DNA from: Leucoraja ocellata
Taxonomy: Eukaryota
Direction: 5' to 3'
DNA: 64,000 bases
Assembly (NCBI GenBank): GCA_036785375.1
Contig: JAWMAR010000073.1
Coordinates: 2,294,001 to 2,358,000, forward strand
Below, one piece after another: positions 1-64,000 of this stretch. The notes under the pieces are model-generated. The model saw nothing but the letters and a program-made list of their open reading frames with translations. It was not told the DNA's origin and searched no databases. Position 1 is the stretch's first letter; each line of letters opens with the position of its first letter. Both the position numbers and the translations under genes were made by a program.

Positions 1-30
1 TTTGAGTAAAACAAACTCCCTTAATTCTTC

Positions 31-167
31 GGAATCGGAATCTGAAGAAGGGTTTCGGCCCAAAACGTTACCTATTTCCTTTGCTCCATAGATGCTGCTG
101 CACCCGCTGAGTTTCTCCAGCATTTTTGTGTACCTTTGATTTTCCAGCATTTGCAGTTCCTTCTTGA
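31..167 (+). mobile_element. Solo Penelope pLTR-derived short insertion with hammerhead-like core
   Basis: CTGAAGAAGGGTTTCGGCCC(A)AAACGT core at 42-68, followed by the pLTR body ending CAGTTCCTTCTTGA; flanked by a 14-bp direct repeat TCCCTTAATTCTTC (17-30 and 168-181). Confidence 0.75.
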
Positions 168-493
168 TCCCTTAATTCTTCTACCAGTTAGTTTAATGCT
201 CTGCCCCCTTTAAGGGATATAGATCCATCCAGTTTATTTTCTTACGCCAATTAAATCTCCCCTCTTTCTGCCCTGTTTGGTGTGCTTTTTGTTCCTCATC
301 GCTGAAATTTTGCAGTCTTGCCGTGTTCCCTTTTGAATTACATTGGAAATTCATGCACGCTTCCATATATCTATACCTTATCTCACGTGAAAAATTGTGT
401 AAAGCATGAATTCCAAAGGTGATGAAAGTTTCTTCCCTGACTGGCTGTTTTTCGTGTGAATTTGGACATTGAATCCATTGTATATTTTAACTA

Positions 494-680
494 TAGGTGC
501 TCCCCGATTTACGATCCTTCGATTTGCGATATTTCGACTTTACAAATGGCAAACACTCGGCAACGGCAGCGAGCCGCAGGTCACATGATTGCAATGTATT
601 AAATGCGTTTTCGACGATATATTTTCGGTTTACGATGGGTTTATCGGAACGTACCCCCATCATAGGTCGAGGAGCAGCTG
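494..680. mobile_element. Tigger/pogo-type MITE (Tc1/mariner superfamily)
   Basis: Imperfect TIRs TAGGTGCTCCCCGATTTACGAT / ATCATAGGTCGAGGAGCAGCTG with TA on both sides. Confidence 0.75.
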
Positions 681-2359
681 TATAGTGGAATCTCAGTGGT
701 GTGTGATTCTGTTCACATGTGATCATTTTGTATCAAAGTCACCGGGCAGTTATGAACAAAAGCAATTTAGTCTTTACCATGAGCATTTTGTTATCTGGGC
801 TACTTGAAATCACTAGGCTGAGATCATATCAAAGTAGCAACATTCATGTTTCAGTGAATAGGAGTTTCAACTGGGAATCTTTCAGGTCTTTGTGTCTAAG
901 GTTTTGGTAGAAACATTTTATTTTTGAAATCCAAATATTGGAATGTGGGTTATGTTCTGATCTCTTCATAGCACCAAGAAACCTCAGCACATTTTTATCT
1001 ATGTAGGAACAATGCTGGAGGAAATACTTTGGAAGACGGAGGAGGGGAAAACAATGTGCTGTATTTTCATCTATTTCCAATTGCCTTATGTAGGCTGCCA
1101 TTCCTCAATATGTTGGTGGCTAAAATGCTGACCTTTCAAAATTTGTCTTTTAACACTTGAATTTTATAAAGTTTTGCTTAGGATGTTGAGTAGGTGGCCT
1201 AAATGCATTTGTTGTGTATGAAAGGACATCAGTGACTTGACTTCTCTGTAAGGCAATTAAGCAAGGCAGTGCTGCTGCCAGAAACTGCAAATAATTTAGA
1301 AAATCCCGCAGACCGATAATTTAAGGCTCTGTGCTTGCATAATATCCCTCATTTTACCTTTTGTGAAGCATCAGTCACTTGAGGCTAACCGTCAACATTA
1401 TTCTGTTTAGGATCTGGGTGTTTCTGTCACTGCTAGCATTTACCGCCTGTCCCTAATGCCAATTAAAAAAATTCCAGGTTATTAACTGTATTCAGCAGGA
1501 TTTGAGCTTGAGTCTCTGGATTACCAGACCTGTAATTTAACTACTGCACTCCTGCTGTACCCATTCATTGTGTTGTGCAAATAAAAAAAATGCACATAAT
1601 GTAGTATGTCTTTTACGCCTGATGCACAGCAATAATTTTATGCTTGTTGCCTCCTGACCCTTTGTGCCTGTTGCTGTACTGTAAATTTACCGACTGAAGG
1701 AGCAGCAGTTATTTTTCCTTTCAATATACAGTTGCTGTGTAATATTTAATATTTGGGTATAAGTAAAATGCCTTGCAGGTGCAATGTTCAATACTCAACC
1801 TTAACTTTAGAGGGTAACATTGCAAGTATATCCATATCATTCAAATTATAACATAACTAATTATGAATTTAGTTCAGTAATCTACTAATCTAAGAGTGAG
1901 GGCCAGAACTGAAAGTTGCTAGCTGGTTGTAAAAATTAAGATGGTTCATTATTGTTGTTCTAGTGTTGTTCAGGAAACCCTGCACTGGCTGGTCCCCTGG
2001 TGATCTTCAGGGATGAGTAATTAATGTCTCATTGCCAATGTTGCCCATGTTTTTCAAGCAAAGGAAAATGCTGTTGTAGATGGTATGAGGATCTTTTTAC
2101 ACTCACATTCGCTTGCTCGGGGAATCTGAAGTACTGTATTAAGTTCTTCTAGTCATTCTGCAACACAATATCTTGAAAATCTTAAAAGCTTTGTGTACAG
2201 TTTCAGTTACATAACCATGGGCCTTTTACACATTGACCATTCAAACATCCTAATCCAACATAAAATGAAAGGTTAGCTTGCTTGTCTTTTTATCACATTA
2301 CCTAATATAGAGATGTATCTTTCAATTTTACTTGGCCAAGATCTGAGAAATCAGTAGAA

Positions 2360-2455
2360 ACAAGGACACAAAATGTTGGAGCAGCCTAGCGGGTCAGGCA
2401 GCATCTGGAGACCATGGATTGGTGACGTTTCAGGCTGGGATTCTTCTTACCTGAC
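2360..2455 (-). repeat. Degenerate Penelope pLTR fragment
   Basis: GACACAAAATGTTGGAG...CAGCATCT...GTGACGTTTC matches the reverse complement of the pLTR family. Confidence 0.6.
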
Positions 2456-3429
2456 AAATCATAGTTGGCAAATGTTTGAAAACTAATGCCAGATTCTTTT
2501 AGGACATCAGGTAGATAGATTTCTTATTGGAGCATTTGAAATTGTTTTAATTTCTGAAGTAAAAACATTCTCCTGATTTTATTGTTTTGTTAAATAAACA
2601 AAACTTTTAGCAAACTCTTTGGGTTTCTGATCGTATTCGTGCTTACAAAAGGCTTTGAAGTAAATGAATACTATTTGATTAAAATAGACGCAGGGTGATT
2701 ATTTATTTGAAACCTCAAACTTTATCCATACCTCTGCAGCGATAATTGTCAGTATTGTTTCTTGATGACAATTTTGAAGATAAGGTCAAATATTTACATA
2801 AAATTTACTTGCTTTAGGAAAGCATATAATTGCCTTTTAATTCTTGAAAGAGAGTAGCGTTTATGCCTTTCTAACAAGTCTTGGAAGTGTGTGGATCCAA
2901 CTTTGAAGGTTAACTGATTTATTTTCCTCTAAACTCTGCTCCGTCAAACTAATTGAAATTATTTCTCCTCCTCGTTCACATGTTCCCCCTCATAATAATC
3001 ACAGTCATGTTGGTCAGATGTCAACTGTATGCTGATGAAGCCCTGTACCATCTCTTTACTTTTAGGGAAATTTAAAACATCATCTGTCTGGCAGACCACC
3101 ATTTCTTATATGGTTCGATAGTCTCTTGGATTGACGATGCCTTGCTTTCACTCCTGTTCTGGGTGATCTAGGGTTGGGCCTATAGATTCCTGTTCAGTTG
3201 GGGAGGGGGGGAGGGGCTGGAGGTACTTGCCAGGGTAGCTATTTTGGGAGCTTTTTTTGCTGGGCCTCCTTGTTCCTGTAAAACAATTGAGGTTCTCTGT
3301 GACATTCTACTTGAGGTGGGTGGTGGAGCAGCAGTTAGCCACGTCTATCTGGGAACCAAGATCATATAGGACGATGATATAGTTGTCACACTTGAGACTT
3401 GGGTTGGGGGTTGCGTCGATGAGGTTTGC

Positions 3430-4005
3430 AACCTTAAAGGTATTCAAGCAGGAATGGAAGTTGACTAATGAAGTATTGATCAGATAAATCACTGCATAAT
3501 TTGGAAAGTCCACGAGGAAGCTGAGGGCGCAAATTTGATTAGAATGGAAGAGTGATGAAAGAAGTATAGCCGTCTCACGTTTTACATGTGTTTGATTTAT
3601 GAGTTTTTGGAATAATGCGCTTATTTAATTAATACCAAAGCCTAATTTACGAGGTCGTATTTTTTAAATAATGTGCTAAAATGCCAAAGATAATTGCAAA
3701 TTAGAACCAGTGCTTGGGTATTATTCTGCAAACCCTAATGTTATCAAAGGCTATGTGAAAATTCTCTTAGTTAATTTTATTTCAAATACGAAGGGGTGCG
3801 TTACCGGTCATATTTTCTGTGACTATCTTGTGTGAAAACTGAAAGACGAGTCGTGTCAGCATTGTGAACATAAGACTCTTTCTGTTAAAATCTTACACAT
3901 AGTGGGTAATGCCTACGGACATTCAACTTAAATGCAAGATCTTTATGAAAATATTCAAGTTGTTTATCTTCCGCCTAACATTTCATCCCTCATCCAACCT
4001 ATGAT
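3430..4005 (+). pseudogene. Decayed Tigger/pogo DDE transposase remnant
   Basis: Manual translation gives KILHIVGNAYGH and VYLPPNISSLIQPM (3962-4003), matching the pogo motifs LLILDNAPGH and VFLPPNTTSLIQPMD; stops and frameshifts present; boundaries approximate. Confidence 0.7.
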
Positions 4006-4289
4006 TTCCTCTAACCTGTACAATTTTCATGCAGCCTTATGGTAAACATGTTTCATTTACACGTTTTTGAGATGCATGCTGCTTTTCAAGAACATAACCG
4101 CTGTGTAAAATGAGAGGTGTCAATATTATGTTACTGAATATCCCACCAGATATTATCAAATGATGGAGGATATTTGCAGGGAAAGGTAGAAAAATTATAA
4201 TTGAAAAATTATAGAATAATGGTGGTACTTCAGTTATTTATGGCTAAATTCAAATCCTATTTTTCATTAGGCTAAGAGTTGGAAGAATA

Positions 4290-6125
4290 CTTGAAGCATA
4301 TATAAGAAATCTTTCTTGATTGTGTTTCCAGACTGGAAGGCTGATGCATTGCTGAACCTTTTTCTGAGACACAGAGTGGGGCATGTGGGCATGATTCAGA
4401 GCATTTGGTGAGAAGTGATAATCTAGTGATAATCATTATGAAACGGATCCAAACATCTAAAAATAAACGGGACAAGTGCGACTTTCTGTAGGTTGGAATG
4501 GAGTCTGGTTCAGGTGAATTGGAACCAAAAAGGTAAAGTGGTGATTGACTAAAAGCAGTAAGAGAAAATGGTTTTGATGTTGATAAGAAATGATTGGCAG
4601 ATTATAGGTTTTTAAAAAAGCTAGTGAAAAGTGATTTAAAAACAATATGAGGCAGAGGTAGGGATAATGAATAAGTTGCAGCAGTCTTCAGTGATGAAGA
4701 TAATACTACTGCCAGTGTTACGGTAAACATTGTGGATGTAAATAAATGTAGGCAAGGCATTTAAAATTAGTAGCTGTTAGTGGGGGCAAAATCAAACTGA
4801 CTGGAGTGATGAATTACAAGTTATAGAATTAAGGAAAAAAGTTGACATTGGAGAGGCTCCGGTCACAATCTTACAGTTTTTGTTTGATTTGCAGATGGTG
4901 CCAGGGGTCTGAAGGACTGCAAACAATCAACTCTTAAATAGAAAGAAGAGAAAGGGTGAATTGAGCAGTTCAGCCTACCTTAAGGTGATTGGAAAAGTAA
5001 AGTGACATTACACTAGGAAAAAATTAATCGTCCCGCAGAGAAGGAATTTGAATTATCTTCCTGTGATTTTGAGAGACATTTTGGGAAAATAACTCTTAGC
5101 AAAATTTCAACCCATGGGATTAAATGGTGTTTTGAATGCAAAATTGAACAGAAAGCTGTGAATAATGTGTGTGTTTATTTTTGTGTTCCTGGGTGTCTGT
5201 CATTGGAACTATTTATCTTATTAAAATATATTAATGATCTGGGACATACTATGTCTTCACATTTTTGGAATGTGCAACTAATGTAAACCAAGAATCAAAT
5301 ATAAGATGTAGAAACCAGTGAGATTGGCATTTACATGGAAAATGAAATTTGATGCAGAGAAGTGAAAAATGATTTACACGTTTGCACAGAAAAGCAATAA
5401 GAACAAACTGCTTCACTTTATTGGATGTAGGAATGAAAGTACCAGTGCTTTACGTGCTAGCCGGGCAGTTAAGATTGATGTTAGAGAAAATGAATCTTTG
5501 GTTTTATTGGCAGAGTACTAATGCAAGAAGGTATGCTAAAGCATTGGCCTTGGGCTGGATTGTTGAAATCACTTTCCAGGAGCTAGGTACAAGTCCTCGC
5601 ATTCTTATAAATGTTTGACTTGTATGGAGTCTGTGCATATGAAAGAGACTGGGAGAGCAGCAGCATGGATTTGCAGCAGTAACCTCCGGCTACTGTGGAG
5701 GTTCAGGCATCATCTGCCCTGTGGAACTCAGTTTGTGACCACATTTTCGACTTGTCAACAGTTTGGGTTACGAACAGTTTGCAGGAACCCAATCCTGCCG
5801 TAACCGGAGGATGACTGACCTCTGTTAGTAAGGATGTCAAAAAATTACGAAATTGTAGAAGAGACTTCCTGAAATGATTGGCGAAATAAGGAACTTCATT
5901 TATCTGGAGAGACCGGTGTAGTAGGATTCTACACAGAACAGAGATTTGATAGAAATATTCAGTATTATGAAAGGATTTGATAAAATTAGAATTAATTTCT
6001 AGTGGTACTCTCTAATCTAAGGCTACATTTAATGGGCAAAGATGCAGAGACCACAAGAGACCAGTATTTTATGCAGTTATTATGCTCTAGAATACTTTGA
6101 AGGGGATTGAATAGTAACTTTCAAA
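4290..6125 (+). mobile_element. Ancient, highly degraded CR1 LINE remnant
   Basis: Scattered CR1 ORF2-like motifs (TATATTAATGATCTGG; TGGAAAATGAAATTTGATGCAGAGAAGTG; GATTTGATAGAAATATTC); interrupted by a Tigger-like end near 5640-5822. Confidence 0.5.
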
Positions 6126-6129
6126 TGGG

Positions 6130-6395
6130 TTTAGTTTAGAGAGACATGGCGGAAACAGGCCCTTCGGCTCACGGAGTCCACGCCGACCAGAGATCCCCGC
6201 ATATTACAACTATCCTATACGAACTAGGGACAATTTACACATACACCAAGCCGATTAACCTACAAACCTGTACGTCTTTGGAGTGCAGGAGGAAACAAAA
6301 GTTCTCGGAGAAAACCCATGCGTTAATGGGGAGAACGTACAAACTCTGTACAGACAGCATCCGTAGTCGTGATCGAACCCGGGCACTGCAAGAGC
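6130..6395 (-). mobile_element. HE1-like V-SINE (tRNA-derived head, CR1-derived tail)
   Basis: Minus strand has B-box GGTTCGATC, V-domain GTTTGTACGTTCTCCCC...TTTGTAGGTTAAT and a CR1-like tail CCGAAGGGCCTGTTTCC. Confidence 0.8.
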
Positions 6396-7369
6396 GTTGA
6401 AATAATACCTGAAGGGCAAACAAGAAGTATGAATATGGGGAAAGAATGGGATCATTGGAAAATTCTTTCATATTATCAACATTGCATCTACCAGAGGTCT
6501 TCTCTAAGCATGATGGACCATGTGTTTCTGTTGTCTACGATTCAAGGCAGGTTTAAGCCCTCTCCATGAATTAGCTTGTTCAGCAACTGCTGTTTTATTC
6601 TTTCAAGAAGTGTTTAACATGATGAATATTTTGGGTGTCTGTTAATTTTTTTTAAAGACACTTACTTTAACTAAAATTGGGTTTCCATCTATTATCATAA
6701 AAAGTGGATTTGAGATCCTGTGGAAAAGCAGGAATGCCAGTAGCTTTAAAAATGTTATGCCAGAGTCTACTGAGTGTTCAAGACTAGGTTGAAGGCACAG
6801 GAATATGGAATTTGACAATAAAATGAATGTAAGGTGACTGGGTTAAAAGCATTTAAAGAGCTGTATATGCCCCCAAATTGTTGATATGTGGTGAATAAGG
6901 TAACATTTAAGGAGTGATTTTAAAAAGGTTCTGAAATATCACCTGATCCTGCACCTATTATGTTTGGTTGTAGGATGTTGGTGACTCGACATGGAGTAAT
7001 AAATTTACTTTATTCTGTTCTGAAGGTAATCCGGATTGTGATCAAATGCTAAAATGTATCAAATAAAAATATAATACCTGACGATTTTGTAAAATATTAT
7101 TTTGCATCAATAATTTCCAGCTGTGCCATGTGGCAGAAGGAGAACCAATGTCACAATTCATTTTATGTGTATTGGGGATACTACTTTGTGCAATGAGATG
7201 CACTTTAGCATTGGGACCTGCAGAGAGTGATCTTAGGGAGTGAGGGGGGGGGGGGGGGGGTGGCTCCTAAATTGATGCAATTCAAGCCACCTTCATTATC
7301 CTACTGTGTGAATAAAATGAAAAGAGGAACTCACATTTTTATATGAATGTTAACAACTCAACATCCCAA

Positions 7370-7690
7370 AGTACCAGAGCCAATTAAGCACTTTTGAAAC
7401 CATTGTTATTGTTAGAATGCCGCTGATATGGAAGCAAAGATTCACAAACAGAGATTGGTAATAACTAGATAATGTTTTTTTTAATATAAAGGGTGGTTGA
7501 GAAATAATTAATTGGCTAGGACACTAGGGAGATAGCACCAGCACTCCTTTGGAATATTGCCATTAAATCTTTTGTCTACATATGAGGGCAGACAATACCT
7601 CTGTTTAATTTTCTGATGAAAGCTGGCGCCTTTGCTGTGCACCATTTTCTCTGTATTCCACCGGGAAGTTAATCTAGGTTCCGTGTTTGT
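7370..7690 (-). mobile_element. Old DeuSINE (SacSINE1/AmnSINE1-like) remnant
   Basis: ATTGGCTAGGACACTAGGGAG...GAGGGCAGAC...GTTTAA...GAAAG resembles the reverse complement of the Deu domain (from recall). Confidence 0.55.
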
Positions 7691-9279
7691 CCCATGTTCT
7701 TGCAGATTTATGTTGGCATATATTGCAGGAATGCTCGTTATATTTAGTTTGTGAAGTATGATTAATTGTGGGCAATTCAACCTTCTTCATCCACTTTGTG
7801 AAAGGCCTCCAAATGTAAATTGACTACTGGATAGAGTGGCAATAAATGCATTCATTCAGTGCATTGGTGATGCCCTTTCAGCATGTTGAGATGTAATTGC
7901 AAGGTTGCTAAAATAATATTATTATTATTATACAATGTTTTGAAAGGTCAGTTAGCTGAGATGCTGATCAGTGAAAAGTATTGATCAGGCAAATGAGGCT
8001 AACTCTGCAGTTCAAGGTATTAATCAGTCACTTCAGTCTGCCTGAGGATTCAGGTGAAGGTCCTGTTTAAAAAGACACAATTTTCATGCACCGCAAATAT
8101 TGCAGTAGAATCTGCAATTCCTGCCAAATTGATGGAGATATTCCTTCCATCGGCACACGCTTCAGAGAACAAAGGGCAGCCATTGAAACTAATTGATAAA
8201 AGAAACACTTGTAAGATTATTCATTTGTGAAGGTTTGTGTGTGGGCGACGCAAGATATTATATGGAATGGTTGTGGTAGCAGATTTAATCATTTTTAAAA
8301 AGGAATTGGACATGTACATGGAAAGGCAAAAATGTGTGGTGTGGATTTTTGGACAGTCTTGTTGGATCCGATGTTCTTTGTACTCTAGATTTCACTGGTC
8401 GGATGCAGGTTATTATCTAGTTTTTAGTCTTTTTATGACAAAATATCAAAAGCCTCTGAGCTTGAGGTGCTGGGAATAATGGAATAATTTATCCATTAAT
8501 ATCAATTTTGAGGCGAATAAGGCTTTTAGCACACCCATGAAAAGTTAGTACTAGCAATTTTGATTTGGTTTCCATGCAGGGGTTCTGAGAGGTTCCTGGT
8601 ATTACTGAATGGTCTCTGTAGAGCTCTTAGGTTCTGACCAAGGTTATTGTTTTGTCTAAGCAGGGTGCCAAGCATGTGAAGCGTACACTTGCTGCTGTCG
8701 CTTGGGGAAGAGGGTAATCTATACCAGATGTAAGTCTAAGACCGTGGCAGTGAATTCATAAGATCATGACTTCTAAAATCGGGCAAACCCAAATCGATTG
8801 GGTAAAGATTGAGCAATTTATTTTATAATCATGGGGAACAGCAGGAAATTGAACTTGCTGGAAGGAGACGTTTAACTAAAGTATGTAGTGAACTATACGC
8901 AAGGTAAGTAGTGTTATTAAGACCTCTGATTACCCTGCAGTTAACTAGATTTTGGGCAATAAAGTTACACTGCAGTTTTATGAACAGATTTAGTGATTCC
9001 ACTCATGAAAGCATATTCAGTGCATTGTAAAAGTCTTTTAAACAAGATGAATTTCCATGGTTTCTTGTGATTTTAAACATGGATTCAATTTGACAGCTTA
9101 TCGTTTAAGTATCCAAACAGGTGACTCAGCTAATGGCTGTGTCAGTTGGATATTGCTAAGATAAATTGATTGATCCTTTGGCCTTTGAAGTTGATCATTA
9201 GACCCTGTCCTCTGAGTGCTTATGTACTTTGTTATAATGATACATTTACGAAATCAACAGCAAGTTTCTAAACATTAAG

Positions 9280-9490
9280 ACTTGAACATAAAACAGCACA
9301 GGAACTGGCCCTTCGGTCCACAATTTCTGTGCAGAATATGATGTCCAAACTAATTTCCTCTGGCTGCATGTGATCCATATCCCTCCAGTTCTTTCATATC
9401 CATGTGATCCATATCCCACCAGTCCCTTAATTCTATCTAAAAGCCTCTTAAATGCCACCATTGTATCTGAAATGTGCCTGTCTTCCATCT
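9280..9490 (-). mobile_element. CR1 3' tail fragment
   Basis: ACAGCACAGGAACTGGCCCTTCGGTCCAC...AAAGCCTCTTAAATGCCACC. Confidence 0.65.
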
Positions 9491-10049
9491 TCATACATCC
9501 ATCAATCCTCACTGATTTTATTGTAGATTTTCTTTTTTAATTATGAAGTGTATTTGTTTGAAGGAACTAGTATTTCCATTGGACAGAGGGTCTCTAAATA
9601 GGGGCAGATTTAAGATTCAATAACCGAGAATGAGAGAGAAAAAATTACAAAGTTACTTTCAAAAGATAATTAATACACAGTTGAGAATGAGAAATTTACC
9701 AGGCTAAGATAAACAAAAACAAAAGGGACCTTTGTAATTAGCCCTCTGGCTAATTACAAATGTCCCTCGAATGCTGGCTGGTCGCTGAGCTGGGAACTAC
9801 CACCTGAACTGTAAGGTTGAGTCTGTGAAAGAACAATGAATTTCAACATTATTTGCAGAATTTGATCACAACGTTGACTTTGCTGGGAAAGAATCTTTCC
9901 TTTATGTTTCCTCTCCCACCCCATTCACTCACTGGCTAATGTTGCTCAATGATTGAGAACTGTCGGCAGTCATTCAAATGCACAATTAATTGCCTCAAAC
10001 CAACACTGTACCCCATTTTTTTCATGGTGCAATAGATGAGAGTTGAATT

Positions 10050-10385
10050 GCTGGATTAGCTTCAAAGGACCAGAGCCAAGAATTCAAAACCCATCACAAC
10101 TGTTGGGGATGTTTATATATTTGTAATTAAAGCAATAAGACACAACTAATATCGATGGGGAAAAAAAATCCCTACAAAATTATCAGATTGATGTTACTGT
10201 CCATCCAGTTTTTAATTTCCTTCAGAGATGGGAATTTGCCATTTTGGATCCTCTCTGGACTAAATGTGATTCCAGGGTTATCTTTGTGGTTGATTCTTAA
10301 GTGTCTGTGTACTAATTAAGGATGGACAATAAGTAATACATTTGTTGCAAGTGACATCCAAATCTTGTGAACAAATAACTAAAGG
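10050..10385 (+). mobile_element. Old SINE remnant (chondrichthyan family; related copy near 1880-2060)
   Basis: TCCTTCAGAGATGGGAATTTGCC...ATGTGATTCCAG...GTGGTTGATTCTTAA...AAGGATGGACAATAA; family not securely assigned. Confidence 0.4.
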
Positions 10386-12725
10386 TCTCAAATCTTTGAA
10401 AATCCCTGAACTTTTGTTAATGGTACATCTTGTATTCTCCAGGACCATAATCATATTAAAAATAACTATTTTGAAGACTCATCAGGAATAATAATATTTT
10501 TCTACTTAAAATATTTTAAAACTGAAGCTAGGAAAATCATTATATCAGTAGAGTGGGCAGGAGAAAATTAGTTTTGTTTTAAATCAAGGTCAATATTCTG
10601 ATAATGTGTGTACAGTCTGTCTACTGAGAGGAAGGCAAATTTGCTTGCTTTTTTCAGTTTGTTATTTTTGTTGATTCAAAAACAAAAATAACCTTGCCAT
10701 AGCTAATCTCATCAATTTCTAAATTTATCCAATGTTATTTTACCATGTCCCATAAGAAAATAACTTAAACCACTTTTCCTTTGCCTTTGCAGAGATGTTT
10801 TTTTTGTTTTATGGACCTGCAGTCATACAATTAGCGACTCCTTTGAATGATCATCGCTCTTATTACATTGACAATGTTCTGGCTATGTTCAAAGAAAATA
10901 GGTGAGATCATTGCAGTTGCCAAACCTTTTCAAGGTTCTCATATTCAATAATCGTTTTAGGCTGGATATTTGAACTGATCATCATTTAAAAATATTCGGG
11001 GAGGGGGGGACAAGGAATTGTAGAGCAGAAACATATTGTGGGAAATTAAAGAGAGACTGATTAAGAAACTTTAGTTTTCAGCTGATTATATGCAACTATC
11101 ATGAATTCATAAAGGGCTATCATGCCTTATGCATTTGATTGAAACGTTTAAAGATGTCTTAGTAAAGGGCAGGGCAATTGATGTTATTTATAAGGACTTC
11201 AAGGAGATATTTGAAGCCCTGAAAACTAAATGACACAGTTCTAAATGGACTGCAGAAGCAAGAGAGACCTGGTATAAATGTAAATGAATCAGAGTTGTAG
11301 TGAGATACAGCCTAGTGAGTCGACACCAATCATGAATTGTTTATGTGGACTAATCCTACACAAACCTCACTTTATTCTCCCCATACTCTCATCAAATCCC
11401 TCCAGAATCGACTACTCATCTACATACTAAATACAGGTTCAAGTTAACCTACCAACCCATACAGTGCCCTCCATAATGTTTGGGACAAAGATCCATCATT
11501 TATTTATTTGCCTCTGTACTCCACAATTTGCGATTTGTAATAGAAAAAATCACGTGGTTAAAGTGCACATTGTCAGATTTTACTAAAGGGTATTTCTATA
11601 CTTTTTGGTTTCACCATGTAGAAATTACAGCTGTGTTTATACAACGTTCCCCCCCCCCCCCCCCCAACTCAGTGCACCATAATGTTTGGGACACGGGGCT
11701 TCACAGGTGTTTGTAATTGCTCAGGTGTGTTTGAATACCTCCTTAATGCAGGTATAAGAGAGCTCTCATCATCTAATCTTTCATCCGGCCTTTCCATCAC
11801 CTTTGGAAACTTTTATTGCTGTTTATCAAGATGAGGACCAAAGTTGTGCGAATTAAGGTCAAAGAAGCCATTATGAGTGAGAAACAAGAATAAAACTGTT
11901 AGAGACATCAGCCAAACCTTAGGCTTTTCAAAATCAACTGTTTGGAACATCATTAAGATGAAAGAGAACACTGGTGAGCTTACTAATCGCAAAGGGACTG
12001 TCAGGCCAAGGAAGATCTCCACAGCTGATGAAAGAAGAATTCTCTCTATAATAAAGAAAAATTCCCAAACAACTGTCCGACAGATCAGAAACACTCTTCA
12101 GGAGTCATGCGTTGATTTGTCATTGACCACTGTGCAGAAGACTTCATGAACAGAACTACAGAGGCTACACTGCAAGATGCAAACCACTGGTTAGCTGCAA
12201 AAATAGGATGGCCAGGTTACAGTTTGCCAAAAAGTATTTAAAAGAGCAACCACAGTTCTGGAAAAAGGTCTTGTGCACAGATGAGACAAAGATGAACTTG
12301 TATCAGAGTGAGGGCAAGAGCAAAGTATGGAGAAGGGAAGGAACTGCCCAAGATCCAAAGTGTATCACCTCGTCTGTGAAACACGGTGGTGGGGGTGTTA
12401 TGGCCTGAGCATGTATGATTGCTGATGGTACTGGCTCACTTATCTTCATTGATGATACAACTGCTGATGGTAGGAGCATAATGAATTCTGATGTGCATGG
12501 ACACATCCGATCTGCTTAAGTTCAAACAAATGCCCCAAAACTCATTGGCCGGCAGTTCATTCGACAGCAAGACAATGGTCCCAAACATACTGCTGAAGCA
12601 ACAAAGGAGTTTTTCAAAGCTAAAAAATGGTAAATTCTTGAGTGGCCAAGTCAATCACATGATCTGAACCCAATTGAGCATGCCCTTTATATGTTGAAGA
12701 GAAAACTGAAGGGGACTAGCCCCCA

Positions 12726-14220
12726 GAACTCTTTAGATTCTGGAGTAGTTCCTGAGGATTGGATGGTAGCTAATGTAACCCCACTTTTTGAAAAGAGAGG
12801 GAGAGAGAAAACGGGGAATTGCTGACCAGTTAGTCTAACATCGGTAGTGGGGAAAATGCTAGAGTCAGTTATTAAAGATGGGATAGCAGCACATTTGGAA
12901 AGTAGTGAAATCATTGGACAAAGTCAGCATGGATTTATGAAAGGTAAATCATGTCTGACGAATCTTATAGAATGTTTCGAAGATGTAACTAGTAGAGTGG
13001 ATAAGGGAGAACCAGTGGATGTGTTATATCTGGACTTTCAGAAGGCTTTTGACAAGGTCCCACATAAGAGATTAGTATGCAAACTTAAAGCACACAGTAT
13101 TGGGGTTTCAGTATTGATGTGGATAGGGAACTGGCTGGCAGACAGGAAGCAAAGAGCAGGAGTAAACGGGTCCTTTTCAGAACGGCAGGCAGTGACTAGT
13201 GGGGTACCACAAGGCTCAGTGCTGGGACCCCAGCTATTTACAATATATATTAATGATTTGGATGAGGGAATTGAATGCAACATCTCCAAGTTTGCGGATG
13301 ACACGAAGCTGGGGGGCAGTGTTAGCTGTGAGGAGGATGCTAGGAGGCTGCAAGGTGACTTGGATAGGTTGGGTGAGTGGGCAAATGCATGGCAGATGCA
13401 GTACAATGTGGATAAATGTGAGGTTATCCACTTTGGTGGGCAAGACCAGGGATTCTTAAGGGGTTAGACAGGCTAGATGCAAGAAGATTGTTCCCGATGT
13501 TGGGGAAGTCCAGAACAAGGGGACACAGTTTAAAGATAAGGGGGAAGTCTTTTAGGACCAAGATAAGAGAAAAAAAATTCACACAGTGGTGAATCTGTGG
13601 AATTCTCTGCCACAAAGTAGTTGAGGCCAGTTCATTGGGTATATTTAAGAGGGAGTTAGATGTGGCCCTTGTGGCTAAAGGGATCAGGGGGTATGGAGAG
13701 AAGGCAGGTACAGGATACCGAGTTGGATGATCAGCCATGATCATATTGAATGGCGGTGCAGGCTTGAAGGGCCGAATCGCCTACTCCTGCACCTGTTTAT
13801 GCACCTATTGTGCTTGGTGGCTGAGCCACCAAGCACGACACCTGGAGGTTGCAGCGAATCGTCCGATCTCTGACCCCTCTCACTCTGGCCACAAACTCTT
13901 TGAATTACTTCCCTCTGGAAGGCGACTCCGGACTGTCAACACTGCCACAGACAGACATAAAAACAGTTTTTATCCACGAGTAGTTGCTCTATTCAACAGA
14001 CAAAAATCTGTTACCTCCCTTTGATCTGGTGTTTTGTTGGTTCACATGCTTGATCAAGGGTGTTTATCATTAAGGTTGTATTATTATTATTGTTCAGTGT
14101 TTTCTGAGTCATTCGCAACTGTCACTGTATGTCATGTTACTTGTGTGCGGAGCACCAAGGCAAATTCCTTGTATGTGAATACTTGGCCAATAAACTTACT
14201 TACTATTTTCTATGTTTCTA
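12726..14220 (+). mobile_element. 5'-truncated CR1 LINE with internal deletion, inside Tc1
   Basis: ORF 12847-13467 has [31 protein letters not shown]; jumps from VIHFGG to the 3' region near 13445; TTCTATGTTTCTA tail. Confidence 0.92.
13805..14203 (+). mobile_element. Rex1/Babar LINE 3' fragment inserted in the CR1 tail
   Basis: DPSHSGHKLFELLPSGRRLRTV..RHKNSFYP motif; AATAAACTTACTTAC tail. Confidence 0.8.
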
Positions 14221-14364
14221 AAACAAGCATAAGCTAAAGATGGCTGCAATACAGGCCTGGCAGAGCATCACCAGAGAAGATACCCAGCAACTGCTGTCCA
14301 TGAATCGCAGACGTTAAGCAGTCATTGCATGCAAAGGATATGCAACAAAATACTAAACATAACT

Positions 14365-14718
14365 AATAATAATGATAATAATAATTATGTCTTTATTATT
14401 ATTGTACTTAGAAAAACAACTAAATTAGGAGAGCTACTCCTGATCAGTGCAACCAAAACAAGTTAAAACAAGATAAAACACATCCAATACATCCAATACG
14501 TTAATTAACTGCTTAAAATAGTAGATAAAGTATGTGTCAATCCTCGGTAGAACATTGCACTGGGAGAATATTGCACTTTAAATGTAATAAATACTTTAAA
14601 AGAATTAAAAAATAAGAAATATTAGCTTAGTGGTCTGTTTTATAATGGAATGGATGACAGCATCTTTCATGTCGTGTGGATATTTGAGGAATTTAGAGTT
14701 CTGATGGCCCAGGGAAAC
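14365..14718 (-). mobile_element. LINE 3' tail fragment inserted in the Tc1 3' region
   Basis: (AAT)n-like tail at left; short AACTA duplication; Tc1 sequence resumes at ACTTTCATTTA. Confidence 0.55.
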
Positions 14719-16114
14719 TACTTTCATTTAAATGTCATTGTTGTGTCCCAAACATTATGGTGCCCTGAAATGGAGGGACTATGTATAAACACTGCTGCAA
14801 TTTCTACATGGTGAAACCAAAATGTATAAAAATAGCCTTTATTAAAACCTGACAATGTGCACTTTATTAACCACATGTGATTTTTTTTTTTCTATTAGAA
14901 ATCTCAAATTGTGGAGTAGAGGGGCAAATAAATAAACAATGAGTCTTTGTCCCAAACATCATGGATGGCACTGTAGATCTTTGGGATGCGGAGGAAAGCG
15001 GTGCACTTGAATGTAACCTATGTAGTCATACACCCAAGGACAAAGTCTGTCTAATCTTTCGAGGCACCACCTTAGTCGTGCTGAAGATTTATAACACTGA
15101 TTAGGCCACAAGGGAACATTGTCATGGATGGCATGGTTGAGTTTGTTCGAGCGGCCATTTCTATGCTGTACAACTCTGGCTCTATGACTAACATGAAAAT
15201 ATGGTCAACATCATATGATAAACAGAGCTAAATTATTAGTAGATAGTTGGACATAAGGTATGAAACAGAGTAACTGTCGATGTTTATGGTCTGGAACTGG
15301 CTACCAGGATTGATGATTAAAAGGGTTATACAGGGTTTTCAAAAGGAATTTTGCTGAGCACTTGGAAGAAAATTATGTAGTTGTGCGACAGACAGAGTGC
15401 ATAATGGAATTGACTAGATTGGTCTAAAATTAGCTGACAAGGATTTAATGGTCTGAGTGCAGTCACAATTCTATATTAGTGGGTTATCAGCTGAAATTGA
15501 AAGTCGTAGTGGTAATATAATAACCATGAGGGACTTTAATTTTACTTTGCAGACTAATCACATCTAATTAGCAGATGTCTGGTGTAAGATAAAATTATAG
15601 AATGTATATGGGAAGGTTTTCTTTACGAGTACATTGCCTTTCCTTGGTTGAATGTTAATTTTCCTCTATTTTATGTAATGAAACTAGGTTAATTGATCAT
15701 CTTGCTATGAAGGGCTTTTAGGGTAGAATAGCCATATTTAAATTTTACAAGGAGTTTGAACATGATGCAGTTCCATCCAAAACTAACACAGGCACTCCCT
15801 GACTTACGCAATAGGCGACCTACATACATTCGCACGTACATAAGCAATTCTATGAGCCTGCTGCTTTATTTCTAGCAAGGAGAAACATGTCCCAAGTAGA
15901 CGAAGGCATGAGAATTTATTACAAATGGAAATTAAACTCAAGAAAAATACACAAACCTAACAGAGATATCACAGGAAGAGTTTTGTGAGAACTAGTATGG
16001 ACATTGTGGGCCAAATGGATTCTTGGGGTGAGAGGTCAGTCACTCAAGCCTGGTGTGCTGGCAGCTCACTCACGGCTGGTGGGCGAGCAGTTGACTCACG
16101 GCTATTCCTTGAAA

Positions 16115-16525
16115 TTCCATTTCAAGCAGGGTGCAAGGCCAGCAAATTTAAATGCAGTTTCCTACCCCTTCAAGCAGGGTGCAAGGCCACCAAATTCAAT
16201 TGTAGTTTCATACCATTTCAAGCAGAGTGTAGGGCCATTAAACTCGTGCAATTTCCTACCGCTTCAAGCAGGGTGCAGGGCCACCAAGCTCAAGTGCAGT
16301 TTCATGCCACTTCAAGCAGAGTGCAAGGCCCCCAAATGCTAGTGCTGTTTAATGCCATTTCAAGCAGGGTGCAAGACCATCAAATTCAAGTGCAGTTTCA
16401 TACCATTTCATGCAGGGTGCAAGGCCACCAAATTCAACTGCAGCTTCATACCATTTCGTGCAGGGTGCAAGGCCACCACCTTCAAATACAGTTTCATGCC
16501 ATTTCAAGCAGGGTGAAACCACCAT
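16115..16525. repeat. Minisatellite, 48-bp unit, about 8.5 copies
   Basis: TTCAAGCAG-type motif starts at 16121, 16169, 16217, 16263, 16311, 16359, 16407, 16455, 16503. Confidence 0.95.
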
Positions 16526-16894
16526 AAAACCACACAAAACACCACATAAACACCACACTCAGTTCAGTAGACATTCAGTGTGTTCAGTTGATTCACAGCT
16601 CAGACAGAGTCATGACCTCTCCTTCCCCCATCTTGTAAAGACTGAGCCACCCACACTTCTGGGCTTTATAATCCCTCCCCCTCCCACTAGAAGGGGCATG
16701 GCCTTCATGGTGTGATTGACAAGAGAGAGATTATCAACATTTTTTAAAACACTAATAACACTTTTATTTTTCATTGATGGGAAGAATCCTCCGCACCTGA
16801 TGAGCGGAGGGCTACTGAGTAAGATGGCCAAAAAAACAGCCGTAAGTGGTAGCATTTTATCTAAAATAAATATAAAGTGCAAACAGGAAGTTGT

Positions 16895-17125
16895 GCGGTT
16901 ACCACCACCAACAACCATTTGCAGTGCAGCATTTCAAAGCAGTTATCGCCACCAACAACCATTTGCAGTGCAGCATTTCATAGCAGTTACCACCACCACC
17001 AACCATTTGCAGTGCAGCATTTCAAAGCTGTTGCCACCACCAACAACCATTTGCAGTGCAGTATTTCAAAGCAGTTACCACCACCAACAACCATTTGCAG
17101 TGCATCATTTCAAAGCAACCACATT
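16895..17125. repeat. Minisatellite, 44-bp unit, about 5 copies
   Basis: ACCATTTGCAGTGCA at 16914, 16958, 17002, 17046, 17090. Confidence 0.95.
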
Positions 17126-19063
17126 TTCATTTTCAAACCACGTTAAGGGCACTCACAGTTGAGTAGGCATGTGTTCAGTGTTATTCACAGCTCAGAGACG
17201 TGACCCTCTCACTTCCTCCGTCTTGCAGAGACTGACTGAGGCACAACACTTCTGGGTTTTATAGTCCCTCCCCCCTCCCACCAGCAGGGGCAGCAGAGAG
17301 AATGTCAACATTTTAAAAACATTAGTAAATCTTTTATTTTTAATCGATGGGAAAAATCCTCTTGTCCTGTGCAGCGGCGAGGACTCTTGAGTAAGATGGC
17401 CAAAAATCACAGCCGTAAGTGGCTGCGTTTTTTCAAAAATCATGAAACAGAAAAACAGGAAGTGGTCAAGATCTTACTTTTAGTAATATAGATAAGAAGC
17501 TGAAAGAAAAACTAATTGCTGGGGTAACTCAGCAATTTGGGCAGCATCTCTGGAAGACGAGGATTGTAGTGGCAGAAAGCTGGAATGAGCTGGGGGCGAG
17601 ACAAAGGCTGGCAAATGATAGGTAGATACAGCCGGGGGGGGGGGGGGGGGGTGTGGGGTGGGGGGAGGTAGATTGGCAAATAGGTGGACAAAGGCTAGAG
17701 ATGTGAAAGAAGATTAAAAAATATGCCTCGAGGGTTATGGGGAGATGGCAGGAGAGGGGTTGAGAGGGAAAGACAAATCAGATGGAAAGATAAATAATGA
17801 TTGAATGACAGTAGTCTTGATGGGCCGAATGGCCTAGTTCTTTCCAAATCTCATGAACTTATGCCTGATAAAGAACGAGGAGTAGTGATGTATGAAGCCA
17901 ATTAGAAGGGTCTGGGGAAAAAGCGTGCATGGTAGTCGGAGAAATGCATGCGCACTCAAGTAAGCCACAGGAAAGATGGGGAAAAGACGTGAATTTAAAA
18001 AAGTACTGGAATAGATGGTGAAACTAAATACACATTTAAATTCAAAGATGCGACGATTTGCAACACTGGTTCATGGGAAGGCGACCTTGTTGTTTGAGGG
18101 GAAATCAAGCAGTCCAGGTCTGAAGAAGAGTGAAAGGAGATCTTATTGAAACTCAAAACCCTCCAGAACTTGACAAGTAAAATACAGGGAGGACGTTTCC
18201 CCTGGTCGAGGAGTGGAAATCAAGGAATTAGTCCAAATAAGAGACAGGACAAACAGTATATAGCAGTGTGTTTAAAAGGAATTGCTTTGGAATTTTGTAT
18301 CCTGGAGGACTGGGGATTGTGTCATTGAGTTATTTCAAAATGGATCTGTGAGGGTATTTAAGGGATGGCACAGGGAAATGCTGTTGTGGTAGATCAGTCA
18401 GGATCTTGATGAAAAGCAGAAGTGGCTTGAAGGGCTAAATTGCTAACTACTTCTATTTAGTTTCTTAGGAAGGTGAATATTGATCTGGTTTGGAAATTAA
18501 CGGGATCAAATAGGCAGGATCGATAAGTGTCTTACAAGAATCTGGGTTATGTCTGCAGCTATTGCATTTATAAAATACTGTAATAGGATAGAAAGTATAG
18601 GTAATTTTGTTAATCATGCAAAGATCTAGCATGATAAGCAATGCAGATAGCTACATTAAATTTCAACTTTATCCATGTAATGCGCAAGATTTAGGCAGAT
18701 GGATTTCAGAACAAATATGGGATCCAAGTAGCGGAGAGGATGATGAAAATCTGGAGCTACTGCAGATATAAATACATTTCTGGGATGATTAAATATCATG
18801 AGCAGATATAGAAAATAATACAGAGCAATTGAATAGCTGACTTTTATATCTAGATGACACAGGAGAATAATTGTTACATACAGAACCCTGATTTGATCAC
18901 ACTTGGAATACTGAGTCGTTTGGGTATCAATTCGAGTTGCAGTCATTGGAATTTGGATTAAGGTTAAAGTTTGTAGGATGTTATGGGAATAACATCTGGG
19001 TAGGGACATTATTTCTGCTGATTTGAAAGACAGACTTAGGGCAATGGCAGTTGTTAAGTGGCT

Positions 19064-19202
19064 TCTTCTTCTTGTGTATGGCGTGCACAGCATAAAGTTG
19101 TAGGACAACTTGTTCTATTTGATCTTATTTGATTGTGCACGCCGGGTTGATTACATTCGGTGAAATAGGGCGGACCACGTGAAGGTTGCAATCTCCTACC
19201 CC
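19064..19202 (-). mobile_element. Short retroposed element with (AAG)n tail
   Basis: CTTCTTCTTCTT at left end; flanked by GTTAAGTGGCT (19053-19063) and GTCAAGTGGCT (19203-19213), a 10/11 TSD. Confidence 0.65.
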
Positions 19203-19294
19203 GTCAAGTGGCTGAATGTGACTTAATCTGAACAAGACGCAGCCATTTTTCTATAATTATAATTGCTTTAGCTAAAGAGGTGAAGAAGTCGTCT

Positions 19295-21301
19295 ATCATT
19301 TGATAAGGGAACTCGAGCCATTAGGAGGTAGTGAACATAATATGCTATGTTTTAATCTACAATTTGAGAGGGAGAAGGGTAAATCGGAGGTGTTGAGCAA
19401 GGGGGACTATGGAGCCATGAGGGAGGAGTTGGCCAAAGTTGACTGGAAAGATACCCAAGCAGGGATGACAGTGGACAACAATGGCAGGTATTTCTGGGAA
19501 TAATACAGAAGGTGCAGGACCGGTTCATTCCAAAGAGGAAGAAAGATTCCAAGGGGAGTAAGGAGCAACCATGGCTGACAAGGGAAGTCGGGGAGAGTAT
19601 AAAAATAAAAGAGAAGAAATATAACATAGCAAAGATGAGCAGGAAGCCAGAGGATTGGGTAACTTTTAAAGAGGAACAGAAGATAACTACAAAGGCAATA
19701 CGGGGAGAAAAGATGAGGTACGAAGGTAAGCTAGCCAAGAATATAAAGGAGGATAGTAAAAGCTTCCTTAGGTATGTGAAGAGGAAAAAACTAGTTAAGG
19801 CCAAAGTTGGACCCTTGAAGACTGAAAAGGGTGAATTTATTATGGGGAACAAGGAAATGGCAGATGAGTTGAACAGGTACTTGGATCTGTCTTCACTAAG
19901 GAGGATACAAACAATCTTCCTGATGTACTAGTGGCCAGAGGATCTGTAGGACATTCACATTAGGCAGGAAATGGTGATGGGTAGATTGATGGGACTGAAG
20001 ATTGTTAAATCCCCAGGGCTTGATGGTCTACATCCCAGGGTACTTAAGGACGTGGCTCTAGAAATCGTGGACACATTGGTGATCATTTTCCAATGTTCTA
20101 TAGATTCAGGATCAGTTCCTGTGGATTGGAGGGTAGCTAATGTTGTCCCACGCTTTAAGAAGGGCGGCAGAGAGAAAACAGGGAATTATAGACCAGTTAG
20201 CCTGACATTGGTGGTGGGGAAGATGCTGGAGTCAATAATAAAATATGAAATAGCGGTACATTTGGATAGCAGTAGCAGGATTGGTCCAAGTCAGCATGGA
20301 TTTACGAAGGGGAATTCATGCTTGACGAATCTTCTGGAATTTTTTGAGGATGTAATCAGGATAATGGACAAGGGAGAGCCCGTGGATGTGGTGTACCTGA
20401 GTTTTCAGAGAGCATTTGATGAAGTCCCACATAGGAGATTAGTGGGGAAAATTAGAGCACATGGTATTGGGGGTTGGGCGCTTACATGGATAGAAAATTG
20501 GTTGGCAGACAGAAAAACAAAGGGTAGGAATTAACGGGTCCCTTTCAGAATGGCAGGCAGTGACTAGTGGGGTACCGCAAGGTTCGGTGCTGGGACCGCA
20601 GCTATTTACAATATATTAATGATTTGGATGAAGGGATTAAAAGTAACATTAGCAAATTTGCAGATGACACAAAACTGGGTGGCAGTGTGAACTATGAAGA
20701 GGATGCTCTGAGGATGCAGCTTAACTTGGACAAGAAGAGCAAGGTGACGTGCCTCAATGACTATCGACCAGTGACACTAACGTCTGTAGTGATGAAGTCC
20801 TTTGAGAGGCTGATCATGGCGCAAATCAACTCGTACCTCGACAAAAACCTGGACCAATAGTCGGATTTACCAAAGTGAGGGCGAGGGATAGAACGAAAGA
20901 CATCCTTAATGGTGGTGTAGCAGTGGTCGAGGGTGCTTGGTCCTTTGGTGCTGCAGGAAACATGTTGGTGGAAGTTATGGAGCAATTTCTTAAGGTTGAG
21001 GGAATCGAGAACCAGGGGCCATAGTTTAAGATTAAGTGGTAAGCCATTTAGAACGGAGATGAGGAAAAACCTTTTCACACAGAGTTGGGAGTGTGTGGAA
21101 TTCTCTGCCTCAGAGGGTGGTGGAGGCTGGTTCTCTGGATGCTTTCAAGAGAGAGTTAGATAGCTTTTATGGATAGCGGAGTTAAGGGATATGGAGAGAA
21201 GGCAGGTATGGGTTACTGATTGTGGATGATCAGCCATGATCACATTGAATGGCGGTGCTGGCTCGAAGGGCCGAATGGCCTACTGCATCTATTGTCTATT
21301 G
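19295..21301 (+). mobile_element. CR1 LINE (end of endonuclease through RT and 3' UTR), frameshifted, with an internal Rex1 patch
   Basis: PLGGSEHN, KSPGLDGLHPRVLK, NYRPVSLT, QHGF, FADDTK; CR1 3' UTR GGCTCGAAGGGCCGAATGGCCTACT. Confidence 0.92.
20732..20992. mobile_element. Two Rex1/Babar ORF fragments in opposite orientation
   Basis: Plus: [27 protein letters not shown] (RT); minus: FHQHVSCSTKGPSTLDHCYTTIKD..PRPHFGKSD (APE endonuclease). Confidence 0.8.
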
Positions 21302-21489
21302 ACATGAGAGATGGCTAAAAAAAAGGGAGGGTGACATAGTAAAATGGTAATGTCATACAAATGTTAAGAATTTCCCTTGACTTGAGGGCTCTTGTGTTAG
21401 TTTCTGACGTTCGATATCAAAACATTTCATGTGCTAGCTCTCAACAACGTGGTTGCGTCAGGGCATCGTGTCCTGGTGCAACCTGATTG

Positions 21490-22075
21490 ACTCAACAGCA
21501 TACCGACGCCTCTACTACTTCAGAAGGTGAAGGAATTTTGGCTTGTGTACCAACAAATCTGACCTATTTCTAATGTTGGAATATGGAAAGCATCTTCTGG
21601 ATGCACCATAACTTGATATGGCAACTGCTTTGCCCAAGGCTACAAGAAATTGCAGAGAGTTATGGGCATAGCAGAGTCCGTCGTGCAAGCCAATCTCCCC
21701 CCCACTTGACACCATGTGTACTTCATGCCGTTTTGGGAAACCAACCAACATAATCAAGGACCGCCCATTCCCCTGTCACTCACCTCTCTCCCATTGGACA
21801 GAAGGTACAAAAGCTATAAAGCATGTCTCACCAGATTCAGGAACCGCTTCTTTCCCGGTGTTATCAGACTCTTGAACAGACTTCTCAGATGCTAGGGATG
21901 AATTCCTGATTTTCCAATCTACCTCTTTGTGACCCATCAACACTTTTTATCTGCACTTTCTCTGTAGCTGTAACACTATGTGTACTCCATTTATTTTTTC
22001 TTTTGCACCATCTGACCTACTCGTGTATAGTGTCAAAACACCAATCTCACTGTATGTCAGTGAACGTCACTATGA
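21490..22075 (+). mobile_element. Degraded Rex1/Babar 3' fragment
   Basis: AAATTGCAGAGAGT, ATAATCAAGGACC, AGAAGGTACAAAAGC, TTCTTTCCCGGTGTTATCAGACTCTTGAAC motifs. Confidence 0.65.
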
Positions 22076-22088
22076 ACTAATGCAATTA

Positions 22089-23694
22089 CAGTGGCTTGCA
22101 AAAGTTTTCATACCCCTTGAACTTTTCCACATTTTGTCACGTTACAACCACAAACGTAAATGTATTTTATCGGGATTTTATGTGATAGACCAACACAAAG
22201 TGGTGCATAATTGTGAAGTGGAAGGAAAATGATACATGGTTTTCAAATATTTTTACAAGTAAAAAACTGAAAAGTGTGGCGTGCAAAAGTATTCAGCCCC
22301 CCTGAGTCAATACTTTGTAGAACCACCTTTCGCTGCAATTCCAGCTGCAAGTCTTTTGGGGTATGTCTCTACCAGCTTTGCACATCTAGAGATTGAAATT
22401 TTTGCCCTTTCTTCTTTGCAAAATAGCTCAAGCTCAGTCAGATTGGATGGAGAGCATCTGTGAACAGCAATTTTCAAGTCTTGCCAGAGATTCTCAATTG
22501 GATTTAGGTCTGGACTTTGACTGGGCCATTCTAACACATGAATATGCTTTGATCTAAACCATTCCATTGTAGCTCTGGCTGTATGTTTAGGGTCGTTGTC
22601 CTGCTGGAAGGTGAACCTCCGCCCCAGTCTCAAGCCTTTTGCAGACTCTAACAGGTTTTCTTCCAAGATTGCCCTGTATTTGGCTCCATCCATCTTCCCA
22701 TCAACTCTGACCAGCTTCCCTGTCCCTGCTGAAGAAAAGCATCCCCACAGCATGATGCTGCCACCACCATGTTTCACAATGGGGATGGTGTGTTCAGGGT
22801 GATGTGCAGTGTTAGTTTTCCGCCACACATAGCGTTTTGCATTTAGGCCAAAAACTTCAATTTTGGTCTCATCTGACCAGAGCACCTTCCTCCACATGTT
22901 TGCTGTGTCCCCCACATGGCTTGTGACAAACTGCAAACAGGACTTCTTATGGCTTTTTTTCAACAATGGCTTTCTTCTTGCCACTCTTCCATAAAGGCCC
23001 GATTTGTGGAGTGCACGACTAATAGTTGTCCTGTGGACAGATTCTCCCACCTGAGCTGTGGATCTCTGCAGCTCCTCCAGAGTTACCATGGGCTTCTTGG
23101 CTGCTTCTCTGATCAATGCTCTCCTTGCCCGGCCTGTCAGTTTAGGTGGACGGCCATGTCTTGGTAGGTTTGCAGTTGTGCCATACTCTTTCCATTTTCG
23201 GATGATGGATTGAACAGTGCTCCGTGAGATGTTCAAAGCTTGGGATATTTTTTTATAACCTAACCCTGCTTTAAACTTCTCCACAACTTTATCCCTGACC
23301 TGTCTGGTGTGTTCCTTGTGCTTCATGATGCTGTTTGTTCACTAATGTTCTCTAACAAACCTCTGAGGCCTTCACAGAACAGCTGTATTTATACTGAGAT
23401 TAGATTACACACAAGTGGACTCTATTTACTAATTAGGTGACTTCTGAAGGCAATTGGTTGTACTGGATTTTATTTTGGCGTATCAGAGTAAAGGGGGCTG
23501 AATATTTTTGCACGCCACACTTTTCAGTTTTTTATTTGTAAAAAAATTTGAAAACCTTCTATCATTTTCCTTCCACTTCACAATTATGTGCCACTTTGTG
23601 TTGGTCTATCACATAAAATCCCAATAAAATACATTTACGTTTGTGGTTGTAACGTGACAAAATGTGGAAAAGTTCAAGGGGTATGAATACTTTT
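22089..23694 (-). mobile_element. Passport-like Tc1 IR/DR transposon, one TIR missing its outer ~11 bp
   Basis: ~210-bp TIRs (22089-22301 vs 23491-23694) with outer and inner DRs; TA at the left end; right end stops at TACTTTT without GCAAGCCACTG-TA. Confidence 0.95.
22307..23326 (-). CDS. Tc1 DD34E transposase, uninterrupted 339 aa, Passport-like
   Basis: Paired-like HTH, GRPP, WSDETK, FQQDNDPKH, SPDLNPIENLW; 34 residues counted between the second D and E; closely resembles flatfish Passport transposase from recall. Confidence 0.95.
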   Translation of the reverse strand: MKHKEHTRQVRDKVVEKFKAGLGYKKISQALNISRSTVQSIIRKWKEYGTTANLPRHGRPPKLTGRARRALIREAAKKPMVTLEELQRSTAQVGESVHRTTISRALHKSGLYGRVARRKPLLKKSHKKSCLQFVTSHVGDTANMWRKVLWSDETKIEVFGLNAKRYVWRKTNTAHHPEHTIPIVKHGGGSIMLWGCFSSAGTGKLVRVDGKMDGAKYRAILEENLLESAKGLRLGRRFTFQQDNDPKHTARATMEWFRSKHIHVLEWPSQSPDLNPIENLWQDLKIAVHRCSPSNLTELELFCKEERAKISISRCAKLVETYPKRLAAGIAAKGGSTKY

Positions 23695-23923
23695 CAAATC
23701 TAGGATTACCTCTTTTGCAGTTTATTTGATCTTTGAGACAATCGATTTCTGTATTTTGTGCCTTTTTTTAATATTAATCCTGACCTGTTCAGCATTTCCA
23801 GTTTTGATCCTTACCAGCAAGAAAATTGCTAATCATTTTTTGATTCTCCTTTCAGTGAATTCATGTTTTAGCATTATTTGAATATTCCCTGCGAAACTAT
23901 AAGCCAGGAATCTGGAGCTTTGC

Positions 23924-24109
23924 GTAGGAAGGAACTGCAGATGCTGGTTTAAATCGAGCAAACAAAATGTATGGGAGGGAACTGCAGATGCTGGATTAAA
24001 CTGAGCAGACGAAATGTGTAGGAAGGAACTGCAGATACTGCTTTAAACCGTAATTCTCTCCAGAGATGCTGCCTGTCCCGCTGAGTTCCTCCAGCTTTTT
24101 GTGTCTAAC
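23924..24109. mobile_element. Penelope pLTR micro-insertion: three tandem inverted starts plus a forward pLTR piece
   Basis: GGAACTGCAGAT unit x3 (~45-bp spacing); flanking repeat TCTGGAGCTTTGC / TCTGGAACTCTGC. Confidence 0.7.
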
Positions 24110-24845
24110 TCTGGAACTCTGCATTTGTAATCAGCATCAGAAATCAATTACCCGGTCTAAAATAATCTGCAAAATATTGTTTTGATACAAGTAGATGAAT
24201 GAAAGGCTACTGTAGAGTTTTTTTTATATCAATTAGAAATGTCTGGAGAAGCAGCTTGTAAAGCTGAAAGAACGAGTAAATCAGATTAATTTTAATGTCT
24301 CAAGGATTGATCTTCATCTTTGCAATGCTTCCATTGTTACCTCATTGCACAGAATTTATCTGTTGCCACCTCCATGACTGATGTTGACTGATATTGTATG
24401 CAAGTTGAAGACTTCCACAAGTGATACTATAGTTATTTGACAAATGTTTCCATTTAAAATAATTGAATTAAAAAATCAATTTGCAATTTGTTTGATTCTT
24501 TTTCAAAGCAAACTATTGACCAGTAATGGAGAGGCGATTGAGTATTCTATTTGTTTATTGTATGGGACTGAGTAATATCTCTGCACAGCAGACTCCAAAG
24601 CAAATATCAAATTAACGAAGAGTTACTGCAAACTCCCTACTACAAAGTTCAATCAAGTCGCTGTTGATCTTTTGAACCAATTATTAATTTACTGTTAGCT
24701 GCAAATAACATATTGCAGTGAACTAGAAAGCCCTTTGGCTAATTCATGTTTTCTAAATTGCATCCCTGCAAACAGGGGAGCTACAATGGGTTACCATTGA
24801 CCTTTGCAATCTGGGGATCTAGGATTGCAGTCAACTTGCATATTT

Positions 24846-25231
24846 TCTATTATATATTAAAACTGTGTGGCTGCCGCCTGCCGTTCGGCGTCCGGCTGCC
24901 TTTCTGCCTTTTGATTTGTTCCATCGTGTGATGTCACAATGCCCAATACACTCCTTCCTATCAGCTTCCAACACACTTCAAAACAAAGTTGCAAGACAGG
25001 AACACTGAACTTTTCACCTCAATGGGATATCACAGCAAGTGCTTCAACAGGCAGGGGAGGTGCAATTGGAATTTTTTTCAATCCACTGCTGAGGGAGGCA
25101 GGGGAAGTGCTGGAATCTTACATTTGGGAACGGGTTCATTTCCTTTGGAGGAGACGGGTGCATGGTGGAATATTGGCTTGGGGGATCACACCATTGGGGG
25201 AGCAGACCCAACGGGTCTGCACTTGGTCTAG
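24846..25231 (+). mobile_element. Non-autonomous Helitron
   Basis: 5' TCTAT(T)ATATATTAAAAC; 3' hairpin GCAGACCC-AAC-GGGTCTGC (25202-25220), then ACTTGGTCTAG|T. Confidence 0.85.
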
Positions 25232-25454
25232 TTACCAACAAAAGTCTTTAAATGTGAAAATAGGGATGATTTGATCCAGCTCCAAATGACCATCTACAAT
25301 CCAAAGCTGCTGCCACTTTGTCTCCACGATAATGAAATGTTTGGATTGAGTACTGGTTTTGCTTTTGGCGACTTGACTTGGACATGCTAAATACTGACAA
25401 AAAAGCTTACTGAAAAATTATACAGAAATTGCAAATCATGGTTCTACTCTTGAG

Positions 25455-25803
25455 TTACTTATTGAGGTACCAAGGTCTAAGCGGAAGCTCAGAGGGGATA
25501 GAGCCTTTCTGTTGCTGCTCCGGCACTCTGGAACACCTTGCCGTTGCACATCAGACAGGCCCCCTCACTGTCCATCTTCAAATCCACCCTAAAAACTCAT
25601 TTTTATTCTCTGGCTTTCGACACTGGGTGAGACATTGCTCCTGTTTTTAGTGCTTTTAATGTCTTTTAATTTTTACTGTTTTATAGTCCTTTGTTTTACG
25701 GTTTTTAATGGGTTGTAATAACTTCTTGTCCATGAGTTCTCATGTACAGCACTTTGTGGCAACTGCAGTTGTTTAAAGTGTTTTATAAATAAAGTTATTA
25801 TTG
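25455..25803 (+). mobile_element. L2-clade LINE 3' end
   Basis: Translation with one frameshift: VPRSKRKLRGDRAF..APALWNTLPLHIRQAPSLSIFKSTLKTHFYSLAF; tail TATAAATAAAGTTATTATT. Confidence 0.8.
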
Positions 25804-25889
25804 TGGGAACAATGTTTCTTTGTTATTTTGAGTGTTTTATTGTTCATGCAGGACCTCTGATGGTATGGCAATCTGATTCCTACTCTATT

Positions 25890-27202
25890 GCTAATTAGTC
25901 CAATTGGTTAATGTTTAACCATTGACCAAATGCAGTGCTTGTAAGAGCAATAGTCGTGGGTAGACAAAGAGTTCCCACGGTACTCGGCATTTCTGTTATT
26001 TGTGCGAGTGACTTGTCCGTCTCCCAAGCTTTCCCGTTAAATCTTGAAAGACATTGTAAACTGTCAAGTGTAATTAAATTATCACGTGGCACAAATGATG
26101 GGGGGGAGAGAGAGAAATGAGGGGAGACGTATATACACACACAAAGCAGAGTTTTACTGTGTATGTGGGAGACACAGATGGATTGAGCACAGTACCTCGG
26201 TCTTACTGTGTGTGGGAGAGGGGGAGAAAGAGACCTACACTCACACAGGCAGAGTCTCTCAGCCTGTGTGAGAGGGGGGGAGGGAGAGAGAGAGAGGCAC
26301 ACACAAGGTGGATGTGAAATCTCACCTGCCTGTTTCAGTGACAGACACCCGCCGCCAGTACATGAAGACACCCCCATCTGTCTCCCCCTCCTCTCCCTCG
26401 ACTCCCCCACCTTTCCCTCCCAACTCCACTCCCGTCCCGACCCCCTGGGAAACTGAAGGGAGCAACAGTTAACTGCTGCCTGCCCGCTGAGTTAAAGAGT
26501 TCCCACGGTAGTAAGACGATGTTAGTTGTGCCCAAGTTTAAATTTCCAACGTGTGTTTCAAAGTAAAGAGTCAGCGCAGAATCCTTGATAATCAAAAACT
26601 GTCTGAATCAGCAAGTTAGACACAAAATGCTGGAGTAACTCAGCGGGCCAAGCAGGATCTATCCCTCAAAGAAGTACATGTGAAAAATTTCTCACGGACC
26701 ATAAAAATGCGGGACCTTTCAGTAAAGTTCCTTTTAAAGATTATAGTTATTTTCTTGAATCTCATTAACATAACTCATGAATAAGTTGATGTCCATTTGC
26801 GGATGCTAATCTTTATTTTTTAAATTCAATCCCACAGAAGACAATTTTTACTCGCCTTCTGTCCCCTCTGTCCAGCTTCCGGGTTCACCGTTCGCAGGAG
26901 TTCCCACGGTACACGCAAGAGTCAGTACGGATATCGCACTGGCCACTATGTGCATATAATGTTGCAATGTTCAACCACAAGTGTACAAGTCACTCTTGAG
27001 TAACTTGGTGACTCGGGAGAAAATTCAAACAAGCTTGTTGTTTGAATTTTCTCCCGAGTCACCAAGTTACACGAGTACCTGCCGTTAGCGCCACGGTGGT
27101 CCACGGTGGTCCACGAATGCCGTACGGTTATCGCAAGAGTTTCCCACGATGTTCAACTCTGGTTAACTCTTGCGTTAAGTCGCCCCGTGAGAAAGGGGTT
27201 TA
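25890..27202. mobile_element. Harbinger-like non-autonomous element; only the right end is recognisable
   Basis: Right end CGTGAGAAAGGGGTTTAA resembles the GTGGGACAGGCCC-TTA ends elsewhere in the window; repeated GAGTTCCCACGGTA motifs; internal palindrome. Confidence 0.5.
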
Positions 27203-27399
27203 AGTTATTGAAGCAAAGACTATTCAGATTTAAATGAGTCTACTGTCATATACACCAATGTGCAATGAAAATCTTAGTTTGTATGAAGCTCATAGAGTAA
27301 AGATAAATACATTAAGCATAACTAATGCAAAAACAGCAGAATGGTGCAAAGATTCTAGTGCAAACTGAAGTAGTATTTAAAACAAAAAACTAAAGCATA

Positions 27400-28025
27400 A
27401 TCACAGAATAGCCAAATGAGGATAGAATTTGTGTGTGGAGTCAGAGGATGTGGATATATATTAAATGAGTACTTTTGATCTGTACTCACCAAGGTGAAGG
27501 AAATGGGGAACAGTGAGATCAGTGTGAGGAGGACATATGCTGGGCAGTTTGAGGTCAAGGAGGTGTTGGTGATGGGGCTCTTGAAGAGCATTAAGGTTGA
27601 TAAATCCCCTGGTTATTCGGGTATCCAGCCCAGGTTATGGAGAAGAGATTGAGAGGAGACGTAATAGAAGTGTAAATAATTATGACGGGCATAGATAAGT
27701 TAGAGCTGTTAGACACAATCGTTCTCCCAGGGTGGAAATGTCAAAGACTTGAGAGCATGGTATTAAGGTCAGTGGGCAAAGTTTAAAGGAGATGAGCAGA
27801 GCAAGCGGAGTGTGGTGAGTGCCTGGAACATGCTGCTAGGGATGGTGGTGGAGGCAGATAAAATAGTGGCATTTAAGAGGCTTTTAGATTATCACATGGC
27901 TATACCGAGAAAGGCAGGATATGGAACACATGCTGGGTGGTGCTTAAACTAAGTTTAAGCTGGCAACATGTTTGGCATGGACATTGTTAGTGGAAGTGTC
28001 TGTTCCTTTGCGGTATGTTCTATGA
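27400..28025 (+). mobile_element. Degraded, internally deleted CR1
   Basis: AAGGTTGATAAATCCCCTGG (KVDKSPG) followed directly by 3' motifs GCCTGGAAC and TTTAAGAGGCTTTTAGA. Confidence 0.7.
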
Positions 28026-30511
28026 TTTGTTTTGGATTAGCAGCCCTACAAATTTTGATGGCAGTCAGCTGAAGACCAGGAACCTGGATGATTTTTCTGC
28101 ATATTCTTTGGGAGGATTTAAAATGGGATGGGACAGATAGTTATTGTAACCTCAAGTCATTCATTTCTGAGATTCTTGGAGAACAGTGTGAATCCAGCCT
28201 GCTCCATATGGATTGTCTTTTTTTTAAAACACGCAATGCATTTGCTAGTGAAGAATTTCATTATGGATTGGACATATATTTTAAACTGCTTAGTTAACAG
28301 TTGACCAAACTTGTTTACTTATGTCATGTGCCAGATCTGCATGAGGTTCATACACTCCCTAGTGTGGATTAATAAGAATGCTGACTTGTTCCATATTTTC
28401 TTCCCCTTCAGGCTGACGAGCATTTGACTGTGGATAGAATCTGGAGCCCTTCCTGTCTGGAAAACCTTAAGATATTTAATTATGCAACAAGACACCGGGG
28501 AGTAGCAATGCTTTAGGGAGCTCTGAGTTTTATCAGACTAATTTTATTATGTAAAGAATTCAGTAACTGTTTCTCCCAACCCATCAAAAGCATTTTTTTT
28601 CATTTTCAATGAGAAGATCATGACTTGAAGACTTTAAGAAGAGAGGATGCAATGATATCTCTCAAACTTAATTACACTTGCCACTTGTGTTTTGAACTGA
28701 TAGGAGTGTGATTATGATTTCTCTCAAAGTTCTGCTATTCCCTTTGCCCGTCAGCAAGAGGATAAATTATTCTTTGAGACATGTTAATTTCCTCGTCCAT
28801 CTGACCTTAATTATGGCTGATCAATGCCATTTGAAGTACTGTAGATTGCCATGTATGCAAAGCATAATAAATTGTTCCAGTAACTCTCCATTGCCTGATT
28901 TATTTAACTTGATTACAGCACTTGACAATGAGGAAAGGGCTGCAGCATTTTAATTCGCTTGAGATTTGTAAAGTGCCCATGAATGCCATCTCCATGTTCC
29001 AAAATCTAATTTTATGAGACCTTGTAAGTAATGGCTGAGATAAGCAGTGTCATGGTCAGAATGTAGAGGGGAATCAGATTGTTTTCCACTGGCTGTGAGA
29101 ATATGGATGCCGCTTGCAAGAAAAGCATTTATTGCTGAATCCTATGTACCCTTTGAGACAACAACGAGTCTTCTTCTTAACTATTGTATTCCATGTGGAG
29201 AAGCTACTTGCACTATGTTGATTAGAGCTTCAGGATTTTGGTTCAATTATAAAAGTATATTCCATGTTTAGATCAATATGTGGGATTTGGAAGCAAGTGG
29301 TCACTTCTGATGGTGTCCCCATGCAGTTGCATCTTTTATCCTTTGTTAGTGGCTATCATGGGGGGTTCTGCTGAAGATGCCTTGGTGATCCATTATATTC
29401 TGTAGGTAGTCAAGGTGTATCAGCAGTTGATCTTTAAGTTGATTGATGTGTTGACGATAGACTAACAAATTTTAGAACTTGCATAAGCATAACACTTGCA
29501 TATGCGTTGACTTTCAGAATATCGGTGAGTGAATTAGTAGTGGCAATGGCTCAATAATAGATTGCTCTCCTGTTGGATATACTGTTTGTATGTGGGTGGT
29601 GCAAATATTGCTGTCTGCTAATCAGCCCAACAAGGTCTTGCTACATATGGGTATTGACTGCTTCCTTATCGAGGATCACTAGGTGGAAATTAACATTGTG
29701 CAATTATTAGACCTCAAACATTCCTTACTTGTTTATTTGAAGTCTGCACATTGCTTTACAAAAACTAATTTGTACAATCATTCATGGCAAACCAGAGGAA
29801 ACTTTCTCAAGATCTAAATTCTATTCCTTCATCCTTCACTAAATTTGCTATTTGAAATGTTATTGATGAAAAAATAGCTGATTTCTCATCAAATCAAACC
29901 TTAAATTTACTTTTGTATTTGGTTTGAATTGTGTTTGGTCTGCCTAGAGAGAACTTGCAATAACATCTGCACAAACCAGCAGTTTATTGTGCAGAAACAT
30001 TGCCAAATGTTGTGACTGTTGTGATGGCTGTAAAGATGCATATTGTGTTTGGTGATGAGCTATGTGCATTTTGATTTTTTATTGAACATCAGGTTGAATA
30101 GTTAAAAATATTAATTGTGTAAACTCTTTTATTGGTACTGGATGGTACCAGAATTTAAAATTGCCCCACAGGTCTATAATGGTGTATATAGTTTCAGCAC
30201 ACATCTTCACAGCCTACATCTAATCTCAAACATACTATCTTGTGTACTTATCCATTTTTTCCCCTTAAACTCATCTGTGTTATTTGCTTCAAGCATTCCA
30301 TCTACTTTAAAGTTCTGCATCCTAAAACATTTCTCTAGGAGAACTTATTTTCCCCCTGAAATCTCTTTTGGCTTCCTAAGTATTATTCTTGTACTTCTGG
30401 CCAATAATTTTGGGTTACATACTCAGAAACATTTTCTTTGTGCTTATTACCAATTGCCATTGTAATTTTAAAGCCTTATGGTATCCCTCCGTTTTGAATT
30501 TTCCTGTAGAA

Positions 30512-30748
30512 GCATAGAAACCTAGACAAAGGGTGCAGGAGTTGGTCATTCGGCCGTTCCAGCCAGCACCACCATTCAATATAATCATGGCTGATCAGGC
30601 TTTTTCCCCATATCCCTTGCTTCCCTTAGCCCGAAGAGCTAAATCTAACTGTCTTGAAAACATCCAGTGGATTGGCCTCTACTGCCTTCTGTGACAGAGA
30701 ATTTCACAGATTCATAACTCTCTGGGTGAAAAAGTTCTTCCTCATCTC
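30512..30748 (-). mobile_element. CR1 3' end fragment
   Basis: CATAGAAAC tail, GGTGCAGGAG..CATTCGGCC, CACAGATTCATAACTCTCTGGGTGAAAA. Confidence 0.8.
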
Positions 30749-31699
30749 ATGATTCTGTTGTTATTGAAGGAACTATTAGTGTACCTGTTCGGGATTTTCT
30801 ATCTTTGCAATTTTTGTTTACTTTTGTGTTGTGCAGCATTTTGCCACTTAATGTAACAGCAGGGAAACTTGGAGTAAGATAAACCATGGAGCATCACAGC
30901 TTGCTTTAATCAAATTTATATTGTTAACACTGGGCGGCTTTTAGTTTATATTCCCAAATGTTATGATTTTTGTATTTGGTAATTATTACTTGGGTTTGAG
31001 CAGTGGTTGTCCATTGTGGTGAATGCTTATAGCAGTAGTGTGTCTTGTACTGACTGGGTTATTTTTCTGATATGTTGAGAAAGGGAACACACTCTGTGAT
31101 ATATTGTAATGAATCAGATTTGGATAATAGCTTAGTAAAGTGTGAATTTTAATCTAAAAGCAATTTTAATATGATCAAGTTCAACGTAGTGTTAGAAAGA
31201 GAACAAAAAGCTGCTACAAAGATTCATAGTTTGGGAATATGATAATGGATTATTTCCATGGCAAGCATTTGCTAATTGATAAAATCATTGTAAACCAGTG
31301 ACAGATGGAGTTTGTTTTGTAAAACCAGTTTATGTCTCTTACAAAATGAGTGCAACTTGAAATAAGACATGTATGACTCGAGTAAAAGATGCTCGATGGT
31401 GGAATTGCAGACCAAGATTATCTAAAACAAGTTGTTATCAACCTTATCTACTTCCGCCTCTGCTATCTTGGCATTCAAGTTAATGATGTAAAACTTCACA
31501 AACTCGTACTTGCACACAGTGTCTTGAATACTAAAATAAACTGTCTTTGGACTCTTACTGTCTCTGTAGTGTACATATAACGTGCATTATATTTGGCCCA
31601 ATCTATCCTTTTAGAGGTTCTATATCTATCCTTTTCATTGGGTATTTGGAAAATGTATTTACCTTATCTATACTTTATCTTGCACTGAACTGGAACCAC

Positions 31700-34600
31700 A
31701 GGAGATGGGCAAGGTCCTCAATGAGCATTTCTCCTCTGTATTTACCGAGGAGAAAGACAGTAGGACGGAGGAACTTGGGGTAGTCAATGGAAGTGTCTTG
31801 AGAGCAGTCAGTGTTACTGTCGAAGTACTGAAGGTACTATCGTGTATGAAAGAAGACAAATCTCCAGGGCCTGATTAGATATATTCAAGGACATTTTGGG
31901 AAATTGGCGAGGAAATTGCCAGAGCCCTGGTTGAAATTTACGAGTTGGCCTTAAATACAGGAGAGGTGCCGGAAGACTGGAGGGTGGCAAATGTTGTGCC
32001 TCTATTCAAGAAGGGCTGCAGGGAATATGCTGGGAACTGTAGGCTGGTGAGCTTAACACCTGTAATTGGAAAGTTACTAGAGAGTATTCTGACTGCAGTT
32101 GTACAGGGTCTTGGTGAGACCACACCTGGAGTATTGCGTACAGTTTTGGTCTCCACATCTGAGGAAGGACATTCTTGCCATAGAGGGAGTACAGAGAAGG
32201 TTCACCAGACTGATTCCTGGGATGTCAGGACTGTCTTATGAAGAAAGACTGGATAGACTTGGTTTATACTCTCTAGAATTTAGGAGATTGAGAGGGGATC
32301 TTATAGAAACTTACAAAATTCTTAAGGGGTTGGACAGGCTAGATGCAGGAAGATTGCTCCCGATGTTGGGGAAGTCCAGGACAAGGGGTCACAGCTTAAG
32401 GATCAGGGGGAAATCCTTTAAAACCGAGATGAGAAGAACTTTTTTCACACAGAGTGGTGAATCGCTGGAACTCTCTGCCACAGAGGGTAGTCGAGGCCAG
32501 TTCATTGGCTATATTTAAGAGGGAGTTAGATGTGGCCCTTGTGGCTAAGGGGATCAGAGGGTATGGAGAGAAGGCAGGTACGGGATACTGAGTTGGATGA
32601 TCAGCCATGATCATATTGAATGGCGGTGCAGGCTCGAAGGGCCGAATGGCCTACTCCTGCACCTAATTTCTATGGTTCTATGTCTATGTTTCTACATCAA
32701 TACTGAACCCCCAATACCGTGTGCTTTAGGTTTGCATACTAATCTCTTATGTGGGACCTTGTCGAAAGCCTTCTGAAAGTCCAGATATAACACATTCCTT
32801 ATCCACTCTACTAGTTACATCCTCGAAAAATTCTATAAGATTCGTCAGACATGATTTACCTTTCATAAATCCATGCTGATTTTGTCCAATGATTGCACCA
32901 CTTTCCAAATGTGCTGCTATCCCATCTTTAATAACTGACTAGCATTTTCCCCACTACCGATGTTAGACTAACTGGTCTGCAATTCCCTGTTTTCTCTCTC
33001 CCTCCCTTTTCAAAAAGTAGGGTTACATTAACTACCCTCCAATCCTCAGGAACTATTCCAGAATCTAAAGAGTTTTGAAAAATTATCACTAATGCATCCA
33101 CTATTTCTGGGGCTACTTCCTTCAGCACTCTGAAATGCAGCCTATCTGGCACTGGGGATTTATCGGCCTTTAATCCATTCAATTTACCTAACACCACTTC
33201 CCGACTAACCTGGATTTCACTCAGTTCCTCCATCTCATTTGACCCGCGGTCTCCTGCTATTTCCGGCAGATTATTTATGTCTTCCTTAGTGAAGACTGAA
33301 CCAAAGTAGTTATTCAATTGGTCTGCCATGTCCTTGTTCCCCATGATCAATGCACCTGTTTCTGACTGCAAGGCACCTACGTTTGTTTTAACTAATCTTT
33401 TTCTCTTCACATATATATAAAAGCTTTTGCAGTCAGTTTTTATGTTCCCTGCCAGTTTCCTTTCATAATCTATTTTCCCTTTCCTAATTAAGCCCTTTGT
33501 CCTTCTCTGCTGGACTCTGAATTTCTCCCAGTACTCTGGTAGGCTGCTTTTTTCTGGCTAATTTGTATGCTTCATCTTTTGTTTTGATACTATCCCTGAT
33601 TTCCCTTGTTATCCACGGATGCATTACCTCCCCTGATTTATTCTTTTGCCAAACTTGGATGAACAATTGTAGTTCACCCATGCGGTCTTAAAATACCTTC
33701 CATTGCATATCCACCACCAACCATTTAAGAATCAATTGCCAGTTTATCTTGGCCAATTCACGTCTCATACCCTTTCTTTAACTTCAGAATTCTTGTTTCT
33801 GAATTAACTATATCTTTCTCCATCCGAATGAAGAATTCAACCATATTATGGTCACTCTTGCCCAAGGGGCCACGCACAACAAGACTGCTAACTAACCCAT
33901 CCTCATTACTCATACCTAATCTAGAATAGCCTGCTCTCTCGTTGGTTCCTCTACATGTTGGTTTAGAAAACTATCCCGCATCCATTCGAAGAAATCCTCT
34001 TCCTCAGTACCTCAGCCAATTTGATTCACCCAATCTGTATGTAGATTGAAGTCACGCATTATAACTGTTTGATGCCATCCCCAACTCCACTACTACTGTT
34101 AGGTGGCCTGTACACAACTCCTACTAGCGTTTTCTGCCCCTTAGTGTTTTGCAGAGCTACCCATATCGATTCCACATCCTCTAAGCTAATGTCCTTCCTT
34201 TCTATTGCGTTAATCTCCTCTCTGACCAGCAACGCATCTACATCAATGATTTGGATGAGAACATACAGGGCAAGATTAGCAAGTTAGCTGAAGATACAAA
34301 AGTGGGTGGTTTTGCAGATAGTGAAGATGGTTGTGAAAGATTGCAGCCGGATCTGGATCGATTGGCCGGGTGGGCTGGGGAATGGTTGATGTAATTTAAT
34401 ACAGAGAAATGTGAGGTGTTGCATTTTGGGACGTCTAATAAGGGCAGGACCTACACGGTGAATGGTCGGCCTCGGAAGAGTGTTGTAGAGCAGAGGGATA
34501 TAGGAGTACAGGTGCATGGTTCCTTGAAGGTCGAGTTGCAGGTAGATAAGGTGGTCAAAAAGGCTTTTGGCACATTGGCCTTCATCAGTCAGAGTATTGA

Positions 34601-35005
34601 GTATAGAAATTGGGAGGTTATGTTGCAGTTGTATAAGACACTGATGAGGACGCATTTAGAGTATTATGTTCAGTTCTGGGCACCATGTTGTAGGAAAGAT
34701 ATTGTCAAGCTTGAAAGGGTTCAGAGAAGATTTACGAGGCTGTTGCCAGGACTAGAGTATCTGAGCTATAGGGAGAGGTTGAGTCGGCTGGGTCTCTATT
34801 CCTTGGAGCGTAGGAGGATGAGGGGTGATCTTATAGAGGTGTATAAAATCATGAGAGAAATAAATCTGGTCGATGCACAGAATCTGATGCCCAGAGTGGT
34901 GGAATCAAGGATCAGAAGACATAGGTTCATGGTGAAGGGGAAAAGATTTAATAGGAATCCGAGGGGTAACTTTTTCACACATGGAACAAGCTGCCAGAGG
35001 AGCTT
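31700..35005. mobile_element. Composite CR1 locus: subfamily B (+; 31700-32090 and 34237-35005) interrupted by subfamily A 3' end (+; 32091-32695) and a subfamily A internal fragment (-; 32702-34236)
   Basis: ORFs 32099-32518 (+), 32928-33410 (-) and 34416-35018 (+) are all CR1 ORF2; TTCTATG tail near 32668-32694; TCTACATCAAT direct repeat around the inverted part. Confidence 0.88.
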
Positions 35006-35299
35006 AGCACACAACTAAAGCTTTTCACTGTACCTCTGTACACATGACAATAAACTAAACTATATCTTTTCCCACCTCCCACAAAATAAATGATGCGTTA
35101 ATAATTAATCTTCACAGATTTCAAAAATAGTGTTAATTGTTTTTTTGACATTTGATTTTCTGCAATTTTAATACTCTTTTGTGACAGTTATTTAAATCCA
35201 ATATTTCCTAATCAATATGTTGTTAACTTTATTCAACTATTCTATCGCAAGGTGGTCTCAACTATACTGCAAGGTGACCCTAACTATTGACTACTATAT

Positions 35300-36570
35300 G
35301 ATCAAGTTAAGAACAGTAAAAGTTAACAATATTATAATTGCAGAAAGAGTTTGAAGAAACGGGCACTGGGCCAGCAATTTTTGAACTGCGTTAGGAAAAG
35401 GAGGTGAGACAAAGCCCGTGGGCCCGTAGATATGCTAAGAATGTTAGGGTAATGAAAGCAGTGAATAGATGGAATAATTGTTTTCCTCTAGATTAGAGAA
35501 TATTTAAATATCATGAGGAATGATTACAATTAGCATAGCCAAACCAGAGATAACAAATAAATTAATGACAAAAAGACGCATCCTTAGAACCATCCCCGTG
35601 TTTTAAGATATTAGATGAGAACATCACAGGGGCCCTTACTCTAGCTGTCCTCTCAATTCTGAAATTCATTCCTTTCAGTTGGAAAATTGTGCGCGTCTAA
35701 TTAAGGGTGTAATTTTGTGAATTTTTAGTTGATTGGGTTTATAAAGGTTAGATTATGCCAGGTTTGGTTATGCCAGATAAATCCTCCTATGACACATTCT
35801 GGCAGCTATAGAATAAATGTAACTATAGTAAAGGTCATGAATGTACATGTACATATTTTTTGAAAATGGCATGACACATAGCGAGCGGAATTTGTAAAGC
35901 ATATGGCATTGAGAATGCGCATACTCCGTACAGACAGCACCCGTAGTCAACCGTAGTTGATTATGAAGATTTGCCTTTTCAAAAGACAATCATATTGGGA
36001 TTTACAGGAAAGGGCAGGGGAATGGGACCAATGGGATTATTCTTCAAAGAGGCAATATGGATTTAAATAGTCTCCTTTGGCACCATGCCAATCCAGTGAC
36101 TGGATTTTTAGATGAAGTTATGGAAATGCAAAAGGATGTTTTTATATATGGATTTCCAGAGATTATTTTATAAGATTTGCCTTGCAGGACTGTAAAATTA
36201 AATAGAGGCCCATGGATTGAATGCAAATTATTGTTTGTGCTAGGAAATTGAATGAATGGCAGTGGACTTGAGGAACACAAACAGAAATTTAAAGTTGATA
36301 TCATGCACAGAGGCCATCACTTTGTAGCCTTTATGATATCTAGAGGTCTGGAGTACTAGACGATTGAAGTTATAGATGAGAAACTAAGGTTAGATCAAAC
36401 GTCAGCTATTGTGAGTAGTCAAGGCTTCACTTAAAAGTGATATATTGACCCTGAAAGAATTACTGTAATTATACTTGGAATATGTGGCATATGAAGTTGA
36501 GACCACAGATCAGCCATCGTCTTGTCTCATTGCTTGGTGGATCAGATTCAAGGGGATAAATAAACTGCTA
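35300..36570 (+). mobile_element. Ancient degraded CR1 remnant
   Basis: Weak motifs (CATCCCCGTGTTTTAAG, TATATGGATTTCCAGA, GATCAGCCAT). Confidence 0.45.
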
Positions 36571-37096
36571 CTCTACCTAAATGACAGTTGAAAAAAGGAA
36601 CTTATTTTTGCTTTGAATTGAATGCTCCAGCTGTGCCATTGATAACTGTCACGCCATCAATGTAGCTACTCTGATACAGAAAACACTCAAATGCATTTAT
36701 CATTGAGTTTCATATCCTCACCCTCTACTTGACTAACCTCAAGTTTAGTAATGATACAAATGTATTTTTGAAGATATTTTCATGCATGGGAAGTCTTAAG
36801 ATGTGTGTTATAGATAAAGGCACTAATAAATTCAATAGAAACGTCTTCACTGAGAAGTGAATCTTATCAGATGGAGACGATCTATATTGTCAGACAAAGA
36901 AATGAAGAAAGAATAGAATATGTTGGTTGGGTTAAATAAAGAAATGTGGCATTTGAAACAGCATTGACATTAATAATTTTGCTTATTTTTTGAACTATAT
37001 TTACATTCTATTTTTCCAATACAAATTTTTAATAGTGCCCTAAAATTGTATTTTGTTTCATTCTATCTGAAATTTCTTTAGACCGTGTGCAGGCAA

Positions 37097-37745
37097 ACAT
37101 AGAAAACTAGAAAGTAGGTGCAGGGGTAGGCCATTCGGCTCTTCGAGCCAGCACCGCCATTCAATATGATCATGGCTGATCATCTGAAATCAGTACCCCG
37201 TTCTTGCTTTTTCCCTATATCCCTTAATTCCTTTAGACCAAAGAACTAAATCTAACTCTTTCTTGACAGCATCCAGTGAATTTGCCTCCACTGCCTTCTG
37301 TGGCAGAGAATTCCACAAATTCACAACTCTCTGGGTGAAAAAGATTTTCCTTATCTCAGTCCTAAATGGCCTACCCCTTTTTCTTAAATTGTGACACCTG
37401 GTTCTGGACTCCCCCAACATCGGGAACATTTTTCCTGCATCTAGCCTGTCCAATCCTTTAAGAATTTTATATGTTTCTATATAATCCTCTCTCATCCTTC
37501 TAAATTCCAGCGAATGCAAGCCCAGTCGACCCATTCTTTCATCATATATCAGTCCCGCCATCCCGGGAATTAACCTTGTGAAGCTATGCTGCACTCTCTC
37601 AATAGCAATAATGTCCTTCCTCAAATTTGAAGACCAAAACTGTACACAATACTCCAGGTGCTGTCTCACCAGGGCCCTGCACAACTGCAGTAGGATCTTC
37701 TTGCTCCTAAACTCAAATCCTCTCACAATGAAGGCCACCATGCCC
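37097..37745 (-). mobile_element. 5'-truncated CR1 (ORF2 C-terminus plus 3' UTR)
   Basis: ORF 37190-37759: HLEYCVQFWS, FFTQRVVNLWNSLP. Confidence 0.92.
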
Positions 37746-38104
37746 TCTAAAACATGCATCTAAATGTATGATATGGCTGTCGTCTCTTTGCTGAAGTGAT
37801 GCCCTTTCAGAATTGACTTGCCTTCCCTCTTTGACAGCAAGTTTGAATTGCGAATTTTGTTCAAAAATACATTCCACTTTAAATTGTCAAACCTTTGATA
37901 GTCCACCTTCCACTATTAATGATTTCTGCAGTTGAGCGTTCTCATTGAAACAAGTTCCATTAGAACTTTGTAATGCATTGCATTGAGCATGCAGTTAACG
38001 TAAGTGTTATAGTGAAGGTGATCTTGAGGTATGAGTTAACTATGATCTTATGAATGTTTTGAGCCCATAAGTTACATATCTCGATTAGGAATGGGTTAGA
38101 CCTC

Positions 38105-38769
38105 AATAAGCGAGTTCAGTATTCTGAAAAAGGAAATGTGGGATTTGTCAAAGGTCACTCGCATTAAAGAGAAAGCGAATGAAGTGCTGGCTGTATAAAC
38201 TGTGTATAATTTCTTATCTTTATTCATGATTTAAGTGTAAAATATATTTAATCGAGCGAGGTGTAACAGCGAGAGAGAGGCAAATGCGAGTGGGAGACGG
38301 GGAGAGACTGGGCCCACGGAGAAACATTCTCGGCAGCAGCGAGCACACAGACCCGCGCCTCATCCGCAGCCAGGATGGAACCCGGGTCTCCGGCGCCGCA
38401 AGTGTTGCCCAAACGCCACTGGACCTGGACCGTCCCGTCCCCCCGAGCCGAGCCGGAGCCAGCACCCGGCTTGACAGTCCAGGGCTGCCGACCAACCCGC
38501 CGGGACAGGTCAGAGCCGAGCTGGAACTAGCGCCTCACTCCCGCGTCGGATGCAAGTCCAGGGCCACCCCCACCATTCCCGGACAGGGACGGGACACCCG
38601 GGAAGGGACGGAAACGGACCAGCAGCAACTCAACCGTGCCGGAGACCCGGGCCCGACCACGGACGAAACGCAAGCCCCAACACAACGCAGCATCACAGTG
38701 GCCGAGAATGTTTATCGCAAGTGACGTATGACCTGGGCATGCGCAGTCAGAATACCGAACTTGCTTATT
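38105..38769. mobile_element. TIR-bounded non-autonomous element with CpG-rich interior
   Basis: AATAAGCGAGTTCAGTATTCTGA (38105-38127) vs TCAGAATACCGAACTTGCTTATT (38747-38769): 21/23 inverted match; no clear TSD. Confidence 0.65.
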
Positions 38770-39669
38770 CTAGGAGCACTGATTTTCTGAACAGATTTTA
38801 GGGTTATATACACCTGAATTAAAAAGAGGGCAGTGTGAAATGGAAAACAAAATTTTGTTTGTACAAAGCCATCAAAAATATTTAGGGTGAAGCTTTTATT
38901 TTCAAAATTATTATTTTGAGATATTTGACTTGCTAGAAATTAAGATTAACTTTGTAGGCAATGTCATTTATCATTTGAATTGTACGGTGTGCAGCTTCCA
39001 AATGAGAGACTGCAGAAAGCAGCACTAATATCTTATTTATGAAACAACATGGAGCTGCAGATGATCATAAATTGCAAAATTGTGGTGTTTGTTGACAAGC
39101 ATGTAGCTATGCCTTTAATTCTCATGATGCATTATTTTGCAATAACATTTTTGTGAATTTATATTTGCATTGCACTGCATCACTGCATAATTACTCCATT
39201 TTAATTTACCAATGCAAATTTAAAACTTCATTCTCTCAGTGAAAACAAGGCAGCTTCAGGCATTGCCTCATATAATTTTTGTGCTCTACTTGACATTTAT
39301 CTTTAATTAATCCCAGACCTGGTTCAACATAGAGTTGAGAAGGGGGAGTGGCAATGTTGTAAATCTGAAACATAAAAGAGAAAAACTGAAATGCTTTGCC
39401 ACTTGAAAATCTGACAAAATATTACAGAACTTGCAATCTCAACTGTTTTTCCAGTGGTTTGACATTGTGTAATAAAAACTGAAAACACTGTAAATGCTCA
39501 GCAGCCATGCAGCATTTATGGAAAAATAAACCATTAATGCTTCAGATCAAAAACCTTTATCTGAATTGGGAAAGAGGAAATTGCAGCGTGAGTAGTGGAG
39601 GGATGGATAGGCTAAAAGCATATCTTGGACAGGATGAAGACAGGATCGCCATAGATTTAGGATATAGAG

Positions 39670-40352
39670 GACATAGAAACATTGAAAAATAGGTGCAGGA
39701 GTAGGCCATTCGGCCCTTTGAGCCTGCACTGCCATTCAATCGTCAGAGGAAAGCACTCCAGAGGGCCATTGACAACGCCCAGAGGATTGTCGGCTGCCCT
39801 CTCCTTACCTTGGAGGACTTACACAGTTCCCGCTGCATCAAAAAATCCCAGAGTATAATAAAAGACATTTCCCACCCCGGACACTCCCTGTTTGAACTGT
39901 TGCCGTCAGGTAGACGGTACAGATCTGCAAGGACAAGGACAAACAGACTAAAAAACAGTTTTTACCCCACTGCTATAAAAGCACTAAATGTAGCCGCCAA
40001 GGAACGCAGGGGCGATACATACTAAGGGACTGTGGTACACTGTGAAATCGACAGAAGGATGGAGGGTTGGGTGTTTATGCGTGCTATTTTCGTGATATTT
40101 ATTTTAGTTGTTTATCTTTTAATATTTTATCTTGTATGTATCGTTAGCTTTTAGAAATGTTTGAATGGTGCACTGACTGGCTGACATTTTTAAATTTCGT
40201 TGTACATGGTTCATGTTACAATGACAATAAAGAAACTATTCTATTCTAATATGATCGTGGCTGATCATCTAAAATCAGTACTCCGTTCCTGCTTTTTTCC
40301 CATATCACTTGATTCCTTTAGCCCCAATTCTAATTCTCTCTTGAAAACATCC
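39670..40352 (-). mobile_element. CR1 3' tail split by a Rex1 insertion
   Basis: GCCATTCAAT|...|AATATGATCGTGGCTGATC continuity across the insert. Confidence 0.75.
39741..40247 (+). mobile_element. Rex1/Babar 3' fragment
   Basis: DISHPGHSLFELLPSGRRYRSARTRTNRLKNSFYP; (CTATT)n tail. Confidence 0.85.
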
Positions 40353-41039
40353 TCTGAAGCCACTGAGGGGGAACAAGCCAAACTGTGTACATACCGCTGG
40401 AGAATGGAAGTGAACCTCTAGTTCTAGAAAATATGTAGCTGGGAATCCAACTGTTCTGCTTTATAATACTTAATGAAACAACTCATCAGGTAGTATCATG
40501 ATGGTGTTTGTTTATAACCTGGAGGCAAGAATATTGAAATGTTTTTAAAAAAGCACTTTCATGAAGTATGTATGATCTCGAGAATAGGATAATTAGTATT
40601 TGAGGATTCCTTGTGCCTACAGAAAATAAAGATCTAAAAGTAAGATATTTATAACACTAATAATCTTTGATGCACAAAACATTCCACAGTGCTTCACATA
40701 AATTGTTTGGGTAAAAAAGGTTGACACTAAGCCAGATAAAGAAATACTTATTAGCGCAGGTTTAAAGCTGAATGCTTTCAAAACAAAATTAGAGCGGTTG
40801 AGAGATTAATGTAGGATGTGGTATGAAGGCATAGTTCCTGGAGTAATTTAGATTGGGGATGTTCACAAGATTGGGATTTGAGGGTTTTAGAACAGGAGGA
40901 GGTTAGAGATAGGGGCAAGGTCATGTTGGTATTTTAGCAATTTAAAACTGTTGTTGCATGACTTGGGTTATTGCAAATACGTACCTTCTGAACCTTCTGA
41001 ATTTTGTAGTCGGCAGGGCAGTACTCTGCATATCGCCAA

Positions 41040-41263
41040 TTTGGACAATTTTACATTTTTATCAAGCCAATTAAACAAGCCAATTAACCTACAAACCTGT
41101 ACGTCTTTGGAGTGGGACGAAACCGAACATCTCGGAGAAAACTCACGCAGATCACGGGGAGAACGTACAAACTCCATACAGACAACACCCGTAGTCGGGA
41201 TCGAACCCCGGTCTTTGACGCTGCATTTTGCTGTAAGGCAGCAACTCTACCACTGCCACCGTG
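41040..41263 (-). mobile_element. HE1-like V-SINE
   Basis: Minus-strand tRNA head with GGTTCGATCCC B-box and V-domain; homologous to 6130-6395. Confidence 0.8.
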
Positions 41264-42302
41264 ACTAGGTAAATATGATCAGCAAATAGGATCTATTGTG
41301 CCTTAGGAAACAAAGAACAGTTCATAGGGTCTTTACTATTTCCATGAAAGTAACATGGATAGAGCTAGAACATCCATTGAAGGCTGTTAATATTCAACCA
41401 CCAGGTTGATGGGATATCAAAAGTGGTATAACATATTTCTTAAAGATAAAATGTACACTCCTTACAATGTTTCCCTCTTTTAAAAAGGAAGAATCAAAGC
41501 CAATCAAACCAACAAACATCCACATGTCTAATACCAACTATTTACATGTCCAATTATTTGTCACATGTGCCTAGATAGAATGGAATTTGTGTTTTGCATA
41601 CAATTGAATAACATTTTACTCTACATGAGCACAGTCATACCCAAATACAAGAGTGTAAGAATAGTTGATTCTTAACAATCTAAAGTGTACTGTTAACGCC
41701 TATTCAACACGTCTCATAATCATACAGCATGGAAACAGTACCTTCAGCCCAACTTGTCCTTGCCAACCAACATGCCCCCACTAAACTATTCTAATTTGTC
41801 CAGATTTGGTCCATATCTTTTTAAACCTTAGCTATTCTCCAAATAGCTAAATAATTTCCTATGCTGTTATCTTAATTATCCATAACTATAAATATGTTTT
41901 AAAACATGTTACAATAATACATATAGATTGATCATAACATTTCTGTTAACTTTCTTGCGGGCCTGCTCTCAATGTGCTTTTTGTCATCATTACCCACGGT
42001 GGCCAACCCTTTTCTTTCGCTCCAGCTTGTTGAAGTTAGAAAATCATCAACTAAGCTGTTTTAGAGACTGACAATTTGATGCTATCTGCTTTTAATCTCT
42101 TCTGAACTCTGCACTCTGCGCTATATTGATCTGACATCCAAGTCCAGGCTTGGTTAATATCTCACATGGGATCTTTGGAACTCTCAAATATTTTCCACAG
42201 GATGATGCATTCTTTCCTCAAGGCATCAGGTTCAATCTGAGTGTAATTCAGTCTATTCAGTTACTCAGTAACCCTGTGGAACTCACACTCTTACCCAAGA
42301 GT

Positions 42303-42427
42303 TCAAGAGGAACTGCAGATGCTGGAAGATCAAAGGTACACAAAAATGCTGGAGAAACTCAGTGGGGGCAGCAGCATCTATGGAGCGAAGGAAATAGGTG
42401 ATGTTTCGGGCCGAAACCCTTCTTCAG
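42303..42427 (-). mobile_element. Solo Penelope pLTR unit beginning at the hammerhead core
   Basis: Minus strand starts CTGAAGAAGGGTTTCGGCCCGAAAC; 10-bp TSD ACCCAAGAGT (42293-42302, 42428-42437). Confidence 0.78.
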
Positions 42428-42755
42428 ACCCAAGAGTGCTGCAGTCTCATTCACCATAACATAACTGCAATGACCTTGACACAACACACTTTGGAGAATT
42501 TTCTATCTTCCAGTTTCATTGAGGATCCTTGCCAAAGCATAGGTCTTGCTTTGGTTATCTCGGGCTGCCTGAACAGATCACCCTCTCTTCCCCAAACTGC
42601 TTGCCTTTGAGGACTGTGAATATTTCCACTTCTGTGACAATGCAAATAAAAAATAATATTATAAATAATATTAGTAAATAATATTCAAATACCGTTCATA
42701 TTAGTTTGTGCCAATCTTCCATTTAGGACAGTTTTTCCAATATTTCGACTTGCTT

Positions 42756-43100
42756 GTGTAGGAAGGAACTGCAGATGCTGGTTTAAACCAAAGATTGACA
42801 CAAAGCTAGAGTAACTCAGTGGCTCAGGCAGTATCTCTGGAGAAAAGGAATAGGTGATGTTTTCTTCAGAATGAGATGGAGGAAAGGTAAACTAGAGATA
42901 TAGACGGTGATATAGTACAAATGAATGAAAGATATGCAAAAAAGTAATGGTTAGGGTGAGAAGGGATGAGTTAACCAGGAAGTTGCGGAGGGAACGATCT
43001 CCGTGGAAAGCGGAAAGGGATGGAGATGGAAAGATGTGACTAGTGGTGGAATCCCGTTGGAGGTAGAAGCTGACAATGCTCTATTCTGAAGGTGTGTCCT
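42756..43100 (-). mobile_element. Penelope fragment (pLTR plus ORF 3' piece)
   Basis: GTAGGAAGGAACTGCAGATGCTGG start; 42960-43075 is the reverse complement of the segment seen at 49690-49790. Confidence 0.7.
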
Positions 43101-43964
43101 TCCATGTTGGAGAGGCCATAATATGCATTATACCTGCCCCAGTATATCACTATTGCTAATGTAGGAATATGTTTTCTTCCTCCATGCAGTGAAGTAAACA
43201 TGCACAGCTCCTGCTCAACCCAAACAATCAGCATTGCAAGCTCATGATTTTCCAAAGCAGTATTATTTAGTTATATTACCACTTGCATTACATTTTCCAT
43301 CTGGGAATATCAGATTTCCATTTACTTCTACACATTTTTGCCATAGCTCTTGGCTCTCTCTTACTCAAGCTTTTCATATATTGGCCTGATATCTGGCTGT
43401 CCTCTCAAAAGCACCTTGAATCTAGTTGCTTATAATCTTCCTCCATCTGCAGTGGTGCCAATGAATTGCTAACCATAATCATATCCACGCCTTGAGGAGT
43501 TGCATATCTATACATTATACATAACTACATTGTTAAGTGATACTGAAGTGAAGGAGTGGAAGAAATACTATGTGATGCTGAAGCATCTTGTGTTGATATC
43601 AGTCTGGAAACTGTATCTTATTTGAACATAGAAGTTAAGCACATTTTGCTTGGTTATTACATGCTGCCCAGTTGTGCCACCTGCTCATGGGTTTACCACC
43701 AGGTCATTTAATTCCATACTTATCTGTGCAAATAACATGGTAAGAGTGAAAATGACTGATTGCAATGGCTGAGAATTATCTGCAGGACTTTTTGAGTGTT
43801 GTTTTATGGATCATTATTGGTGTTTAGTTAAGACACTCTGGCATTTGGCACAGAGAGGCATCAATGGGGATGTTTCAGAAATTACAGAATGAATTAATCA
43901 AAATATCTCAAAATGGAAGATCAGGTCTGTCATAGAGATGTACTGAGTATTGTACACTCTCGTC

Positions 43965-44075
43965 ACGAAATGTCACCCATTCCTTCTTTCCAGAGATGCT
44001 GTCTGACCCGCTGAGTTACTCCAGTATTTTGTGTCTATCTTCGGTTTAAACCAGCATCTGCAGTTCCTTCCTACC
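43965..44075 (+). repeat. Penelope pLTR fragment
   Basis: CGAAATGTCACCCATTCC...CAGCATCTGCAGTTCCTTCCTAC. Confidence 0.7.
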
Positions 44076-44842
44076 CACCCCATCCTGAGTTGTATTTATT
44101 CCTTTAATCATGATTGCTGAACCACATTACCTATCATTATCTCATTGTTGCAGCACTTTGCACTGCACAAACTGCTGGCCATGTTTCCCACATTTTAAGT
44201 TGCTTTACGCCAAAAATGATTTTTCGTTCAAGGAAAGCGGAATACAAATGTAAATCTTGTTTTCCTTGTAATGGATAGATGAGAAAGATGATAAGGGAGT
44301 TCGGTGATGATGAAAAGTCTTGGTAAACTCAAATGGAAAAATGTCCATCTGTCAGTAAAGTGTCAGAGTTCACATTAGAGGACATAGTCAAACTGCACAG
44401 AGTTGTGGTCAAATTGCATCTTAAATTCTACATCTAGTCTTGGTTGTCAAATGTTTAGCCATGTAAAACAATCACCTGCCTAAGGCAATGCTCTTCTAAA
44501 TGTCATAGTGATTTACTGTGCTGAAGATCAATGTTTGAACCAACAAAATCAGGCTTGGGTTTCTCACATGCTCCAGGTGAATTTATGTAGTGTCTCGACA
44601 GAAAGATTGCACTCCTATTAGTGTCATCGTCATCAGTACGGCAAACCAATTGATTTTTTATATACAAATTTCAGGAGTACAACAGGTCGCAATCTTCTGA
44701 CTTGGGTAGCAGTGTTGTAATTGAGCTGCAAGGTCGTTCAAGATGTAGGAACTTTATTATCTGGGACATTGCTTTAAGTTGAATTGTGATAATAAGATAA
44801 ACTCAAATGCTTTCGATTTTAAGAACCGGAGTGGGTTACTTA

Positions 44843-45087
44843 AGGGCCTGTCCCACTTGGGCGTCATTTGCGCGTCATGCAGGTGGCGCGCAAAGATTTT
44901 GTGAATCCCAAAATCCTGGGGTGCTGTGCGCGACCGCGCGTCACTGCCTGCACCACCACACTTCACCACGCGCCATGCGTGCATAATGCACGCCATGCGC
45001 GCATCATGACGCGAGGGTCGTGCGTCGTGATGCGTAAATGATGTAGCGTACATGACGCGCAAATGACGCCCAAGTGGGACAGGCCCC
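44843..45087. mobile_element. PIF/Harbinger MITE
   Basis: Perfect 36-bp TIR GGGCCTGTCCCACTTGGGCGTCATTTGCGCGTCATG; TTA on both sides; CpG-rich, so likely young. Confidence 0.9.
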
Positions 45088-46084
45088 TTAGCTGCTTGAC
45101 CCTATTTTGCTACAAGCTTGATATTTGAGATTCATTTTCACACAGCGATCAATGCACTGTATTGTATACGTTTCCAGGTAGTGTTGTGAGGGGATAAACT
45201 TTGGAATCATTTGAGAAATAATTTGATCTGAAACTAGTGATAAGCTTTCTTGTTCTTTTGATGTTGGTGTAAATGGCCTTCCTCAGAAATTAAATTGTGA
45301 TCTTGTGAAATCTTAGATGAGCATTAATCTACAAAAGAACGGATGATGTGCAATAAAACAATATAATCTTGGCTACTGAAAAAATCAGTGGCTTGGTCAG
45401 AGCATGTTTGGGATATGTTGTTTGTTAATTGCAAACGAGTTATTTTTTTTCAGAAATATGTTTAACCAGTCTTGTGTAGGAAGGAACTGCAGATGCTCCA
45501 GTTACTCCAGCATTTTGTGTTTAAACAATCTTGAGTAGTTTCATTTAGACTGAAATAGTGACTCATTTGTGTTTTGCTGTGTCCAAAATCTAATCAGTTG
45601 TAGGATGCATTTGTTGGGTTGTAACCAGAATATTGCTTATTGACAAGAGATAAAAATACTTTTGTATGGCAGCTTTCACAACCTCAGGGTGTACCATTCA
45701 GTGTTTGAGCTCAACGGAGGAAAAACAACTGCCAATTTGTACAGTGGCAGCTTAGTCCATCGGTGATGCAGCTTGCAGGCTATTTTGCTTCAGTCTGCCA
45801 CTATTCTCATTTTTCATCTCTAACAGCTCTCTTTCCTCTCTTTTCAGCTCTCATTTTTCCTGCTCTCACATCTGCTTTTTCCTGGAGCAGTTCCCACAGT
45901 CAGATCCTGATCTCCAAGATCCTATGCAGCATGGAGTTATTCTGCAAAGGTTGTAAGAATATGGTGGGATTTCAACAGATTTGTGGATAATAAGGATAGT
46001 TGGTGGTCAGTGCTGGCAAGCTCAAGAGCCTGTCTCTCGGTTGTATTTCTCTATATTCTATTAAATATTTTGGCAGGTAATTAA

Positions 46085-46290
46085 GCTACACCAAAAAGCA
46101 CAAAGTGCTGGAGTAACTCAGCAGGTCAGGTAGCATTTTGGATTGGGACCCTGCTTCAGACTGGGCATGGATAGGTAATATTTCAGTTCGGGACCCTCCT
46201 TCAGACTTCTCCATAGATGCTGCCTGACCTGCTAAGTTACTCCAGCACTTTTTTGTTTTTTGCTCAAGCTTCCTGCATCTGCAGTTCTGC
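46085..46290. repeat. Inverted pair of Penelope pLTR fragments
   Basis: GTGCTGGAGTAACTCAGCAGGTCAGG mirrored by CCTGACCTGCTAAGTTACTCCAGCAC. Confidence 0.7.
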
Positions 46291-46543
46291 TGCAGGTGGT
46301 ATCTCTTTTGTGCTCTTTCAATGAAGAATGGTGTGGGCTGTAACAACTTGGAAAAGTAAAATAGAATTTAGACACAAGGGACAGCAGATGCTGGTTTAGA
46401 AAAAACCCAGCATCTCTGGGGAACATTGTATTATTGTATTGTAATTGATTGATTAGGCAAGTATGTAAAAACATACAAGGAATTGGATTTGCCCTACAGA
46501 CATATTAAAAAAGCACCAAGACACACAACTACATAAGTTAACA

Positions 46544-47229
46544 TGCACGGGAGACCCGACCTTTTCTCGTCGGGTTTCCGTTACCGTTGGGGCTGCAACG
46601 AGGAGCGGCCTCCAACAGGAAGAGACCGGGGACTCTGGTGCCGACGACTCACCATCGCCGTCGCGGGGCTGGCCGAGTCCGGAGCGGTTGGAGCGGTGGA
46701 GGGGCGCTGCTGCTGCTGCGGCCCGACCGGAGAGTCGGAGGCTTCAACGGCAGGTCTGTGGACGGCGGCACCGGGAGCCCGCGGGTCCCTGGAGGGAGAC
46801 CGCTTTTCAGGGCTCTCGCAACGGCGACTTCCCCCGCCCGAGTTGCGGGGTTGAAGAGCTCCTGGAGCGGGGCCTACATCACTGCCCCGCGCGGCTTGGA
46901 ATGGCCGCGGGACTCTGCGAGCGCACGCCGGGGCTCTAACACCAAGACCCGGTGTGCGACCTCGCACCACCCGGCGTGGCTTTAATGGCCGCGGGACAAT
47001 CGCCATCGCCAGCCGGGGGCTTTGACTTTGACTCTGACAGTGGGGGGGGGGGGAGAGTGCAGTGGAGAGATAAGTTTATTTGGCCTTCCATCACAGCAAT
47101 GTGATGGATGGTTATGTTAATTATGTTGTGTCTTGGGTCTATTTGTTTGTAATGTATGGCTGCAGAAACGGCATTTCGTTTGGGCCTCAAGGGGTCCAAA
47201 TGACAATTAAATGTATCTTGTATCTTGTA
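46544..47229 (+). mobile_element. GC-rich retroposed element with (TATCTTG)n tail
   Basis: Ends TGACAATTAAATGTATCTTGTATCTTGT; interrupts the host at ACAT|AAACATCC. Confidence 0.6.
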
Positions 47230-47639
47230 TAAACATCCACCACAGGGGCTCCCCCACATTCCTCACTGTGATGGAAAGCAATAAAGTCTTAGCTTCTTTC
47301 CTCCTTATTCTCCCACGCAGTCGAACCATCCGCAGTCAGGGCGATTGTAGCTCCAGCAGCTGGTGATCGAAGCTCCCGCGATCGGGGCGGTCAAAGCTCT
47401 TGCGGTTGGAGCTCCCGAAGTCAGTCCCTAACCAAGGTACCGCGAGCTCCACGATGTTAAGTCCACAGGCACCCGCGGTTAGAGCTTCCGAAGTTGATCC
47501 CCAGCAAGAGACCGCCAGCTCCTCGATGTTAGGCAGCAGCGCGGATGGAGATACGATGTGGAAAAAGTCGCATCTTCGTCAAGGGAAGAGATTTTTAAAA
47601 GTTTCCCCACCACATAATACAAAACTAAAGATACACTAA

Positions 47640-47757
47640 AGGGCCTGTCCCACTTGGGCGATTTTTCAGCGGACTGCCAGCGACTGTCAAGTTCGCGGCA
47701 CTCGCCTGAAAAAACAGGAACTGGAACGGCGACTGTCAGAGTAGATCACACACAGAG

Positions 47758-47789
<32 letters not shown>

Positions 47790-48543
47790 ACGCGCACACA
47801 GACGCGCGCGCGCACATGCACACACAGACACAGAGAGAGACACACAGACACAGAGAGAGAGACACACACACACACACGCGCGCACAGACACGAGCAGGGA
47901 CAGACGCGCAGAGACACGCATGCAGAGACGCACGCAGAGAGACGCGCAGAGGCACACGCACACGCAAGCACGCACACACGCGCAAGCACGCACACACACA
48001 CACATGCATGCACATACACACGCATGCACACAAGCACGCACACACACACACACACATACGGAAACGGAAACGCACGGAGACGTGCGCGCACAGACACACA
48101 CACACACACAGATCGCAAAGGCAGGGGTCAGGGAAAGCGGGGGAGCGCTGTCTGAAATTCACACGGTGCAAAGCCAAGGTCAGACACACCGCGATGAACA
48201 GGAAGGTTAAGACGGTTGTGTACGGTAAGTCCATTAAAAGAGGGGGGAGGGGAGAAGGAGTGGAGACACTTTTAAGAAGCCAGACGACTTTCAATAAGCC
48301 AGAGATACACAGCTGTGAAGTTTGGCAGACATTTAACATTACCGGTCGGTTATCCTTGATTCTGAAAACTCCTGCTTACGTTTTTTTTTTCCCCCAATGA
48401 GCCAATGAAAATGCCCGGTCAGCAAAGGCGATTAAATAAAACTACCTTGACTACCCATAACTACATGGCGACCCCACTACAACTGCACCTACAACTACAG
48501 GATTATCGATTTTCTCCATGTCGACCAATTGGGACAGGCTCTT
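47640..48543. mobile_element. PIF/Harbinger MITE with internal compound (CA/GA/CG) microsatellite
   Basis: AGGGCCTGTCCCA / TGGGACAGGCTCT termini, TAA flanks; simple repeat 47748-48110. Confidence 0.85.
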
Positions 48544-49502
48544 TAAACATACATTTAACAACAGACTAAAAACACCAAAAGAAGAAAAGGATGAGACAGA
48601 CTGTTAGCGAGGCTTCCATCTTGCGGCGCCATCCGATAGGCAACGTTACTGGTCGGGACTCTTCTTCGGACCTGACCCGAAGCGTCGTCTATCCGTGTTC
48701 TCCAGAAGTAAAATAGAATGTTCTGTTTGTTTTCTTGTCAATACATACTTTGCGTTAACTAAATCATCTTGTGACATCAAATTGCCACATGTGAAGCCTT
48801 CACCAAAACATTGTTTTGCATTTCTGCTTGCATGAGATGTATTTTGTGGAGAAAAACCCTCATTTTAGTGCTTGGGAGAAAAAAATATAATGGATAGCAG
48901 CGTAATTAAATACGCATTGAAGAGGAATTGTATTACAAAATGTTTTGAGTATTGAAGATAATAGATTGTGCATAATAGGAACAAAACTGTCTATTGATGC
49001 CCTCAAGCCTGCTTATTCATTATTACATTTTGGATAATTGTATCCCAAATCTATTTATCTGGTTTGGCTCCAATTTTTCATATCCCTGGGTAGTGTTAAC
49101 TAACAAAAATCTGTCTCTCTCCAGATAGCTCCAATTAACCATACATCCACAGTTGAGGGAAGAGTGCTTAAAATGTCCTTGAGGCTTTGTGCGCAAAAGT
49201 GCTTCCTGCTGTTTTACACGAGCAGCCTAATTCTGATTTTAAGATTATTTCCCTTCTGTATTCCTCCATCCAAAAAAATAGTTTCACAGTTGGATCATAA
49301 AAATACCAGTTTTGATATTGTTTTAAAGCTTTGGAAATGAGTATGAAACACAACATAACGTAGCTCATGATGAGGCTTTTTTATTATGCTTTCTTATCCT
49401 TGGCCAGCCTGGGTATTTTTCTTTGATTTTTCTTTATTAGTGTTCAGCAAAACTGGGTATTTTTAGTTCTTAAACAGAAATATCCATTAGATAATGCATC
49501 AT

Positions 49503-50405
49503 GTGTAGGAAAGAACTGCACATCCTGGTTTAAATCGAAGGAAGACACAAAATGCTGGAGTAACACAGCGGGACAGGCAGCATCTCTGGAGAGAAGCAAT
49601 GGGTGACGTTTCGGGTCGAGACCCTTCTACAGACTTCCACCCCATCAGCTGTCGCATACAGCATATAATCCTCCAACGCTTTCTCCACCTTCAACGGGAT
49701 CCCACTACTGGCCACATCTTCCCACCTCCACTCTTTTCTGCTTTCCGCAGAGACCGTTCCCTTCGCAACACCCTGGTCAACTCGTCCCTTCCCACCAAAA
49801 CCAATTCCTCCCCAGGTACTTTCCCCTGCAACCGCAGGAGATGCATCACCTGTCCCTTTACCTCCCCCCTCTAATCCATCCGACCCCGACAGTCTTTTCA
49901 GGTGAGGTAGAGGTTCACTTGCACCTCCTCCAACCTCATCTACTGTATCCGCTGTTCCAGGGTTCAACTTCTGTACACAGCGAGACCAAGCGCGGGCTCG
50001 GTGATCGTTTCGCTGAACACCTCCGCTCAATCTACCTGATCTCCTGGTTACTCAGCACTTTAACTCCCCCTCCCATTCCCAATCTGACCTTTCTGTCCTG
50101 GGTCGCATCCATTGTCAGAGTGAGGCCCAGCGCCAATTGGAGGAACAGCACCTCATATTTCGCTTGGGTAGCTTACACACCAGTGGTATGAACATTGACT
50201 TCTCTAATTTCAAATAGCCATGGTTTTCCCTGCTTCTCCATCCCCTTCCCAGTTCTCCCACCAGTCTTACTGTCTCCGACTACATCCTATCTCTGTCCCG
50301 CCCACTCCCCTGACATCTGTCTGAGGTAGGCTCTTGACCCAAAATGTCACCCATTCCTTCTCCAGAGATGCTGCCTGTCTCGCCAGCATTTTGTGTCTAC
50401 CCATG
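49503..50405 (+). mobile_element. Penelope-like element: inverted 5' pLTR, GIY-YIG endonuclease remnant, 3' pLTR
   Basis: FPCNRRRCITCP, FTCTSSNLIYCIRC, ETKRGLGDRFAEHLRS; 11-bp TSD TAATGCATCAT (49492-49502, 50406-50416). Confidence 0.88.
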
Positions 50406-50479
50406 TAATGCATCATTATCTATTAGTTAATACATAAGACCCCAAGAGATTTTATAGCTACATTTTTATAGGGGTAACT

Positions 50480-50503
50480 AGAGAGAGAGAGAGAGAGAGA
50501 GAG
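50480..50503. repeat. (GA)n microsatellite
   Basis: Direct observation. Confidence 0.9.
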
Positions 50504-50559
50504 TGGGACACCTCAGAAATCATAGTTTCAACACGGTGTGGAGCCACATGAGATGGACA

Positions 50560-52245
50560 ATTAGTATTTCTCCTCTGTTTTTATTGCGGAGAAAGACAGG
50601 AAGACTGAGGAACTTGGGACAGTTAATGGAAGTGTCTTGAGACCAGTCAATATTACAGTCGAAGAGGTGCTGAAGGTCTTGACACATATGAAGGTGGACA
50701 AATCTCTTGGCTGCATCAGATATATCTAAGGACTGTGGGAAACTAGAGAGGAAATGGCGGAAGCCATGGCTGAAATGTACGAGTTGTCATTAAATCCAGG
50801 AGATGAGCCGGATGACTGAAGGGTGGCAAATGTTGTGCTTCTATTCAAGAAGGGCTGAAGGGAAAAGGCTGGAAATTATATGCCAGTGACCTTAACATTC
50901 ATAGCGGGATAGTTACTAGAGGATATACTGAGGGATTAACATGCATTTATATAGACAAGGGCTGATTGGGGAGAGTCAGCATGGTTTTGTAAGTGGGAGT
51001 TTGTCTCACAAATTTGAGTATTTTGAAGATGTGACCAAAAAGGTTGATGAGGGCAGAGTTGTAGATGTTGTATATATGGACTTCAGCAAAGCATTTGACA
51101 AGGTTCCACATGGTAGGCTGCTCTGGAAGGTTAGATTGCATGGGATCCAAGAAGAGATAGCTGAATGGATAAGAAATTGGCTCCATGAAAGGAAGCAGAG
51201 GGTGATGGTGGAAGTTGCTTCTCGGACTGGAGGCCTGTGACTAGTGGTGTGCCTCAGGGTTTGGTGCTGGGTCCATTACTGTTTGTAATCTATATCAATG
51301 ATTTGGATGTTAACGTATATGGCAAGATTAGCAAATTTGCAGACGATACAAATGTGGGTGGTTTTGCAGATAGTGAAGATGGATGTCAAAAATTGCAGCA
51401 AGATCTTGATCGGTTGGCCGGGTGGGCTGAGGAATGGTTGATGGAATTTAAGACGGAGAAATGTGAGGTGTTGCATTTTGAAAGTCTAACATGGGCAGGT
51501 CCTACACGGTGAATGGTAGGACTCTGGGGAGTGTTATAGAGCAGAGGGATCTAGGAGTGCGCAGAGGGATCTAGGAGTGCAGGTACATAGTTCCTTGAAG
51601 GTAGTGTCTCAGGTAGATAGGGTGTTCAAAAAGGCTTTTGGCGCATTGGCCTTCCTTAGTCAGAGTATTGTGTATCAAGGTTGGGAGGTCATGTTGCAGT
51701 TATATTAGACATTGGTGAGGCTCTATTTAGAATATTGTGTTCCGTTCAGGGCACCATGTTGCAGGAATAATGTGGTCCATTTGGACAGGATACAGAGAAG
51801 ATTTATGAGGATGTTGCCAGGACTTGAGCGTCTGAGCTAAAGGAAGAGGTTGAGCAAGCTGGGACTCTATTCCTTGGAGTGCAGGAGGATGAGGGGTGAT
51901 CTTATCATGAGAGGAATAGATTGGGTAGATGCACAGAATCTCTTGCTCAGAGTAGGTGGATCGAGAACCAGAGGACATTGGTTTAAGGTGAAGGGGGAAA
52001 GATATAATAGTAAGCTGTGGAGTAACTTTTTCACACAGTGGGTGATGGGTATATGGAACGAGGTGCTAGAGGAGATCATTGAGGCAGGGACTATTGCAAC
52101 TTTTAAGAAACAATTGGGCAGCTACATGGATAGGACAGGTTTGAAGGGATGGCAAATGCAGGCAAGTAGGACTAGTGTAGATGGGACATGTCGGGCAGTT
52201 TGAGCAAGTTGGGTCGAAGGGCCTGATCCAAGCTGTATGACTATC
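50560..52245 (+). mobile_element. CR1 subfamily B, 5'-truncated and frameshifted
   Basis: [28 protein letters not shown]; 20-bp tandem duplication at 51541-51580; CR1 3' UTR. Confidence 0.9.
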
Positions 52246-53235
52246 ATCTTTTAATGTCTGGAGGATTCTACAACAAGTTAATAAATCAAAATGTTCATAA
52301 TTTCACATGAGCAATTAAAGTTATTCAAATTTAATTTCTTGCACAATAACCTTTCCAATAGATACATGGATAATGTATACAAATTAGATGCTGAAATAAA
52401 CACCAATGGTGAAATGCAGGTGGACACATTTAAGTTTAGGAAAACCTACTGCAGTAAATTGTGGCATATATTTTTAATGAGCTAATAAAAGATTGATGGG
52501 CTTTGTGATCATTTATGACACAAATCTGAGAGAAGGAAGGTTTCACATATGCACTGTCTGCAGGCGATAAAAAATGATTTACTAATTTTGGGCTTTCGAA
52601 TAGGCAAGTGCAGTGATATCCTGGCGTTTAAATTGTAGGGAATCTGAACTAATTTTGCATTTTACTTCATGCAAAACAGTTGAAAATTAATCTACAAACA
52701 ATCATTTTGAAGGTTTGGAAAAATTGCTCATGGTGTAGAGGAACAATAAGTTACACATCATCCAAATGAACCTGCAAATATTCCATTTGTTGTCTGCTTT
52801 GTTGTCTGCCATGTGGTAAACCTTGCAAGGAAAAAAGACATAGATGCCTTAAGCCTTTCATGTATTGCAAACCTTGTAGTATTCAGCCCCAATGTTGCTT
52901 GTGCCTTTTTTGGAATTTTGTTTTCTGCAGTTTAAAATGTTCTTTGAATAATAATGTAAATCTTCTGTACACGCCTTGCTTCAATTTCTAGTCCTTTGTT
53001 TTAGTCAGAGATGGGATTCTCATTCACAAACTTAACTTGGAAAAATAAAAATATTTTTTTCAGAGTTGATGTTGCTAAGCATGAAGGATCTTATTACTGT
53101 TTTGTTTTGCAGAAATGTTAGGCATATTCCAGTATTCAGCAAAGCACCAAACAGCTTTGTTTTTGAAAAAAAATCTCTGAACACTTGCGAAGCTGGAGTG
53201 TATGGCACATTTTGTTGTTGCAGGAGCTCAAACAA

Positions 53236-53320
53236 GTCTCGACCAGAAACGTCACCTATTCCTTCTCTCCATAGATGCTGCCTCACCCACTGAGTTTCTC
53301 CAGCATTTTTGTCTACTTTT
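53236..53320 (+). repeat. Penelope pLTR fragment
   Basis: GTCTCGACCAGAAACGTCACCTATTCC...CAGCATTTTTGTCTAC. Confidence 0.7.
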
Positions 53321-53599
53321 CCTCAAATGTCTTTTCATTTTGTTTATAGTTTCTGTGAGTAACATATGTACTGTAAAAGTTGAGACTGGAAGTAGTAATT
53401 TTGCGTACAAAGCACTTTGTGGTTGCTATTTGTCACTGGCATGCAGATTTGCCTTCTGAAACACATCTGAAGAGGATGGGCGGCCGACAGTTTTTTTCCT
53501 CCCAAGTAGGCTTTCTGGTTTTTCAAGTTTTAATCGGGCAAATCCAAACACTTCATACCCAAATTAAGTGTGTTTATTTGTCAATATGCACTGGATATG

Positions 53600-54145
53600 A
53601 AATCGGACAATGGAATTCTTACTTGCTGAAGCTTTACTGCCACACTAGTCACATTAACAACAACAATAAATGTGCAATAAATGATCAGCTTTTGTAAATA
53701 AACTAGAGCGTTGCAAAAAACAAAGTATGTGGGCAACCATAGTAGTGTAAAGTCCGTAGTAGTTTGATGCTGAGGTAGGGTTGTGCAGTGTGTTTCTTGC
53801 ACCTGATGGTTGATTGGAAGAAGTTATTCTTGAGGTAGGAGGCAACAGTTCTCAGCCTTCTGTAACACACCCAGTCCATGTATTTCAGCACACTGCTACT
53901 TGTGACTTAAAATAATTGCTTCAGATTCAGATTCAACTTTAATTGTCATTGTCAGTGTACAGTACAGAGACAACGGAATGCAGTTAGCATCTCCCTGGAA
54001 GAGCGACATAGAATATGAATAAATCAATCTATTTACATGCATACAGTCATAGTGTTTTTCCTGTGGGAAGAGTGTCCGGGGGGGGGGGGGGGGGGGGGGT
54101 GATTGGCAGTCACTGAGGTACAGTGTTGAGTAGTGTAACAGCTTA
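53600..54145 (-). mobile_element. Two Rex1-type LINE 3' tail fragments
   Basis: CCTGATGGTTGATTGGAAGAAGTTATTCTTGAG; (GATTCA)n tail followed by TTTAATTGTCATTGTCAG. Confidence 0.55.
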
Positions 54146-54469
54146 AGATCATTGGATAATTGGTTTAAATTTATGACCATTTGGTCCTTGACTTTTGTTA
54201 ACAGCAGTCATTTCTGTCTACTTGCCTTGATGAGGCAAGCAATGCTAGCTGCTCTAGTCTGTTGTCATATCTGAAAGCCCTCGTCTGGATTCATTCTAAT
54301 CTTCTCTCAGTCTTTTATATTCTTACCAACTGTAAAATTGTGGTAAGTAGAAGGAATAACTAGTATTTGAGAAAAGTTTAATGTAACTTTTTTTAATGAA
54401 ATCTAGGATTTTTATTAACCCATCTCACAAACTGTCCCAATACATTCTCCCTCTAATCTATCCAGGGAC

Positions 54470-54830
54470 CCCAACTGCCCTTCCAGGTGAGACCACTCCC
54501 TCCACAACTTCTTGGTTCATTCATTCCTTCCCACTTCCCAAAGTACTTTCCCCTGCAGCCACAGGAGATGTAACACCTTTCCCTATACCTCCCCCCTGGC
54601 ATCAATCCAGGGACCCCAGCAGCCCTTCCAGGTGAGGCAGAAGTTCACATGCATCTCCTCTAACCTGATGTATAGCAGTCGGTGTCACCTCCTTTCCATC
54701 GGCGAGATCACACGGCAATCATTTTGCCGAACAATTGCACTCCGTCTATCATAGTCTGCTGAAGCTCCTGGGTGCTAACCATTTTAACTCTCCTTGAGTT
54801 GTTTGGTAAACCAGCATCTGTAATTCCTTG
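54470..54830 (+). mobile_element. Degraded Penelope GIY-YIG fragment
   Basis: TFPCSHRRCNTFPYTS..FQVRQKFTCISSNL..IGE; homologous to 49760-50060. Confidence 0.75.
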
Positions 54831-55749
54831 TGTCCACATTCTTTCATGTTACCTTAAAAGAGTTAAGTGGATATATAAATAGATCTGTGTGCTTCTGCAT
54901 CTACTTCAATATTGGACAATTTAGTCTCTGTCTCTTATCGATCTCTTGCCAGAATGTATTATCTTGCATTCAGTGTATAAAAATTTTAACAGCCATGTGT
55001 CAATGTTTTGGTCTACTAGCCTTGTTGCTGTTTAACACACAACCAAGCCTTGTATCATCCACTAGTTTGAAAATTTGACTTTGTATACCTATATCCAGTT
55101 CTTGTATGTGGCCAACTTCAGAATTTCACCCACTCAGTTTAGCATATATGGCGAGGAAGTTTGTAGATATGAATAAGAAATATGTAGTACGTGGCTCCAG
55201 GACTGATGACCTTGTCTTGCCTTCCCTCAGGCTCCAATTTATTTCATATTTTTATTTCTATTCCATGTCTAATACCTATTATATAGGTATTAGACATTTC
55301 AGATACAGGGGGTATGACAAATTAGTAACCAATCATCTGAGTCCTTCTGGTGATTTACAACATCAGTCACATGATCCCCTTTCCCTGGCCTCGCCTTACA
55401 ACCTTTGTTTGCCTGTGGTATAACTTTGCATAGAATTATTTTATTTCAACACAGCAAAACCCCAGTAGGCTCAATTATCAAAGATCACTCCTCAAGATAT
55501 AAGATACATATGTAATACAATGATCACATGTCATACACACTTTCCATACCAAGAAGAAAGATATTTCTATAAATCTAAACAAAGTCTAATGTTTACAGTC
55601 CTACTAGGACACAATATATTTCAAAGATTGTTTCACTACAATTTTACACAGTTTTAAATACTATTACTTATGTATTAAAACATTAAATATATGTTTGCCG
55701 AATTACAATTTCTAAGTTCAAAACCCATACACACCTCCCAACCAAGCAT

Positions 55750-57905
55750 ACATAGAAACATAGAAATTAGGTGCAGGAGTAGGTCATTCGGCCCTTCGAG
55801 CCTGCACCGCCATTCAATATGATCATGGCTGACCATCCAACTCAGTATCCCGTACCTGCCTTCTCTCCATACCCTCTGATCCCCTTAGCCACAAGGGCCA
55901 CATCTAACTCCCTCTTAAATATAGCCAATGAACTGGCCTCGACTACCCTCTGCGGCAGAGAGTTCCAGAGATTCACCACTCTCTGTGTGAAAAAAGTTAT
56001 TCTCATCTCGGTTTTAAAGGATTTCCCCCTTATCCTTAAGCTGTGACCCCTTGTCCTGGACTTCCCCAACATCGGGAGCAATCTTCCTACATCTAGTCTG
56101 TCCAACCCCTTAAGAATTTTGTAAGTTTCTATAAGATCCCCTCTCAATCTCCTAAATTCTAGAGAGTATAAACCAAGTCTATCCAGTCTTTCTTCATAAG
56201 ACAGTCCTGACATCCCAGGAATCAGTCTGGTGAACCTTCTCTGCACTCCCTCTATGGCAATAATGTCCTTCCTCAGATTTGGAGACCAAAACTGTACGCA
56301 ATACTCCAGGTGTGGTCTCACCAAGACCCTGTACAACTGCAGTAGAACCTCCCTGCTCCTATACTCAAATCCTTTTGCTATGAAAGCTAACATACCATTC
56401 ACTTTCTTCACTGCCTGCTGCACCTGCATGCCTACTTTCAATGACTGGTGTACCATGACACCCAGGTCTCGCTGCATCTCTCCTTTTCCTAGTCGGCCAC
56501 CATTCAGATAATAGTCTGCTTTCCTGTTTTTGCCACCAAAATGGATAACCTCACATTTATCCACATTATACTGCATCTGCCAAACATTTGCCCACTCACC
56601 CACCCTATCCAAGTCACCTTGCAGTCTCCTAGCATACTCCTCACAGCTAACACTGCCTCCCAGCTTAGTGTAATCTGCAAACTTGGAGATATTGCCTTCA
56701 ATTCCCTCATCCAGATCATTAATATATATTGTAAATAGCTGGTGTCCCAGCACTGAGCCTTGCGGTACCCCACTAGTCACTGCCTGCCATTGTGAAAAGG
56801 ACCCGTTTACTCCTACTCTTTGCTTCCTGTTTGCCAGCCAGTTCTCTATCCACATCAATACTGAACCTCCAATGCCGTGTGCTTTAAGTTTGTATACTAA
56901 TCTCTTATGTGGGACCTTGTCGAAAGCCTTCTGGAAGTCCAGATACACCACATCCACTGGTTCTCCCCTATCCACGCTACTAGTTACATCCTCGAAAAAT
57001 TCTATAAGATTCGTCAGACATGATTTACCTTTCGTAAATCCATGCTGACTTAGTCCAATGATTTCACCACTTTCCAAATGTGCTGCTATCCCATCTTTAA
57101 TAACTGACTCTAATAGTTTCCCCACTACCGATGTTAGACTAACTGGTCTGTAATTCCCCGTTTTCTCTCTCCCTCCCTTCTTAAAAAGTGGGGTTACGTT
57201 TGCTACCCGCCAATCCTCAGGAACTACTCCAGAATCTAAAGAGTTTTGAAAGATTATTACTAATGCATCTATTATTATTATTACTAATGCTATTTCTGGA
57301 GCTACTTCTTTAAGTACTCTGGGATGCAGCCTATCTGGCCCTGGGGATTTATCGGCCATTAATCCATTCAATTTACCCAACACCACTTCCCGGCTAACCT
57401 GGATTGCACTCAATTCCTCCAAATCCTTTGACCCGCGGTCCCCTGCTATTTCCGGCAAATTATTTATGTCTTCCTTAGTGAAGACGGAACCAAAGTAGTT
57501 ATTCAATTGGTCCGCCATATCCTTGTTCCCCATGATCAACTCACCTGTTTCTGACTGCAAGGGACCTACATTTGTTTTAACTAATCTCTTTCTTTTCACA
57601 TATCTATAAAAACTTTTGCAGTCAGTTTTTATGTTCCCTGCCAGTTTTCTTTCATAATCTATTTTTCCTTTCCTAATTAAGCCCTTTGTCCTCCTCTGCT
57701 GGTCTTTGAATTTCTCCCAGTCCTCCAGTATGCTGCTTTTTCTGGCTAATTTGTACGCATCATCCTTCACTTTGATACTATCCCTGATTTCCCTTGTTAT
57801 CCACGGATGTACTACCTTCCCTGATTTATTCTTTTGCCAAACTGGGATGAACAATTTTTGTAGTTCATCCATGCAGTCTTTAAATGTCTTCCATTTCATA
57901 TGCAT
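55750..57905 (-). mobile_element. Young 5'-truncated CR1 LINE (subfamily A)
   Basis: CATAGAAACATAGAAA tail; 3' part nearly identical to the copy at 32091-32695. Confidence 0.95.
55842..57905 (-). pseudogene. CR1 ORF2 fragment, 687 aa open (RT plus C-terminus, no endonuclease), catalytic D mutated
   Basis: All RT motifs present, but FADDTK reads FADYTK and VLGP reads VLGH. Confidence 0.9.
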
Positions 57906-59384
57906 ACATGGGTCGTAAATCTGTCAACTTAATTAATAAGTGTTTGGTGCAAGGATACAACTTCATTTTAATTTGCAGCCCCTTTCCTGCTATCTAGAAG
58001 CTGGATTTCCAATCTCACTAAAATATTACAGAACAAAGCGTAAATTCACAACTCAGACCATTACATCAGAATTACATCTGCTTCTTCGACTTTCTATAAA
58101 CATAGGAAGGTCACATATCCATCAATCTAATTATTTTCCTCTCCAAGCAACTACTCCCCTTCATACACATCCTACGCCTTATCTCAATCTCATTATAATT
58201 TGACTTAGCCAAAGCTAAATTACAGTCTATTATCTCTCAGCCTTGAATTCTGTCTGAAACTCAGCATAACCCTCACAGCTCAAGAATGTGCCATAGAGAA
58301 AGAGCAGAGGACCTCTGACCTAAGGAGAGGCCCCATTCAGTAATCCATTCTTCAACACAATCATATCAAATACAATTTCCTCCAGCGATACGATTGCCTC
58401 AAAGCAATAAACTAAGCTATGCAGGTTCAGATCAGTGCCTCTATGCTTTGATTCTTCTGTTCGCTGTATGTGTCTCTTTGCACTTTATTTCTCTAGGACA
58501 CATGTGTTTCTGAAAACCTTAAGCTTTTCTTTTGCAAATTACCTAGCTTATATAAAAGTCACTATCCGAGCGGTTCTATTATATAATATTTCCTCAAAAG
58601 AATGGGTCTGTCAATGTTTGGTACCACTGGGGGTGAAATAATATGCAATTGCGTTGTATGCTGCTGAACTTTACTGGGTGGAAGCAGCATACTCAAGAGA
58701 CCTTGAAGGTACAGCAAGGGTATTAATTAGTTCGTTTTTTCCATAATCTACAAACGCCCTCTCCCTAAGCATTAAAATGAATGGGATGATTTTACATAGG
58801 TTTGTCCTTGTACCCCTTATTGAACAATGATGTACCATTAGGCTCTCAACTCTGTTGCAAGTTAATGGGCTAAGATGTTTTTGTACCTTGCAGCTGTAAA
58901 TGAATATATTTTGCAGAAAATTAAAGGTTCAAGAGGCCATGTTAAACCCACACTACCGTATTCAAGTCTTTGTGCTACCGAGGCAAATCCACACTTAAAC
59001 ATTTGGGAAAGACCCAAGCAGAGGAACAGACTTTTATCGTGTCATTTTGTTTATATATTCAACACTATTGTGTTTCTCTGTTGGCGTACTGGATTCTCAA
59101 GATTGTCTATTTCACTGCCCCTCACATGAGCTTTTCCTAAGTACAGAGGCAGGCTTTAGAAAAGATAATCAGGTAGAAATTATTTAAGCCGGATGCTGTT
59201 TTGTGCCTCACTTTGTTGTCGACTCAAAGATTCTCTGCAGAACCCACTGTGCTGTTTCACCAGAGAGACCGAGTGCTCTGACTACAATTTCTTTTGCATA
59301 ATTTATGCCTACCAATTAAATCTGCTTCTATGGTAACTTGCAAAAATGCTTGTTGTGTTGCGCAGTTGAAATACCTCCATTTTG

Positions 59385-60470
59385 CAACATAGAAAATTAC
59401 AGCACAGGAACAGGCCCTTTCGGCCTCAGTATCTGTGCTGAATATGATGCCAAATTAAACTAACCCCAAACTGCATATGATCCATATTCCTCCATTTCTT
59501 GCATATTCATGTGCCCATCTAAATGCCTCTTAAATGTCACTATTGTATCTGCTTCCACCACCATTCCAGGCAATGCAATCCAGGTACTTACAACCCTGTG
59601 TAAAAATACATTTTAGTCGTATATCTCTTTAGACCTCTCAACTTAGCTATAACTCGACTCTTGGATATTTCCACAATGGGAAAAGGATTTTGACTGCATC
59701 CTATCTATGCCTCTCATAATTTTGTACACTTCTATGAGGTCGCAACCTCTGCTCCAGAGAAAACGGTCCAGTTTTTCCAACCTCTCAATAGCTAATACCC
59801 TCTCATCCAGGCAGTATGTTGGTAAACCTAAGGGTGCTAAGGGTCCTGCCATTAACTGTACACTTTCTCCTTACATTTGACCTCCCAAAGAACAACCTAT
59901 GACCTTTTCCCGATTGAACTGCTCAGATCTGTAATTGATCCATGTCCTGCTGTTTCTTCAATTTTCTTCATTGTCCACAACTGTACCAATCACAAACAGG
60001 GGTCCCAGTACTGATCCACATAGAACATCATTGTCCACAGACCTCAAGCCAGAATGACACCCTTCCATACTACCCTCTCTCTTCTATGGATAAGTCAGTC
60101 CCAATCCAAACTACCAAGTCACCGTGGATCCCATGCAGTTTATATCTTTTGGATCAGCCAACCAAGAGGGAACTTGTCAAATGCCTAACGAAAGTCCATG
60201 GTGTCTTCTCAACATTTGCCTTCATCATCTGAAAAAAAAAATCCATATTTGTAAAACATGACCTGTCCCGCACAAAGCCATGCTGACTGTCCCTAATTTG
60301 TCCATTCACTTCCAAATGCAATTAAATCCTATCCCGAAGAATGCTTTCCAACCCTGTGACTATCACTGAAGAAATGTCCCTCATGCTTTCCTTGGTGAAT
60401 GCAGAAGCAAAATTCTCATTTAAGACCATGCGTACATCCTCTAACTCCAAGCATAAATTCCCTTCTTTAT
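59385..60470 (-). mobile_element. Degraded CR1 with deletions
   Basis: CATAGAAAATTACAGCACAGGAACAGGCCC tail; CTTGTCAAATGCC..AAAGTCCAT; AAAGCCATGCTGACT. Confidence 0.75.
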
Positions 60471-62049
60471 CCCTCTTGGTGTTACCCTCTTGTTTTTAAT
60501 GTATGTATGCTAACAGGAGAGTTGCTGAAGGAATTCAGCATCTTTGGAGGGAAATGGACATTTGACATTTTGGGTCACAGTTTCCCTTCATCTCGATTGT
60601 GTTTTGTGAATCTGGCATTTTGCTAAATGGTGTAGATTCCCAGCTGGGCAACTCAAAACTAGACTTCCCAGAATTTACCAAGTATTATAATCAGCAGGAG
60701 AATTTTGTCCTGACTCTTCAATTGTATTCACTATCATTGTAGCATAAGTGAAAGTTGTTTGCATTTAGTTACTCAAGTTAATCTGTTTAAATTGGCTATA
60801 GTTATGAAATATATTAATGAGTTTACTAAAAGCGTCCCATGTTGGAAATGAAGTAAGATATGACTTTATCTCCTTCCCCATTAACTCTGAACTTTGAGGA
60901 AATTGGCATTATGTAGAAATGTTGTCCAGAAATGTACTATTGTATTTTCTATTACTTGAACAATAAAATAAAGTTTATCAGCTTGGTCCATCACTTAGGC
61001 TGACATAGCACAACTGTTCTGGACAATGTTTTGCCCCTCCTGTCTCGATACTGAGCTCATTATCCTTCTAGTCTACTGATTGGGGAATGTTTCCATTCTG
61101 GAACCAATGTTAATACTCCATCTTAAGCAAAGCCAATTACATTTTTGTGTGATGATGAGAGAGGATGTCATTGTCTAATCTGAATTCCTGATGGCTCTTT
61201 CACTTTTATATCCAGCCTGGCTTTATTTCTGATGTGCAATTTCTGGAGCTGGTGCAGTATCTACATCAGTCCCCCAAGATATTTTGGCTTGGTTGTGGAG
61301 CATTCGTGTCATATGAACAGATTGAACCACTGAATAAACCAAAATAGTTACTATGTATATTTTCCTTGTATACCACTGACTAGGAAGAGTGATGCTGCTT
61401 TTGTGACCTATGAATTAATTGGGTATCAATTTGTATGGGTGAATCCTTTTTAGCCTCCAGCATGCGATGACCTTTCAAAAATAAATTCACATTGTGGTCA
61501 CTGTGGGTTAGCACATTTTTGATGAGGGTACTCCATTGGTTACTGCATTAATTAGTCTTTTTCAAAATACTTGTTTGCTTCGAATCTTTTACAGCAAACT
61601 ATTTTATCTGTTTTTTTGTTCCATTAGCGATGTGTATGGATACTTTCTTGAAAATGGGCAGACCTGCGGGTGGAGGGGGAGGGGTTTAAAGACTTGGTCT
61701 AACGCAAAGACCGACCACTCCTGCAAAATCCAATGGACTGAGTGTAGTATGCAACGGAGCGTAACTTCTGCCATTTCAGTAAACCCGACCCGACTTCAAT
61801 TATGCCCCTCGCAGTGTAATCAGCGTTGCTGGGGAACAGTTTGTGTGTTTTTAAATGTTTTTAAAAAAATTATTTTTAAATGCAGTAAACCCTCATCAAT
61901 TTCCCCCATCACTGTCAGCACTGCGTTGGTCGCTATTTGCTGAAGTAAGTGTGTGTGTGTGTGTGGAAACTTGCGTGATTGTTAATCTGACTGGAAGCCA
62001 AATCTGACTGGACACACGCTAATACACACGAAAACGGCACATACCTTGT

Positions 62050-62317
62050 ACAGGGAGGAACTGCAGATGCTGGTTTAAACTGAAGACAGACACAAAAGGC
62101 TGGAGTAAATCAGCAGATCAGGCAGCATCTCTGGAGAAAAGGAATAGGAGATATTTCGTGTCAACTGGTCTTCTTCAGACTGACAGTCAAGTGAAAGGGA
62201 AACGGGAGATATAGGCATATCTTCCATTCATTTGTCCTTAGTACCGTCTATATCTCTTGTTCCTCTTTCCCCTGACTCAGTCTGAAGAAGGGTCTCGACC
62301 CGAAATGTCACCTATTC
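62050..62317. repeat. Inverted pair of Penelope pLTR fragments inside the TIR element
   Basis: Minus pLTR 62050-62215, then plus pLTR 62225-62317; a further plus piece at 62625-62730. Confidence 0.7.
62282..62309 (+). ncRNA. Minimal hammerhead-ribozyme-like motif (Penelope type)
   Basis: CTGAAGA-A-GGGTC-TC-GACCC-GAAA-T-GTC: conserved boxes and stem II; stem III collapsed; stem I not clearly resolved. Confidence 0.55.
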
Positions 62318-62435
62318 AGCTCTATGATCTTTGCTTCTGTTCGTTTGTCCGCGCGTTCGCTTGCTCTTGGTGCCGGCGCTTCTCCCCTCAGACTCCGCCA
62401 AACAAATGCACATGCACACGCACCCACACAGATGG

Positions 62436-62518
62436 GTGCGGGCCGAGACCAGGAGCAGGGCGAAGGATGACATCAAACGGGTCATGGCAGCTATCGAAAA
62501 AATACGGAAATGGCAAGG
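62436..62518 (+). pseudogene. BCL7A: BCL7A-like exon 1 fragment (SWI/SNF subunit BCL7 N-terminus) with donor remnant
   Basis: [26 protein letters not shown] matches the conserved BCL7 N-terminus (KRVMAA is A-type); MSGRS start absent; similarity ends at AAATG|GCAAGG. Confidence 0.88.
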
Positions 62519-63334
62519 GAGAAATGTTTATAAAACACCCGAAGGAAATAGATGTTTAACAAAAAAAAGGGTGCCGGCGATCGCTCCGTGTCCGTGCTGG
62601 AGGGGGGGGCGGGGGATGGCTTGAGTTCCTCTTTCTCTTGACTCAGTCTGAAGACGGGTCTCGACCTGAAATGTCACCTATTCCTTTTGTCCAGAAATGC
62701 CGCCCGACTCGCTGCATTTTGGTCTATCCTTTAATCTCTCAGCCTGATATATCAGAATCTCCCTGAATTAGCTTGATGTCATGACGGAAGCCGGTTACGG
62801 AAATGGCGCTGAAGATTACCCATCACCTACTACGGCTTTTTCGCGGAGTGAACCATGTTGCTCTGCTCTATGATCTTTGGTCTAAAGGATAAATAGTGCC
62901 TCCTTTGCTGTAAAATCCTATAGAGAAATGTACATGGCTCAGGGTTGAGTACATGTTCAACATGCTTTACAGTTGATGATTTTCAAATAATTCAGTACAT
63001 GTTAGAGGTAGCTGTTTTCTGCTGCTTTTTAAAAAACAAACAGTTGTGAAGAAAATCAGCAGTGCAGTGTCCTGGGAGCACAAATTGAAGCTATAAGATT
63101 GATTTGATATAGCTGACAGCTAAATATTGATCTGAGCATCTAATTCCCTGACAACTTCACCTAATCGTAAATAAAGTTGTCAGAGTATTTAGATTTGTGT
63201 GTTGATTTCAGAAATCCCCCCAAAAATGTCTTGGAGGTAATATTTAGTGCTGTAACAAATCACTTCTGTGACAAAATAATTCACATTTTCAATTCAAGTT
63301 CTATAACTTCATTCAGAAAGACATACCATTATGA

Positions 63335-63660
63335 CTTTCATGGAGCATATTACAATTTACAAGCCATGTTTTCATTTTTGAAATAGTCACAGCTGCAAGA
63401 TGAGAAATGTGTAGAAATGCTAAATAAATTCTGATTATGATTAAAATAATAAATATTGGTCAGGAATAATTGGTGGGATCATTCTCATCCACTCCTGGAC
63501 AGGGAGAACTTCTTTTTGATCTCTTATCCAAAAGGTATCACCTCCACAGATTTACACTAAAATTCCAACCTAAATTTTGTACCCAAGTCTCTGGAATGGG
63601 ACTTGTACCCCAAATGTCAAAACTACTCTCACTGCACTAACGCAGACGATATCTAAAATT
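63335..63660 (-). mobile_element. Old DeuSINE (SacSINE1-like) remnant
   Basis: AAATATTGGTCAGGA, ATCCAAAAG..CACCTCC, CCTAAATTTTGTACCCAAGTCTCTGGAATGGGACTTG. Confidence 0.55.
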
Positions 63661-64000
63661 AAATCTTGGTTGCTGGATTATATCTTTGGTGTTAGTCTGC
63701 AGATATGAGCATTGTTAGTAATCTTAGTATTGTTAGAGACATTAGCAATCTCGGCATTATTTCTAAATTAAAAGGGATGAAATTAAACAGATGTAGTTGA
63801 GCATCTTGTCAACTATACCTGCAAGGAAACCCTAATTTTAAGATTTGTCAAACATCCTTTTATTAACCTACCTTTATCACCCTTTCAGCTCGTGGGTGCA
63901 TCACCATTTGTATGATTCAGACTCTGCATCTGTGCCATTTTACAAACCTCCCCTTGTTTTTTCTGCTCTTCACTACTTTGTCTGCATTCTAAAACATTCT

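Follow-up and report, generated by a model that had tools for sequence, protein, structure and literature searches.

Capture of host gene fragments by cut-and-paste transposons, followed by their amplification, is routine in plants and, among the animals surveyed, rare and low in copy number (PMC8277862). The survey of 100 animal genomes by Tan et al. (2021) gives 370 captured-fragment elements with terminal inverted repeats (Pack-TIRs), four of them multicopy; multicopy examples in animals are Pack-hAT-N8_XT of Xenopus tropicalis, with 5' UTR of CAPSL, and Ssk-FB4 of Drosophila (PMC8277862). None of the 370 rows in supplement file 7 of that survey is assigned to the P superfamily, the elephant shark is given with zero Pack-TIRs, and capture by P is described there only after artificial activation in flies; the survey pipeline relies on annotated consensus elements and may miss cases of end bypass (PMC8277862). 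High-copy capture in vertebrates has precedent through other mechanisms, given that gene capture by Helitrons is known in bats and frogs (PMC4224331, PMC12001565). As regards the P element itself, cleavage in Drosophila leaves a 17-nt stagger, and insertion prefers promoter regions with a tendency to local hopping (PMC7776569; PMC10983969). The element analysed here, from the skate Leucoraja ocellata, is almost certainly a multicopy Pack-P element, a high-copy vertebrate member of the Pack-TIR class that carries the first coding exon of BCL7A. We found no earlier report of the family in the literature; Repbase and Dfam lay outside that search, and a catalogue entry may exist.

The DNA examined (the window) is a stretch of 64,000 nucleotides, C73:2294001-2358000, in an assembly of 3.44 Gb that is partly haplotype-duplicated. 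Its transposon unit spans 61705-62879 (1,175 bp), starts with CAAAGA, ends with TCTTTG and lies between GTCTAACG (61697-61704) and GTCTAAAG (62880-62887), which agree at 7 of 8 positions, as a preliminary description of the sequence had read it (Table 1). The terminal repeats of that description are present, except that the left one is short by 18 bp of a true length of ~34-36 bp; the missing letters are found in the other haplotype (L002) and in one related organism (C). The peptide coded at 62436-62513, taken there for the BCL7 N-terminus, indeed matches Pfam BCL_N (PF04714, E 7.6e-13, profile positions 4-29) and human BCL7A chains in the PDB, and the segment is CpG-rich as stated, with CpG o/e of 0.77-1.47 across 62300-62600 compared to 0.40 for the whole window. 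The BCL7A ATG was lost through a 10-bp deletion, in-frame ATGs stand at 62406 and 62412, and the stop codon at the donor is gone. The first 144 bp of the left arm show 81% identity to the end of a decayed P element on C141, and the arm matches the downstream end of two autonomous elements introduced below; the right arm, common to sister non-autonomous elements, is 70% alike over 110 bp to the same C141 element. Since the left end is a P 3' end, the cargo runs antisense to the direction of the transposase. The arms of the central hairpin (62185-62214 and 62248-62277) come from the family's ancestral palindrome, and the inverted BCL7A arm present in sister copies is missing from this one.

Table 1. 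Parts of the Pack-P element in the window (positions count from the first letter of the window).
Feature	Position	Strand	Basis
Left target-site duplication, 8 bp, 7/8 against the right one	61697..61704		sequence comparison
Left arm, P element 3' end; terminal inverted repeat with 18-bp internal deletion	61705..62033	-	sequence comparison
SINE-like repeat fragments (abundant repeat; class name presumptive) and central hairpin	62034..62316		sequence comparison
Internal 17-bp stub of P terminal repeat, facing the captured DNA	62317..62333	+	junction comparison across loci
Captured BCL7A 5' UTR, from parent position -109 relative to ATG; ATG deleted here	62334..62428	+	parent alignment
Remnant of BCL7A coding exon 1, 84/92 nt; codons R4, R7, R11 retained	62429..62512	+	parent alignment, PF04714, PDB matches
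Start of BCL7A intron 1; donor GT changed to GC; ends at parent +195; internal poly-G expansion	62513..62626	+	parent alignment
Another SINE-like fragment; place taken by segment X (135 bp) in other copies	62627..62782	+	copy comparison
Right arm, P element 5' end; terminal inverted repeat intact (~62844-62879)	62783..62879	-	sequence comparison
Right target-site duplication	62880..62887		sequence comparison

The parent gene, placed by a genome search with the Rhinoraja longicauda protein P0113, is the genuine BCL7A on contig C39: exon 1 lies at 7010241, exons 2-5 come after it in the expected order, and exon 6 was found in addition; exons 2-6 share 90-100% identity with P0113. A BCL7 paralogue on C8 is 76% alike over exon 1. 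The window element and C39 are 84% identical across 294 aligned columns that begin in the 5' UTR, cover exon 1 and enter intron 1; this is the match beyond the splice donor that the preliminary description had proposed to look for. Its reading that similarity stops at the donor thus holds for the protein and fails for the DNA: the intron-like sequence it had noticed there is BCL7A intron 1, behind a donor that reads GC in the window copy and GT in the parent. Capture at the DNA level rather than by retrocopying is confirmed by the same alignment. Of BCL7A the cargo holds ~305 bp, made up of coding exon 1, the 109 bp of 5' UTR before it and ~100 bp of the intron behind it; its GC content is 54% and its CpG o/e 1.21. 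In most copies, among the loci fetched, the parent match starts near -110 and ends near +184 from the ATG; beyond a poly-G expansion it resumes to +195. Breakpoints common to the copies, at -109 and +195, point to a single capture event. BCL7 exons 2-6 were found neither in the window nor in the 30 kb after it, and, unlike a processed pseudogene, the element keeps intron 1 and lacks exon 2; a retrocopy and a genuine gene are thereby excluded.

That the window unit did not arise by chance follows from the dispersed family to which it belongs, with 155 matches in the genome (40 candidates scored). With up to 2 mismatches allowed, a 26-mer taken from the exon is present 345 times, the parent counted, and with up to 1 mismatch a pattern across the junction of P end and BCL7A is present 503 times, each with 0 occurrences in the control; among 475 candidates for PF04714, the 150 scored all pass the cut-off and none extends to the profile end. 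Raw counts are inflated because the window is repeated on C218 and some copies hold the exon twice. The duplicate at C218:3354001-3428000 covers the entire window at 97-99% identity, many repeat copies are paired likewise, and it is likely an unpurged haplotype. The 29 loci with a right end reduce to 18 sites (L016 is without right end). Scaling 344 occurrences by 18/29 and by ~0.8 for second arms yields ~170, and allowing for a pattern sensitivity of 73% yields ~230, so that we estimate 170-230 BCL7A-carrying insertions, about 200. This scale, like the internal P-end stub at the junction and the inverted arm of sister copies, goes beyond the preliminary description. Its expectation of dispersed copies with different duplications was realised: copies sit in unrelated flanks far from the parent, with 8-bp duplications of their own. 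An 8-bp duplication that agrees at 7 or all 8 positions flanks 15 of the 22 distinct insertions in which cargo and both ends are present (8 of these duplications are perfect; raw counts); the remaining 7 insertions agree at 6/8 or less, while registers of 7 and 9 bp do not fit.

Three features of the Pack-TIR class were found here: host DNA with an identifiable parent between the ends, a parent that is itself not flanked by the TIR element, and multiple distant copies with distinct duplications and GC-rich cargo. With the multicopy Pack-TIRs of animals the family shares a non-autonomous TIR element holding ~300 bp of GC-rich DNA from a gene's 5' end, as well as distinct target duplications at places remote from the parent (PMC8277862). 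It differs from the surveyed elements in the whole coding exon with its donor, in the internal end stub and in scale, Pack-hAT-N8_XT of the frog having three copies against the estimated 170-230 insertions (PMC8277862). As a TIR element, presumably moved in trans, in which GC-rich gene fragments have multiplied, it resembles plant Pack-MULE and Pack-TYPE elements, which reach several or many copies (PMC8277862; see also PMC8903248). It is set apart from them by its vertebrate host, by P in place of MULE, CACTA or hAT, and by the one gene donor found besides the unplaced segment X. The skate P family means that plant-style amplification occurs in vertebrates too when a transposase is active.

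Terminal inverted repeats of the P superfamily start with CANRG, and the ends of the family begin with CAAAG on both strands. The superfamily proposed in the preliminary description, together with the autonomous P/THAP partner it suggested searching for, was found. Among 129 genome matches to PF21788, 13 loci were examined with wide flanks, and two of them, L099 (C294, L099:1161-8058; 6,898 bp) and L100 (C649, L100:2442-8898; 6,457 bp), are bounded by terminal repeats of the Pack family's type with 8/8 duplications each. They have open frames of 811 and 857 codons, respectively, and PF21787, PF21788 and PF21789 in both; PF12017 is above the cut-off in L099 and below it in L100, and L099 has a THAP domain above the cut-off, split across two upstream exons. 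The two are 98% identical, which suggests recent activity of their subfamily, and, judged from their sequences, full-length-looking autonomous P elements may still be active. The ends nearest to those of the Pack family are found in the decayed P element on C141 (81% in 175 columns). By ends and partner, the BCL7A carrier is a non-autonomous member of the P superfamily; the hAT superfamily also makes 8-bp duplications, and P elements suffice to explain the ends. The system is like Drosophila P and zebrafish Pdre2/THAP9 in its 8-bp duplication, in a transposase with THAP, RNase H and GTP-binding domains, in internally deleted derivatives and in the short end stubs that excision would leave; the terminal repeat of ~34-36 bp compares with 31 in the fly and 13 in zebrafish (PMC7776569, PMC10983969). 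Further long transposase frames lie on C424, C376, C561, C2140 and C1483, the open frames ranging overall from 700 to 890 codons. Four loci (L089, L090, L093, L094) represent a sister non-autonomous P family lacking BCL7A, with ~1 kb of common interior in which several end stubs lie, and this family may be a carrier of further host DNA. At C60:1017458 and C60:1143500, terminal repeats face each other 126 kb apart.

The route of capture must be read from the junction. In most of 36 loci examined, the last 15-18 bp of the P terminal repeat stand directly before the cargo, with a SINE-like repeat on the other side of the stub; in undamaged copies the stub equals the terminal repeat for 17-18 bp. 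A P terminus followed by parent position -109 places BCL7A outside the P end, where flanking DNA sits after an insertion. We lean, with moderate confidence, towards capture by a P insertion in the BCL7A 5' UTR, its excision, and the joining of the stub-bearing end into another P derivative. A P element would have inserted transiently at -109 and been excised, leaving a 17-18-bp P stub on the broken gene end; this end would then have joined SINE-like DNA within a second P-derived element through 2-3 bp of microhomology. The stub junction, the relics described next, the promoter relic among them, the autonomous partners and the parent match would together make such a route likely.

Short P relics consisting of two end stubs number 6,062 genome-wide by exact pattern as opposed to 9 in the control, on average one per 568 kb; the count omits relics with mismatches, the one in the BCL7A promoter included. 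Among 50 listed matches they are 28-41 bp long, and symmetric ones reach 19+19 bp, a hint that the vertebrate P transposase cuts with a stagger of 19-20 nt, compared with 17 nt for Drosophila P (PMC7776569). In the loci examined, 15 of 20 relics lie between 8-bp repeats that agree at 6 or more positions (examples of relics are in L034, L038, L067, L107 and L117). We infer that they are excision footprints, and some lie inside other repeats, so not all are independent events. The 30 kb of the parent locus hold a single P relic (38 bp; C39:7008705-7008742, L061:5705-5742), with a 7/8 flanking repeat and 1.5 kb upstream of the BCL7A ATG; it is one case, and P favours promoters regardless. With the stub at the junction, likely excision relics in their thousands and full-length transposase genes, this single genome offers the means to test how the exon was captured.

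Several observations weaken capture through excision. The parent shows today neither footprint nor duplication at -109, and against the family's target preference this site scores below all 20 true sites in leave-one-out comparison and reaches no more than the top 12% of the background. The parent reads ATCTTT across the junction and so agrees with the P end in six of its seven final letters. Stubs also depart from the terminal repeat, a G replacing its T in 76 of 100 exact junction matches among those listed. Lastly, at the 3' breakpoint, +195, BCL7A is joined to segment X, a stretch of 135 bp that separates the BCL7A part from the P 5' arm (e.g., L038:1694-1830). Breakpoint microhomology amounts to a possible 6 bp at the 5' junction, and the 3' side leads into a segment whose source was not found in the BCL7A, paralogue or P loci. 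Of its 233 genome candidates, 40 matches were scored and 20 of these examined, and all look like derivatives of the family; segment X is possibly a second cargo.

Alternatively, no P element ever sat in BCL7A, and the exon was acquired by template switching, in gap filling or according to FoSTeST, a published model for multicopy animal Pack-TIRs (PMC8277862). Synthesis would have reached the P terminus, jumped via ATCTTT into the open CpG island of BCL7A, copied ~305 bp and switched back before the product transposed. The 6-bp microhomology of P end and parent speaks for this course, as do the unmarked and poorly scoring site at -109 and an element rich in hairpins and rearrangements. We regard it as possible though doubtful: a switch at ATCTTT yields no extra letters completing the P terminus, unless the parent lost them later; a gap filler is expected inside the terminus, and the cargo lies outside; and the stub has the same length as in the excision relics.

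Joint transposition of two P copies flanking exon 1, with later deletion of the inner parts, would explain the outward-facing internal P end beside the cargo; the P relic near the BCL7A promoter and the known local hopping of P (PMC7776569) fit it as well. It would call for a P end at +195, where segment X is found instead, and the end-like stub of the right arm, rejected as a second signature of capture, is an ordinary subterminal part of autonomous P ends (L109), which leaves such composite transposition very improbable. Extra P-end stubs joined elsewhere within the BCL7A piece, in L118 (C373) and L073 (C3065), suggest re-insertion into the cargo and subsequent deletion. Origin without any transposon, as a retrocopy, BCL7 paralogue or segmental duplication, is hardly conceivable and refuted by the retained intron 1, the copies' unrelated flanks and own duplications, and the absent downstream exons, the real gene (with exons 2-6; the preliminary description had named the splicing of downstream exons to this segment as the refuting case) and the paralogue sitting elsewhere, and the full-length 97-99% repeat on C218, its one favourable point, concerning the insertion site and not BCL7A.

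Capture through excision, which we continue to prefer, would have been followed by rearrangement of the element. A second, inverted piece of cargo, often ending at +82, is present in 22 of 57 copies examined, and the same junction recurs in 8 loci. An early fold-back would have produced this second arm, from -109 to +82. The predicted fold of L011 is a hairpin of ~260 bp at -452 kcal/mol (z -44; 0 of 100 shuffles). In six copies compared, the palindrome arms differ by 9-16% against a median of 11.7% between copies, which indicates that the palindrome is old, and no homogenisation between arms was seen in these six. Composite insertions of maize Ac/Ds present an analogy, in that aberrant transposition gives inverted duplications foldable to long double-stranded RNA; the maize hairpin consists of transposon sequence, with siRNAs shown, whereas the skate hairpin consists of host exon sequence and is a prediction from DNA (bioRxiv 10.1101/2020.01.07.897926).

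Divergence of the copies from the parent is 5.8-13.3%, and a tree of 35 copies and the parent (L114 omitted) is star-like, 19 of its 33 inner branches being open. A THAP9-type transposase would have spread the family in trans, in one old burst, with neutral decay thereafter. The preliminary description had looked to related skates for an empty site; none was found, and the left junction is filled in all four related organisms compared (C, D, E and F), the comparison covering the flank on the left and the element's first 135 bp. The insertion thus predates their split, their orthologous left flanks showing 9-57 differing letters over 740-930 bp. Compared with the parent, 17 copies picked for their DNA similarity differ at 7.2% of the sites in exon 1 and at 8.5% of those in the intron; of 83 codons with a single change, 21 are synonymous, compared to 24-32% expected (P 0.63), so the codon test on these copies gives no sign of family-wide purifying selection on the exon. 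A set of 29 loci ranked by protein (34/81 synonymous) was set aside as having been chosen for protein similarity. The 17 copies keep the ATG in 12 cases and the GT donor in 15. A peptide of 30-31 residues, ending at the donor stop, is open in 11 of 22 translated copies and in 0 of 5 copies found via segment X. Neutral decay of a moderately old family fits these data, and selection on a few copies would be compatible with them.

Among short BCL7 proteins in the public collection, 30 of 76 were inspected; none is recognisably from the element, and by appearance they derive from exon 1 of ordinary BCL7 genes. The proteins P0130, P0150, P0151 and P0170-P0181 represent a BCL7 exon-1 read-through product in many versions, one of them found on 267 contigs; they are probably orthologues from related species, a second amplified family being the possible alternative.

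The first 30 residues of human BCL7A bind the nucleosome acidic patch via R4, R7 and R11 (PMC11983133). The captured exon corresponds almost exactly to this segment, so that even a rare co-option would be consequential. The family could permanently supply skates with regulators directed at BCL7A, with at least one copy co-opted; on the sequences available, we consider this unlikely. Were it the case, hairpin RNAs of 250 bp and small RNAs directed at the 5' UTR and exon 1 of BCL7A would arise from palindromic copies, and copies that retain ATG and donor would either code for the isolated 31-residue piece, which in human BCL7A grips the acidic patch, or splice it onto neighbouring genes as a new first exon. 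The copies appear to decay without function. They are liable in any event to confuse BCL7A annotation and read mapping in skates.

As to the surroundings of the insertion, no host gene was identified, 20 of the 36 long window ORFs having been scanned with matches to reverse transcriptase and Tc1 only, and Rfam gave no family at a meaningful level. The SINE-like repeat (62034-62316, 62627-62782 and many other places in the window), likewise lacking an Rfam match, has a core of CTGAAGA, a short hairpin and GAAA, which we take to resemble the minimal hammerhead ribozyme motif. A 343-codon open frame at 22307-23338 (-) encodes a transposase of Tc1/Sleeping Beauty type (PF01498, PF25787, PF13358). 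Reverse transcriptase frames (PF00078) at 12826-13467 (+), 19950-20534 (+) and 55842-57923 (-) are likely LINE remnants.
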